A stretch of DNA of 64,000 nt, taken from assembly GCA_010015585.1 (NCBI GenBank), contig ML975162.1; one strand, written 5' to 3'. The position numbers and the translations under genes are program-made. The notes beneath the pieces were generated by a model. It ran no database searches, was not told where the DNA came from, and saw only the letters and a list, made by a program, of their open reading frames with translations. The stretch's first letter is position 1, and the number at the start of each line of letters is the position of its first letter. Positions 1 to 64,000 of the stretch are shown here, piece after piece. The DNA comes from Eremomyces bilateralis CBS 781.70 (Eukaryota).

Positions 1-1118
1 ATTCGATTGGAGCTATTAAGTTGTCGATTAGTTGACAGGACATTCTCCGGAAAACCACCAGCACTGCATAATAGGCAAAATTTAGTTTGGGAAGAAGCTT
101 TCTATTGCTCAGTATATGTAGCTTGTCAAGTTAAGGAGCCCCTTCTTCCCCTTCCGACAAATCGACAATCTGGAGCATGATAATAGTGCTTGACTAAATC
201 GAACCATCCTCCCAAAGTCAAGGATCACATCCATGTATGTACAAGAAAAAAAATCCGTCGGCACAGTGCAGCTCGTCGCATCTGCAACGCTAGACCACAC
301 CACCGAGCATATCTTCAAAGAAAATAACAGATGAGCCAACCCCCAATCCTAGGGACGGGGACGCCTTGCATCAACTATACACAGCTCATCTTCCTCGTAC
401 GCTTGTTATCAAACTCGGAAAAACACCATCCGCCGAGCCCTCCGTTCGCACCGCCGCGCCAGGGTCCGAAGATACAATCGCAGGTGAGCAGTGCTGGAGG
501 CAAGGTTATGGACGGTGGAGCGAGCGATCACACCCAATAAGTCCGGCGAGCGCACCGACGCGACGCCTCCTGGACGCGCATCCGTTGCGGTTGTCCAGTT
601 TCCGCGGAGATGCTCACGCGGAAAGGGAAACAGGAAAGGATGGGTCGACGGGAGGGCGAGGGTCAGTGCGGTAGGTCGCGGGATGGAAAGGGCGAGGAGT
701 ACCGTAGACATACCGCGGAGGGGTCTCAGGATTTCTGGGGCAGGCTTTGGAGAGGGGGGGTTGGGGCGACGCGTCCGAGGAGAAAGGTGGGCCGGGTCGC
801 CGTGCTCCAGAGCGAGCCCGCGGAAATGGGAAACGCGTCCAACGCACAACGCGCAAGATGCAGCAACATAACGCAATAAGCCTCCGAAAACGCAAAGGGA
901 CCATACGGCGTGGAAGAGGCCGGAGCCGTCAATCCCACGGCCGTTCTCAGCAAAATGAAAACCTCAGCAACCCAGATATCAGGCATATGCAAGCTCGACT
1001 TGAAATGACGCGCAGATCTGTGGGGTATATATCGCAGGGAAAGGCAAAAAATCAAAATCAACCGCATAATGTTTGTGGAACTATCCTATTGAAAGCAAAA
1101 TCTGAACGTGGTCGTTCA

Positions 1119-3407
1119 TCACACCCATCCTTCTCGCTCTCCCTGCACGCTTTTCCGTGTCAAGCTCCGCGACGTCGTCCCACGCCCGACCGGGACCCGT
1201 AGAAATTTCTCGCCGATGGTGTCGAATATTGCGCGCGTGTTGCGCGTCTCGGACGTATTATCGGAGGTGTACGGGCTATCGTTCGGGTGGCGCGGGAATT
1301 CGCGGGACTCCAATGTGTATGGAGCATAGGGGTTAACGCCGACGTCCTTGAGATCTCGAGTGTAGGTGGGTGGAGCGGGGGTGTCGTCGGACGTGTATGC
1401 CGCGCCAGGTTGTTTAGCGCGAGTCCCATCGGTGACGCCGGACCATCCTGGATAAGTTTGGCCACCCTCTCCTCGCATTTTGTCGTGGCGGACGACGAGG
1501 ATGACGGTGCGGATGGTACCGATGAGGACGATGAGGACCCACACGAGGAGTATCATAGTCGAGATGATGGCTTCTTGTCGGATGGCAGATGCAAGTTTGT
1601 CGGTGACGCGGAAGACAGCCGCAGAAATATCGTCGTGCCCGCTGCCAGGATTGGCGAGGAGCTGGTCGTCGTCTTTGGAGTCAGAGACCGAAGCGAGAGC
1701 TCCAAGAGAGAACGTATCGTTAGCAAGCTGTGGGAAGTTGATGTGCGCATTGTCGTGGACCCAGGTAAGACCTTGCTGAACGCCTTGAACTTTGAGTCCG
1801 ATCAGGCAGTTGAATACTTCCTTGACCGGGTCGAAAAGGATCGTGCCGCCAAATGTATCGTTGAGCGCGCCGATAGTCTTGTCGATAAAGACATTCAGAG
1901 TGTCGTTGACTGCATCCGTGGAGGTCTTCACCCACCCAAAAAGCTCTTGGTTGAGATGATCGCTCTCGTTCCGGATCGCCGCGTTGGTGCCAACAGACCA
2001 TTGTAGGGACGCGTTGTTCAACGAGCCGACCACTTTATTTGTGAAGGCGCCAACTTGAGCAGTTAGGCCGGGAACCTGTCTCTCGAGAGATTTGAGGAGG
2101 ATGTATTGGCACAAGCAAGCGAACAGGCCTGCAAGACCGAGAGAAAGGACAAAGAGTGCTGGAGTCGTGGTTGGGTAGGCAACACACCAGCGGACTAGGG
2201 TCTGATGGCGGCGAGAGCTTGTCTTGCTTGCTAGCCATAGGCCAAACTGAGAAGTGTAGGGTCGAGATGCCATGTACACAGCATCCATGGGGTCAACTGC
2301 TTCTTTTTGTAGTCGTTCGGCCCGCTCTTTCATTTGTCTCCACTTCTGGATTTCTCGCCATGCCATCGGAACGCAGGCAAGGATTGCAGCAGTGATGAGT
2401 ACTCCAAGGAAGACCTTCTTAGCAATGGATTCGATCCGCACAAGGCCGTCGAAGAAGTCGTTGATGTCGTTGTTGTCAGTACAGAAGCTCAGTTTTTCTT
2501 TGGCTGCGACCGGCAACAAGGAACCATCGAAGGCGTAGGTACCCATGTTGTCCTTGATGACTTTTTTGAGCTGTTCGAACGGGAATCGAATCGCAGTTTC
2601 GGTGAAGTTCTTGACATCGTCAAACGTGGGAATCGCGGCGTTCAGCCGGTCGAGTTCATTGGTGAGATCTCCCGGTAGTTTGAGATTCCGCACATCGGCG
2701 ATTTGCTGGTCCAGATTGAGTTCAGGCTTTTCTGTTACGGTATTTCCAATGAGCGGAATGCCCTGGATTTTGCTGAGGAACCCGTTCAGGAGATCCTCAA
2801 AACCCTGGGTAGCATCGGACAAGCTATCACCTAATTTTCCTAGGCTCTCGTTCATAAATTCCTGGACCTCCTTGATCAGTGCGGTAGCGGCACGCAGGCT
2901 GCCAGTTACAACTAGGGTGATAAGGCAGAGGTAGGTGTTGGTCAGCATGCCGATGACGAACACGACAAGTTCTTCAACACCGGTGACGGTCATCGTGACC
3001 ATGGACATGAGGGCATTCACGGATTTTTCGATGCCGCTTGCAGTCATTTTGTTGACTCCTTTCGACATGTAATGGGGCATCGAAGCCATGGAGCTGCCGA
3101 CGGTCTCCACGCTTGTGCATGCAGAGAGTGCTTGGCGACGGGCAGAGTCAAGCCCATCGTCGATAGATCCGATCGCGAGGAGGGTGCGAATGAGAACGAG
3201 GATTAGTAGGATAGTCCATCGGTTGATCCAGACCTGAGAAAGCCTTGCTTGCAGGCCCAGATATGGGGTGAGGTATGGTGTTTGGTTCGGAGTCGGTCGT
3301 GGCGCATCTTGTGGGGCGTAGTAGTCTCGCATCTCATGATCGCCAGCGGAGAGAGATGGAGGTATGGCCGGAAAGGTTTGCTGTTGGTTCTTCTCGGCGG
3401 AAGACAT
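1119..3407 (-). CDS. PRM1: Plasma membrane fusion protein Prm1
   Basis: 762-aa ORF with the Prm1-family N-terminal stretch TPYLGLQARLSQVWINRWTILL, plus ALSACTSVETVGSSMASMPHYM and NCLIGLKVQGVQQGLTWVHDNAHINFP, and several hydrophobic TM segments. Confidence 0.92.
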   Translation of the reverse strand: MSSAEKNQQQTFPAIPPSLSAGDHEMRDYYAPQDAPRPTPNQTPYLTPYLGLQARLSQVWINRWTILLILVLIRTLLAIGSIDDGLDSARRQALSACTSVETVGSSMASMPHYMSKGVNKMTASGIEKSVNALMSMVTMTVTGVEELVVFVIGMLTNTYLCLITLVVTGSLRAATALIKEVQEFMNESLGKLGDSLSDATQGFEDLLNGFLSKIQGIPLIGNTVTEKPELNLDQQIADVRNLKLPGDLTNELDRLNAAIPTFDDVKNFTETAIRFPFEQLKKVIKDNMGTYAFDGSLLPVAAKEKLSFCTDNNDINDFFDGLVRIESIAKKVFLGVLITAAILACVPMAWREIQKWRQMKERAERLQKEAVDPMDAVYMASRPYTSQFGLWLASKTSSRRHQTLVRWCVAYPTTTPALFVLSLGLAGLFACLCQYILLKSLERQVPGLTAQVGAFTNKVVGSLNNASLQWSVGTNAAIRNESDHLNQELFGWVKTSTDAVNDTLNVFIDKTIGALNDTFGGTILFDPVKEVFNCLIGLKVQGVQQGLTWVHDNAHINFPQLANDTFSLGALASVSDSKDDDQLLANPGSGHDDISAAVFRVTDKLASAIRQEAIISTMILLVWVLIVLIGTIRTVILVVRHDKMRGEGGQTYPGWSGVTDGTRAKQPGAAYTSDDTPAPPTYTRDLKDVGVNPYAPYTLESREFPRHPNDSPYTSDNTSETRNTRAIFDTIGEKFLRVPVGRGTTSRSLTRKSVQGEREGWV

Positions 3408-5132
3408 GGTTGAGGGATCGCAAAGAAATGAGGTTCTGCTTGCAGAAAATAGTCTTAGCAGGCCGCCGGCGGCAGTTGTGTATTAAGAGGGAAGCAGTAA
3501 CGGAAAGTGAAAAGGGAAAGGAAGAAGAAAGAGTCAGAGGTTTTGCAAAGTGTGGAAGTGGTGTGTGTGTGATGAATCTTGTATATGGTCTCTCAATTGC
3601 CAAAAGTGTTCACCAAAGAACACCTAGAGATGGAACAATAGGACACCAGGCCAGTCAGGAATTAACAGGATGTATTAACAAGCACAAGTTATTGTTCATG
3701 AATAGACACGTGAATGAGACTCGACTTAAAGAACAAAAGAAACTCGTTCACACATGCATATGCAATTGAGAAGTGGGAGGGCGAGGACAATAGAGAGACT
3801 CAAAGTGAAGTGAAGGGCGTTGACAAGACAATAAAAGGACTGACATACCAAATAAAGACACGACCAAGTCAGCGGCCTCGCGACGGCCACTGAAACAAAG
3901 AGGTCGCCATGGCAGAACCGTTTCAAGGGACCACCAGTCAAACCACGGCTCTATTCTGGGTACACGATGAGGCTCTAGGAGCCGCAGGGTGCTCCCCACA
4001 ATAGGCGCCTGGCGGAGATGCAACAAGTGACTGGCATCCAGTCGTTTTCCTTGTTCCACCAGACAGGACTTGAACGGCCGAGTCAAAGCGATCGAGCTTG
4101 CGACTTCATGTCTTGATTGATCGTTTGAAGTCGCAGTGGTTGGCCTCGAGCGTTCGACCCGCCGTGTCTTGCGACGGTATTTATCCTCCTGCGCGAGTTT
4201 TAGCAACCCGCAGCAGGAACTGAGTCTTCCCCAAACGCACCACCACCTCCGAGCAACCCCAGCGACAGCCGCTGTCGAAGCGAAGGCCTCGATGGGCTGT
4301 TGCTGGTATCTCGAAGCTGGTGGGCGCGTGGTTCACGACATCGCAAGGGGACGACTTGGAGGTGGCGAAAGCACAGCTGCAGATTCGTTGTCGAGAAGTC
4401 GCCCAAAGATTTGAATGAATTCGACGTTGGGTAGACGACGGTTTTGTAGCCGGGGTCTGGGGAAGCCGCCGCCGGCGCCACAGTCGATTTGCAGCAGAGC
4501 CTTTCTAGTTCGTTCCCTGTTTTGATGCCGCCACTATCGACGTCATCCTTCAGTTGATGCTGTGTTTTACTATGTAGAAATTCATCGACCTGGAGTGTTC
4601 TAAGTTCGGCCTTCTAAGTTCTAACTAAGAATTATCATGTCTATCTCCTGTGCATCGTATTCGGCCTAATATTGAACGCCTACTAAGTGCCTAAACCCCA
4701 TTGTCACAATAGTTGTCATCCGTTCAATCACCGGGATGGCTGCAACACTGTCCAACCGAGAGTGGTCACCAGATCCGTCTCAATGTTTCACAGATCTCCT
4801 ACTTGAATGGTCGATACGTGATGGCAGGGAGGAGAAGGCGAACTGAAGCCGAACCAATCGTTGAGCATTGGAGATCCCCGTCCGTGTCGCGTGGCTGCGG
4901 CGAAGCGCTTCCAGAAACATCTTGTCAAGCTTCAAATCGCCAGTAGCCAATAGTTGAGGCCAACTACCCAAACCCCAAACCTAATGGATGGGCAGTACAA
5001 GGTCCAAACAGTTTCGCAACTCAAAGAAGACCTGACTTTTAATCATTATTATTAACATGAATGAGTAGAAATGAAGATGTCGCAAATCATGGCACAGTCA
5101 GTGCAAGACAACCGTCATCTGTGAACAATTGA

Positions 5133-5659
5133 TGCCTTAGATCCATCAAATCATGATTTATTCTTCACAGTACAGCATGTCACTTAGGAAACTATATCAG
5201 TAATAGAACAGAGTCATATCTCTATTCTATAGATCTTTTCTATGCATCCTCCCTTTAAAGCGCATGTAAAATGAGCCTCTTTTGCTCTTCAAGCCGCTGC
5301 TGGCTTGCTCAGGCATAGCCTCGCTGCTACGCAGAGTACTAGCACCCTCGGTGGGTATCTCTCTAAGCTCCTCATTATCATTGTCAACTGCTGTCCTGCT
5401 TGGTCCTTGTCTTTTCTCCTTTGCCTCTTGTTGCATAGCTGTAAAGTGATTCAGACACGCAATAGTTGTCGGGTGCTGAGAACCGAGCTTCTGCTTGTAG
5501 CCGTTGGATGCTCTCTGGTAGAGCTCGGACGCCTCCTTATATCGGCTGCGCTTGTGTAAAAGATAGGCAAGGCAGTAGACGGAAGTTAGTGTATCAGGAT
5601 GGTCCATTCCAAGCTCCTTCTCCCTCCCTTCCAGCGCTCGCCGGTGAAGCTTCTCCGCC
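5133..5659 (-). repeat. Inverted repeat copy 1 (about 530 bp) of the NLR 3' end and 3' UTR; partner at 10716-11245
   Basis: Reverse complement aligns to 10716-11245. Translations and spot-checked segments are identical in the middle and across the proximal 3' UTR. I see 3 substitutions at the 5' end, 4 clustered near the stop, and small indels at the distal end. Confidence 0.95.
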
Positions 5660-5700
5660 GTCGCTGTTATGAGAGAGTACGCCTGCAGGGTATCGAGATC
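5227..5700 (-). pseudogene. Truncated chimeric NLR relic: winged-helix fragment fused to the last two TPR repeats and C-terminal tail
   Basis: Reads DLDTLQAYSLITAT (compare DFDTLQAYSLVAVT at 9293-9334), then directly AEKLHRRALEGREKELGMDHPDTLTS...HRKDL*. No NB-ARC domain and no credible start codon. Confidence 0.75.
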
Positions 5701-6111
5701 GGACCGGCCGAGGGCGCCAGAAGGAATGAGGACTTGGTAAAGAAAAGGGCTCGCCATCGTGGTTGCACCCCACGACAGCAGCGGTTGGGAAAGACAGTCC
5801 GTTAACATATCAGCCAAAACCGATGGGCGAGGAAGGTAGCTTCCCGAATGTCACGCGCGTACTCCGTAGCGAGACAACAATCCAAACTTAGTGCCAACAG
5901 GGTCTCTCTATGCTTTGGCGTGTCGCGCATGAACCTGAAACTGAGCCATCTGTAGCTTGATCTGGTCGTGCCTGGTGAGCCATGCTGCCTTTAATCGCCA
6001 AGCCAGCGCCGAGGTCGTCGCGTACATGAGGTGCCATAATCACTACTTGCATGATTGAAAAATATATAGAAGAATCATGGAAGTTACCACCTACTACTGG
6101 CCGCACCCTGT

Positions 6112-7569
6112 TCATCCACGGAGATCAAAATTAGCCGTTCCGCCAGTGACTTGAGTTCCAGAAATCATCGTGTGGGCAGAAACGGGACCGTTAAAAACAG
6201 ACCCGATGTTCGCAGCCTCTCCGCGACCGCTCTCATTGACGCTAGCAGGTTGAAGAAGCTGCTGGTGTTGCCTTTTCGCGGCATCCTTCTTTTCCTTCCA
6301 TGAATCTTGACTCTCTTCAACCGTATTATACCAGAGCCAAAGCCGATCATGTACTCGCACATAGCCGGCGTCCATAGAAGTCTTGAACTTTGTCATCCCT
6401 GTGTGGGTTGCATGGATGCCATTGTTTGGATACGCCGTGAGGATCGCTGATTGCTTTGGTACTATCTGCAAGAGCTTAGGACTAGAATTCGGTTGCAGAA
6501 GATATTGGAGGAGTGGCATACCTCGCCGAGCCCAGGGTATCCGACTTCCTCATAAAAGCAAAAGATATTGATATATTTGCTGTCGTTTCTGCTTCGGTCG
6601 TCAAGCATGGTATGGAACTCTTGTTGGACCGCGGCGAGCATCTCAGAGCCTGGCTGCAAGACTCCTACAATCTCGGAGTTGGTTTTGCGCAGCAGATTTG
6701 AAAGTTTCGAGATTGGATGCCCCCAATTTGCAAGATTCGACCCGAGGTGTGGAGTACCCATGAACGCAATCGCTACGGTGCTTTCAAGCAAGTCCTTAGC
6801 ATGCTGTTCAGCCGAGCCGCGTGAGACAAGAAGTGCCTGCACTGGGGTATTAATGAACTGGCGGCTGGTGAATATCTTGGAGGGTGACTCGCCTGCTCAG
6901 CAACCAATCCACCAAGGCTGTGCGCAACGAAGATCAGGGGGCGAAGGTTCTGTTACTTGAGTCAGTGTTTGCTAACGGCCTTCCAACGATATATATCGGC
7001 TACTTCGGCGACAGCTCTTTTCAGCTCTTTTCAGCTCTTTCGACATGCATCACATTCAAAGATCGTAAATGACGGGTATGTGTGCCGGGACGACACTCTT
7101 GCGTTGCTAGAGCTATTGGTTTAATTTGCGCCGCAACGAGTCTTACAGAATCTGTCCTTTTCCTCCGCATAGCCAGATCCTCAGCTAAAGCTTTCCCATG
7201 GTCTCTCAGTGTGCCGTTTCCGGCCGTGCTCAATCCTCGAACGATATCGGCATCGTACCCAAACGTGATGACTCGCGCCTTTGGGAGATCTTTTGCGAGT
7301 AGATCCTTTGGCCAGAACACGTTGGCGGTCCTGTCGGTCCAAGTCGATTCGCGATTGCCGGTTAAACCGTGGACGAAAACGATGCTGGTTTTGCTGGTTG
7401 GCGGAGTTAATGAGGTATGCTAGATCGCTTACTCGATAATATCATCAGCGTTCTCGGATAACGTTTGAAGGCCATATTCTCCAACCGTTGAGAATAGCTC
7501 ATCTGTTGGGGGTTCAGCAAGAGCAGCCTGGGCACCTCCTTTGCCCTTCAACCGCTTCAAGAACTCCAT
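6112..7569 (-). CDS. SesB-like alpha/beta hydrolase (putative lipase/esterase effector) with a C-terminal candidate amyloid signalling motif
   Basis: Five exons (7569-7433, 7384-7147, 6949-6893, 6836-6522, 6465-6112) splice in frame. Motifs: DIVFVHGLTG, FWPKDLL, RVITFGYDA, RPLIFVAHSLGGLV (nucleophile elbow), FMGTPHLGS, CFYE, IVPKQSA, HATHTGMTKF. Tail is GSVFNGPVSAHTMISGTQVTGGTANFDLRG*. Intron 3 uses a GC donor (CAG|GCGAGT). Confidence 0.88.
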
Positions 7570-7729
7570 ATATTGAATGAAACCGGTCGAGACAGCTTGC
7601 AACTTCGTAAATTGCTGAGTTGGAAAGAAGGTAGAGGACAAAATGCAATCATGCTCTCCATCGGAAGCTATGTTCGACGGAGTCAACTCCGCCCCAAAGC
7701 ATGTGGGGCCTTTCACTCCGAGACTCTAG

Positions 7730-7802
7730 CGGCTAGCGGCCAGCGGGGAGCGGGCTACGGCCTACGGGCTGCGGGCCTGCGGAGTGCGGGTGCGCTGTGC
7801 GG
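7730..7802. repeat. Degenerate 7-nt-period CGG array in the divergent hydrolase/NLR promoter
   Basis: CGG starts at 7730, 7737, 7744, 7751, 7758, 7765, 7772, 7780, 7787 and 7800. Confidence 0.7.
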
Positions 7803-8060
7803 CTTCATGGTGCACGCATGGACTATAAACTCGATTGGAGACTGGAGAGCGCTGTAACGACTGGTATCGGGCCGATAATATTCCGGCACAGCCTCAACTT
7901 TGATGAGCTCCGAAGACTGGACTGATAAATGATAAAACGGCGAGGCGCCATACGTAGTACTGTGGGCGTCCGGTCCCTCCTTAACTGCTACTTTGAGTGC
8001 GAATAGATGTCCATAAGAAGCACCTCGCCTGCCTCGTATCTGAGTCATCCGAGTCAAAGC

Positions 8061-11000
8061 ATGCAGCAAACGAGTGAATTTACTGGTGGCATTCATGGTG
8101 ACACCGTCATTGCCGGGACGACCACTGCGGCTGGCGGGACGACGAACTTCATTATTTCAAGTGAGCGCACCATGGGGTTCATGACTGTCTAATATCTATT
8201 ATCTATGCTTAAACCAGCGCACAGACGAGCCGAGCCGAAAACGCAAGCCTTTCTCCGCCGTCCCGTTCGCCCCAGACCCAGACTTCGTCGACCGGCCTGA
8301 TACTCTAGCGTGGATCCACGACAAGTGTGCAAGATCGGGCGCTCGCGCCGCGCTCGTCGGTCTAGGCGGCGTAGGGTATGTCAATGTCCGCTTATTGCGT
8401 TAGCAGGCTAACAGCTGGTAGAAAGTCGCAAATAGCCATCCGATACTGCCACGAGATCCGCGATACATCGCCGCAAACGTCCGTCTACTGGGTGCACGCC
8501 AGCACTAAGGCCCGGTTCGAAGAAGCGTACAGAGACATTGCAGACCGGCTGGAGCTTCCAGGGCGAGAGAATCCGAAGGCCGACATTTTACGGCTGGTCC
8601 GCAACTGGCTGTGCGAGGAGACAAACGGCCAATGGACGATGATCCTGGACAACGTCGATAACCTCGAGACCTTCTTCCCGTCGCGAGACGGTAAGAAAGA
8701 CGAGCCGTCGAGAAGCCCGCCGGCATCGCTGGCGGCTTACCTCCCGCAAAGCCGGAACGGATCGATCCTGATCACTTCTAGGAACAAGGATGCAGCAGCC
8801 AGACTAGCAGGAGGCTACAAGAATATCAAGGAGGTACGGGCAATTAACGAGACCCAAGGCCTACAGCTCCTCCGGAACAAGCTGCAGGACGCGTTAACCG
8901 ACGACGCAATTGATCTGCTATGTGCTCTCGATTATATCCCTCTTGCAATCACCCAGGCCGCTGCATACATCAACCGGCGAGCTCGAATGACGATCTCTAA
9001 GTACCTCGACGAGTTTCGTAGAAACAACAACAAGAGAGAAAATCTCCTAAATTGGGATACAGGCGATATCCGTAGGGACGACAGTGCATCTAACTCGGTA
9101 GTAACGACGTGGCAGATGTCGTTTGAGCGTATTCGTGAAGAAAGGCCTTCTGCTACAGACTTGCTGTCGCTTATGAGCTTCTTTAACCCGCAAGGAATTC
9201 CAGAGTCAATACTTCGAAGGCATAATAGGACAGCCAGTAGGATAGTGGCAAAATCAGGCTGCGAGGACGAGGCTAACAATAAATTCGACGAAGACTTTGA
9301 TACCTTACAAGCTTACTCCCTTGTTGCTGTGACACCCGAGACTGACGCGTGTGAGATGCACGCCCTGGTACAGTTCTGCACACAAGTCTGGCTGTCGTCG
9401 TTTAGCGATGCGGAGTGGTGGAAGCAACAATTCGTACAATTAATGGCACGAGAGCTGCCTACCGGCGAGTTTAAGAACTGGGCGAAGTGCCAGCAACTGC
9501 TTCCGCACGTTGAATCGTTGTATAACGCTGAGCCGGTGACTGACGAGTCCGTAAAGGACTGGGCTCAGATTCTTACAAATGCTGCGTGGTATATGTGGAT
9601 GATAGGGAGGTATAAGACAGGACAAGACATAGCAGCAAAGGCACTTAAGGCTAGAGAAAGAGTGTATGGAGAAGATGATCGATTAACACTAGATAGTGTT
9701 AACCTTCTAGCGTTGGTGCTGAGCTATCAGGGGAAGTACTCGGAGGCAGAGAAGCTTCACCGGAAAGCGCTAGAAGGAAGGGAGAAAGAGCTAGGTGTAC
9801 AGCACCCAGATACGCAGATCAGCATAGGCAATTTGTCTACTGTGCTAGAGCGCCGAGGGAAATTCGAAGAAGCTGAGACTTTGAAACGACGAGTATTGGA
9901 GGCTCATGAGAAGGATTTGGGGCCACGACACCCTCATACANNNNNNNNNNNNNNNNNNNNNNNNNNNNNNNNNNNNNNNNNNNNNNNNNNNNNNNNNNNN
10001 NNNNNNNNNNNNNNNNNNNNNNNNNNNNNNNNNNNNNNNNNNNNNNNNNNNNNNNNNNNNNNNNNNNNNNNNNNNNNNNNNNNNNNNNNNNNNNNNNNNN
10101 NNNNNNNNNNNNNNNNNNNNNNNNNNNNNNNNNNNNNNNNNNNNNNNNNNNNNNNNNNNNNNNNNNNNNNNNNNNNNNNNNNNNNNNNNNNNNNNNNNNN
10201 AAATTCGAAGAAGCTGAGACTTTGAAACGACGAGTATTGGAGGCTCATGAGAAGGATTTGGGGCCACGACACCCTCATACACTGACGAGTATAAGCCTCC
10301 TGGCATCAGTGCTAGCAAGCCGGGGGAAGTACTCGGAGGCGGAGAAGCTGAACCGGCGAGCGGTGGAAGGGATGGAGAAGGAGCTGGGTGTACAGCACCC
10401 AGATACGCTGACGAGCGTGGACAACCTGGCGGGCGCGCTGCAAGGTCAGGGGAAGTACTCGGAGGCGGAGAAGCTTCACCGGAGAGCGCTGGAAGGAAGG
10501 GAGAAAGAGCTGGGTATACAGCACCCAGATACGCAGATCAGCATAGGCAATTTGTCTACTGTGCTAGAGTGCCGAGGGAAATTCGAAGAAGCTGAGATTT
10601 TGAAACGACGACTATTGGAGGCTCATGAGAAGGATTTGGGGCCACGACACCCTCATACACTGACGAGTATAAGCCTCCTGGCATCAGTACTAGCAAGCCA
10701 GGGGAAGTACTCGGAGGCGGAGGGGCTTCACCGGCGAGCGCTGGAAGAGAGGGAGAAGGAGCTTGGAATGGACCATCCTGATACACTAACTTCCGTCTAC
10801 TGCCTTGCCTATCTTTTACACAAGCGCAGCCGATATAAGGAGGCGTCCGAGCTCTACCAGAGAGCATCCAACGGCTACAAGCAGAAGCTCGGTTCTCAGC
10901 ACCCGACAACTATTGCGTGTCTGAATCACTTTACAGCTATGCAACAAGAGGCAAAGGAGAAAAGACAAGGACCAAGCAGGACAGCAGTTGACAATGATAA

Positions 11001-11148
11001 TGAGGAGCTTAGAGAGATACCCACCGAGGGTGCTAGTACTCTGCGTAGCAGCGAGGCTATGCCTGAGCAAGCCAGCAGCGGCTTGAAGAGCAAAAGAGAC
11101 TCAATTTACACGCGCTTGAAAGGGAGGATGCATAGAAAAGATCTATAG
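8061..11148 (+). CDS. Fungal NLR (STAND): N-terminal candidate amyloid motif, NB-ARC-like NTPase, TPR repeats
   Basis: Exons 8061-8160, 8225-8375 and 8422-11148 (spans an N gap). Exon 1 is MQQTSEFTGGIHGDTVIAGTTTAAGGTTNFIIS. Exon 2 has VPFAPDPDFVDR. Walker A GLGGVGKSQ is split by intron 2. Also Walker B WTMILDNVD, GSILITSR, PLAITQAAAYI, MHALVQ, then 42-aa kinesin-light-chain-type TPRs (LG..HPDTL.S..NLA). Confidence 0.93.
9734..10932 (+). repeat. 126-nt (42-aa) TPR tandem array with high internal conservation
   Basis: Units start at 9734, 9860, [gap], 10201, 10327, 10453, 10579, 10705 and 10831. Near-identical units recur 378 nt apart (10201 vs 10579). Confidence 0.9.
9941..10200. other. Assembly gap (260 N) inside the TPR array
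   Basis: Run of N flanked by an identical 81-mer on both sides (9860-9940 = 10201-10281). Confidence 0.99.
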
Positions 11149-11245
11149 AATAGAGATATGACTCTGTTCTATTACTGATATAGTTTCCTAAGTGACATGC
11201 TGTACTGTGAAGAATAAATCATATGATTTGGATGGGTCTAAGGCA
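10716..11245 (+). repeat. Inverted repeat copy 2 (NLR 3' end plus 3' UTR)
   Basis: Matches the reverse complement of 5133-5659. Confidence 0.95.
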
Positions 11246-11473
11246 GCAGCCGCGCAGTTGAAATGATGGATTATGTAGTTTAGAAGGTGGGATTAATTAC
11301 AGATTTACATTGTTATCCCTGCAATGCGCTAAGACAAAGTAGGAAATTCTCTAGTTAGGAGGACCGCGTCGTGAGAACAAATCAAAACTGGAAACCAATT
11401 CTGCTGGCGACTGTACCGAGACAAGTTGACCGCACTCCCGTATCACATTGTAAATAACGTACCCGGCTAAAGA

Positions 11474-13255
11474 TTACATTTTGGCCTTGCGTTTTGGCTT
11501 CGGTGCCGCATTCCATCCGAAATTCGGTATCGCGTCCTTCCCGGACTCTATGATGACGTTGATCACCACCACCTTGTCCGACTTAAACCCAGCGACCGTC
11601 GCCTCCCGCAATTCCTCCGGCGTGTTGACAAAGAACCCGAGTCCCCCGCATGCCTCCGCTAGCTTCTCGTACCGCACCGCATACGTCAAGCTCGAGCTCC
11701 TCAGCGAGCCAAGCAGATCCCATTTCCCCTCCAACGTGCTGGCCTGCTTTTGCGCGTACTCCTCGCTAGAGTCGGCCACGCCCGAGTAGATCCCGCCATT
11801 GTTGATCACGTAGATCAGAACGTCCATCTTGTTCCGCGCCATCGTTTCGATCTCCATGGCGCTGAACCCGATCGCGCTGTCGCCTTCGAGGCACACGATC
11901 TTCTTTCGCTGCGACGCGGAGACGTTGGCATTGTAGACATCATGAGCCGCGATGGCGTAGCCGAGACCGGCGCCCATGGTACCGTTCGATCCCGCGTCGA
12001 GCCGCTGTCTAGGACTCTGGATGGGGAACGCAGTCCGGCTGATATCCATCGTGTTGCTTCCTTCTGAGACAAGGACAACGCGGGACTCGTCTGGCGGGGA
12101 TAATGAGTCGATCGTGGACCGGATGACTTTGTAGGCTTGTAAGTATGATAGCGGGAGTCCGGTTTTGGATTCCAACGTCTGGATTTGCGCCTCGTTCTTC
12201 AGCTTCGATGCCTCAAGCTGTTTCACGAACTGCCCGGCGTATTTGAAATTGTGTAGCTCAGCAAGCAGCTGTGGAACGACCAGGTTGATATCCCCTAGGA
12301 TGCTCAGCTCTGGATCGCCTTGATTTCGGCCTACCTCTTCCGCAGCAAGGTCGACTTGAATGATTTTTGCGGTAGGACTCCATTTCGGTACTGAGCCGAA
12401 TGCGAACATCCAGTTCAACCGCGCTCCGAGAACCAGCACTACATCTGCGTTCTTCAGAGCTGCCGATCGAGCCGATGAGATGTTGAGTGGATGGGAGTCG
12501 GGAACCACACCTTTGCCCATGGGGCTGGGAAGGAAGGGGATACCAGTCCGCCCCACGAGCTCACGAATGGCCAGTTCGGCTCTTCCATACGCCGCCCCCT
12601 TCCCAAATATGACGAGCGGGTTATTCGCTCCCCGCAAGAGCTCCGCCGCCCTCTTCACCCTCCTGGAATCGCCTTCGCTCCTCGGCGGCGCCGGAACGAC
12701 CCTGTTTTTCAGCGCCTCCATCTCTTCCTCCTCCAGGTTTTCCTGGATCAAATCCGCCGGCAGATCCACGAACCCCACTCCCGGTCGACCATACCACGCC
12801 GCTCGATACGCGTTCCGTACGCACCCCGGAATCTCCTCCACGCACCCGGGCCGCGTTGCCAACTTGACCCCCAACTCCCGCGCCCCCAGCAACCCTACAT
12901 GGTCCATCTCCTGAAACGCCCCCTTCCCCACCAGATACCGCTCACTCGACCCCGCCAACAGCAGCAGCGGCCAATTGTTCTCTGACGCATTGGACACGCC
13001 CGCCAGCGCGTGCACGACGCCCGGCCCGCCGACGACCAGACACACGCCCGGCGCCCCCGTCAGATACCCATGTACCGACGCTGCGTAGCTGGCCGATTGC
13101 TCGTTGCGCATGCCAATGAACCGGATCCCCGCGGCCATGCATGCCTCACCGACCTCGCCGATGGGGACGCCCACGAGGCCAAAGACGGTGCGGATGCCAA
13201 GGGAGTGGAGGGATTGGGCGATGACGGCGGCGCCGGTGGGAGGGAAGTTGGACAT
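11474..13255 (-). CDS. Thiamine-diphosphate enzyme, 2-hydroxyacyl-CoA lyase / oxalyl-CoA decarboxylase family (HACL1/PXP1-like), probably peroxisomal
   Basis: Intronless, 593 aa. Motifs FGLVGVP, MRNEQSASYAA, GAFQE, RLDAGSNGTMGAGLGYAIA and the TPP motif EGDSAIGF...NN. C-terminal -AKM fits PTS1. Confidence 0.9.
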   Translation of the reverse strand: MSNFPPTGAAVIAQSLHSLGIRTVFGLVGVPIGEVGEACMAAGIRFIGMRNEQSASYAASVHGYLTGAPGVCLVVGGPGVVHALAGVSNASENNWPLLLLAGSSERYLVGKGAFQEMDHVGLLGARELGVKLATRPGCVEEIPGCVRNAYRAAWYGRPGVGFVDLPADLIQENLEEEEMEALKNRVVPAPPRSEGDSRRVKRAAELLRGANNPLVIFGKGAAYGRAELAIRELVGRTGIPFLPSPMGKGVVPDSHPLNISSARSAALKNADVVLVLGARLNWMFAFGSVPKWSPTAKIIQVDLAAEEVGRNQGDPELSILGDINLVVPQLLAELHNFKYAGQFVKQLEASKLKNEAQIQTLESKTGLPLSYLQAYKVIRSTIDSLSPPDESRVVLVSEGSNTMDISRTAFPIQSPRQRLDAGSNGTMGAGLGYAIAAHDVYNANVSASQRKKIVCLEGDSAIGFSAMEIETMARNKMDVLIYVINNGGIYSGVADSSEEYAQKQASTLEGKWDLLGSLRSSSLTYAVRYEKLAEACGGLGFFVNTPEELREATVAGFKSDKVVVINVIIESGKDAIPNFGWNAAPKPKRKAKM

Positions 13256-14037
13256 TGTGGAAGGGTTGGAGACGGAATGAAACAGATGGGTGGATTACGG
13301 AAACATGCGATGACTTAGGACGCAATGCAAAAAACAGTTAGGTCCACATCAACCATCGGAAAGGCAGGAACGCGCGCTTTCTCATTATGATATTGATCGC
13401 AACTTCGGCTATGTCGGCCGTCGGGCGTTGAACGCGTGAGCTCTGGTGACTCGTGCGGGGAAAGGGAGTGAGGGTCGGTATCAAATGCCAGAATCCGAGG
13501 ACTAAGGAAGCTCGAGCATCAGTTACCTACCAGAAAATAATACATATATGACCTTAGATAATGATGTTACCTGAATCGCTGCGTTTGTGTGGATTTAATG
13601 CTCAAAACTGGTCGTGATAAAGGAATGAGGATTGACCAGGAATGGGTGGTTTGGTTGCTCTACCCCTGTCGATACGTCATTGCTGGATGGTTCGCAGACG
13701 ACTGCATGGAGGCAGAATTGATATCGGCACAATCAACATTCTCTTCATTGCTTGTCTGTGATTTCAAAGCTTATGGCGGAGTCTAAAACGCGTCCATACA
13801 TACTGATTGTTGTCTGATCTAGCTAGGGTTTCTGAGGCAATGTATATACACAATGAAGTAAAAAGCTGAAGTCTATTGCGCCGCAAAGATAGCAACAGGA
13901 AATCACACAGATCCTGCGGACTCGGGCCCGGTCGGTCCGCCGGATGCCAAATGCTCGCCAACAAAAGGACTACCGGTATGCCCATCCAAATGTATACGTG
14001 TAGCCACATTTAATGAGGGGTGTTTTTAAATCATCAT

Positions 14038-15338
14038 TCATTTCCCACCGACCTTGGCCTTGGCGGCGGTCTCTGCGAGCTTCTTCAGTTGCTCTTGGCG
14101 GATTTTGGCGACGTTGTTGAAGAGGACGAGGAAAAGGAGCTCCACTCTGCGGGGGGCGTCAGTACACTCTGCAAGACAGACGATGAGGGGAAACGGTAGA
14201 TTTACCTCTCCTTGGTCATCATCAGGAAACCTTGCACGAGAAGGCCCTTCACGATCTGGGGTCCAATGCCCTTGAACAAGCCCAACAGGCCTTCGTGCTC
14301 AACGATGTAAGCCATGACCTCGACAAAACCTTTGAAATGTTTGCCCCGTCGTGATGGCGGCGGTCGAGATTGGAGGCCGACCTTGGCCACGATGAGAGGT
14401 TGTGTTGCGATGGTGGCCATCATCTTGGACAAGGCGCCCAACACTAGTAATTCACATGTCAGTCATAACATCATCCAACGATTTCCCCAATCCACGCCAT
14501 AGGCTCACACCGGCCGTTCTCGGTAAAATGTTCACACGGTGGGAATGGGAAAGTACCTACAGAATGCCTCGCCCGCTTTCAACTGCTTCTTATCATCGAA
14601 CATCATCTCTCTTAACCGCTGATAGGCACCGTATGTGATGGCAGGGTTGACGACCAACACCAGACTGGCCTTAAGCCCTCTCCACAACCCTCTCCACCCA
14701 TCCTCGCCCTCGATCACCTCCATCGCGGTCTCGAAGAACCCCTTCCGGTCCTTCTTCGGCTGCGTCTGTTGCCTCGTCGTGGTCACCGCCACGGGGATTG
14801 TAAACAGCTGCGCGAGCGCGCCGGCCACCGCCCCCAGGCCCAGCTCGATCGCCGTCCCCGGGTGCTGGCTGCTTTTCGAGTACTTGAAGTAAAATGTGCG
14901 GACAATCGTGTACCAGTAGAAGTAGGCGAAGTTCGTGGACGCCACGCCGAGGAGGGAGCCGGCCATGCCAGCGTAGAGTCCGGAGACGCCCTCGTCCCCG
15001 ACGATCTTGTGGATGGCGTCCATAGCGGAGTGGTAATGTGGGTGGTGGTCATGTTCGTGATGGTCGTCTTCGGCGGCAACGATGGTACCGTTGGAATTCG
15101 AATGATCGTCCTTGGTGACCTTCTTCTTGACCTGGACTTGTAGACGGGTTTTCACGCTGTTCTCATAGGAAGATTCAGTCACTGCTACTTCAAGGTGATC
15201 CCTCATGCCAAGGGTTTAATCGGATTCATCTTACATGTCAAGAGGGTAGACGAGGGCATTCGCAATCACGGCACCGGTTGCGCCTGCTACGGCACTGCCC
15301 CATGGTGGAAGACGCTCGATCTTCGATGCTCCAGCCAT
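14038..15338 (-). CDS. ANT1: Peroxisomal adenine nucleotide carrier (mitochondrial carrier family)
   Basis: Multi-exon gene starting MAGASKIERLPPWGSAVAGATGAVIANALVYPLDI|VKTRLQVQ. Also STNFAYFYWY, GLKASLVLVVNPAITYGAYQ, ATQPLIVAKV and GLFKGIGPQIVKG. Confidence 0.85.
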
Positions 15339-16862
15339 TTCGAAGATTGTCGCAGGTGAGTATCACAAGGGCTCGTCCGCTCGGTTTGGCCGAGGGTGTT
15401 CGACGTTGGGTGGCCTCGAGTATGACGACTGCGGCTTCTGGTGGGGGGGGACGCTTTCGGGAAGGTAGGGAAGCCGGTTTGGAGGTTTGAACGGCAATGT
15501 TATCTCATACTTTTGGGGAGGGATTGGAAAAAAGAAGATAAATCAATCCCCGAAAATGTCCCAAGAAATGGCCCGGAAGTAAGCAATAAGAGACAGGCGG
15601 CTCAAGCAAGCACGAGAAAGAGGCGGGTGGGATTAAAGGTCATAGATATTGCGACCACGGGCCCATGTGGCCTTGGTTCGCAGTCCTGCGCTTGGGGGGG
15701 AATAAGTGGGAGGAAAATGGCGGAAGGGATGTCAATGTCCGATTTGACCTCGGTCCATCCGCGCCGATGGCGAATGCTAATCACCGCGTCTTTGGTTCCG
15801 CCGATTGAACCGAGTATGACGGGATATGGGCAGTTTCCATTCTTCGATAAATGGCGTGCACCAACCACCAATGTATCTCACCCACGTCTTTAAAATTATG
15901 GACGCTCGGATGTTGGAAAGACGCGAGACTCGCTTTTCATCTTGCGGATGGTGGAATGACATCGTGGATTGCTACCGAACATGAGTGGCACTGCCGATGA
16001 GTCTCCTGACAGTTCGGATTTATGGGATTCAATCATGTGGTCCATGTGAGAAGCTGACTCTTATCGAGTGCCGACAGTTTCAAACCGTTCTGTCAGTCGG
16101 ATCGATCTTACGCCCGTGAAAGCGATGGTAATTTGGCAATCGTCTGTCTATATATATTTACATGCCAACCCAGTTATTCGAGACCTGTCCACCGTTCTAG
16201 AAAATACCATCAAGTTTAATGCCAACTTTATGATACAGTTTCCAAAACAAGGCTATCCCTCTTGCCACTGCTCCTATATCTAGCCAGGGCCGCCGATAAG
16301 AAGAAGCTCTAAATAAAAGCACGAGAGAGATCATAAGTAAGAGGCGTAGAAATCTCAATAGCAGAAGCATCGATTCGAAGGACTGGGTTTCCAGATGCAT
16401 AAATCCTTAGAACGCGGCCACCCCATCGTGGAGCCAGTTAGGGTCCAGCTGGGTGGTGCATCCTCATTTGATCAAATATGTGTGCAGCATCTGTCGGCCA
16501 TGGTGCAGAGCCTCATCCGGCCGATAAAATACCGTTCCAACGGTGCCAGTTTCGAACTCCGAATAATGTAGCATAGCAAGTGCCTCCGGAGTCATTGGGT
16601 ATCAGTTCCTTGCGTAACGGAGAGTTTCCCCGGTAGGATATCAATAAAGATGAGACCTCAATCGCTACTTGTAGGTCTCCTGGCATCAGAAGAAGGTGCA
16701 GCGCAGACTGGTCTCTCACTGTATGTAGAGCATGTCAGGATCATGTCTATCCGTATCGTACAGTGGCTTTCGGAGGCTCTCCAGCCTTCCTCGCGGGAGG
16801 CGGACTCGTCCGTGTGTGGTAATGTAGTATGTGTATGGGGTTCATAGCACCAAAGCGGCCGC

Positions 16863-17269
16863 TCAAAGCCTCTTCTGATCTCGAGTTCCGTCTCTGATCT
16901 GGCGCTTCACCTCATCGGCGAAATGGTTCAAGAACGATGGTCCTGAGAATGTATACGTCAACCGGGGAACCGAATCCATCCATCCAAGCGAGAACACATA
17001 CGGTCGATATTTGTGCCACCCATTTCTTCCATCGGTTTGCCGTGGATGACTCGTCGGATACCTTTGTGCACGCTTCCGACGGCGCGATGGAACGTCGGGC
17101 TTCTTAGGAGCTGGATGTCGGGTTAATCGAATGGTCGCGATCGCAATGAGATTCAGAGGATCGACGTACGCGGGTAACAGCCCAGGCCTGGATAGAGTTA
17201 GTTTACGGCGTGTACTCCCACTGAGGGCGGCCATCTCACCTCGAAGACTTGCACCCAGATGTGGCGCAT
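16863..17269 (-). CDS. Small (78 aa) MRX7-like mitochondrial protein, four exons
   Basis: Exons 17269-17240, 17187-17170, 17110-17002 and 16942-16863 with GT-AG introns give MRHIWVQVFEAWAVTRLLRSPTFHRAVGSVHKGIRRVIHGKPMEEMGGTNIDRPSFLNHFADEVKRQIRDGTRDQKRL. The E.W...LL.SP.FHR.V pattern recalls the Mrx7 family. Confidence 0.75.
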
Positions 17270-18366
17270 CGCGATGGACCGGGCTGGGCGGAAAAGCAAG
17301 CCAAGGATGGATTGTGGGTATGATTCGTGTTTACGGAGCGACAAGTTCGGGGTCACTAAGGACGAACAAATGTAGCGTGTGATGTGATTGTTGGATGTTG
17401 AGGAGCAATCGGGATGATTGTTTGGAGTTGAATGGTCACGACGACGGTGGAGCTTTGAAGATGAATAATGCGCTGCACAAGTGTATCAAGGAGTCGCCTT
17501 CAATATTATTACGGTACAGTGGAGTATTTTGGCCACGTTATTTTACTACGTAGAGGCTCTTATTTTAGTTGACCGGAGAATGATGACTTCTCAATTCTCT
17601 ATGATTAAAGGAGTCCATCTCACCATTTCATATTCCCATACATACTGACATCCTGTATATACAACCAACCTCCTACCCACCTATTTATTAACCGGTACTT
17701 ATTTACCACCTTCCTTGAGTTTGTATTCCTGTACTTTGTAGCCACCTGCATCGAATCCGAAAACCATCTGCCCCGCCAAACCAGAACCCTCGACGGTCGC
17801 CCACCAAATCGACCGAACACGCCAGGCCACCTCCAATCCCTGCTACACTGCAGCCATCTCGATCATCATCGATTGCCTCTGCGGCGGGAAGTTTTTTGTT
17901 GCGAGAATCGGATTCATCGCTCTAGGCAGCAAAGAATCCTGTGTTACGTTCCTTCGCCGACTTATAAACCGCCTAGCCCCGATACCACAGTTCCTTATCA
18001 GGCGTCCCGACTACATTCATTCCACTAGCCAACCTGTAGTGTTAGGGTGACCAGGTGATAGTGGCATCTCACATTCTCTGCCTCCGATATCGACACCTCG
18101 GACCTCGACTCCCATCCACTTTTCCTTTCTCCGTCCGTCAACTCTCCAAACCATTCGCCGTGGCGTCCTTCAGATCACGTCGCGCCCCTCCGAAACTCTC
18201 CTTTCTCGAACCGCCCGCGAAGAGCAACACCTCCGATCCGAAGCTTCCACGATCACCACTTTCGCCTCGGCACGCCGTCCCGGGCCAGCCGCCCACCAAC
18301 ATTACCAAAGCCTCGCGATTCCACCGGATCCGCACCCTCACCCGGAAGAGCTCGAATGTCGCCAAA

Positions 18367-20050
18367 ATGTCGGGTGGGAGCCCGATTGGGGCCGTAGCGT
18401 CCCGGAGCCCGTCCCGGTCACGAAGAACGCCGAGTCCAGGTAGTGCGACATCCAGCGTGGAGGGTCAGCGATCGAGGATATCCACGCCGAGTGTGTCGCG
18501 GGTTGGAACGGTGCAGGTATCGGAACAGGATGAGGCGACCGCAAGGGAGATGGCGGAAGTCGAGGCGGCACTCCCTAGCTTCCTGAAGCAATCAAGATCA
18601 GGCAGGTAACATCCGGACGGAGCAGTTCGCCTATCGCTCTGTGGCATGCGGCCGAAGCTAACCGTCTATGTAACAGATATCCACAGCAAGTTCGTCGATC
18701 TCGAATGGCAGCAGCGAAATCGCCTGGCACAAGGCCTCCGGCCTCCCACACCTGGCGTTGAGAATCCCTCGCAATGGGTGCGCATGAGCGGAGAGGATGT
18801 CATCCAGCGAAACCGATACGTGAACGTGGACCCGTTTGTCAACAACCGTGTGAGGTTAAAGGTTCCTGAGGGCACCAGTGATTATATCAACGCAAGTCCA
18901 ATCGCGCTGGAGACCACGAAGTCGCACAAGGACATGCGATGGATCGCCACACAGGTATGGTTCACCTCTGCGCGAAATGAACGTGCTGTGGCCGGAAGCT
19001 GATGATGTATAATAGGGACCGAAAGAGCATTCTTCGCACCATCTCTGGCGCATGATCGCCGAAGAATCCGACCCTTCCGCTGGCCCTACCGTGATTGTGA
19101 TGCTCACGCAAACGTACGAGTCAGGCCGGGAGAAATGTTTTCCTTATTTTCCCGATTCCATGGAAAATCCGTTAATACAAATCAACGAATACGACGAGTT
19201 CGGCGACGGCTGGGGCGGAACCGTTCGGTTACTGAACATCGATGAGAATCCGGTCACCAAGTCGACGATCCGAGAACTCGAATTCGAAATCGTCCAGACG
19301 ACTCCTTCATCAAGCGATTCCTCATCCGCCGACCCGGCGGATCCAGGAACCGAACCATTACGACGGAAATTGAAAGTATGGCACCTTCTGTTCGCCGCAT
19401 GGCCCGACTTCCTTGTCCCTGAAGGCGACGACCGTGCCGCACTCGTCCGTCTCGTCGCCATGTCGCGGCTCAAAGCGCACCTGTCCCCAAGTCTCCAACC
19501 ACCGCTATCCATCGACGAAGCCGCCGCGCTCTCCCCCCTCGACACCCGGAACCTGATCCCCGATTTCTTCAAGAACGCGAAGTCCAAGGAAACCGCGCAC
19601 CCCACCCCCAACCCCCGCATCGTGCACTGCTCCGCCGGAGTCGGCCGCTCGGGCACCTTCATCGCGCTTGACTACCTCCTCACGGAGCTGGACGACGGCG
19701 TCCTGGACAGCGTGGCGGACGAACAGGACCCGATCGTGGACACGGTGGACCGGCTGCGGCAGCAGCGCATGATGATGGTGCAAGGGGAGGCGCAATTCGC
19801 GTTCCTATACGCGGTGCTGCGGGAACTGTGGGTCGAGCGGTGGAGACGGGCGACCAGGAAGGGGCGGCAGGGGTCGGCTGCCAGCGTGGGGGCGGGTTTG
19901 GCGGAGGGGGTGGGCGGGATCGGGTTGGTGAGTCCGGGTGGACTCGCGTCGCGTGACGGGGAGGGAGGGGAGGAGGCGAAGGAGAGGAGGATCCGGGAGT
20001 ATCGCGCGTTGCTGGAGGAGGAGATGAGAGACAATGCTGAGAAGATGTGA
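18367..20050 (+). CDS. Classical protein-tyrosine phosphatase (Ptp1/Pyp-like)
   Basis: Motifs RNRYVNV, DYINAS, IATQ|GP, WPD loop (AWPDF), HCSAGVGRSG and LRQQRMMMVQ. Introns 18602-18676 (GC donor) and 18955-19015. Start codon uncertain. Confidence 0.88.
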
Positions 20051-20447
20051 GGGTTTTAGGTTTGGGATTGGGGCGTTGGTACGTTTCATGAATGATGTAT
20101 GCATGCTATGGGGTGTATGGCTGGTTACATGACTGGTCGGCAGGTTGGGGCGGTTCGATAGATAGCATTCGGAGGTGCATGAGATAGATGGGTCTGGTGG
20201 GATGCATTCACGCTCAGTATCTTCAATGTATGTATATCGGTGAACGCCGAAGAACGCATCGGGCTGCTCATCACCCTTCATTCCGTCCCGCGTCCTATCC
20301 GTGGGATATCGACGTTTCGATATTCGTACATGCGCCCCAATGACCCCAAACGCTCAAATCGTCGAGAATCGTGCATGCTATCCCGCACCACCATATCGAA
20401 ATAAACGCCGTTCAGATATCAAACTCCATCCCCCACCTCGGGACTCC

Positions 20448-21023
20448 CTACTTCTTCCCATATTTCTCCTCCAGCGTCCGAACATACGCCTCGGTCCTCT
20501 GTACCGCGCTCTGCAACGCCTGCGCCTCGCATTAGCATCTCCGCAAGGTCTTTGAATTTCAATTCATCACGTACGTAGATATCTTGGGTCAACAGGCTGT
20601 TCGACACCCGGTATTCTTCCATCACGTAGTAGTACATTCCGCTGCCGGCGAGGACGGAGCCGAGGAGGAAGCCTAGCAGACTGCTCGTAGAGAAACGACA
20701 TGTATCAGCATGTCTCTGACGGCAGATAGCGATTTCAAAATGCATGGCATCTTCATTTCGTAACATTTTTTGCCATCGCATGCAGGCGAATGCCCATCTG
20801 GTTGTCCACGCAAATCCACATCCCCTCTTCCCAAAAAGCACGACCAATCAGCATATCAGCAGACAACTCACCCTCCTCTAAAAGCCCCCACCGGCCTCTT
20901 CGGAGCAGCCTCCGCCACCTGAGCCAGACGCGCTGTGCTCTGGAAGCTTCGCGTGCTGCGGAACGCGGTCGATATGGCTGGTTGCCGGAGCGCGAGGGCT
21001 CGTGATGCGAGTCGGGCGGACAT
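20448..21023 (-). CDS. Small conserved fungal single-pass membrane protein with a mitochondrial-presequence-like N-terminus
   Basis: Three exons: MSARLASRALALRQPAISTAFRSTRSFQSTARLA...KRPVGAFRGG|LLGFLLGSVLAGSGMYYYVMEEYRVSNSLLTQDIY|ALQSAVQRTEAYVRTLEEKYGKK*. Confidence 0.75.
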
Positions 21024-23505
21024 CGTCGGAGCTTGGAAGGAGCGATAAGGGAGAAGACGGCGATCTCAGATGGTCACGACGGAATGGATGGGTTGTTCTG
21101 GAAATCGGGTCCCTAGATTGATTGGGATTTGTTCAGATCTGGATGGATTGTTTAGGTTGACTTCGTGAAAGTGACGTGAGGTTGGAGCCGTTTGCTTGGC
21201 ATAATTTGGCTGTCATCTACGTATTCTGTCAAGGGTCCAATAACACGAAGTCAGGTGTATCACGACTGGAGTTCACAACGTCGACTAGAATGTCAATTGT
21301 CAACTTGATCAGTACTCTCGGTGCTCGTCGCTCATGGTACCTACAGTATTGCTCAATTCTTAAAGTTCAAATCTGCTTCCTCATAATGCAGCTTAGTACT
21401 ACGTCATCTCTGAGGATCCAATCTGTCGAACTAATCCTTTCATTGTTGGATGCTCCCCCAGGCTACAGCCCACCATAACTCTCCGAGCATTTGCATGCAT
21501 TATTCGGGGATTCTAAACTATAAGAAAACTTCAATGGCTACGTTTGCTTTCTTTCACAGGGACTTCTTTGCGAGGTCTCTAGGATGCTAGTCTCATTGGT
21601 CTTCTTTCTCCGACCTGCATGATCCCCAATGGAAGTGTCGGGTTTGCTGAATCCCGCTGCTGAACCGGACGGAATATGCGGTCCGACAGTTGCACCTCCA
21701 AACAAGTTGACATGCAGACCTGCGAGTCAAGTATTTTTTTTGACAGCTGCAGAAACAGGCGTTGCATGCAGAAGCGAACCATGAAAAACATAACAATCCA
21801 ATCGGCAACTCCAGACTCCAGCACACTGGCGACGTCAGGCCTAGCTTCAAACCTAAATCGCAACGTACACGCGCGCTCGTGACTATACTCTACTATATTA
21901 TACTTCTTTAGTTGCTCTACAACGGCAAAGTATTTTCGAAGAGTCGAAAGTTGACACCAATCCTTTTATCATGGGCCTGAATTGGATAACATATCACCGA
22001 GCCAAGGGTCGACTGTCTAATAACTCCGTCTGACGATGTTGATTCCGTCTTCCGGCCCTCGAACACTTCGGTCTTTGCATCGTATAGGGGCAGATCTATG
22101 AAAAATGGAACCAAATAATGGTCATGAACTCGCATCTCGATACCCTCCGTCCCCGGGAGGCTGGAGTCCTGGTCCGATGCAAGTTGCAACAACTTTGACA
22201 ATTGACATGCGGAGTTGTCAAACCGTTCCCCGCATCATGGCGGTCCAATGCAGCATTGCAGCTATGCAGGAGGGGTCCAGGATGCACGGAATGGAGCCAT
22301 GGATGATGAACAGCTTGGACTTGGACCAATCCCAGCGCTATTACGCCATACGGTGATCCTGATCGATGGGAATAAGGTTCGATGTTTGGCAAAAGGGAGA
22401 TCTTACTGAAATAAGTGAAACGAATTTATCAACTCTATTGCAATCTCGCACTCATTACTGCCACGTTGGTTGTCTTACGCCCGGAACCGCGTTTGAACTT
22501 TGAAGCTGGGTATGGTGTGGGTGGACACCCCGGTCCCGAGACCTCCATCCAGCCCTCCACAAGTCCACATCGCTTCCTCAAAGGCCAAAAGTCGCAGCAA
22601 GCCGACAACAGGAGGGAGGGAGAACGAACTGAAAGATAGCTCAAGCACCTATACTCTCTACCACCCGTCGCAGCATCGCGCATTCAGAGCCTGGGAATCG
22701 GCGGGGTCCGCATCTTAAATCTGCGATACTCCCACCGTCCCACGAGATCTCTGAACGCTTGGGCCTTCCGCACTTTCATACCCAGAGATAGATCTCCCTG
22801 CCCGCCAATAGCATCTTGTCGATTCGACCTGTCAGCCACGATTTTGACCTCACCAATTACCTGTCCCGCATCTGCGGTCGAATCCTATCAGAAAGGCGGG
22901 GGTTTCATCGTCTGCTTCCATGAACTGCCAAGTTCATACCATGCCTTACGCTGGAGAAAGCGGGAGCAAAGCCGTCAATGTAGAAATGAAACGCTGGATA
23001 TCATTGAGCAAACGTTATTTGCTAACGCGCCAAATGCCAGGGTCTTGGCCGTGACCCTGTGACCCGCTTTCCTCCGCCGTTTCGGTCATGTTCCGCTACC
23101 GTACCAGGAACAAAGAGGCAAAAAAGAAAATCGGAAAACGAGCATCTGATTTCTGAATGCGTCGGTCTAGCGTCTGCATCCGATGTAGGGGCCGCGCCGC
23201 TTATCTTTTCTGCGCTTCCCTCGGGCCTATGGCCATATGGCGCAAACGGGGTACCCACCTGCGATAACCTTTACACATTTCTGTCGCATCTGATCGCGCA
23301 GACCCAGAAAAGGTTAAATACAACACGATCCCCCCCACCGACGTCAATTCGGATAGACGTTGGCTTCTAGACCATCTCTGACCATTGCTCCTTGTCCTAC
23401 GGGCGTTTGGCCTGTTCTTATATATCTATCATTGCGATCCTAGCGTTGCGCAAAAGCTAGGAAACTTTTCCTTGAATACCTTGGTTCATGCGATTTTGAG
23501 ACGGA

Positions 23506-25364
23506 ATGGGTTGGGTTCACAATACCAACCTTAGGGTTGCCCGGTCTCCGGTAGGGCGGTATTTCCGCCTGGAGAACTCGGGTCACGTATGTTCACTCAT
23601 TTCCTGAAAAGCTTTCCTGAATCTGAAGCTAACCATGCTGCGAAAATCTAGCCTAAGGAGCGCAAAGGCTCGTACTTCTTCACCGAGCTGCGCGCCGGTC
23701 TTGCGACTTTCTTCGCCATGGCCTACATCATCTCCGTCAATTCGAATATCGTCTCTCAATCCGGCGGAACCTGCGTTTGCTCGCCCGACAGCCCAGACCT
23801 GTGTGACTCCGACCCGGAATATATGCTCTGCGTTCAAGAGATCAACCGGGATATAGTCACCGCCACCGCAGCGATTGCAGCACTGACTAGTTTCATGATG
23901 GGACTACTTGCGAATATGCCCATTGCGCTGGCGCCTGGTATGGGGCTCAATGCCTACTTTGCGGTAAGTGCACATCCTCGACGTTGGGAGGATTATAAAG
24001 ATCTGACTCTTGGTTAGTATACTGTCGTGGGATATCACGGTTCCGGACTCGTCCCTTATCGAATTGCCCTGACTGCTGTATTCGTGGAAGGTTTCGTTTT
24101 CGTCGGACTTACGCTCATTGGGATGCGTCAATGGCTTGCTCGCGCCATTCCCCATTCCATCAAGCTCGCCACAGGTGTTGGTATCGGCCTCTACCTCACC
24201 CTCATCGGTCTTACCTATAGTGCCGGTATTGGCGCGATCACTGGATACAATGCGACCCCCATCGAGCTTGCTGGGTGCCGTCCAGAAGTAAAGGATGAGG
24301 ATGGCTTCTGCCCTAGCTATGACAAGATGCGGAATCCGACGATGTGGATTGGGATCTTCTGCGGTGGGATCTTGACGGTCCTTTTGATGACGTATCGCGT
24401 CAAGGGTGCCATCATCCTGGGTATCTTGCTCGTTTCGATCATCTCCTGGCCGCGTCCTACGTCCGTTACCTATTTCCCCCACACTGTACTCGGCGACAAC
24501 ATGTTCGACTTCTTCAAGAAAGTCGTCACTTTCCATCCCATCGGGAAGACTCTCAATGTCCTGGATTTCGATATCGCCGGCCACGGCGGTCAATTTGGCT
24601 TGGCTTTCATCACATTCCTTTACGTGGACATCCTCGACTGCACGGGTACTATGTACTCCATGGCTCGCTTCTGCGGTGCCATCGATGAGAGGACTCAGGA
24701 TTTCGAGAACTCCGCCATCGCCTATACCGTGGACGCCTTTGGTATATCCATTGGCGCGCTCTTCGGCTCTCCACCGTGCACTGCTTACATCGAGTCGGGT
24801 GCTGGTATCTCTGAAGGAGGCGCCACCGGTCTAACAGCCATGTTCACTGGAATTTGCTTCTTCATCTCCATTTTCTTCGCTCCCATCTTCGCGTCCATCC
24901 CACCCTGGGCGACCGGATGCACCCTCGTCATCGTCGGTTCACTCATGGCGAAAGCCGCCGCCGATATCAACTGGCGATACTACGGCGACGCCATCCCCGC
25001 GTTCATCACCATCGCCATCATGCCCTTCACCTACTCCATCGCGTACGGTCTGATCGGTGGCATCATGTCTTACATCATCATCAACGGCACCGTCTGGATC
25101 ATCGAGAAGGCGTCGTTTGGCAGGATCGTCCCGCCGAACAAGCACGAGAAGGATCCGTGGACCTGGAAGATCCCCGGTGGTTTCTTCCCGCCGTGGATCA
25201 GCCGTGTGGCGAGGGGGAAGAAGGACTTCTGGCGCGAGGACGTTGAGGAACACATCCGTGTGGTCCCGATAGAGGCGGATAAGGCGAGCGAGAACTCGAA
25301 CTCCGAGGCTACGAGGACGGTCGAGCTCGAGTCGAAGGGAGTCGAGGTGGAGAAGAAGGGATAG
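23506..25364 (+). CDS. azgA: AzgA-like purine permease (NCS2/AzgA family)
   Basis: Three exons. Motifs ELRAGLATFFAMAYIISVN, ANMPIALAPGMGLNAYFA, FLYVDILDCTGT, YIESGAGISEGGATGLTA and MPFTYSIAYG. Confidence 0.92.
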
Positions 25365-25772
25365 GTGCAAATGAGATTGTGGTGATATGTCCCCTGGCGC
25401 CCGAAACGTTCGTTTAAACTATAAGCTCGTCAAAATAATAGCGTCTTTAGGGGGGTTAGGGGAGAGGCATCAGTTCAGATATTGATATCCAAATTTTCAA
25501 ATTTAACTCTTGTATATGATCAACTCTGACATTGTCAGCGCTTTCGGTGTCGTCAAACAAATCCATGCAGAAACTCCCTTCGTCGGTAGGACGCTGCCGT
25601 CCCTCCCATCAGTGACCAGATTTGAATCCACAGTCATTGCAGGAATTCAGCCCAGCAATTGCTATGGTCCATAAATATTACATTATCCATGAAGCTAGGT
25701 CAGATTCGGCCTTTTGTTGCCACGGATTCCCTCGGAAATGCTCACAACAACCGCCAAAAATTTGATATTCAT

Positions 25773-25881
25773 GGCACGATGGCCGAGTTGGTTATGGCGC
25801 TAGGTTAAGGTCACCTTAATATCTGTGCCCCACAGTCTCCTAGTTCGGAAACGTACCTGGGTTCAAATCCCAGTCGTGTCA
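25773..25881 (+). tRNA. tRNA-Leu(AAG) with intron
   Basis: Acceptor stem GGCACGA/TCGTGTC-A; D arm TGGCCGAGTTGGTTATGGCG; anticodon stem CTAGG/CCTAG with TT-AAG-G; short intron after position 37; long variable arm; T arm CTGGG-TTCAAAT-CCCAG. Confidence 0.92.
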
Positions 25882-25884
25882 TTA

Positions 25885-25899
25885 TTTTTTGTTTTTTTT
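25885..25899 (+). terminator. Pol III oligo-T terminator
   Basis: T6-G-T8 immediately after the tRNA. Confidence 0.75.
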
Positions 25900-27943
25900 C
25901 CCTATCTTTTTGGATATGGAGATGTTGGAGAGGAGCAGTTCAAGGGGTTGGTCGGTGGTAATTGGGAGGGGCGCGGAGGGGGGATTTTCGCGGAGTCGTG
26001 GCGCAAGGAATTTGAGGCGTGCGTAGGGAAACGTCACGTGTGACGTGTGTCATTGGTCACACTAGAGGCCAAGTCGGCCAATCAGAATGGCCATGGGCGC
26101 TGGAGCTTGTTTGAGTAGGTCGACTAAAGGAAATATCTGGAATACTATACTGTGAATTGCAATTTCAATGGTCTTTCATCGCGATGGAGAAAGGTATATA
26201 TATATGAGTGGTAAGCATCAAGTGATTGCAGGGTTGTACCTTTTTGTTAAGATATGTCATTTTTGGGGATGCAAACCACCATTTCTCACCCTAGAAGGCC
26301 CCAGTCCAGTCCGATAGCTGCGATGAAGTCCATACCTTTGAGACTTTCCAATGCTTCTCACCTTACATCCTTACTTCTTATGGTCTACAATATAAAATAT
26401 TTAGTTTATCATTACACGCATTGATCAGTTTGGTGTTTCGTATGAACTATCCAATGAAAGAAGAGTACTGGCGAATGGAAAGATGCATTACCAGGAAGTT
26501 TGGCAACCAGCCGATGGCGACATGGAAGGGAGGATGCCGTTCAAAGCCGACAAAAAGCATTCAAACGGCTGGCAAGGGATAGTGACACAAGCATATTAAT
26601 ACTAGTCAATTGAGTGCTCTATCTGGGTCTCCTCGTATCACAATGTTGGCCTAATGCTGACCTCTGGCTGTCATAGACAGTACGAGCAGGTCTTAACATC
26701 CTATGCCCGGAAAAACCACATGTCTCATGATATGTATGAAGACCGTATCTATGAACATTGAACAGTCATCATCTGAACTACTGGAGCAGCTTAACCAAGC
26801 AGATTCCCCCATCTAAAACAGTCCAATTCAAGCCCTGATACACAATCGATCAGTCGACCATCCATCCAATCACAGCCTCCCAATTGTGGCCGCCTGTAAA
26901 GAAACCATTTCAAAACAGGATCCGGAATTGCCTACCAACCCCCCTAATTCGCGTCGGACGCGCCGGTGTCGCGTGGTGGGGCAGCCAATGACCACCGATT
27001 GGATCGAAGCAAAAGCTGTTTGCGGCGTTGCTCGGGGCGCGTTGCCGTCGCGTCGGTTAGAGTACCCAACCTTTTCGTGTTTGCAATTGCAATTGCACCA
27101 TCGATGCGTCTATTCCATCGCGATTTTATCGATCGGATCGGAAATTCCTCCATAAAAGACTGTCGAAACTCGATGCAAGTATCCCCCAAAGTAGCATCAA
27201 CCGCGAGCTGTCACTTATATACTGGTTGAGGCGGTCCACGTTGCACCATTCCTGAGCTGACCCAGCATGCATCGTCAAACCTTGTCCACCTGGAAAGTGA
27301 AAACCTACAACAAAAGTCACCGATATGAAGGTCGCAGGTTGGTCCATGTCGGTTCCCGATTATTCCGTCGCTCCATGCAACCAATGACGCTTGTTCGTCG
27401 TAAGGACTGTGCTTTTCTAGGCTTTGTAGTAAGTGGGAAGTGGGAAGATAGCTCCGGTCACTCATATAGCTCCGGTCACTCCATCTCCCGCTGAGGGGTT
27501 TCGGTTATTCTTAGGTGCCATGCTGTGGGGAGTGGATTGCATCATGATCGGAGAGGAGATCGGTGATACAGATCTTGGGTTCTAGAAGTCTACACGGGTA
27601 CGTGGTGAAAATTGTTATCAAAGGCGATACTTCTGGGCGATATAGGCACGGAATCTCTATGTAATGGTTCATTAATTCCTACAGCTAATTGCTATGCTAA
27701 ATGGCATGATATGCCATGATTGTGTAAACGCGATGGACGCTAGAAATGGGACATAATCCGAAAGCAATGGGATGTATGAGCAGGTGGCAGGTTATTACGA
27801 CCAAAATACTATCTGTCACTGCCCAAAGATGATGCCCCTCTAAGCATATAAACAGGTCGTTCCTTGTGACCTCGCCCCACGGATCTTGACCGCCCAGCGG
27901 TTCTCTCCATATCACACAAGTCATTCCTCGTGACCCTCATGAT

Positions 27944-29171
27944 TCATTTCGACGTCGGCAGCTCCCCTCCTAGCTCCATCCCCAACCCCTTCGGTCTCTC
28001 CTTCCCCTCGTCCATCGTCCGGTGGTCGAAGTTGACCCGCCGCCTCCCCGGTGTCTTCCCGCTGGGGGTCTTCCACGCCGCCTGGGCGGGACTCGGCGTG
28101 AAATGGAGGAAGTCCTCGAAGTTCACGGCGTTGGGGGTTTGGCTTCCGAAACCGAGGAAGCTGGCGGGGTTGCCTCCAGGAGTGGACATCATGGTGGATG
28201 GCAACGGGGTTTGTTTCGGCGGGGGTGTGGACGGGGCGTTGACTCGTGGTGTGCGGATGTTCGAGGTACTGTGGTTCGGTTGTGCCGGGGACGGAGACGC
28301 GGCAAGGTACATGAGGAGGTCCGCGGCGTCCTGTTGCGGAGCTCGTGGCTCGGTGAACGGTCGGCTGTGAAGACGCGAGGAGCGAGAGAAGCCGGGCGGA
28401 GGGGTGCGTGGGCTGCGGGCGGGCGGGGAGGAGCGGATTTGAAGTTTCGGGACACGGGGACCGCCCGCGGAGCCGGCATTGAATGAGAGGACGGGGAGGT
28501 CCTCGTCGTCGGTTTCGGAGGAGCAGACGGAGGTGGGCGTGGCGTCACGCGGCATGGAAGCAAATGAGATGTTGCTTCGGACAGGTTGGGTGGGGAAGGA
28601 GGAGTGTCGGTTGGGAAGAGATGGAGAGGATTGGGCAAGCTGGTAGGAGGACTTCCACGTCGACACTTTGGTGTGGCCAGCGCGGACTTTGGTTCGGGTA
28701 TGGGAGCTCGAGACGGGACGGCGGAGTTGGTCTGGATTGTAGAACTTCTTCCGTTTGTTCGAGCCGTTGATGGTGCTACCGGAGCGAGGGAGGTCGTCGG
28801 AGAACATGGGCCCTCCAAGGGGAGAAGAGTCCAGCATCCCAACAGGATAATACCGGTCGGAGATGCTGGACGAGCAATCGGACATGACGTCTCGAGACGA
28901 CGCCGGTCGTTTGCGTTTCAATTCCAAGTCGACCTTGGGTTCTATGGAATCGAGGCTCATGTTCTGCCATCCGTGCTGGATCTTGACGTTGGCAAGTGCC
29001 AATCGATTTTGCAGAGCTCTCGTCATCTACCGAGAATCCGGTAAGCGCTGGAGGTTTAAAGAAGCATTTCGGACATTGGGGCCTCACCTTTGATACTTGA
29101 GCTCTCCGTAACACCTTGTTAGCCACTTCGGCTGGTTGTTCTAAGCGCTCTGAAGAAGCCATGGCGGCCAT
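27944..29171 (-). CDS. Whi5/Nrm1-like G1/S transcriptional repressor
   Basis: GTB-like motif RALQNRLALANVKIQHGWQNMSLDSIE, AADLLMYLAASPSP, and many S/T-P CDK sites. Intron 29087-29027. 5' end uncertain. Confidence 0.7.
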
Positions 29172-31540
29172 TGTGAGAGATTTGACCACGCTGTTGCTAT
29201 GGTCAAGGAAGAGGTGGAGACTGGAGAGGGGATGAAGGATTCGAATGGGCGCTCGGGTTGGAGTGTTTCAACAAGCCAACTTCAAGGAGTCCACGTGAGG
29301 TGTAAGAGAAGTGACAGTAGGTGCAAGGACGATTTGTGTGAGACGGAATCTGACAAGCGGACACCACGGATGGTGGACAGTGAGTTTGTAACTTTGTGAG
29401 GCTGGAAAGGGAGGGAGCTGGTGCAAAGTGCAAGCCTGCAAGATGGTGGATGACTGACTTTGACTGGTCGCTGGTTGCTCGGAATGTAGGCCCTGTGGGC
29501 CAGGACTCAGGATATCGTGAAGGGAGGTTTAGTGTTAGTAAATAGAAGGAATTTCCAGGTTGGGTCTAGCACTGATTACATAACAGCTATCAATTAATGG
29601 CACGTGAGTTGGCGTTTCTAAGCACATGACTTTTTATTCTCCCCTGTTGAGTGTTGACCAGAATATTTCAACTCCTCCAGCCATCCCTTTTTGTTGCCTG
29701 TTCACCATTCACACAGGGAATTTTCTGTGGTGCAGCCTTTTAGTCAGATCCCATGCTCACTATGAACCTATGAAATAGGTACCATAGGTTCATCCGACAC
29801 AAAAGACACTCTGTAGTCAAACCAGTCCTGTATCAAACTGACGCTGCGAAGAGACAGGTTCATAGAAAATGTCAATCACGGGACTGGACAAATGACTTGG
29901 CTGTCCTCTATATCTAAACCAAATATTGGACTCTGTCATGGCTGTTAATTTAATGCTAATGTATGAAGCCTCAGAAGATATTGTCATCCCGTTATCGATT
30001 GAATTGTGTAGGGAGAATGGAATCATCTACTGATAATATCCCCTCCAGTACTCCTTATCGCACTTCACATCCCAATTTACACTCTTAACATGAATAGGCG
30101 CTGGAACTATTTATGCAACATTCGGTTGAGAAACCCAGGTCGCCATACCCCGTAACCCTCACCGAAGGCCTGGTCGCAAGCCTGCAAACCACAAACGAGC
30201 TCTTCCGCAGCACCCGCCCCCACCAATTGTCCGAATGGCAACGTCACTGGACCATGAACTGCCGTCGTACTGTGTATGCAGTGGAGGCGTTGGATCAAGT
30301 TGTGCATCGGCAATTGTGGCGTCCAGAGTCATTTCGCATTGATCTTTCCCCTATCTTGGCTTGAGATATGGGCACCTGGGTAGTCGAACATCCATTATAT
30401 AGAAATTGGAAGGATACCAATTACAGCAGAACTCATGAGAAACAAGGCTGTTTAATCACTACGAAACAAACCGAATCTGTGGAGACAGACACCAGAATCA
30501 CGATAGGTATGATCAATGTCTTCAATGATGACATGGATCTTGGCTCTTCGTTCTGGGCGTTTCACTGTTTCACTGTTTCACATGAGCAGTGAGCACCGAC
30601 ATGCACAGCATATCTGGCGGCATATGGGATACATCATACATGCTGAAATCTACTGATTAGAACACGCCTTGTTGATCAATCAGAAAGAGTCAAAAAGATA
30701 TGTCCAGTACGGGTAATACCTTCATTAAAGCATGTGCATCCGCCTATATCATTCCAACTGCACTCACATACCTAGGCAATCAAACAAGATCGGACCTGAT
30801 TAATGATTGCTTACTTTGCTCAGCCGGCAGGCTTTCCAGCCTGCTTTTAAGATCGGCACTAGTGCTAGGTAACTCCATTAATACATATCGATAACTATCC
30901 AAGGCCGATACGCATTTAGATTTTCAAACTTTACCCGGCGGCCCAACAAAGCACTTACGCACCACCCGCATCGGACTATTTCCACTTCCCCATGTCCTGT
31001 TCGGCCGTGTTCGTGTTGCGGTGTTGCCACCAGATAATCTCAGATAATCCTAGATTTCCTTCCTGGCCATTCTCACCTCCGGTGTATTACCTATGCTCCT
31101 TTTGCGGGTCAGCGAGCCGCTCAATCGCTGTCGATATCTGCCCTTGAATCTTGATACCGTCCACATCACATCATTTCCTAATTCCTGTTTCTTCCTCTCA
31201 TGCCTCTCCACTCCTGCCCTTCGTTAGGACCTAAGCTATTGCCATAGACCTTGTCCATTCGTTTCCACTTCGTCCCCGCCACCTTCGTCATAGGATCATT
31301 AGTGCTACCAGAAGCTTGTATTTCCTGGCGCCTGCAAAGCCTGCAATCAACCTGCGGCTCGCGATTGCTACGCTGTGGACAGAATAACGTCTGTGCCAAG
31401 GCGAGAGCCAGTTCCCTCGTTTACCTTTAGAAGATTGATAATATCGCGATTTCAACAACACCATCGACGCGACGCCAGACGACACCCGGTTAACACATCC
31501 CGATCGCTGCCTTGCCAGCCCGGGGAGCACCTTCTCCATC

Positions 31541-34102
31541 ATGCCTTCAATCCTCAAATCCGTCCGCGATCTGCGGAGGAGATCTCGAGCCAACCTGAAC
31601 CGCTCCACCACCTCTTTGAACGAATACGACACTCCCGACAATTCCTCAGGTAATTCTTCCAACGACTCTTCGAACACGCCCCGCCCTGCTGCCGCTGGAG
31701 ACCTACATCAATCCTCTTCCTCAAGTCTGAGCTTAATGACGACTCCTACATCTGCAACGCCGAGTGAATCGGGTAGCATCACAATTCGACCAAACGACGA
31801 CTCAATTCCTCCCCTTCCTTCGAAGCCAACACTCTCCTCGAATCGGAATAGCGTGATTGTGAGTTCTCCGGGATACAGACATATTAGACATATAGACGTT
31901 AACATCATATAGGGTTCTGTCGCTGGTGGTCCTCCTCCGGGAGAGAGAATGGCCGCAGCGAGTGGGCCTTTCGCGCCCAGAATCAGCTCACCCCGACCTG
32001 GCGAGCAGGTTTACCAGAAGGTGCTCCTCATCAATGGACAGATTGGCCAGAACCCAAACGAACTATCCGCGAGACCCCAAGGAGGACAACTGAAAGTTAC
32101 ACATCACCAGGATTCGTTTCCTGCAACACAATGGAAGGTGCAGGACTCCCAGTTCAAGGCACTGGTCCATCTCACACCGGGACCAAACAAGATCACTCTC
32201 CTCTTTGAGCCTACCCGTCATTCTCATGGCTCGCACCCTTCTCTAGGTTCTAGCCGAACAACAAAAGGGCACGAATCTTGGTTCATGATCTACTACGTTC
32301 CTCCGGAATCCCCTCCTCTACAGCTGGTGATGCTCCTGGGAAGCGATTCTCCGGGAACGTACGATGCCATTCCAGCGCGAGTGTCGGGCGAAGGCAATAA
32401 TCTGGATGTTGCAATTCGCAAATACCGGATGGCGGCATACATGTGGCAAGCATTTACGGCCGAGCAGATGCACCGGCATGGATTTGGACGGCGAACATTC
32501 CAATTCGAGGAGAGTTGGCTACACAGCAGCCTTTCCCTGCAGGAATACGAGACGGGCGTCATGCGCAGCCAGGCTACGGTGCATGTCATTCGTGTGGACA
32601 AAACCGTTGCAGAGCTCCGTGATCTGGAATATGCACAGCAGTATGCCAAGGCGACCAAGAAGTCAGAGCTGTTTAACATTGCAGCCGATGCGGTTCGGGA
32701 ATATTTTCGCCCTCGAAACGGCCAGAAGATCTACGTGTCGTGCATGTACCTCGATTCTCACTGGGATCCGCAGGTCAAGACGATCCGCGCCCATGCGGCT
32801 CTCGGAGGATGTTCTGGGGATGTCAACCTCGCCATCTTCGGCTCGCATTGTCTGCAAAGTTACCCGTCCTCGATCGAAGAAGTCCCGAATGCGCTCGTGG
32901 ACTGCACGCGAACCGATACCGCTCATGTCGCCAACGACGCAGGGGAAGCAGGCAGCAGCTGGGAAGCGGCGAATATTGGCATCGGCGCTCACATGCACGA
33001 GGTCGGTCACCTCTTCGGTTGCCCGCATCAGGAGTCCGGCGTCATGCAGCGCGACTATACCCGACTTCATCGGACATTCCTAACCCGCGAAGCCTTCTCG
33101 ACCCGCACCAAGCAGCAGGGCATGTACATCTGCAAACCATCTGATGAGTGCGGATGGCACCGTCTTGACGCCCTTCGATTCCGATATCATCCAAGCTTCC
33201 GGCTTCCGAAAGACCCTCCCATGGCGAATGCCGATTCCGGGATTCAAACGTTCTGTATCAAAGAAGGCGAGGCGCTCATTATGGCAACCTCAGGCATTTG
33301 TTTCATCGAGATCCGGACCGAGAGCGACGACATCTGCCATCATTGGTTGGATTTTACGGACGTGCAGAGAACCGACTACCTTCCCAAATCCTACCACCTT
33401 ACGGATGACGCACTCCGCAAATTGCTCCCCTCCCGCAGGCGCAAGTCGAAACTCAAAGTGTCCATCCACTCCATTGCGCTGAACGAGCACACCATCGACT
33501 GGGATAACTTTGCTTCCAAGAGCTCTCGTGTTGAACTGATGAAGGGCAGTCCGACGAAGAGCAATCTTCTCAGCAACCTCACGCGCCACGCAACATCGCA
33601 CGGCTTCCGCGGCAGCAAGCTCGGCCACTCGCAGCTCCCCGATTCCGAGGCCGGGGAGATCGTCTTCAACTCGGTGATCCCCCCCAATCGGTTCATGACG
33701 TCGATCAAGATCTACCACGGCAACTCCGTCGATGGCATCGAGTTCTGCTACGAGGATTCCACGAGCCAGCTGCTCGGAAAGCGCGGCGGCAAGCCCGGTG
33801 GTTCGGAGTTCAAGTTCGATACTCGGTCCGCCGAGCAGCTCTTCGGGTTCTATGTGAGGGCGGGCGCGTGGATCGACGGGATCCAGATCCTCGCCACGTC
33901 GGGCCGAAAGAGTGAGATCTTTGGGAACGCGACTGGTGGGAGTGGGTATGTTTACGAATCGTCCTGCCGAGACTCATATCGCTATGATGCTAACAACTTG
34001 TACAGGCATCGACTCGTCCCCCCTGCCAACTTTCAGATCTCTGGCGTCTATGGCTCCTGTGGGGCTTGGATGGATGGGTTCGGTGTAATCATCTCCCATT
34101 AA
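31541..34102 (+). CDS. Putative zinc metallopeptidase with a C-terminal jacalin-like domain (YIL108W-like)
   Basis: Zinc motif HEVGHLFGCPH; AHAALG; jacalin-like GKRGGKPGG...GAWIDGIQI...GSCGAWMDGFG. Introns 31859-31912 and 33946-34005. Confidence 0.85.
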
Positions 34103-34515
34103 GACCACTCGCCCTGCGTTTCTGCCGACATTCTTTTGTGAAGCTCCTCGTACACCCAGTGTGCTCTTTCTCAGCCGAGACGTCCCGAGCCTCTGAATTA
34201 AGGACCCCGCTTCTTCGAACCAAGCTGTTTCCGCTCGGATCCCAATACCATCGACCATCGAACCGCCCTTTCATACCGGCCGTTGTTCCTACCTGTTGTT
34301 GCGAGTCGAAATACCCTCCAACCCTATACATTATTCCCTCCCGCCATCACCAATCCCTTCGGTTCTGAGCGGCTCACCTTTGATTTTTATCGGTCTTCAG
34401 ACATCCCGGCGTTCCGCATCAATAGACAGCTTAAAACGGGGTTTTACGGTACATATGAAAGCCGTAACCAGCGAGCGGCTTTCTCTTCGCGCGAGCGGCA
34501 TACAACTTTCATCGG

Positions 34516-34590
34516 CGTTTCGTTTCGTTCCGTTTCGTTCCATTCCGCTTCGTTTCGTTCCGCTTCGTTTCGTTCCGCTTCGTTTCGTTT
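34516..34590. repeat. Pentanucleotide-based microsatellite (CGTTT/CGTTC/CGCTT) with a 15-nt higher-order unit
   Basis: The unit TTCCGCTTCGTTTCG occurs three times in tandem within a longer 5-mer tract. Confidence 0.85.
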
Positions 34591-37490
34591 TTCGGATCCG
34601 CGGGGTTTTCGCGGTGTCAACATTCGTCCTCGCTTCGTTTCTATTCGAATGGGAGCATGGTGGGCGCAACTTCTCGCATCACCTTGGGTCTTAGCTTGGC
34701 GAGTCACTTCTTGTTGCCCGTCCCTGTTCTATCTTCGCGGAAAAAGGATGGGACTACTGTATGGGCATGGAATTGAATCGGTTTTCGAGCGTGGCAGCGC
34801 TTCGATAATGGTAGGGTATGGCAGCTAGGAATCGGCAATAATAAGGGGTACGGCGTGGAAATATCTGAACCGGTTATGGATGAAGGCTGCTACAGGGAAA
34901 TCAATTCAATCGTCGGACATGGGATGGAGCATTGCATGTGTGTTCCAGTAATGATTATACATAATATCGATATACCGCCCGGGAGAGTGGTGATGATGGA
35001 GATGGACCAAATACAAACTACGTCCAATGAGTGGCGTACTTATGGTTGAATTTCTTGCAATGCTTCAAGTAACGGGGAGTTCTGTCAGAACGGCACGTAA
35101 GAAGTAGTGAGACGACAGTAGATTGCTCTATGACGATTGATGTCGGATCCATGAGGGAATATACAAACGAACTGATAAAACGATCCACGTGGATCATAGG
35201 AAAAGGCCCTATGATGCGTTTGGATCAATCCTCCACTTCAAACAATTGCTCTCCAAAATCCCCCCTGATTCTTGTTCTCCCCGTTCGTGTCGCATCCATC
35301 CGTCACAACCCGTAACTGCTGACTGAATTTGGATCCTAAGGCGCGGGCATATGTATCTTAAGGCCTACGGAAGTCGTATGCCATAAAGCCCAGCTAGTCG
35401 ACATAGTTTTGCATCGTGCCTGGCTTGAACCCTCTCAAATACCAATAGTCAGGGGCCAGCGTAGGGCTTAGACAAAAACGACCGGCGAATGCGGCGAATA
35501 GGAACCTACCAGTGACACGGTTGGTCATGACAGAAACCATCTCGAGAAACGAAGGTATCCGTATTGCAACTGAACTTCATCGCTCTCGCTAGTATTCGTC
35601 GCACGGGAAAGGTCTGGAAGAAAGATTATTGCAAACAAGGGACCTACTCAAAATAGACAATGTATTGGATATTTGGCCTGTAGAGAACATTTCAGGACTA
35701 TTCTATGAAATTGAGGTTATCCTGCAGAGTCCGACGAGCGGGAGAGATTCACAGCCACTAGGGTATACCAGAAACAGTGTTCAAACTGTTCCCAGAACCG
35801 GGAAGATGTGATGAACCGAACGCATGCCCAGGCTGTTGGTAGCGGAGTGCTTGTCCACGATCCTGATGTCCAGGGGGAGCGAACCAGGTCGTCAGTTGAA
35901 GATCGATATCGGCAAGAGCCTAAAGGTGAATCGCACGTATGGAGGTCCCCGCGACCCAAACCAGACTCATTTGGGTAGTTGAATGGAAGGCTTGGAAGGC
36001 TGATAAAACGAAAGAAGCACACGACTTGCATGGACAGAGGGGTAGACAGGAGGATGAGAAAACGCGATGAGGCACTGGACGAAAATATCAAGGGGGTACG
36101 ACGGTACGAGATCTCGACTCTAAGAGACTCTAGACATTTTGTAGTGCTAGCGACAACTAGATCAAGGATCGAATACCGTGTCGTTCCCAAACTACCGCAG
36201 GGCCATTTTGCGTAGATGTGCCCTATCGTTGAGTTCGCCACAAAGGCATCTGACCGCTCTGATGTCGTTGGTCTGAGCCGTTAAAAAGGGGCGCAAGGAT
36301 ACTACCTCACGTTGCCTCTAGATCCCGATGATAATACGTGATGGCCAACGGTGAAGCTATAGTGAGCCAGGTGTATCGATTCGCGGGCCGACCAGCGATA
36401 ACCACACTCTGGTTCTCACTTCATTCAGGTTACTGCGGTGGACACCCTTTCCAACCTGAGCAAGAGGCAATTTGGCAGGACCCGGAGACGCGAGCGCGGG
36501 TGGTGAACGAAGTGCGGGCGACGGGCTGGCGGTCGAATATCGAGCGGCCGCCGAACAAGAGACAATCCGCCCGGGTGGCCGACGTCGATGTCTGACGAGA
36601 TGGAAACTGAGGCGCAGCGACGATATCTGATGGGCGAGATCGAGTTGGGTGAACTGTAGGGTGTGGCATCGATTCCCGGGGACGGACTTCTCTCAGCTGC
36701 AATTCATGCGAGGGGTATACCCAATCCCTGGGGGCGCGCCGACGAAAATGCAGCAAGACATTGATAAGAATAATAGGTTCATGGACGAAGTCTTGAACCC
36801 ACTGAGCCTCTGCATCCAAGATCCGTCGGGAAGCAAGGCACCGATGGGGAAGAGAGATTGAAGGGATGTAGAGGCCAACATTGTGGCGCTGTGCCGTACA
36901 TACTACGTAGCAAGGGCTTTCTGATGCTGGGATCGACTCAGGTCAACCAGAAGGATATGACAGTTGTTATACTCATATTTCGTGAATCTTTCCTTGAGTC
37001 CTGAGTCCTGGTGTCCATTTAGATATTCCTTAATGTATTCCTTAAGGTAAGGAAGTTGTCTGGTGGCTGGTGCTGGTAATGCGGAGGTACCGTACCGTCC
37101 TACGCAGTAATTTATACTTACCCGGTATAATACCAAGACCCCTGAAAACGCGCTTCCCTGGTACGGTGCCGAGGACGCCATCCCTGTGGTCTATTTACTG
37201 TCTTAGACTGAAGGAGAGGACGTCGGACTTCATGTAACTTTCTCCTGCAGCGTACATGTAGTACACCATTCGAATCTCTTTTGTGTGCTGACAGCAGGTA
37301 AATATTGTCTCGTCCCCCACCGACCCTTCGAAACCTTCCTTGGGTTTCAGATCTGCTATCGTTTCTTACTTTTGACGACTGCTGGCGGACGATGATCGCA
37401 ACTGGCAAACTTGCATCCCGAACTGGTCCACGAGACACCCAAACAATCGAACTCAACACATAGACCGACCAGCAACCACCCGCGTCGAGC

Positions 37491-40400
37491 ATGGCTACGG
37501 CCACTGCCAGGGCGCAAGGAGTAGGCGATTCTTTGGGAGATTGGGATAGCCACTTGGAAGATGATGCGCACGCGTTGGAAGGTGATGCGCATGCCATAGA
37601 AGAAGACCAAATCGAAGCATCTGGGACCAAGGGACATGCGCGGAACTCTTCACATCGGTCGGCATTGTCGCAGTCGGCGAATGCACCGGCAGAGGATCTT
37701 GCGAAATCAGACCCCGACTTCGACTTCTCAGAACTGGAACTCCCTCCCCTACCTACCACCTCCGATGAAGACTTGCAGCATGTTGAAGACAGTATCCTTG
37801 ACCCGAAGTCGGGCGGAAGTGAGGTGGATATGAGCGCGACAGTCGAGCGCGACATGAAGAGACAGCTAATGGATATTGAATCAAGCTTCTTGCCAGACCC
37901 TGCACCCCCGGCGGAAGACGAAGTGGAAGGACCAGGCAAGGATGACACCTATCTCTTTGGAATGGCAACAGAGCCGGAAATGCCATCAAGTGCTGCCGAT
38001 GACACGGCTGGCGATGATATCATGCAAGAACTGCGTGAGGAAACCGGCGGTTTAGATGAGGGCGATACTCGCCCTACCGCGCTAGGAGAAGAAGAAACGT
38101 CAACATTGGATCTGAGTCAATTGACTTCTTCACCAGCTGCCGCTGCTGCGAAACGATCACACTCGCGCGGACCCTTTGCGACAGATTCATATGACAATCG
38201 AAGACCGCCCACCTCACACCCGCGACAAACACAATCTCCTTCACATGACAACGATCCTTCAGGGGACCCGGACAATGGAAGCTCGCGCATTCTTGCCGAC
38301 ACAACGAACGCCTCGAATCCGCAAATCATTCAGACAGCACCGACACCAGCGAAAATGTCCTCGACAGATTCACTTACAGCCTCCCGTCCTTCCTTCTTCC
38401 GCTCGCGCCAAGATTCTCAACGCTCCTCTACATCCTCTATTGCCCACTCCGACCTCTCTGGCGATGCCCCCAGCGAGGCAACACTCAGTGCCGACTATGC
38501 CTTACAATCCGGCGGTGCAGTGTCTTCCAGCAGCGCAATCCGCCCAACCGATCTGTCTCGCCATCCCAGCATGGGCAGTGTAGTGTCTGGGATCTCCAGC
38601 GTCAGCGGATACAGCGATTCGCCTGGTCCTGGAGGGTTCCACCGCAACATCAGCGGCCTAAGCGCACTTTCTGAACTATCTAGTGCACGTGATGGCGTCC
38701 TTGAGCCGCTGGACGAAGAGCGGGAGACATCTAGGTCGCCGTCTGCCACACCCCCTTTGACACCACGACCTGGCACTGCGGTGAATGATGGTGCCGGGAT
38801 CACAGACACGGTCATTGCGCAACATGTCAGCAACATCACGGTCCCTGAAACAGTGGCCCGCGAATTCCGTGAGCGGCATGCACGAGAAGACCCACCGCGT
38901 CCTGGGACCTCTGGCAAGATGAGCACGACTAGCGGAGGTACGGGGCTTCGACACACTCTAACCCTCAAGGAGCAGAACTCCAAGATCGACAAGTTGTCCA
39001 AAGAGAACTTCGACCTGAAGTTGAAAATCCATTTTCTCGATCAAGCGCTCCAGCGACGAAGCGACGAAGGCGTGCGGGAGCTGGTGCAGGAAAATGTCAA
39101 GCTGCATACCGACCTTACGAACGAGAAGAAGGAGAGTCTGGCGCAGCGGAAACGGGCGAGAGAAGCTGAGCGACGCGCGAGGAACCTGGAGGATGAGGTT
39201 AGAGAGTTAAAGGCGGCGGTGAAGGCAGCGAATCAAGGAAAGGAGGACCGGAAGGCCGAGGAAAGTACCGAGACGGCCATTCTGGAGGACGAGATCACGT
39301 ACCTCAGAGAATGTTTGGAGCATTCGGAGATCACGACAGAGAAGTTGAGGGAAGATGTTATGGCGAAGGAAGTGGAGAAGAGGAGGATGGCGGACTATAT
39401 CAAGAACGTACAAGCTGCGGATGCTGCTGGAAGAGAGCGCGACGGCAAGGGGGTGGAAGAAGCCATGGTAATTTACTCCAGTTCGTTGATAAGGATAGCA
39501 TATGCTGACTCTATATTACAGGAGATGTGGAAAGACCTTCTGGAAGCCGAGACCGCCCGCCGCGAACAAGCAGATGAGGACACCCAGAAGCTCCGCGACG
39601 AACTGCGCCGTTTGAGGGCCGACACCCAAAACACGACCAACAACCACAACGTTCGCACCACCTACAACATCCGCAACCACAAGCACGTCTCCACCACTTC
39701 CAACCACCCCTCCGAACCGGTCGACGGCGAAACCCTCGTACCCAACGGCCAAGACTTTAATGGCTCCGTCGCCACCTCATCGACTCTCGTCGAGAAACTC
39801 CAGCACGAAAACGCCGAACTGCGCCGTGACCTCGGCGCCCAAACCTCCATGCTCACCTCGCGCAACCGCGAACGCGAACGCCTGCAAGCCGAGATTGAAG
39901 ATCTCAAGCTCGCCGCCCGTCGCGTGACCGACGGGTCCGCCATCCACGGCGGCCGCAGCGTGGCCGGCGACAGCATCTTCGAGCGATCCGTGTCTCGCGC
40001 CGGCAACGCGATGCACGGGGCCGGGCACGAGCGATCCGGCGCGGGGATGCCACGATCCGCGAGCCGAGCCAGCGGCGCGACGCGGCTGACGGAGGTGAGC
40101 GATAACGAGCGGGAGCGCGAGGAGTGGGAGCGGAAGCTGTCGCACGCGCGCGACGACGCGGCGAAGACGAAGATGCTGAACCAGGAGCTGGAGAGGGAGC
40201 TCAATGCGCATCTGGACTTCCTGTCGCAGGCGGAGCGGGACAACGCGGCGCTGCTGCAGGAGAAGGAGGAGTTGAGTGAGGATGTGCAGGCGCTGTCGGT
40301 GGAGCGGGATGAGTTGCTGACGGCGTTAGAGGCAAAAGAGGGGGAGTGCGAGGCGTTGCGGGACGAGGCGGTGCAGACGATCGATCGTCTGGAGGAGGAT

Positions 40401-42279
40401 CTCGATCACAAGGAGCAGGAGGCACAGAGGGTGTTGCAGGAGCTGGAGGGCAGGAACGAAGATTTTGCCGGGCTCGAGCGCGAGATGAAGAATGTTACCG
40501 AGTCGCTCATTCAGCTAGAGGACGATCGAGCAGCCGCGCGAAGGAGGATCCAGAGCCTTGAGGCAGAGGTCGAAGAGGCGAATCGCGAGCTAGAGACGCT
40601 CGATAAACGACTACGGGAGGTCAATGGAAAGAATGAGCGGCTGGAAGTCCAGATTGAGTCGAATCAAGGCGAGATCAGCTTCCTTCGGGAAGAGCAAGAG
40701 GGTGACAAGATCAAGATTGGCGAGTTGGAGGCTGCCATTACTGCTGCGCACGCAAACATCGTGGAAGAGAAAGACCGCTTCCGAGAGCTTGAAGAGCGCC
40801 TGCGCGAAGAGAGAAAGCAAAGGGAGATCCTTGATAGCCAGGAGAAACAGGAGGTGCAGAAGGTCTTAAGCGACTTGAATTCCCAACTTGCGAAGAGCAA
40901 GGAGGAAGTGAGGAAGCTTAGAAAGAGCCTCAGTACCAAGGAAGTTGAGGCCAGCACCTGGAAGGAAAAGCTGGAGGAGCTAGAGCGCAATTTACGAGAA
41001 GCTCTAGGCGACTTGGACGGTACCAGGACGAGTTTGCTTCAGGTTTGTTTTTCACCATTTCTTTCCATGCAGTGTACCTCTAACGCCGAACTTACAGGAC
41101 GTACACAACCTTCAAATCGATCTCGAAACGGCCGTCGCCGAGCTAGACAAAGCTCGCAGCGATCTCGCAGAAAAAGAACGGCTTCTTCGCAACCGAGATG
41201 TGCTCCTCGAAAGCACTGGGTTGGAAGGCAGAAGGCTGGCTGATCTACTGGAGAAGGAGAGGCAGGCGAGAAGACAGGATCGCCAGCACTTCGAACAAGT
41301 CCAGAGAAGTCAGGCGACTATGTCTCGTACCATGCATGCCCACGAGACGCGGATGCTGGAGTTGGAGACTACCCGCAGCCAAGATAAGAAGCGGATCAAC
41401 ACTCTGGAGAAGCAGCTTCACGATCAGCTCCTCGACCGGAACAACTTGTTGCTCGCTTTATGGAACCGCCTCTCCACCCTCTGTGGGACAGACTGGGCAC
41501 AGAAATACAGCCTCATCGACGGGCAAGCCCTACCTTCTGTCGAGCAGATCAACCGGAACCTCCCGGGGTTCAACAAAAATATCATCCTCGCGGTCAAGAC
41601 CGTCGAAGGCATCGTCGGCGGCTTCCGCCAACGCATCCGCACCATCGAGAAAGACCTCTGGCGCGACTACCAAACCCTCGAACACACCCTCGATGTCCGC
41701 GTCAAGCGACTCGACCAACTCGAACGGACTATCCAAGTCCAAACCGCCACCACGCGCCAGACTCGCACCGGGTCCCGAGGCAGCACGCAAAGCGAGCACG
41801 CCGAGATCTTCAAGCTCAAAGGCGAGAACAAGCAGCTGCGCGCGGACCTGCAGTTCCAAAAAGAGCAGGCGCAGCAGCACAACTCCTACGCGCCACGGTC
41901 GCCGCCGTCGCGCGACACGTCCCGCGCCAGCATGGCGAACACGCTCCTCCGCGCACATTCTGCCAACGCCGCGGACGCGCTGTCATTCGACCCGACCAGC
42001 ACAGTACCGGGCCATTCGCGGCAGGGGTCCGGGGGGCAGGCGTACTCAGTCAACTCGGCGTTGCAGCCGTCGGAGCAGCGGTGGATTCATCGGTTGAAGG
42101 AGCTGGAGCGGCGGCTGAAGGGGGAGCGGGAGGCGCGGTTGTTGGATCGGAGTGGGGCGCGGAAGCGGTTGGAGGAGGGAAAGGCGGAGAATGAGGAGTT
42201 GCGGAGCATGTTGGAGCGGGAGCGGGAGCGGAGGCAGTTTTTGGGGGAGGAGGAAGAGTTGGTGGAGGCAGAGTCTTGA
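37491..42279 (+). CDS. apsB: Gamma-tubulin receptor ApsB/Mto1 (centrosomin CM1 + coiled coil + MASC)
   Basis: CM1 motif LTLKEQNSKIDKLSKENFDLKLKIHFL, long coiled coil, and C-terminal EQRWIHRLKELERRLKGEREARLLDRSGARKRL. Introns 39468-39521 and 41043-41097. Confidence 0.88.
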
Positions 42280-42853
42280 GTCTTTAAGGTTGGATGGGTT
42301 GATTCGTTTCTTGGCGATGGAGTTGCGTTCACTGTCTTTCTACCCTGGGTGCTCCGATGACGACGGGTTCGGAGCATCGCATGTACTACTATTCAGATAT
42401 ATTGGGATACGGGCGTTGGCGGTCACTGGACTGACGGTTGACGTCGAAGGCTTGCCTGGCGGTCAGGCCTAATTGTTGGCTGTAGCGAATTACAAGCGCA
42501 TTTGTCTCCTTCGGACCATGTTTAATTGAACAAAACCAACAAACCCTCGATGAACGACTCTGGACTCCGGTTGGCTCGTACGGAATATCAAATGATAATC
42601 CGAGAATCCGATGCGCGACGGACGCCGACTTCGCACGACAGCGTGACAGGGATGACCCGCAAAGCGAATTTTTTCGAAATGGCGGGGGGCTTGTGTCCTG
42701 GTGTCATACAAAAGGTTTCCATAAGCCCTCCCCATCCTTCTGTAGAGTCCATCATTGCCCAATCCGCAGCTACATTTTCGATATACAGAATCGATTGGCA
42801 AGGTTGAGAATCACACATCTTCAATTAAAAAGGAAGATCTCGAGAACATCGCA

Positions 42854-44439
42854 ATGTCTACTTACGTGCTCTCAAAGTCCCATCAGGAGGTAAGAGACGT
42901 TTGAGAGGTACCATTCATGAAAGGACATTGCTAACGTTGATGAAGCTGATGGAGAAGTCGCTCGTCGACTTGGATCCTGATGTTGCTGAGATTATGGTCA
43001 GTATCTTCTGGAGCTCCCAATGCGCCCGGGAAAATTTCGCTAACCCATTCCACAGAGGAAGGAGATCAAGCGCCAGCGAGAGTCCATCCTCCTCATCGCC
43101 TCCGAGAACGTCACCTCCCGCGCCGTCTACGATGCCCTTGGTTCGCCCATGTCGAACAAGTACTCCGAGGGCTACCCCGGCGCTCGGTACTATGGTGGCA
43201 ACGAGCACATCGATGAGATCGAACTGCTGTGCCAGGCTCGCGCTCTCAAGGCCTTTGGCGTCGAGTCAGACAAGTGGGGAGTCAACGTTCAGTCTCTGTC
43301 CGGCAGCCCTGCCAACTTGCAGGTCTACCAGGCCATCATGAGGCCGCATGATCGGTTGATGGGCTTGGATCTGCCGCATGGTGGGCATTTGAGCCACGGC
43401 TACCAAACCCCTCAGCGGAAGTGCGTTCTCTCTTCTACTTTATTATCTCTTCGGCTAGCTTACAAGGCTTAGGATCTCCGCTGTCTCCACCTACTTCGAA
43501 ACTTTCCCCTACCGCGTCAACCCTGAGACGGGCATCATCGACTATGATCGCCTGGAGGAGAACGCGCTTATGTACCGCCCTAAGGTCCTCGTCGCGGGTA
43601 CTTCCGCGTACTGCCGCACCATCGACTGGAAGCGCATGAGGGAAATCGCCGACAAGGTCGGCTGCTACCTGGTGGTTGACATGGCCCACATCTCCGGCCT
43701 GATCGCCGCCGGCGTCCACGACTCCCCCTTCCCGTACGCTGACATCGTCACCACCACGACCCACAAGTCGCTCCGTGGCCCCCGCGGCGCCATGATCTTC
43801 TTCCGCAAGGGTGTCCGCAGCACCGACAAGTCCGGCAAGCAGATCATGTACGACCTGGAGGGCCCGATCAACTTCTCCGTCTTCCCCGGCCACCAGGGCG
43901 GTCCGCATAACCACACCATCACGGCGCTCGCCGTCGCCCTGAAGCAGGCGGCCACCCCAGAGTTCCGCCAATACCAGGAGCAGGTCGTCAAGAACGCCAA
44001 GGCCCTCGAACACGAGTTCAAGAGACTCGGCTACGTCCTCGTCACCGACGGTACGGACAACCACATGGTTCTCCTGGACCTCAAGCCCGTCCATCTCGAC
44101 GGCGCGGGCGCGCGCGTCGAGGCCGTCCTCGACCAGGTCAACATCGCCTGCAACAAGAACACCACCCCCGGCGACAAGTCCGCCATCACACCCATGGGGC
44201 TCCGCATCGGCGCGCCCGCCATGTCCAGCCGCGGCATGGGAGAGGCGGACTTCGTTCGCATCGCCGGGTATATCGATACCTGCATCAAGCTGGCGCAGAA
44301 GGTGCAGGCCGAGCTACCAAAGGGGCAGAACAAGCTGAAGGATTTCAAGGAGAAGGTGGCGAGCGGTGAGGTACCGGAGCTGGCGCAGCTGAAGACAGAG
44401 ATCGCAGGGTGGGCCGGATCGTTCCCGCTGCCAGTGTAA
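42854..44439 (+). CDS. SHM2: Serine hydroxymethyltransferase, cytosolic
   Basis: Motifs [45 protein letters not shown] (PLP lysine) and [11 protein letters not shown]. Three 5' introns and no presequence. Confidence 0.95.
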
Positions 44440-45006
44440 GTCTGTCTCTTCTCGACTCTCCCGCGATGCGTGGCCGATACGAGGGATCGGACGGAGTTCT
44501 TAGTTTGGGGGGAGTTTCAGCATTTCTAGTCTAGTCGACACGGGGCTTTGGATCATTTCAACGGATCCAAGGCGCGTTTGGCCGGTCTCAAAAAGCATTC
44601 AACATCGTTGGAGGCAACTCCACTTCATGCACAGGAGAAAGTCCGGTTTTTGCCAGTGGAAAGAACCGGAGTTTTGGAACGGGTTAATGGGTATATGAGA
44701 TACTAGTGTCAACCACGATATGATATTTACGGATGACGCCGTAACTGCTTAACCAGCTAATCAGATAGCAAATAACTGGAAGCGTAATGCTCAACAGCTT
44801 CTGATGACAGCGTCTGTAAACCTCCAGCCAGTTCTCTGTGATCGCACCATCATGGTTGCGCATCCACCAGGACTTGACGCGTTGACTATGCTTTCCTCTC
44901 CGAATGTATCTCATACGCATATCTTCTTCAGGACTCGAGGGTTTCTCCTCTTCATGATCCAAGTGTTCCATGTGTTCCGTGTATTCCATCATCCTCTTCC
45001 CAATCC

Positions 45007-45582
45007 TCACACTCCTTCCCTCACCTCCACCGACGTAACCACCACCCCTTCCATCCCGTCCTCCGCTCCAGTCTCCCCTACCCCCGCTAACGCCTTCCGC
45101 CTCAACTCCTCCAACACCCCTCTCAGATCCCTCACCCGCGCCTCTAACTCCCCAATCTCCCCCTCCTGCTCCTCCACGCTCCGCTCCACGTCCGGCAACG
45201 CCCTTACAGCCGCCCGCGCCCGCTGCAGCCGCACCTTCAACTCCGATGTCGCGGCCGCCAACTGATGGATCTCCAACGTCTCTCCCGCGGACGCGTCGGC
45301 GGTGGGCTGTGACCCTGTGGTTTGTGATGTCGCGTGTTGGGTTTGGCTTTGCGTGGCTAGCTGGGTTTGTGGGGTTGGGGCGGTCGTGGATGTGGCTGGC
45401 GCGGTTGTCGAGGGGTCTTTTGGGGGAGCGAGGCCGGAGGGGGTGGGGAGGATGCGGGCGAGGAGGGTGTGAAGAGATGGGATGATGTCGAAGAGGGCGG
45501 GATTGGGGAGGGAGGAGATGGGGTCGGGGGTGGATGGGTTGGGGGGGATGGAGAGGGGGGAGTCTTGGTGAGAGGTCGTCAT
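45007..45582 (-). CDS. MED9: Mediator subunit 9 (Med9/Cse2)-like
   Basis: FDIIPSLHTLLARI and LKVRLQRARAAVRALPDVERSVEEQEGEIGELEAR. Confidence 0.8.
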   Translation of the reverse strand: MTTSHQDSPLSIPPNPSTPDPISSLPNPALFDIIPSLHTLLARILPTPSGLAPPKDPSTTAPATSTTAPTPQTQLATQSQTQHATSQTTGSQPTADASAGETLEIHQLAAATSELKVRLQRARAAVRALPDVERSVEEQEGEIGELEARVRDLRGVLEELRRKALAGVGETGAEDGMEGVVVTSVEVREGV

Positions 45583-45991
45583 GTTGGAGGATGCGCCTCG
45601 TTGTGAGAGGCCAGTGGCTCAATGGAAAATGAGTACGGAGTATGATAAATTGGATTAGTCTCGTGTGGAGGAAAGGCTCAGTTGATGCTGATGTTTACTT
45701 TTTTCGTGGCTGGACAACCTGTAAAAATGACGTGGGGTTGATAGTTGTTGAGTCGGTGGTGGACGGTGGTGGGGTGTCACCGTGTCAATGGTGCAGATAT
45801 CTTTCGTCAATTGATGAGAGAGAAGCAATCTCAATCCCCGATTCTGTCCGATTGAGCGGAATTTCCAAGGTATTCTTCTGCTGTCAACCCGGTGGATTTC
45901 CGATTTCGTGTCAAAATCATTGGTCGTCTTGACATTTTTTCGTCATCAAGTCATACAGAAGCTTCATCTGCTGCGCAAGCTTACCTCAACA

Positions 45992-47832
45992 ATGGCTAAA
46001 GTTGATCAGAAAGCGGTTTTGAGTACGTTCAAGGATCCAATTGCTCGATATCCACCTCCGTATGTCGAAGGAACTTAGTGGCTGATTTCACTCTTAGTCG
46101 TCATCGATGGCTGGGGCGTACCCGTCGAATCCTCCCCTCCGGAGGGCGATGCGATTGCTGCCGCCGAAACCCCATATATGGACGATTTCGCCAAAGACGG
46201 CTCCAAAACCGCGCAAGGATATACTACGTTGGAGGCGTCTTCGAATGCTGTTGGTCTTCCGGAAGGTCTTATGGGCAACAGCGAGGTCGGCCATCTGAAC
46301 ATTGGCGCAGGACGAGTGGTGTGGCAGGATGTGCGTACGCGATATATGGATGCGTATTGAGCAGCAACTGACACTTCTCAGGTCGTTCGAATTGATATGA
46401 CCATCAAGAAGGGCTTGATGAACAAGGTCGATAACATCGTCAAGTCGTTCCAGCGTGCCAAGGATGGCAATGGTAGACTACATCTTCTTGGTCTGGTCTC
46501 GGATGGCGGAGTGGTATGCACCGGTCCTCGATATACGAACTGAACATGAGATTGACAGGGAACAGCACTCGCACATCAACCACCTCATCGCATTGCTTAA
46601 GGTAGCCAAAGAGATTGGCATTCCTAAAGTGTTCATCCACTTCTTCGGGGATGGCCGTGACACTGACCCCAAGTCCGGCGCTGGGCACATGAAGGACTTG
46701 ATCGCGAAGACCAAAGAGATCGGCCTTGGTGATATCGCGACTGTCGTTGGCCGCTACTACGTCATGGACCGTGACAAGCGATGGGACCGCGTGGAAGTTG
46801 GTATGAAGGGCATCGTTGTTGGCGAAGGAGAGCCGTCCGACGATCCTCTGAAGACGATTCAGGATCGATATGCCAAGGGTGAGACGGATGAGTTCTTGAC
46901 GCCCATCATTGTTGGTGGGGCTGAGCGAAGAGTGCAAGGCAAGTAACTATGATCAAGATCTGGCATGACTGTTACTGATCCTCATTCAGATGACGATACT
47001 CTCTTCTTCTTCAACTACCGCTCCGACCGCGTTCGTGAAGTCACGCAACTCCTCGGCGACTTCGACCGCTCGCCGAAGCCGGATTTCCCCTACCCCAAAA
47101 ACACCCAAGTCACGACCATGACGCAGTACAACGTCCGCTACAGCTTCCCCGTGGCTTTCCCACCGCAGCGCATGGACAACGTCCTGGCCGAGTGGCTCGC
47201 CAAACAGAACCTCAAGCAGTGCCACGTCGCCGAAACGGAGAAGTACGCCCACGTCACCTTCTTCTTCAACGGAGGCGTCGAGAAGCAGTTCGACGCCGAG
47301 GAGCGCGAGATGATCCCCAGCCCGAAGGTCGCGACCTACGATAAGCAGCCGAAGATGAGCGCCATGGCCGTCGCAGAGAAGCTCTGCGAGCGGATCGCGG
47401 AGGGCAAGTTCGAGTTCCTGATGAACAACTTCGCGCCGCCGGATATGGTGGGCCATACCGGTGTGTACGAGGCCGCCATCGTGGCCTGCGCGGAGACGGA
47501 CAAGGCGATTGGGAAGATTTACGACCAGTGCAAGAAGTCCGGATATGTCCTGTTCATCACCTCGGACCATGGGTAAGTTCTGCTGTATACTCTGTCCTGG
47601 ATCCTCACTGACCTTTTGCAGTAACGCGGAGGAAATGATCAACGAGAAAGGCACGCCGAAGACGTCTCACACCACGAACGAGGTGCCCTTCGTCATGGCC
47701 AACGCTCCCGAAGGGTGGAGCTTGAAGAAAACCGACGGCGTACTAGGCGATGTTGCGCCGACCCTCTTGGAATGTATGGGACTGGACACGCCCGCCGAGA
47801 TGGACGGACATAGCTTGCTTGTGAAACAATAG
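45992..47832 (+). CDS. 2,3-bisphosphoglycerate-independent phosphoglycerate mutase
   Basis: Multi-exon. Motifs [67 protein letters not shown] and TSDHG|NAE. Confidence 0.95.
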
Positions 47833-48310
47833 ACGAGCCGTTTCGGATAGCTGGTGAGCGATGACTGCGCTGCAAGGGTGAAATAGACCGCGCGGTACCG
47901 ATAAGTGAAAAGCAATTCATCTTATAGACATACATATGATTGGACGAGACAATGAAAGCTCAAGATCCATAGATTCGAGAAGTTTGCATCCCAGTGTCCT
48001 ACCCCTTCTCTCGTTGTTCTAATGTTGACGAAGACCTCCGTTTCTCTCCGTCGCGCCGAAGAGCAACAGCACGTCTTTCCTGATGCCTCCATCTGGACAT
48101 TCCCTGAAGGCTCAAGCGCGCGGGACAAAGTTCCGATCCAAATTTCTAACGTGCCAGCGCCATGATTAACCGTCATAGGCATAGAGGTTCCACAGTTAGA
48201 TAAACGCCGCAGTGTGGCTAGCAATCAAAGTTAGGTGAACATCTGGTCGAATTAATCCAGCTATTTGACATTAATCATCAGTCCATCACGTCTCCCACGA
48301 GACGATGGTT

Positions 48311-51300
48311 CTACATCGGCATCGTATCTATTCTCGCCTTGGATCCTTGCGGCTCATTGGATCGCTTCCTTGAGCGCCCTTGTTTCCCCCCATCGGAATT
48401 TCTGTACCCCTTGCTCGTCTTCTTTCCCTTCCAGTTGCTCTTGCCTTTTGAACCCCTGCCCTTGGAAACGATTCGGGGTCGCGAGGTCACGCTGGATACT
48501 TTCCGTCCCTGCCCACGCGCGGCTCCTCCACCCCCGGTGAACTCGGCCTGCTTCTTTGGAAGCGGGCGAGATGGGCCGGCGGTTTCGGTGTGGAAGAAAC
48601 GAGAAAGCGACGGCTCGACGGAATCGTTCGTCTCTGTGACGCTGGCTTCGTCATCGGTGTTTACGGGACGCAGATCGTCCAAGTCCATGTCTCCCCACTC
48701 TCCGGGGTCATAAGGATCATCGTGATCGTGAGGGTCATGAGAGTCATGAGAGTCATCCAGATCATCGGAGACGAGATCTATCACGTGCCGATGGTTCGGA
48801 TCGAAGACCTCGTCATCCTCCCCAGCGGTATGCGGATCGCTCATGGCCTCTTCGTAGCTCCGTTTCGCGCGAGTAATCAAGGCCAGGAACCGCTCTCCAA
48901 ACCGCTCGACCATTCGTGGTTCAATTCCGGGAATGCGAAGAAGGTCGTCCTGGGATCGGGGGAATCGGATCGCCATGTGTCGAAGCACGGTGTCCGAGAA
49001 CGGAACCACACGCAAGTCTTTCTCGATCACCAGATTCCTACAGAGTTTTCCTGCCTCCTCAACGAACTCGTCCGCGTATAGGCGGTGGATGTCGTTGAGC
49101 CGGCCCATCTGGTCGTCTGCGGTGATCGGATCGCCCAAGCGAGGTTCGACTGCATACTCTTGTCTTCCGGCCACACGGATGGGCTCGAAACCGTCCGAAT
49201 CTTGGTCCTCTTCGGTATCTTCATCGCCCACCACGAAAGAGTTCCGCGCGTAACCGTTGGGATGGAAGCTCATGTCGTCATCGGAGTCCTCCCTCTCCGC
49301 CGCTTTTGGTGCCTTGCGCTTTGGCTTCGGCCGAACGGGGGAAGAAACGTTGGTTGATGCTGGCACACCCCGTACTCCGGTAGCAAGGGACTTTGGTGCT
49401 GTGGCTTCGGACCCCTTGGGCATTGTCGAGACTTCAACGTCGAGAAGAACGCGTTGGTTGCCGCTGACGATATCGTGATACTTGGGGCCAGGCTGTGATA
49501 CCGTAAGCACATGCACATATGTTAGAACGAATCTGTACGTACCTCTATGTACTGCAGCACAATTTTGCCCTTGCGAGGGATCTTGACCGTCTTTTGCTTG
49601 TCCTCAATGGCATCCATAATGCGAAGTCTCTGTACAAGCCGCTCTCCCACAGTTCGAACCAAGTCTTTACCCGCACCGAAGCCCTGGATCTGATCCCATC
49701 CGTTTGACTTGACCTTGGGGGTCGCTTTGCCTTGAAACACATCTAGACATTGCACCAATGTCAGGTTGTCTTCAGCGCCTCGACTGACTATCATCAACGC
49801 AGCTTTCGCATACTCAGTCAAGTCTCGCGATTCTCGCTTTGTTTTTCTTCGGCAATTGTCGCAAGACCTATTGCAGAGCTCTGCATGGAAAACCTCATCG
49901 AAATACCGCAACACATCGACGCGACGGCAGTCTATGATGTTTTCACAGTACTGTACCACTGCACGTAGTTTTTCAAGCTGAAGCTGCTTCTGTTCATAAG
50001 ACCCAGAATCGCCGTCCTTGATCATCATTGCTAAAGTCGGCGCATCTTGATAACCGTAATAGAGATAGCAGCCTGACTTGCGATTGTCTCGTCCAGCGCG
50101 ACCCGTCTCCTGGTAATAGCCTTCAAGACTCTTGGGAATGGAGTGATGGATGACAAATCGTACATCTGGTTTGTCTATGCCCATACCGAAGGCAATGGTC
50201 GCGACGATGACCTTGTACCGGCCCGATTGCCACGCCATTTGGACCCGTCTTCGGTCGGAACTGTCCATACCGGCATGGTAATGAGTCGCTGCGATGTTAT
50301 ACGGCCGCGATGCCAGGCTTTTCGCAAGGGATTCGCAATTCTTCCGGGACAGGCAGTACACTATCCCGCATTTGCCGGGGTATGTGACACAGATGAGTTC
50401 AGCAATGCTCTCCAGCGCTGCTGGGAGGGATGTCTTCTTCCGCACCTCGTACGACAGATTCGGCCGGTTGAAGCTCTGTCTGAACGTCTCGCAACTTTCC
50501 ATTGACAAATGGATCTTTACGTCCGCCTCAACTTGCTTGGTAGCGGTGGCAGTGAGAGCCATTAATGGGACACCTGGAAAGTTTTCTCGAGTCTGGCCAA
50601 GCGACTTATAGTCCGGCCGAAAGTCATGACCCCATTGACTGACGCAGTGGGCCTCGTCAATGACAATCCGTGCAAGGCACTTCCGACTATGCATCGATTT
50701 CACTGTACTGATGAATCCCTGGTTGAGACTCACCATTTCCGGCGTGACATAAAGAATTTGAATATCCTTCGCCGGGTTCGGGCCTGACAAGGACGCATAG
50801 ATCTGTCTCTTTTCATCTTTCGTTTTGTCGCTCGAGAGGAGATCCGCTTTGATTTTGCGTGCTTTCAGGTGCATGACCTGATCCTCCATTAAACTCAGAA
50901 GGGGCGAGACCACGAGGGTCACTCCTCGGGTAGCGCCGCTGGCGATGATTGCGGGTAATTGATAACACAGAGATTTTCCGCCTCCGGTGGGCATCAAGAC
51001 GAACACATCTTTCCCAGCAAGGGTGGAATTGATTGCTTCCAGTTGATTCGGTCGAAACCCGGTAAGCCCGAATATTTCGAACATCGCATGTTTTACGTCC
51101 TCCGACCACGGATAGTTCATTCCCTGCAGGTCCTGGCGTTTAGAAGAACTCGGGGATTTGACCTTGGCTTTCCCTTTCGAACCTCTGTCGGTAGAAGGCG
51201 GTGGTTCAAGGCGATTCCCAGATGTATCACCAAACACCTCTCGGCCTCCTTGATACTCCCCTTCATTGGGTTGATAGCGACCGTCGTTGTCTAAGTTCGG

Positions 51301-53160
51301 AGCCCCTCCATCGAAAGCATTAAAGTATGACCCATCTCCGTCGTGTCTCATCGGGGGACTTGCCATATTACTTTGGAAGTTCGTGTTCCGGGCTGATGGA
51401 ATGCGTTTTTCTTGTTCGAGTCTTTCGAAATTGAGGTCGTCATCGTCCCAATCCATATCCTCGTCCACTTCGGCTATTGGGGCCGAGTGACGTTGCTCTT
51501 GAGAGCCTCGTATAGCAAGCTCCATTGACTGTCCTCGATATTGGGTCTGGTCCACCCGTTCTGAGAATGACCTCTGAAATGTGGGTACTGGATTCGTAGG
51601 GACTGGGACTGGTGCTTGGGTGGATGCAACCACGACTTTCGATGGGGGAGTATCCGAGATTGGTACCTGGAGTCCTGCTTTTACCTGATCATACAACTCT
51701 GTTACATGGAGTAAATGGAGGATCTCGTTTTTCTGGGCGAGAATCGACGTCGTAACGCATTCATTCTCATCGAGCAATGAGAAGAACATGGACTTCTCTT
51801 GCCCTCGGTCCACAGCTTGCATGATGCTCGCCTTGAGTTCCGCTTTCTTGTGTAGACCCTCCGTAATTTCTTTCCGTAGGCGATTCAGCCTTGCCCACGG
51901 CGCTTTCTTCTGGTTAGCAACGTTCAATCGCTGCCGTAGCACGAGCGGGATTTCCGTGGCGGCTTCATTTCCCTCGAAGTGGCCCATTATTTCTAAACGA
52001 ATAGCGTCTGTATTCGCAGAAGCTGCGGTGATAATCGGATCCAGCTTCTCCTGAGGCCATTTCAAGAACGCCTTGACGACACTACCGTCTATATCAGACA
52101 TCGGGATCCGGTCCTGAGGAACATCGGACTGCGGGAGTGGGTGGGATGACCCTGGCTCTCGAAAGTATTGCGATAGGCTGGGTTGAGCATGCTGAACCTG
52201 GGACCTGATTACAGGACTTGTGGATGGAACCATTGCAGGGTTTGGCTCAGGTTCGCCACGCGATTGAAATCCGTCATCATTCTCCGGTGTTTGTTCCCGC
52301 CGCTTTCGTATCGGGGAGCCGCCCTCTACATCTGGCGTGTGTGGTCGAGGAGAACGACAACGGGCCTGAGTGTGTGGTATCCTCGACGACATATTTGGAA
52401 GGCGAAAGGCTGGTCCATTGCTCTGAAGGCGAGGTTTTTCACCCTGTTGGTTCTGAGGCTCCAAGTCGGACCGAGACCCCGAATAGCCCGAATCCTCCCC
52501 AGCATCGAGGAGGTCTTCAATCGGAGCAAATTTTTCATCAGAGCGCTTCACCAGCACCCTTGTGGAGGCCGGAATGAGATCTTGGGATGTGCGAGCCTTC
52601 TTCACGATCAAATCACTTCCGCTATCGCTCTTTCGCTTGTTTCCCGTTGACGGTCTCTTCGTCTCCGTATCCTTATCCCCAGTAAGATCGATCGACTGGA
52701 TATCGGAAGAAAGGGTCTTGAACGGTGTGTTGTAGTTTGAACCGCCCAAGTCCGGGTATTTGACAGACTGTTCTGGGTTGCGAGGTGTGGGAGAAGGTTG
52801 TGCATGGGGTCTCTCCTCGGAGTGGCCCAGCGTATGTTGGACTAGCAGCTTCGGTTTCGGAGTCAAATTCGGGTCGTATCTCAATCTCGCCATTTCCTGT
52901 CCGGTCTCTTCGACAGCTTGATTCGCTGTTGGTCCGACGGGCTCGAGAATAGCATCCTCACCCTGGTTAACCGGTACCAAATTGGAGAGCGGTGTTCTAG
53001 AAGGCTCAAACGGAGCTCCTGATAAGACGGAAGCGGGTTCTTGGGAGTTGCTCGTCGACCCAGTCGTCGTCTCAGCAAGTGGCAAGTCGAGATGGCGGGG
53101 AGAGTAGGGCTTTGCTCGGAGTAACCAAGAGAGATGTTCTTGAAGGTTATTGCGAGACAT
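48311..53160 (-). CDS. SGS1: RecQ helicase (Sgs1/BLM/MusN/QDE-3 type)
   Basis: Motifs MPTGGGKSLCYQLP, DEAHCVSQWGHDFRPDY, VATIAFGMGIDKPDVR and YYQETGRAGRD; RQC zinc Cys cluster; HRDC domain in exon 2. Intron 49542-49493. Confidence 0.93.
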
Positions 53161-53819
53161 CGACGCAAAGCATATTTAGACGATGTATCCGGGGGGGTTC
53201 CTCATCGTTGGCAATGTCTCTCTGGAGTTAGTTATCGTCATGGATGCCTTGAGAAATGCTCTGACTGTTGTGTAAAACAGCCTGGAGGAACTGAGGTCGC
53301 TCGGCCGTGGCGCGACACGAGGCGCGTCCAGGCGATGGGCCAATCAGCGACTCGGAACAGCTCGGTGTAACAACTAGTCCTATTATGGACTAGCTGATAA
53401 CAGAAATATTGACCCCTGGGTCATGCGATGCATTTGCAAAACAGCAACATAAACCAATAAAGTCCATTAAATTCAGATTTAGTACAACAATACCTGTTTT
53501 ACTAAGTCGATGCTGCTCCCAGTGGCTATTGGCCTCGAAGCTAATTGAAACACTGGGATAGGCATTAATATTAGTAAGCAGTCGTAATCGCCTTTCGCCC
53601 TTGTCGATCGACGATGATCATGGACGAAGTAATTATGCAATATTACGCAGTCTTAAAGTCAATCTGAATAAGGGGGTATTTTTCGTCTTATATACTGGTA
53701 CCAAAACCAGTACTATCAACAAGATATCTTATCACCCACCGCTATGAACAGAGAATGCGTATTCCATGATCTAGATCCTAGATGACCAATTCCCTCCATA
53801 TATCCAATAAACCTACGTA

Positions 53820-55524
53820 TCACTTCTTCCTCACCATATCTTCCACCGCAACATATGCAAACGTCATCGCCGGCCCCAACGTGCTTCCCGCCCCCGCATA
53901 CTCCCTTCCCATCACCGACGCCGAGCTATTCCCCACCGCGTACAGACCCTCAATCACACCCCCATCATCCCTCAACGCCCGCGCCCACTCGTCCGTCAAC
54001 ACCCCTCCCTTCGTCCCCAGATCGCCCGGGTGGATCTTCACCGCGCTGAACGGTCCCTTCTCGATGGTCCCAAGGTTCGGGTTCGGCTTCACAGCCGGAT
54101 CGCCGAAAAACCGATTGTATGCGCTACCACCGCGCTCGTAGTCTTCGTCGACGCCGGCGACCGCCATGGTGTTGAAGTGCTTGACGGTATCGAGGAGGCC
54201 GGCGGCGTCGATGTCGAGTTTCTTCGCGAGGGATTCCAAGGTGTCCGCTTGCGTAACGAACCCGGACTCTAGGGTTTCCTCGGAGAGCTTCCCCGGAGAT
54301 ATTCCGGCGAGGATATAACGTTTCCGGAAGCGCGCGTCCACGATCATGTAGGCAGGGATAGCTGGGGTGGTACGGTTGCGCTCGTACATGTCATGGCAGA
54401 AGGTGGTGTATGATTGCGCTTCGTTGGTGAAGCGCCTCCCCCCTTTATCGACGATGATGGAGTAGGGGAGTGCGCGCTCGTATTGTGTCCAGTTGGACTG
54501 GCCGGTCATCGGGTTGACAATCACGGGGCCCCACCAGGAGTCGTCCATGAGTGCTGTCGCGGCTCCGATATCGATCGCGGCGGTGATGGCGTCGCCCATG
54601 TCGTTGTTGGGAGGCACTACGGTCCAGTCAGCGGTGATGGGGGCTTCTTGGTATTTCTGTCGCATCTTTGCGTTGCGGGCGAAGCCTCCCGCGGCGAGGA
54701 TGACCCCTTTCTTTGCTTTGACGTGGACTAGGGCTCCGTCGTGCTCGACCGTGGCGCCGGTTACCTTGCCATTTTCAACGGTCAGCCTTTTCATGGGGGA
54801 GTCAGTCCAGATCGGTGTGTTTTTCTCCAGGTTTATATGCAAAAGCTGTCCGGCTAGGGTGCCTCCCATAGTTACAATAGCACGACCAAGCAGCTTGGAG
54901 CTTAGTCGCCGCCAACCGAAGATTTTCAGTGCCATCAGCATCCCCTCCAGAGAGCTTAACGCGCGAAACAACGTTTTAGCCTCAAACGTGTGCAAAGGCA
55001 TGGTCGCCATCCTCGGGTTGGAACTCAGCTTCCCCTTCCAGGATCCCAGCTTATTCAAATCGAACCGATCCCCTTCGATACTTCTCCCACCCGCCATCCC
55101 GCCAGGCAAATTTGGATAATAGTCCGGATACCCCGTCGTCGGGACCCAACGAAAACCTTCTCCGGCCAAGAACCCGATCATCTTCGGGCCGTTCTCCAGA
55201 AACGCCAACTTCCGTTCTCGCGTGGACGCCGGCCCGGCATCGCCGATTAACGCCTCCATGTATTTCAGCGCTTCTTCGATGCTATCCTGCACACCTGGAT
55301 GGAGACCTGAGTTCGGGATCCAGAGTCCGCCGCCGGAGTACCCGGTGGTACCGCCGATTCGGGAGGCTTTCTCGACGATGAGCGGGGAGAGTCCATGGTG
55401 CTTCGCGCGGAGAGCAGCGGTCATGGCGGCGCCGCCGGAGCCGATGATGAGGAGGTCGGTCTCGACATTCTTGCCTGCGGGAGGGGTCGCGACGGAGGCG
55501 AAGGGCCTTGGGTGGGATATCTCA
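53820..55524 (-). CDS. 3-ketosteroid delta-1-dehydrogenase (KstD)-like FAD flavoprotein; 5' end unresolved
   Basis: DLLIIGSGGAAMTAAL (FAD fold, upstream of the ATG at 55424), GGTTGYSGGGLWIP, YPDYY, RRFTNEAQSY, GDLGTKGG, GLYAVGN and YAGAGSTLG. Confidence 0.8.
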
Positions 55525-57296
55525 CTGGTTGGAGTGAGCCTTCCATGACCAATGGAACCAACGATAGACCAATGAGTGGTAGATGTCGGTATGTAACTTA
55601 AAGGATTATACCTCCTCCACCTGGTACTATTGAAGAAATGGGAGTACTAAAGGAGATAGACTCGAGAGGACAACATGAAGAAAGCACGAGTATTTAATAC
55701 AGAATCTTGATACATCCGTGCCATAAATAATGATCTTGAACACCTACCCTTTCGCCCCCAACACCCGTACCCTCTTACATGTCGAAGCAGGCCTGATAGT
55801 ATATAGGGTCCTCCCGAATTTATTTGAAGTCGCACAGCCAAGACAAGTGACGCGCCGAATCAATAAAGCCATGGTGACAAGAAAAGAATGTAGAGACTCC
55901 CAATAGCGAAACACAACTGACTCAAAGGAAAGAATAGCAGAACCGAAGGGAAAAGTCTAATCATGATCATCTAGAGACGCCACCACCTCTTAAGGGATTC
56001 CGCCCCTATGAATGAGATGAAGGAGCATACTCGGCAGGAGGAACGGTTGTGCCAGCGCATTGGTGAGGCCGTGAGGGGTACCTATGAAGCTTAGCATCGA
56101 TTTGTGCTCACCTCCCTTACCTTGTTGTTTGTTGGTCCTGGCTGCTATTACACAGATGTCGAATATGCATAAATTCCCGTCGTCTCGGATGCGAGGTTCC
56201 AATGCCGGCCTACCCCCTGTTGGACTGGTGAAGTTCATTAATGTTATTGGTAGTGGAAAGGGTTGGCGATATGGTCAATGCATGAGACACATGTGATGAA
56301 CTGATGACTGATAACAGCTGAACCAGGGTCTGTAACCACGATGCCGAACAGAACAGAACAGACCTGATGACGATGTGCGACAAGCAAAATCACGTGCAGC
56401 AGCACTAAACCAGCCACCTCCAGCCACCTCCTCCTTCCCCGGGCTCTGCTGTCCCGCGCTCTCTCACTGTACTGTTGCCAGGAATCCGGAACACCCAAGA
56501 GACCAACGAGCCAACGGGCAAACAAACGTCACCGTCACCTTCTACGTCAACCGCCCAACCTCTGCGGAGCGATCGTATATCGATCACTTTCAATCGTCTT
56601 ATTTCTTGTTCTCTTCACTCTCCCTCCTCAGCAGGAAGAAGTAATTCCACTCGCTCACTTTACCACTTCCTACTACCTCCCCCCTCGTCATCGCCCTGCC
56701 AACCACTCACCCACCCCACGACGTCTGTGTCCCGCACTTCCGAGCCGCCCACTGACGTGTCGCACCCGGATTTATCATTTTCTTCGAGTCGCAACCCACC
56801 GCATCCCCTCGCGCAACCGCTGGAATTCGCCCACGATATCACTTCCGCCTTGTCGCGTCGTCCTGCACCTAGCAACCTACGCGGCACCGTTCCTGGCACA
56901 AGGAGGGATCGAATTGAACGCAGTGACGTCGAGGTGCATGAGAGGGTGACACGAAGGGAGTCGGGATTGGTTATTTCTAGTGTGAGAGTTGGCGTTGCAC
57001 GACATCCTGTGGCGTTTTCGGCGATTGGGTCGCAGATATATAAGAGTGTCGTGAACCGCGATCTGGGGACGCGATCTTGCGGATGCGGTAATTCGGGGAG
57101 GGAAGAAAGCATCAGAAAAAGATTGTGGGAATATGCGACGACCTTCGACTTTACACGAGCAACCCACTTTCGTTTCGAGACATTGTTGAACATCCAACAG
57201 CCGCAACGAACGCTTTGAACGCGACGAGATAAAGACTCCTCGACATCCCCTTTCCACCCCATCTCAACTTCCAAACGAACCCCCAATCCACCCACC

Positions 57297-57940
57297 ATGG
57301 CGCGCTCCTACGTCTCCACCGTCATCTACCGCGATCCCGGCCAAAAATATATCTGGCCCGCCCACCAGCTCAACTTCTGGAACGTCACCATGCTCGTCGG
57401 CGCCGCCACCATCCTCGGCATCTTCGCCCAGTTCATCGACATCCAGCAGACCTTGGGCCTCCCCATCCCCTGGCTGTTCCCTTACGGCGTCAGCGTCGGC
57501 GCCCTCGCCGTCTTCTTCATCCTCTACGAGATCTGGCTATCGCTGAACCACCGCCTCGTCCCCGGCGTCATGCTGATCGCGAGCTTCGTGTTCGTCGTGC
57601 TGTGGATCACCGGGATCATCGGGACGGCGATTCAGCTGTTTGGTCCGCAGGGGAACGTGTCGGCGAATTGTCAGACGTATGTGAATGCGAGGAAGGCGGG
57701 TGGGGTGAGTTTGAATACCTTGGCTTGGCTACAGCAGCGGAGTATATGTAAGTGCAAGTTTGGTTTCCGCTGGTTTCATGTCGCTATCTCGCGATATTTC
57801 ATGGTCAGAGACTAATTTAGAGGGTTATAGGTTCGTCCTGGTATGCTACCTTCGCCTTTTGGCTCATTGGCACCATCTGGTGGGTCTGGATGATGGTCAT
57901 GGCTGCGCAGGTTAGTAAGGACATCTACACCACTGATTGA
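57297..57940 (+). CDS. Four-TM MARVEL-like membrane protein
   Basis: Four hydrophobic helices. Exon 2 (from 57831) completes ...QRSIC SSWYATFAFWLIGTIWWVWMMVMAAQV...*. Confidence 0.7.
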
Positions 57941-58535
57941 GCGATGCCTTCCAGCACTGGTTTCAACGAGTCTTTCGTTTCTTCGGGATATACAGGTTAC
58001 CTCCATATTTCGTATGGGAAGGGTGGGGAAGAGTTATGTACCGTGCGACGCTCTTCAAATTGAAGGGTTCTGAGAGAACGATACCAGAAGATCGTTCTGT
58101 CCGGCAGTATGGATCAAACATGGTTGGAACCGAATAGCAACGCGCCGATTTGGAGGCAGGGGTACCAGCTGCGGCGTTTAGGAGAAGATGGAATACGCTT
58201 TGTGTACATGATAAGCAATGTGTGGGATACCAGATAGACTCATTCGGACGATACCGGATTGAATGCAAAAATAGTTGATATATCTTCTTGCTCCTGCTGT
58301 CATGGCATATACTGCTCGCAAGATCCGTCGTACGGATAATGTATAAGATGTATGGCAATGAACTCAGCGGGACGGCCATTGGGTCGTGTCGGTCTCTAGT
58401 TGAGGGATCTCAAGGCTTCATCCTATCTCGATTCAGGGTATACATGTGCGGCTTTGCGTCTATCCTAAAGTACAAGTCCTCAACATGGCAAGGTCAGACT
58501 GTCCAAGGACATGTCGTATCGTAGCTGTAATGAAG

Positions 58536-60468
58536 CTATCCACTACTCTTCTCCTTCGACTTCTTCGACTTCTTGACCTTTGCATCTGACTGTTGACTCG
58601 ATGCCATGTCCTCGGCCGCATCGTCTTCGAGCGCCTTTTTCTTCTTTTTCCTTTCCTTCTTATGTCCTTCGTCCTTGGAGCCCGTGTCGTCGCGGCTATC
58701 GGATGAGGGAAGGTGATCGCTCTTCTTTGACTTCTCCTTGTCCTGCTTCTTGGTCTTCTTCTTTTCTGACCCCTTTTCCTCCTCTACGTGACCGGCCTCT
58801 GCTTTGTCCCCTTTCTTGGACTTCTTCTTCTTCTCTGGAGATGGTGCAACTGCCTCATGCTCTTGTTCCGCTTTTCGCTTCTTGGAGACTCCATTGACGG
58901 ACGTGCTCTTACTCGGGCTTGGCGCATCCGGCGCAGGTGGTGCTCTGAACTTCGGAGCAACGTCTCCTCGCTTCTTTGGCGACTTCGATACGAATTCAAT
59001 GTCCTCGTCGCTATCCGACGGACAGATCCGACCCATATCGTCATTTCCAATGCCTGCTGGCCGATACCGCATTTTTAAGCCTGTCCGTTGCTGAATCTTT
59101 GGCTTTACCTTCAGATACTGGTGTTGGACATTAGATGTTTCGGCGTCAGCCGTGGGAGTGGTTTCCTGTCTCGCGGTACCAATAATAGGCTGGAGATGAA
59201 GGGTTCGAGAGATCTTTGCACCAACTATAATCAATCAGCGGGAAGGCTCATGTATACGGGAAAGGTGCCATACCTATTGAGTAGTCACTGTTCTGGGGAA
59301 GAAGCAGTGTGGGGTTCCCCTCTGAATCTCCTTCTGCGAAAGCGTACTTGGTGTTGTCATGCTCGAGAACATCTTTCCCGCTTGCGATATCATCAAGTAG
59401 CAGATCTTTCAACTCTGTCAGGGACACTGACGAAGGGGCCGTGATGTGCCAGAACGTTTTCGTCGAGCTCCGTTCCGAGTCGAACAACTGCTGAAGCTCC
59501 TTTCCGCGACGGCTCGAAATCGAAATCGACTCAAATCCTTCCGGCGGCTTGTACGAAGTAGTGGTGTCGTCCTGCTGTATCACCGGGACATCCGCGGATG
59601 CCTCGGATTCAGCTTCAGATTCTCCTGCCTCGGCTTCGTCGTTCTCTGGAGCGTCTTCCATTTCCTCGTCCTCGTCCGCCGTGTCCTCGTCCTCCGAAGT
59701 TGCAGCAACAGCGCTCTCCTCTTCTTCCGATGAACTTTCTTCTGAAGCAGATTCATCTTCGCCGCTCACAACCTTTTTCGCCTCCATAGCCTCTTCTTCG
59801 TCCCCAGAGCTTGTATCCTCCTCGCTAGTGTCACTGGACTCCTCCTCTGACTTCTCATCTTTAGCCGTCGCGGTCGATTGGTTTCCTTTCTGTGGTTTTG
59901 GGGCTTCCTCTTCCTCGGAACTGGAAGAAGACTCGCTCTCGTCGTCTGAACTGGATGTGTCCGACTCGTCGGAATCGTGACGGGGTAAAGGAACGCCAAT
60001 GTTGGAAGAGGATTTTCGAGGGTCTCGCCCTTTTAGACTTTTGGGTGCATCCTTTGCCTTTGTCTCTTTCGAAAACTGGACCTTCTTCTCGGAAGACTTT
60101 GGTGGTGCGGTGGGCGAAGATGTCGGCCGTTCAGCAGTGGAGGGACGTGTGGGTGTGCTTTTGAGAATGGGCGCTGGCGTAGATGTGGCCTTCACCGACC
60201 GTGCGGTTGCTGCCACAGTCCTTTCCGACTTCTTGTTCTCGAATGCAACCTTCTTAGACTTGGCCTCTTTTGAAGAGCTCTTCTTGGATTTGACGACGGA
60301 TGGCGAGGTTTTCGAGATAGGAACGGTGGTCCCATTGGTCCCATTAGGAGTACTGGTGGCCTGCTTCCTCTTCTTGGTCACCGCAGTTTTCGCCGGGCGA
60401 GCCTCATGTTCGGAGCCGTCGCTAGAGTCTATAAACTCTTCACTGAGATAGGATTTCTTAGACGACAT
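58536..60468 (-). CDS. RPA34: RNA polymerase I subunit A34.5
   Basis: YKPPEGF, FWHITAPSSV and QQRTGLKMRYRPAG; acidic region and Lys-rich tail. Intron 59273-59225. Confidence 0.8.
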
Positions 60469-61348
60469 GGTGCAAAAGGGACCGGCTCAACAATGATTCG
60501 GGATTTTCAAGGTTGCGGTCAGATTCCGGCAGTTATGGATACCTAGTTGGTAAACATTGTTGCAATTGGAGAGTTCTTTAATCTCCAGGTATCCGAAAGC
60601 AATTGTGGAGTCCTGTGGGAGATTTTGCTTCAACTGGACCCTTAAAGTTGAAGCAAACTCATAAAAATTTCGAGATGCGTAAGGGTCACGTGCTAGCGCG
60701 TCACTCGTCGAAGCTTAATTTTACGTGGGTACCAAAATTTCCAAGTACATATAATTCTCTCTCCCTAGTATTTCAAGCAGGAAATGGTTGGGTGAGTGTG
60801 AAATAATGCAGATTCTGCTCCAACCCGACCATCAGGCAATTGGCTCAGTGTTTTGTCCCTTTAACGAGAGCCCTGGATCTCTATTGGCGTTGTGAAGCTT
60901 GTGTTGCAGTCATCTCGAAAGGAGCCAAATTCGGGTTATCATCCTGGATTCCACATCTGGTAATCATCCAAAGTAACAATAACCGTAACGGATCTGATAA
61001 TGGCTACTTATGTTTTGATTTAGCCGGCAGAATCGCCAGTCTAAGCCCAAGCTCCGAAGTCACTACTTGATCAGGTTCACGTTCGTTGTTTGCTTTACTG
61101 CATTCGAGATACGGTCTCGAAGAAGCAGCTCTCATTCTCCTGGTTACGAAATAAGAGTCTCGACATTGATTTACGAGACTGGAAAAGGAAAAACGAACCT
61201 ACCTCTTCCAACGTTCGTTTCTTCTAACGTCAACCATATCGATACCTGTATCTTAGGTTGGTCGTTTTGAACCAAGACGTTCATTTTCATCATTACCCTC
61301 AACGAACTACAGTTTTTGCGAAATCACAGTATCGAAATAGGAGGGATC

Positions 61349-63451
61349 ATGACGCAACAACTAAGTGCTGTTGCTGCAGCCAAGGCACGGCAGGCTCAAT
61401 ATCGAGAACAGACCTACGAGTCCGACAGCAACGATGAAGCCTTACCAGAGTCAGAAAACGAAGATGGCCAATTCATCCCCAAAGACCGGCGACTGTCTCA
61501 GTCCGACCTAAATCAGACCATGGCTGATATTACGGCAATGGAAGAAAGCGACGAGGAGGGCGCAGATGCAGAGGTACCAATCGGGCCAAGACTCGCGGGT
61601 CCAGATCTCGAGCTTTCCATACTGGACCCAGCACACGCGACCTTCCAGAGCAAAGTCACTACCAACTTGGCCCGCAAGGAAGTCCATGTATATCCTTCGG
61701 ATCGCATAGCGTATCTGGGTGTGTACGATTTTCGGGTCATGGCCGGGGTAGTTGCGATCTGCGGTGCAGCACTTGCCTCCAATCCTACCCGATGGTTCAG
61801 GGTGCATGCATTTGCCTCTCACTCTCTTCCGGTTATGTCATTAATGGCGGGCGGATCACGGGGATACGCCATTGTGGAGTTCGCGTGCCCAATCGACGCC
61901 TTCCCAGACGACGCCTGTCCTCGCAAGCAAGTGACTATGAGAATATTGCAGAAGGTTTCCTCAAACTTTGTCAACCTCTGGATTCCGAGTAGCATGGCCA
62001 AGGTTGGGAAAAACCAACCTCCAATCACCTTCGGCTACGTAAGTTCATATATAAAACACTGAACGGCAACCTCTAACGTCCACCAGCTCCATAAATCCAT
62101 TGACGACCCTTTAAATCGGCGACCCACGGCATTCGATATCTCGAAGCCTTGGGCTACTATCGCCGAAAATCTCACGCGCTCTCTTGGAAACGCACGCTAT
62201 CCAGTCGTCTTAATCTGCGGAGGGCAGCTGGGTCAGAACTCGCTGTTCGCTCAGATTCTAACTAACAACATACTCTCTCGACAAGAAGATGAAGATCGAG
62301 TGGTCATGTTCCTCGACCTGGACCCAATTCATCCAGACTATGGACCTCCAGGCCAGGTGTCTCTGGTCATGGTTCGGTCAATGAATTTCGGACCTCCTTT
62401 TATCCACGCACATCCAGGAGTAGGCGACCAAAATACCGTCATATACTCCCATGCCATACCGAAATATGCCGCTCGAGATGACCCCGACCAGCTTCTTTCA
62501 TGTGCGAAGCATCTATATAAAATGTATGTCGCACTAAAAGATGGATCAGAGTCGACCTGGGGCCCGTCCAAACCCTCCATACTACCTTTGGTCATTAAAA
62601 CCCCGACATGCTTCCGAGCCTACGGCGAGCAAGCTCTCACCTCCCTCCTTCTACACTTCAGCCCCGTGCTCACACACTGGTATTCCGTCGGCCCGTTCCC
62701 CTACTTCGATGACTATAAACCGGCCCTCAAAATCCCGGAGGTGAAGCTCGACGGCCTTACTTTCGCCAACGGGCTTCTTCTTACCTCTGAAACACTCTTT
62801 GAAATGCAACAACAGGCGTATTTTCATGCGGAGCAAACCCTCTCTGCGCATAAGAAGTGGAACTGCGAGCCCTTGAGTTTGGCCGCGCCATATACCGTGC
62901 CATACACAGGCAATCAGCCCGGCTTCCTCGCCATCCACCTATCCGGCGACTTCCGCTGGCCCCACCGACTCCACGACATCCTCAATGGCGCCATCGTCGC
63001 CATCACCATCATCCAAGATCTCGAGAAATTCCCGACCGCCCGAATCAAGTCGTCCGAGCCATCCGGCATCCCCTACCTCGCCCCTGACTCCCTCGGCATC
63101 CACCCCCCCCTCGACCCCCACAACTCCTCCACCATTGGATTCGGCTATGTCCAATCCGTGCGACACGCAGAGTGCGCGTTGGACATCGTCACGCCGATCG
63201 CAAGAGACATCATGGAGAAGCTTCCGCATGATAGGATTGTGCTGCAGGTCGGTCTTGTCCCCGCGCCCGGATGGGCGTATCTGGAAGCGGCGACACTGGC
63301 GGGGACGGTGAGCGTGCCGGAGGATGAGGAGGGGGAGATCATGGAGACGGATAAGATGCCGCAGGCGTGGGTGAGGGAGCGGGGGAGGGGGGGGACGACG
63401 GTGCTAAATTCGTGGTTGGGGCAGTCGGCGAAGAAGGCGAGGGCGCCTTGA
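61349..63451 (+). CDS. GRC3: Grc3/Nol9-like polynucleotide 5'-kinase family protein with a degenerate P-loop
   Basis: LSAVAAAKAR, GVVAICGA, VHAFASHSLP, FLDLDP...PPGQVSL, LNGAIVAI, LDPHNSSTIGFGYVQSV and VTPI. Intron 62039-62086. Confidence 0.75.
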
Positions 63452-64000
63452 GTGTTGGAAATGGCAAGGGGGCAATGGATCGGTGTTGAATAGCGGGGAA
63501 AGATGCGAAGACAATGTTATTGGGGGTGTTATCGTCCACAATGTGCACAATATCCAGTTTTCCGGAACGGAGTTGTCAGCTCCGAAACAGGTGTACAGGT
63601 AGCGCGTGAAACTAGCCTGGAATCCTCTCTACTGTTGTTCTGCCAGGTATTATTCCCAACTATCAGTCGGAAACGCTGCTATTGGATCAATGGTTGTCAA
63701 TGCTTCGTTGGCTAGAAAGAGACCAAACCAGGGAGAATCAGCTATTACAAGCAACCAATCAACTGAAGGGAGCTCAGTTTTTCGAACTGTGAATCATCGA
63801 CTGGCTTTGATGTAATTATGTTGTTTCTTTGGGTCCCTTGGTGAGTACTAGGGACAGTTGTCGTGTGTGTTCACTGAGGTGCCCTAATTACCCCCTTCTG
63901 GTGGTTCCTGATAGAAATATGGTTTAGTATAGGCATTAGCCATCCAAGATCGCTGCATAGTATAAGTATAGAAAATAAACACTCAATCGCTCATTTTCAT

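What the first reader, a model, noticed from the sequence alone, without database searches (positions are those of the whole stretch)
6112..11148. Head-to-head NLR and SesB-like hydrolase share a candidate amyloid signalling motif of unfamiliar type
Seen: the NLR N-terminus SEFTGGIHGDTVIAGTTTAAGGTTNF (exon 1, 8061-8160) aligns with the hydrolase C-terminus SVFNGPVSAHTMISGTQVT-GGTANF (about 6121-6204, minus strand). There are 12 identities over 26 columns, plus I/V, V/M and A/S matches. The two ATGs are 491 nt apart on opposite strands, and the NLR has no other N-terminal effector domain. Established: fungal NLRs activate adjacently encoded effectors by templating a shared amyloid motif, N-terminal in the receptor and C-terminal in the effector. 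Examples are NWD2/HET-S, PNT1/HELLP with the PP motif, and the sigma cluster with SesA/SesB. Inference: this is such a pair, and its output is an enzyme (putative lipase/esterase) rather than a HeLo-type pore former. The consensus F-x-G-x-[IV]-x4-[VM]-I-x-G-x4/5-GGT-x-NF does not resemble the HET-s/HRAM, PP (G.Q.G core), sigma or PUASM motifs as I recall them, so it may be an uncharacterised family. I cannot exclude that it is already in published motif catalogues.
Basis: partly seen in the sequence, partly recalled or inferred. Interest (0 to 1): 0.92.

Follow-up and report, generated by a model that had tools for sequence, protein, structure and literature searches.

The report
New shared tag links fungal sensor and enzyme
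A fungal immune-type sensor gene and the neighbouring hydrolase gene carry the same short tail motif, conserved in many fungi and on three kinds of enzyme, which fits the known prion-like "amyloid signalling" wiring but uses a motif that the published catalogues I could check do not list.

Summary
The window matches Eremomyces bilateralis: its hydrolase is 100% identical to a named protein of that species. It carries a divergent pair of genes. One is a DUF676/SesB-like hydrolase (6112-7569, minus strand). The other is an NB-ARC/TPR NLR (8061-11148, plus strand).

The two peptides alone are not significant by BLASTP (E 0.94). A profile built only from 39 NLR N-termini of other fungi settles it. 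Among 1835 window ORFs it finds just NLR exon 1 (E 1e-9) and the hydrolase tail (E 3e-5).

RNA contigs confirm all four hydrolase introns and the splicing of NLR exon 1 to the NB-ARC exons.

The same hydrolase and NLR sit under consecutive accessions in Talaromyces amestolkiae and Tricladium. A PNP_UDP enzyme and an NLR do so in Zalerion. A HET-domain protein of Bipolaris carries the motif beside an NLR.

Of 82 single-stretch matches in 1.8 billion proteins, 79 lie at a protein end.

Pfam's sigma, PP and HET-s models do not match. Three family members in the 2022 catalogue are labelled "noasm".

Enzyme effectors are already known, so only the motif family looks new. I could not rule out identity with the catalogue's NLR12, NLR34 or PF01048_015 motifs, and amyloid formation is untested.

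The parts
6112..7569 (-). Gene for a DUF676/SesB-like alpha/beta hydrolase. Exons are 7569-7433, 7384-7147, 6949-6893, 6836-6522 and 6465-6112 (stop included), giving 366 aa by the RNA-supported splicing.
   Evidence: The last exon is 100% identical to P0001 (E. bilateralis, 372 aa). Pfam gives DUF676 E 4.7e-8, Abhydrolase_6 and PGAP1. RNA contigs join 7433|7384, 7147|6949, 6893|6836 (GC-AG) and 6522|6465.
6127..6201 (-). Effector-side motif SVFNGPVSAHTMISGTQVTGGTANF. Four more residues (DLRG) and the stop follow it.
   Evidence: It scores 20.8 bits (E 2.7e-5) against the HMM built from NLR N-termini only. It aligns with 15 other effector tails.
6202..6321 (-). Polar, charged linker of about 40 residues between the hydrolase fold and the motif.
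   Evidence: Translation. This stretch has no similarity in the 43%-identical hydrolase P0279, whereas the motif is kept.
6917..6919 (-). Codon of the putative nucleophile serine in AHSLGG (GxSxG-type elbow).
   Evidence: Read from the sequence. The same FxAHSLGGLV stretch is present in P0279. The catalytic role is inferred.
7570..8060 (.). Divergent intergenic region shared by the two genes (491 nt).
   Evidence: Coordinates of the two ATGs. No promoter test was made.
8061..8160 (+). NLR exon 1. An alternative in-frame start lies at 8007.
   Evidence: ORF. Contigs that end at 8160 run on with ACGAGCCGAGCCGA, which is the sequence at 8225-8238 (table 7). Paralogue P0141 is annotated with the same junction and the upstream start.
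8073..8150 (+). NLR-side motif SEFTGGIHGDTVIAGTTTAAGGTTNF.
   Evidence: It scores 34.6 bits (E 1.2e-9) against the HMM built from other fungi.
8225..8375 (+). NLR exon 2, with the first part of Walker A (GLGGVG, 8359-8375).
   Evidence: An RNA contig starts at 8225 and joins 8374/8375 to 8421/8422.
8422..9940 (+). NLR exon 3 up to the assembly gap. It holds the end of the Walker A motif (KS), NB-ARC, DUF7779 and the first TPR units.
   Evidence: Pfam gives TPR_10 2e-24, TPR_12 and DUF7779 3e-11. NB-ARC is weak on this piece (E 0.18) but significant in the orthologues P0013 and P0135.
9941..10200 (.). Run of N (assembly gap) inside the 126-nt TPR repeat array.
10201..11148 (+). [quoted passage not shown]
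   Evidence: Pfam gives TPR_12 9e-64 and TPR_10 1e-51.

Best explanation
This is a two-gene NLR and effector module of the amyloid-signalling kind.

The proposed mechanism has three steps.
1. The NB-ARC/TPR receptor oligomerises when its TPR array meets a ligand.
2. That brings its short N-terminal motifs together, and they fold into a cross-beta nucleus.
3. The nucleus templates the single matching motif at the end of a flexible tail on the DUF676/SesB-like hydrolase. This clusters or activates the enzyme as a cell-death or defence output.

The motif is about 28 residues long. On the NLR side it reads roughly S-x-F-[HNQ]-G-x-I-x-G-x-x-V-I-[AP]-G-x-H-x-x-x-G-G-T-x-N-F-N-F. On the effector side it reads G-P-V-F-N-G-P-I-S-G-x-x-V-I-x-G-T-[QH]-V-T-G-G-T-x-N-F-N-F, with a loop one residue shorter. 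It forms a family of its own, spread over several classes of Pezizomycotina. It behaves as a module: it occurs on NB-ARC and NACHT receptors and on DUF676, PNP_UDP and HET effectors.

Shown here: gene structures and splicing, expression of both genes, membership of both peptides in one motif family, terminal placement, recurrence in neighbouring genes of other fungi, and no match to the sigma, PP and HET-s models.

Inferred: amyloid or prion templating, activation of the hydrolase, and the biological role.
For: - **Family membership.** The NLR-only HMM picks out exactly the two peptides in the window. Among 250 stored proteins the scores fall into two groups: 48 score 19 bits or more and the next best scores 3.6 bits. 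Of the 48, 41 were in the training set and so match by construction. The independent ones are the five hydrolases P0001-P0005, the paralogue P0141, and P0052.
- **Spread among NLRs.** Of 58 NLR homologues with a short N-terminus, 36 match a loose pattern and 6 more are members by eye. About a dozen of the rest carry PP-like GLQVG motifs instead.
- **Neighbouring pairs elsewhere.** In T. amestolkiae the hydrolase is RAO73451 and the NLR is RAO73452 (locus tags BHQ10_009463 and 009464). In Tricladium they are KAH8683389 and KAH8683388. In Zalerion a PNP_UDP protein is KAJ2897763 and the NLR is KAJ2897764. The Bipolaris HET protein EUC38494 is listed as a neighbour of NLR EUC38493 (S4 Table of PMC9815663; HET domain E 8e-13).
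- **Terminal placement.** The profile search of 1.84 billion proteins gave 91 hits at E 0.001 or better. Of these, 47 are N-terminal, 12 are internal with a Met at the motif start, 20 are C-terminal, 3 are otherwise internal, and 9 are unrelated repeat proteins.
- **Effector types.** C-terminal carriers have DUF676, HET or PNP_UDP domains, and one N-terminal carrier is a NACHT protein.
- **Motif kept when its surroundings diverge.** P0279 is 43% identical to the window hydrolase. Its linker is unrelated, but the motif is kept.
- **Partners resemble each other.** Cognate pairs are more alike than shuffled pairs: only 1 of 24 permutations reaches the observed sum. The variable residue before the V-I core is the same in both partners in 4 of 4 pairs (T/T, N/N, N/N, Y/Y).
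- **Composition.** The motif is rich in G, N, T, V, I and F and poor in K, L, D and E, much as published for signalling amyloids (bioRxiv 10.1101/2020.01.06.895854, passages).
- **Expression.** Spliced RNA contigs cover both genes.
Against: - No tool here can show amyloid formation.
- The two window peptides alone are not significantly similar.
- The E. bilateralis copies are the weakest members. The hydrolase tail scores 19-21 bits against 25-38 bits in the other hydrolases. Both partners have lost the second N-F.
- Effector-side motifs resemble each other across species more than they resemble their own NLR partner. This differs from the clustering by locus reported for sigma (PMC3321046, passages).
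- The permutation test has only four pairs, two of them closely related, so its floor is 1/24.
- Adjacency in other fungi rests on consecutive accession numbers, locus tags and equal contig lengths, not on DNA that I read. Gene orientation there is unknown.
- The NLR is interrupted by an assembly gap, so its integrity cannot be verified.
Confidence: 0.72

Rival explanations
1. The mechanism is the same, but the motif is a diverged member of a family already catalogued. Candidates are the PNP_UDP-linked motif PF01048_015, the HRAM3-like NLR12 or the unassigned NLR34 of Wojciechowski et al. 2022, or a derivative of the sigma B sub-motif.
For: - The family also occurs on PNP_UDP effectors and NACHT NLRs, as PF01048_015 and NLR12 do (PMC9815663, sections 19 and 24).
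- PF01048_015 sits at NLR residues 8-28 and at the very end of PNP_UDP proteins in Fusarium, Verticillium and Torrubiella (S5 Table, part 1 of 3). That placement matches this family.
- Some NB-ARC/TPR Fusarium proteins carry partial NLR12 hits.
- The GGT-x-N-F-N ending resembles the sigma sub-motif B, GGTQNINT (PMC3321046, passages).
Against: - All 3 family members that I could find in the catalogue's S1 Table (OWY45267, RAO73452, RFU31458) are labelled 'noasm' and 'not-clustered'.
- Neither the T. amestolkiae pair nor the Bipolaris HET/NLR pair is in the pair tables. No HET (PF06985) entry occurs in them either.
- Pfam PF17106, PF17046 and PF11558 appear in none of the motif bearers' domain lists, yet they do appear on the control NLRs P0067, P0036 and P0107.
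- The family HMM gives sigma-bearing P0067 -2.1 bits and PP-bearing P0107 -2.8 bits.
- The HRAM rules given in the text (G at 19; hydrophobic at 5, 8, 10, 16 and 18; R/K at 15; PMC4518210, passages) fit in no ungapped register that I tried by hand.
- The profile finds no HET-s, HELLF or RHIM chain in the PDB at E 10 or better.
Confidence: 0.35
2. The shared motif is a docking tag that does not form amyloid. The effector tail would bind the oligomerised NLR N-termini one-to-one, for example by strand addition, with no self-propagating fold.
For: There is one copy on each side. The motif contains prolines and a conserved His. The effector-side sequence is nearly constant across effector types, as expected for a fixed binding interface.
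Against: The composition, the glycine spacing, the terminal placement on flexible tails and the modular spread over unrelated effectors match what is published for signalling amyloids (PMC9815663, sections 19 and 24; bioRxiv 10.1101/2020.01.06.895854, passages). I found no example of a non-amyloid tag with this layout in fungal NLR systems in the papers I read.
Confidence: 0.12
3. The resemblance in this window is a chance or compositional match, or a relic with no function in E. bilateralis.
For: BLASTP E 0.94 for the two peptides. The E. bilateralis versions are the most divergent in the family.
Against: The independent profile gives E 2.7e-5 and 1.2e-9, with nothing else in 64 kb. Both genes are transcribed and correctly spliced. 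A second organism keeps the same divergent tail variant...AQKMMAGTQVNGGTANFDFRG (P0324). The paralogue P0141 keeps the same NLR variant.
Confidence: 0.04

Closest known systems
Sigma-motif cluster SesA / SesB / HET-eN of Nectria haematococca and its homologues
   Same: An NLR without an effector domain sits next to a SesB-type alpha/beta hydrolase. The same G/N/aromatic-rich motif lies at the NLR N-terminus and the enzyme C-terminus. The ending GGT-x-N-[FI]-N recalls sigma sub-motif B (PMC3321046, passages).
   Different: Sigma is about 40 residues long and is built from three repeats of the sub-motifs GxGxQFNxx and GGTQNINT. This motif is about 28 residues, is not repeated, and has a V-I-x-G core and almost no Q. 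Pfam NACHT_sigma (PF17106) does not match it, and the family HMM does not match a sigma-bearing NLR.
PP motif module PNT1 / HELLP / SBP of Chaetomium globosum
   Same: A single short motif links an NB-ARC/TPR NLR to a SesB-like lipase (SBP) (PMC5485727, passages). PP-bearing NLRs are close NB-ARC/TPR relatives of this one.
   Different: There is no pseudo-palindrome and no G-hydrophobic-Q-hydrophobic-G core. Pfam PF17046, which is in fact the PP model (PMC12261475, section 12), gives no hit.
HET-s / NWD2 and the HRAM families
   Same: This is the paradigm for NLR-to-effector templating. It has an R/H-x-V-I-x-G stretch and glycines at the turns.
   Different: HRAM effectors carry two 21-residue repeats and are HeLo-type. 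The positional rules for HRAM are not met. There is no Pfam HET-s hit and no PDB HET-s or HELLF hit.
PUASM, PF01048_015 and NLR12 of Wojciechowski et al. 2022
   Same: These are single-copy motifs on PNP_UDP enzymes and on NACHT or NB-ARC NLRs of Pezizomycotina. PF01048_015 and NLR12 occupy the same positions in the proteins.
   Different: The PUASM pattern FxGxGxQxxGxGxF is not met. For PF01048_015 and NLR12 I could read only ids and coordinates, not sequences. Neither is reported with DUF676 or HET effectors, and the three members I could trace are 'noasm'.
Bacterial amyloid signalling sequences (BASS1-10) and the 'GDQN' motif of Fusarium oxysporum (2025)
   Same: The layout and composition bias are the same. 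GDQN shows that new fungal families are still being added one pair at a time (PMC12261475, section 12).
   Different: The hosts and effectors differ. The GDQN pattern NxxxGxQYxxxGxGDQNxVSxxxxQxN is unrelated.

Membership tests
Fungal NLR/effector amyloid-signalling gene pair (functional class) | An NLR with a short N-terminal extension in place of an effector domain | tested here: met
   Walker A lies about 80 residues from the start, and there is no Pfam domain before it.
Fungal NLR/effector amyloid-signalling gene pair (functional class) | The same motif at the C-terminus of a protein encoded by a neighbouring gene | tested here: met
   The HMM from NLRs alone hits the hydrolase tail at E 2.7e-5. 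The genes are 491 nt apart and divergent.
Fungal NLR/effector amyloid-signalling gene pair (functional class) | Recurrence of the pairing in other genomes, and modular use with other effector and NOD domains | tested here: met
   Three further pairs by consecutive accessions, plus one HET/NLR neighbour. Carriers have DUF676, PNP_UDP, HET, NB-ARC and NACHT domains. The DNA of those loci was not read.
Fungal NLR/effector amyloid-signalling gene pair (functional class) | The motif forms amyloid, propagates as a prion, and the NLR side converts the effector side | not testable with these tools
   This needs peptides, ThT/EM/ssNMR and Podospora reporter strains.
Sigma motif (Pfam NACHT_sigma PF17106) | Three repeats of the sub-motifs GxGxQFNxx and/or GGTQNINT, about 40 aa; match to PF17106 | tested here: not met
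   Only one GGT-x-N-F-N element is present. There is no PF17106 hit at E 10 or better, and none in the motif bearers' precomputed domain lists.
PP motif (Pfam PF17046) | A pseudo-palindrome centred on Q, with an NxGxQxG core | tested here: not met
   There is no such core and no PF17046 hit.
HRAM / HET-s motif | A 21-aa unit with G at 19, hydrophobic residues at 5, 8, 10, 16 and 18, R/K at 15 and N/Q/H at 3; two copies on the effector | tested here: not met
   No ungapped register fits (checked by hand). The effector has a single copy. There is no PF11558 hit, and no HET-s or HELLF chain in the PDB profile search.
PUASM | The pattern FxGxGxQxxGxGxF, exclusive to PNP_UDP | tested here: not met
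   The pattern is absent from both alignments. The effector here is DUF676.
PF01048_015 / NLR12 / NLR34 of PMC9815663 | A match to the authors' profile HMMs (S7 and S13 Data) | not testable with these tools
   The HMM and FASTA supplements could not be read here. The only indirect evidence is that 3 of 3 traced members are 'noasm'.
SesB-like / DUF676 alpha/beta hydrolase | A match to DUF676, PGAP1 or Abhydrolase_6, and a GxSxG-type nucleophile elbow | tested here: met
   DUF676 E 4.7e-8, Abhydrolase_6 2.4e-6, PGAP1 3.6e-3. AHSLGG is present. The fold model failed, so the catalytic triad geometry is untested.
NB-ARC/TPR fungal NLR | Walker A, an NB-ARC module with a winged-helix part, and a TPR_10/12 array | tested here: met
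   GLGGVGKS is present. DUF7779 3e-11, TPR_10 and TPR_12 hits. NB-ARC is significant in orthologues. The array is interrupted by an assembly gap.

The most novel reading that the evidence does not exclude
This is a previously uncatalogued amyloid-signalling motif family found across Pezizomycotina. It has a single copy on both partners, and the two sides differ by one residue in loop length. It connects NB-ARC and NACHT receptors to three different enzymatic effectors. One of these is a free-standing HET-domain protein, which would be the first HET effector controlled in trans through a signalling motif.
Probability: 0.38. Interest if true: 0.62.

Novelty: new variant of a known kind. Interest (0 to 1): 0.5.

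Why it matters
Fungal NLRs number in the hundreds per genome. About a third have short, unannotated N-termini. The 2025 paper I read counts four or five fungal signalling-motif families.

A further family with dozens of members in Dothideomycetes, Sordariomycetes, Leotiomycetes, Eurotiomycetes and Geoglossomycetes would do three things:
- annotate a block of "noasm" receptors;
- add HET-domain and DUF676 enzymes to its outputs;
- provide a new sequence for studying how specificity between parallel amyloid pathways is kept.

It does not change the concept. It extends the parts list.

Tried and rejected
- **Pfam scan of gene pieces and the two peptides**. No signalling-motif family matched. The hydrolase exons taken singly gave nothing, and only the full-length protein matched DUF676.
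- **Whole-genome file.** None is held for this window, so I could not scan the genome for further motif copies.
- **AlphaFold2 model of the hydrolase** from a five-sequence alignment. Mean pLDDT was 32, so it was unusable and no fold search was made.
- **Complex prediction** with two NLR peptides and the hydrolase tail. The verdict was 'no answer' (score 0.02), and the alignments were not used by the tool. This is no evidence either way.
- **Sequencing runs.** No RNA holder was listed as such. The single run X1, labelled only as a guess, proved to hold spliced contigs. Contigs give no expression levels. The bins without cover (7642-7909) are not used as evidence.
- **Attempts to see the NLR12, NLR34 and PF01048_015 sequences.** The cluster alignments (S2 Data) are stored cut and hold none of the ids I searched. 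The HMM and FASTA supplements are unreadable here. Files 9 and 10 could not be searched. PMC12261475 has no readable supplement.
- **String searches** for GGTANF, GGTTNF and GTQVTGG in the supplements found nothing. This is weak evidence, because alignments contain gaps and files are cut.
- **Earlier notes of this scan** held only bacterial cases and nothing on this genome.
- **Literature searches** turned up no paper describing this motif. They cover only the held open-access library.

Full report
**What is in the window.**

The last exon of the minus-strand gene is 100% identical to a 372-aa protein of Eremomyces bilateralis CBS 781.70 (P0001, KAF1811247). This species is a dothideomycete. 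The window therefore matches that fungus.

Between 6112 and 11148 lie two divergently transcribed genes. Their start codons are 491 nt apart (7569 on the minus strand, 8061 on the plus strand).

The minus-strand gene encodes a DUF676/SesB-like alpha/beta hydrolase. Pfam gives DUF676 E 4.7e-8, Abhydrolase_6 and PGAP1. These are the same Pfam families that label the SesB-type effectors in the published pair tables (PMC9815663, S5 Table part 1).

The plus-strand gene encodes an NB-ARC/TPR NLR. It has a GLGGVGKS Walker A motif, a DUF7779 domain and TPR_10/TPR_12 arrays. No domain lies ahead of the nucleotide-binding module.

**Gene models and expression.**

One public run (X1) holds contigs that skip introns, so it is RNA.

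For the hydrolase the contigs join 7433|7384, 7147|6949, 6893|6836 and 6522|6465. The third intron can only be read as GC-AG within the 6-nt ambiguity of the joint.

The RNA-supported product has 366 aa. It reads ...DDIIDIVFVHG... and ...LVAEQALLVS..., as the orthologues do. The public model P0001 carries three extra residues at each of these two junctions.

For the NLR the contigs join 8375|8422. One contig starts exactly at 8225. Two contigs that end at 8160 run on with ACGAGCCGAGCCGA, the sequence at 8225-8238. This gives ...NFIIS-N-EPSRKRK... in frame.

The paralogue P0141 of the same fungus is annotated with the same junction and with the upstream start that corresponds to 8007.

**Is the shared motif more than chance?**

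Taken alone, it is not. BLASTP of the two peptides gives E 0.94.

I therefore looked at relatives. Searches with the NB-ARC exon returned 240 NLR homologues. Of the 58 with a Met start and a short N-terminus, 36 match a loose pattern of the motif and 6 more are members by eye. About a dozen of the rest carry PP-like GLQVG motifs instead.

I built an HMM from 39 distinct N-termini, leaving out E. bilateralis and all hydrolases. I ran it over the 1835 six-frame ORFs of the window and five hydrolases.
- NLR exon 1 scored 34.6 bits (E 1.2e-9).
- The hydrolase tail scored 20.8 bits (E 2.7e-5).
- The next best window ORF had E 0.95.
- The hydrolases of other fungi scored 25-38 bits.

Among 250 stored proteins the scores fall into two groups: 48 score 19 bits or more, and the next best scores 3.6 bits. 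Of the 48, 41 were in the training set and match by construction. The independent hits are P0001-P0005, P0141 and P0052.

**Conservation of the pairing.**

The hydrolase has orthologues 81-84% identical, all ending in the motif. They come from Talaromyces amestolkiae, a Phaeosphaeriaceae species and Tricladium varicosporioides.

In T. amestolkiae the hydrolase and a motif-bearing NLR have consecutive locus tags and accessions (BHQ10_009463/009464, RAO73451/RAO73452). In Tricladium they are KAH8683389 and KAH8683388, on a contig of the same length.

In Zalerion maritima a PNP_UDP protein with the motif at its end (KAJ2897763) precedes a motif-bearing NB-ARC protein (KAJ2897764).

A HET-domain protein of Bipolaris zeicola carries the motif near its C-terminus (EUC38494; HET E 8e-13). 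It is listed as a genomic neighbour of the short-N-terminus NLR EUC38493 (S4 Table of PMC9815663).

I did not read the DNA of these loci. Adjacency there is inferred, and orientation is unknown.

**Distribution.**

A profile of 29 motif instances was searched against 1.84 billion proteins. It gave 91 hits at E 0.001 or better:

| Placement of the match | Hits |
|---|---|
| At the N-terminus | 47 |
| Internal, with a Met at the motif start (probably over-extended gene calls) | 12 |
| At the C-terminus | 20 |
| Otherwise internal | 3 |
| Unrelated repeat proteins | 9 |

(Counts.)

Carriers with enough sequence to annotate are DUF676 (P0279), HET (P0280), PNP_UDP (P0315, P0293), NACHT (P0294) and NB-ARC (P0312) proteins.

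P0279 is only 43% identical to the window hydrolase. Its linker is unrelated, but the motif is kept.

**Anatomy of the motif.**

On the NLR side the consensus is S-x-F-[HNQ]-G-x-I-[DS]-G-[HRQ]-x-V-I-[AP]-G-[TP]-H-x-x-x-G-G-T-[TM]-N-F-N-F-G.

On the effector side it is G-P-V-F-N-G-P-I-S-G-[RQ]-[NY]-V-I-[PS]-G-T-[QH]-V-T-G-G-T-[AV]-N-F-N-F, with one residue fewer before the G-G.

There is one copy on each partner. Glycine makes up 17-19% of residues. N, T, V, I and F are common, and K, L, D and E are rare. This is close to the bias reported for signalling amyloids (bioRxiv 10.1101/2020.01.06.895854, passages).

In four pairs the cognate partners share more identities than any of the 23 other pairings. 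The residue before the V-I core is the same in both partners each time.

With four pairs, two of them related, this is only a hint. Effector-side motifs are more alike across species than partners are within a pair.

**Comparison with known families.**

*The system kind is known.* NLRs that lack an effector domain signal to adjacent HeLo, SesA, SesB-lipase or PNP_UDP proteins through shared terminal motifs (PMC3321046 and PMC5485727, passages; PMC9815663, sections 19 and 24).

*The motif itself fails every test I could make against named families.*
- **Sigma.** Sigma has three repeats of GxGxQFNxx and/or GGTQNINT over about 40 aa. This motif has one GGT-x-N-F-N element only.
- **PP.** The G-hydrophobic-Q-hydrophobic-G core is absent.
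- **PUASM.** The pattern FxGxGxQxxGxGxF is absent.
- **HRAM.** The positional rules (PMC4518210, passages) fit in no ungapped register.
- **Pfam.** PF17106, PF17046 and PF11558 are absent from all motif bearers, while present on the control NLRs P0067, P0036 and P0107 in the same result lists.
- **Solved structures.** The profile finds no solved signalling-amyloid chain at E 10 or better.

*The largest published catalogue does not list it where I could check.* Three family members are present in its S1 Table and are labelled 'noasm' (OWY45267, RAO73452, RFU31458). The T. amestolkiae and Bipolaris pairs are absent from its pair tables. No HET-associated motif pair occurs there, although HET and DUF676 effectors were part of that search.

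Later papers that I read in passages use that catalogue (PMC12258605, PMC12881547). One adds a single new pair motif, GDQN (PMC12261475, section 12).

**What stays open.**

I could not see the sequences or logos of three catalogue motifs:
- NLR12, which is HRAM3-like and linked to PNP_UDP;
- NLR34, which is unassigned;
- PF01048_015, found in eight PNP_UDP/NLR pairs in Fusarium, Verticillium and Torrubiella.

All three occupy the same protein positions as this family. The sordariomycete, PNP_UDP-linked branch of the present family may coincide with one of them. I put that at about one in three.

Even then, three things would be additions: the DUF676 and HET associations, the spread over five classes, and the unified profile.

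Amyloid formation, conversion of the hydrolase tail and activation of the enzyme are inferences from the layout. The NLR contains an assembly gap (9941-10200), so its integrity is unverified. No 100% match to it appeared in the searches of either length band. It therefore seems to be missing from the public protein set.

**Verdict.**

This is a real, expressed NLR and SesB-like hydrolase pair of the amyloid-signalling kind. Its motif family is widespread and modular. As far as I could check, it is not catalogued.

It is a new variant of a known kind, of solid interest to specialists, and not a new principle.

Noticed in passing
window 5153-5850 (minus) and 10716-11222: A 507-nt inverted repeat, 99% identical, duplicates the NLR's 3' end and the start of its 3' flank just downstream of the hydrolase. 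The minus-strand ORF 5227-5850 reads like a deletion remnant of the NLR: a piece of the winged-helix region fused to the last TPR unit and the C-terminus. One RNA contig joins 5900 to about 9745 on opposite strands, so the remnant may be transcribed, or the assembly may be wrong here.
   Followed up: partly
window 9941-10200: An assembly gap lies inside the 126-nt TPR repeat array. The reading frames on its two sides differ. Neither length band of the protein search held a 100% match to this NLR, so it appears to be unannotated in public records.
   Followed up: partly
window 6837-6892 and 7385-7432 (minus): The third hydrolase intron is GC-AG. RNA contigs support splice sites that differ from the public model P0001 at two junctions. 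The public model has extra KTS and AMQ residues that are absent from the orthologues.
   Followed up: yes
window 6950-7146 (minus): Two joints share the acceptor at 6949. One skips 197 nt and the other only 54 nt (donor at 7003). This suggests an alternative or partly retained form of intron 2. The intron also holds a threefold AAAGAGCTG repeat at about 7011-7040.
   Followed up: no
P0001-P0005 against P0013 and P0135: The hydrolase orthologues from Dothideomycetes, Eurotiomycetes and Leotiomycetes are 81-84% identical. The neighbouring NLRs are only 62-65% identical over the NB-ARC exon. Such high identity across classes for an accessory enzyme may point to horizontal spread of the cluster.
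   Followed up: no
P0052 (Dactylonectria estremocensis, 1201 aa), residues 363-387: One protein model has PNP_UDP, then the motif, then NB-ARC/TPR in a single chain. This is either a true fusion of effector and receptor or a merged model of two adjacent genes.
   Followed up: partly
P0141 and P0147 (E. bilateralis, another contig): Two adjacent paralogous NLRs (KAF1812000 and KAF1812001) are 80% and 78% identical to the window NLR. P0141 carries nearly the same N-terminal motif. Only one motif-bearing hydrolase of this fungus was found, so several receptors may feed one effector.
   Followed up: partly
P0261, P0295, P0297, P0319, P0330, P0331, P0334, P0336, P0341: Nine hits of the motif profile are long proteins with several weak matches to the V-I-x-G part, apparently repeat proteins of bacteria. 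I treated them as unrelated.
   Followed up: no
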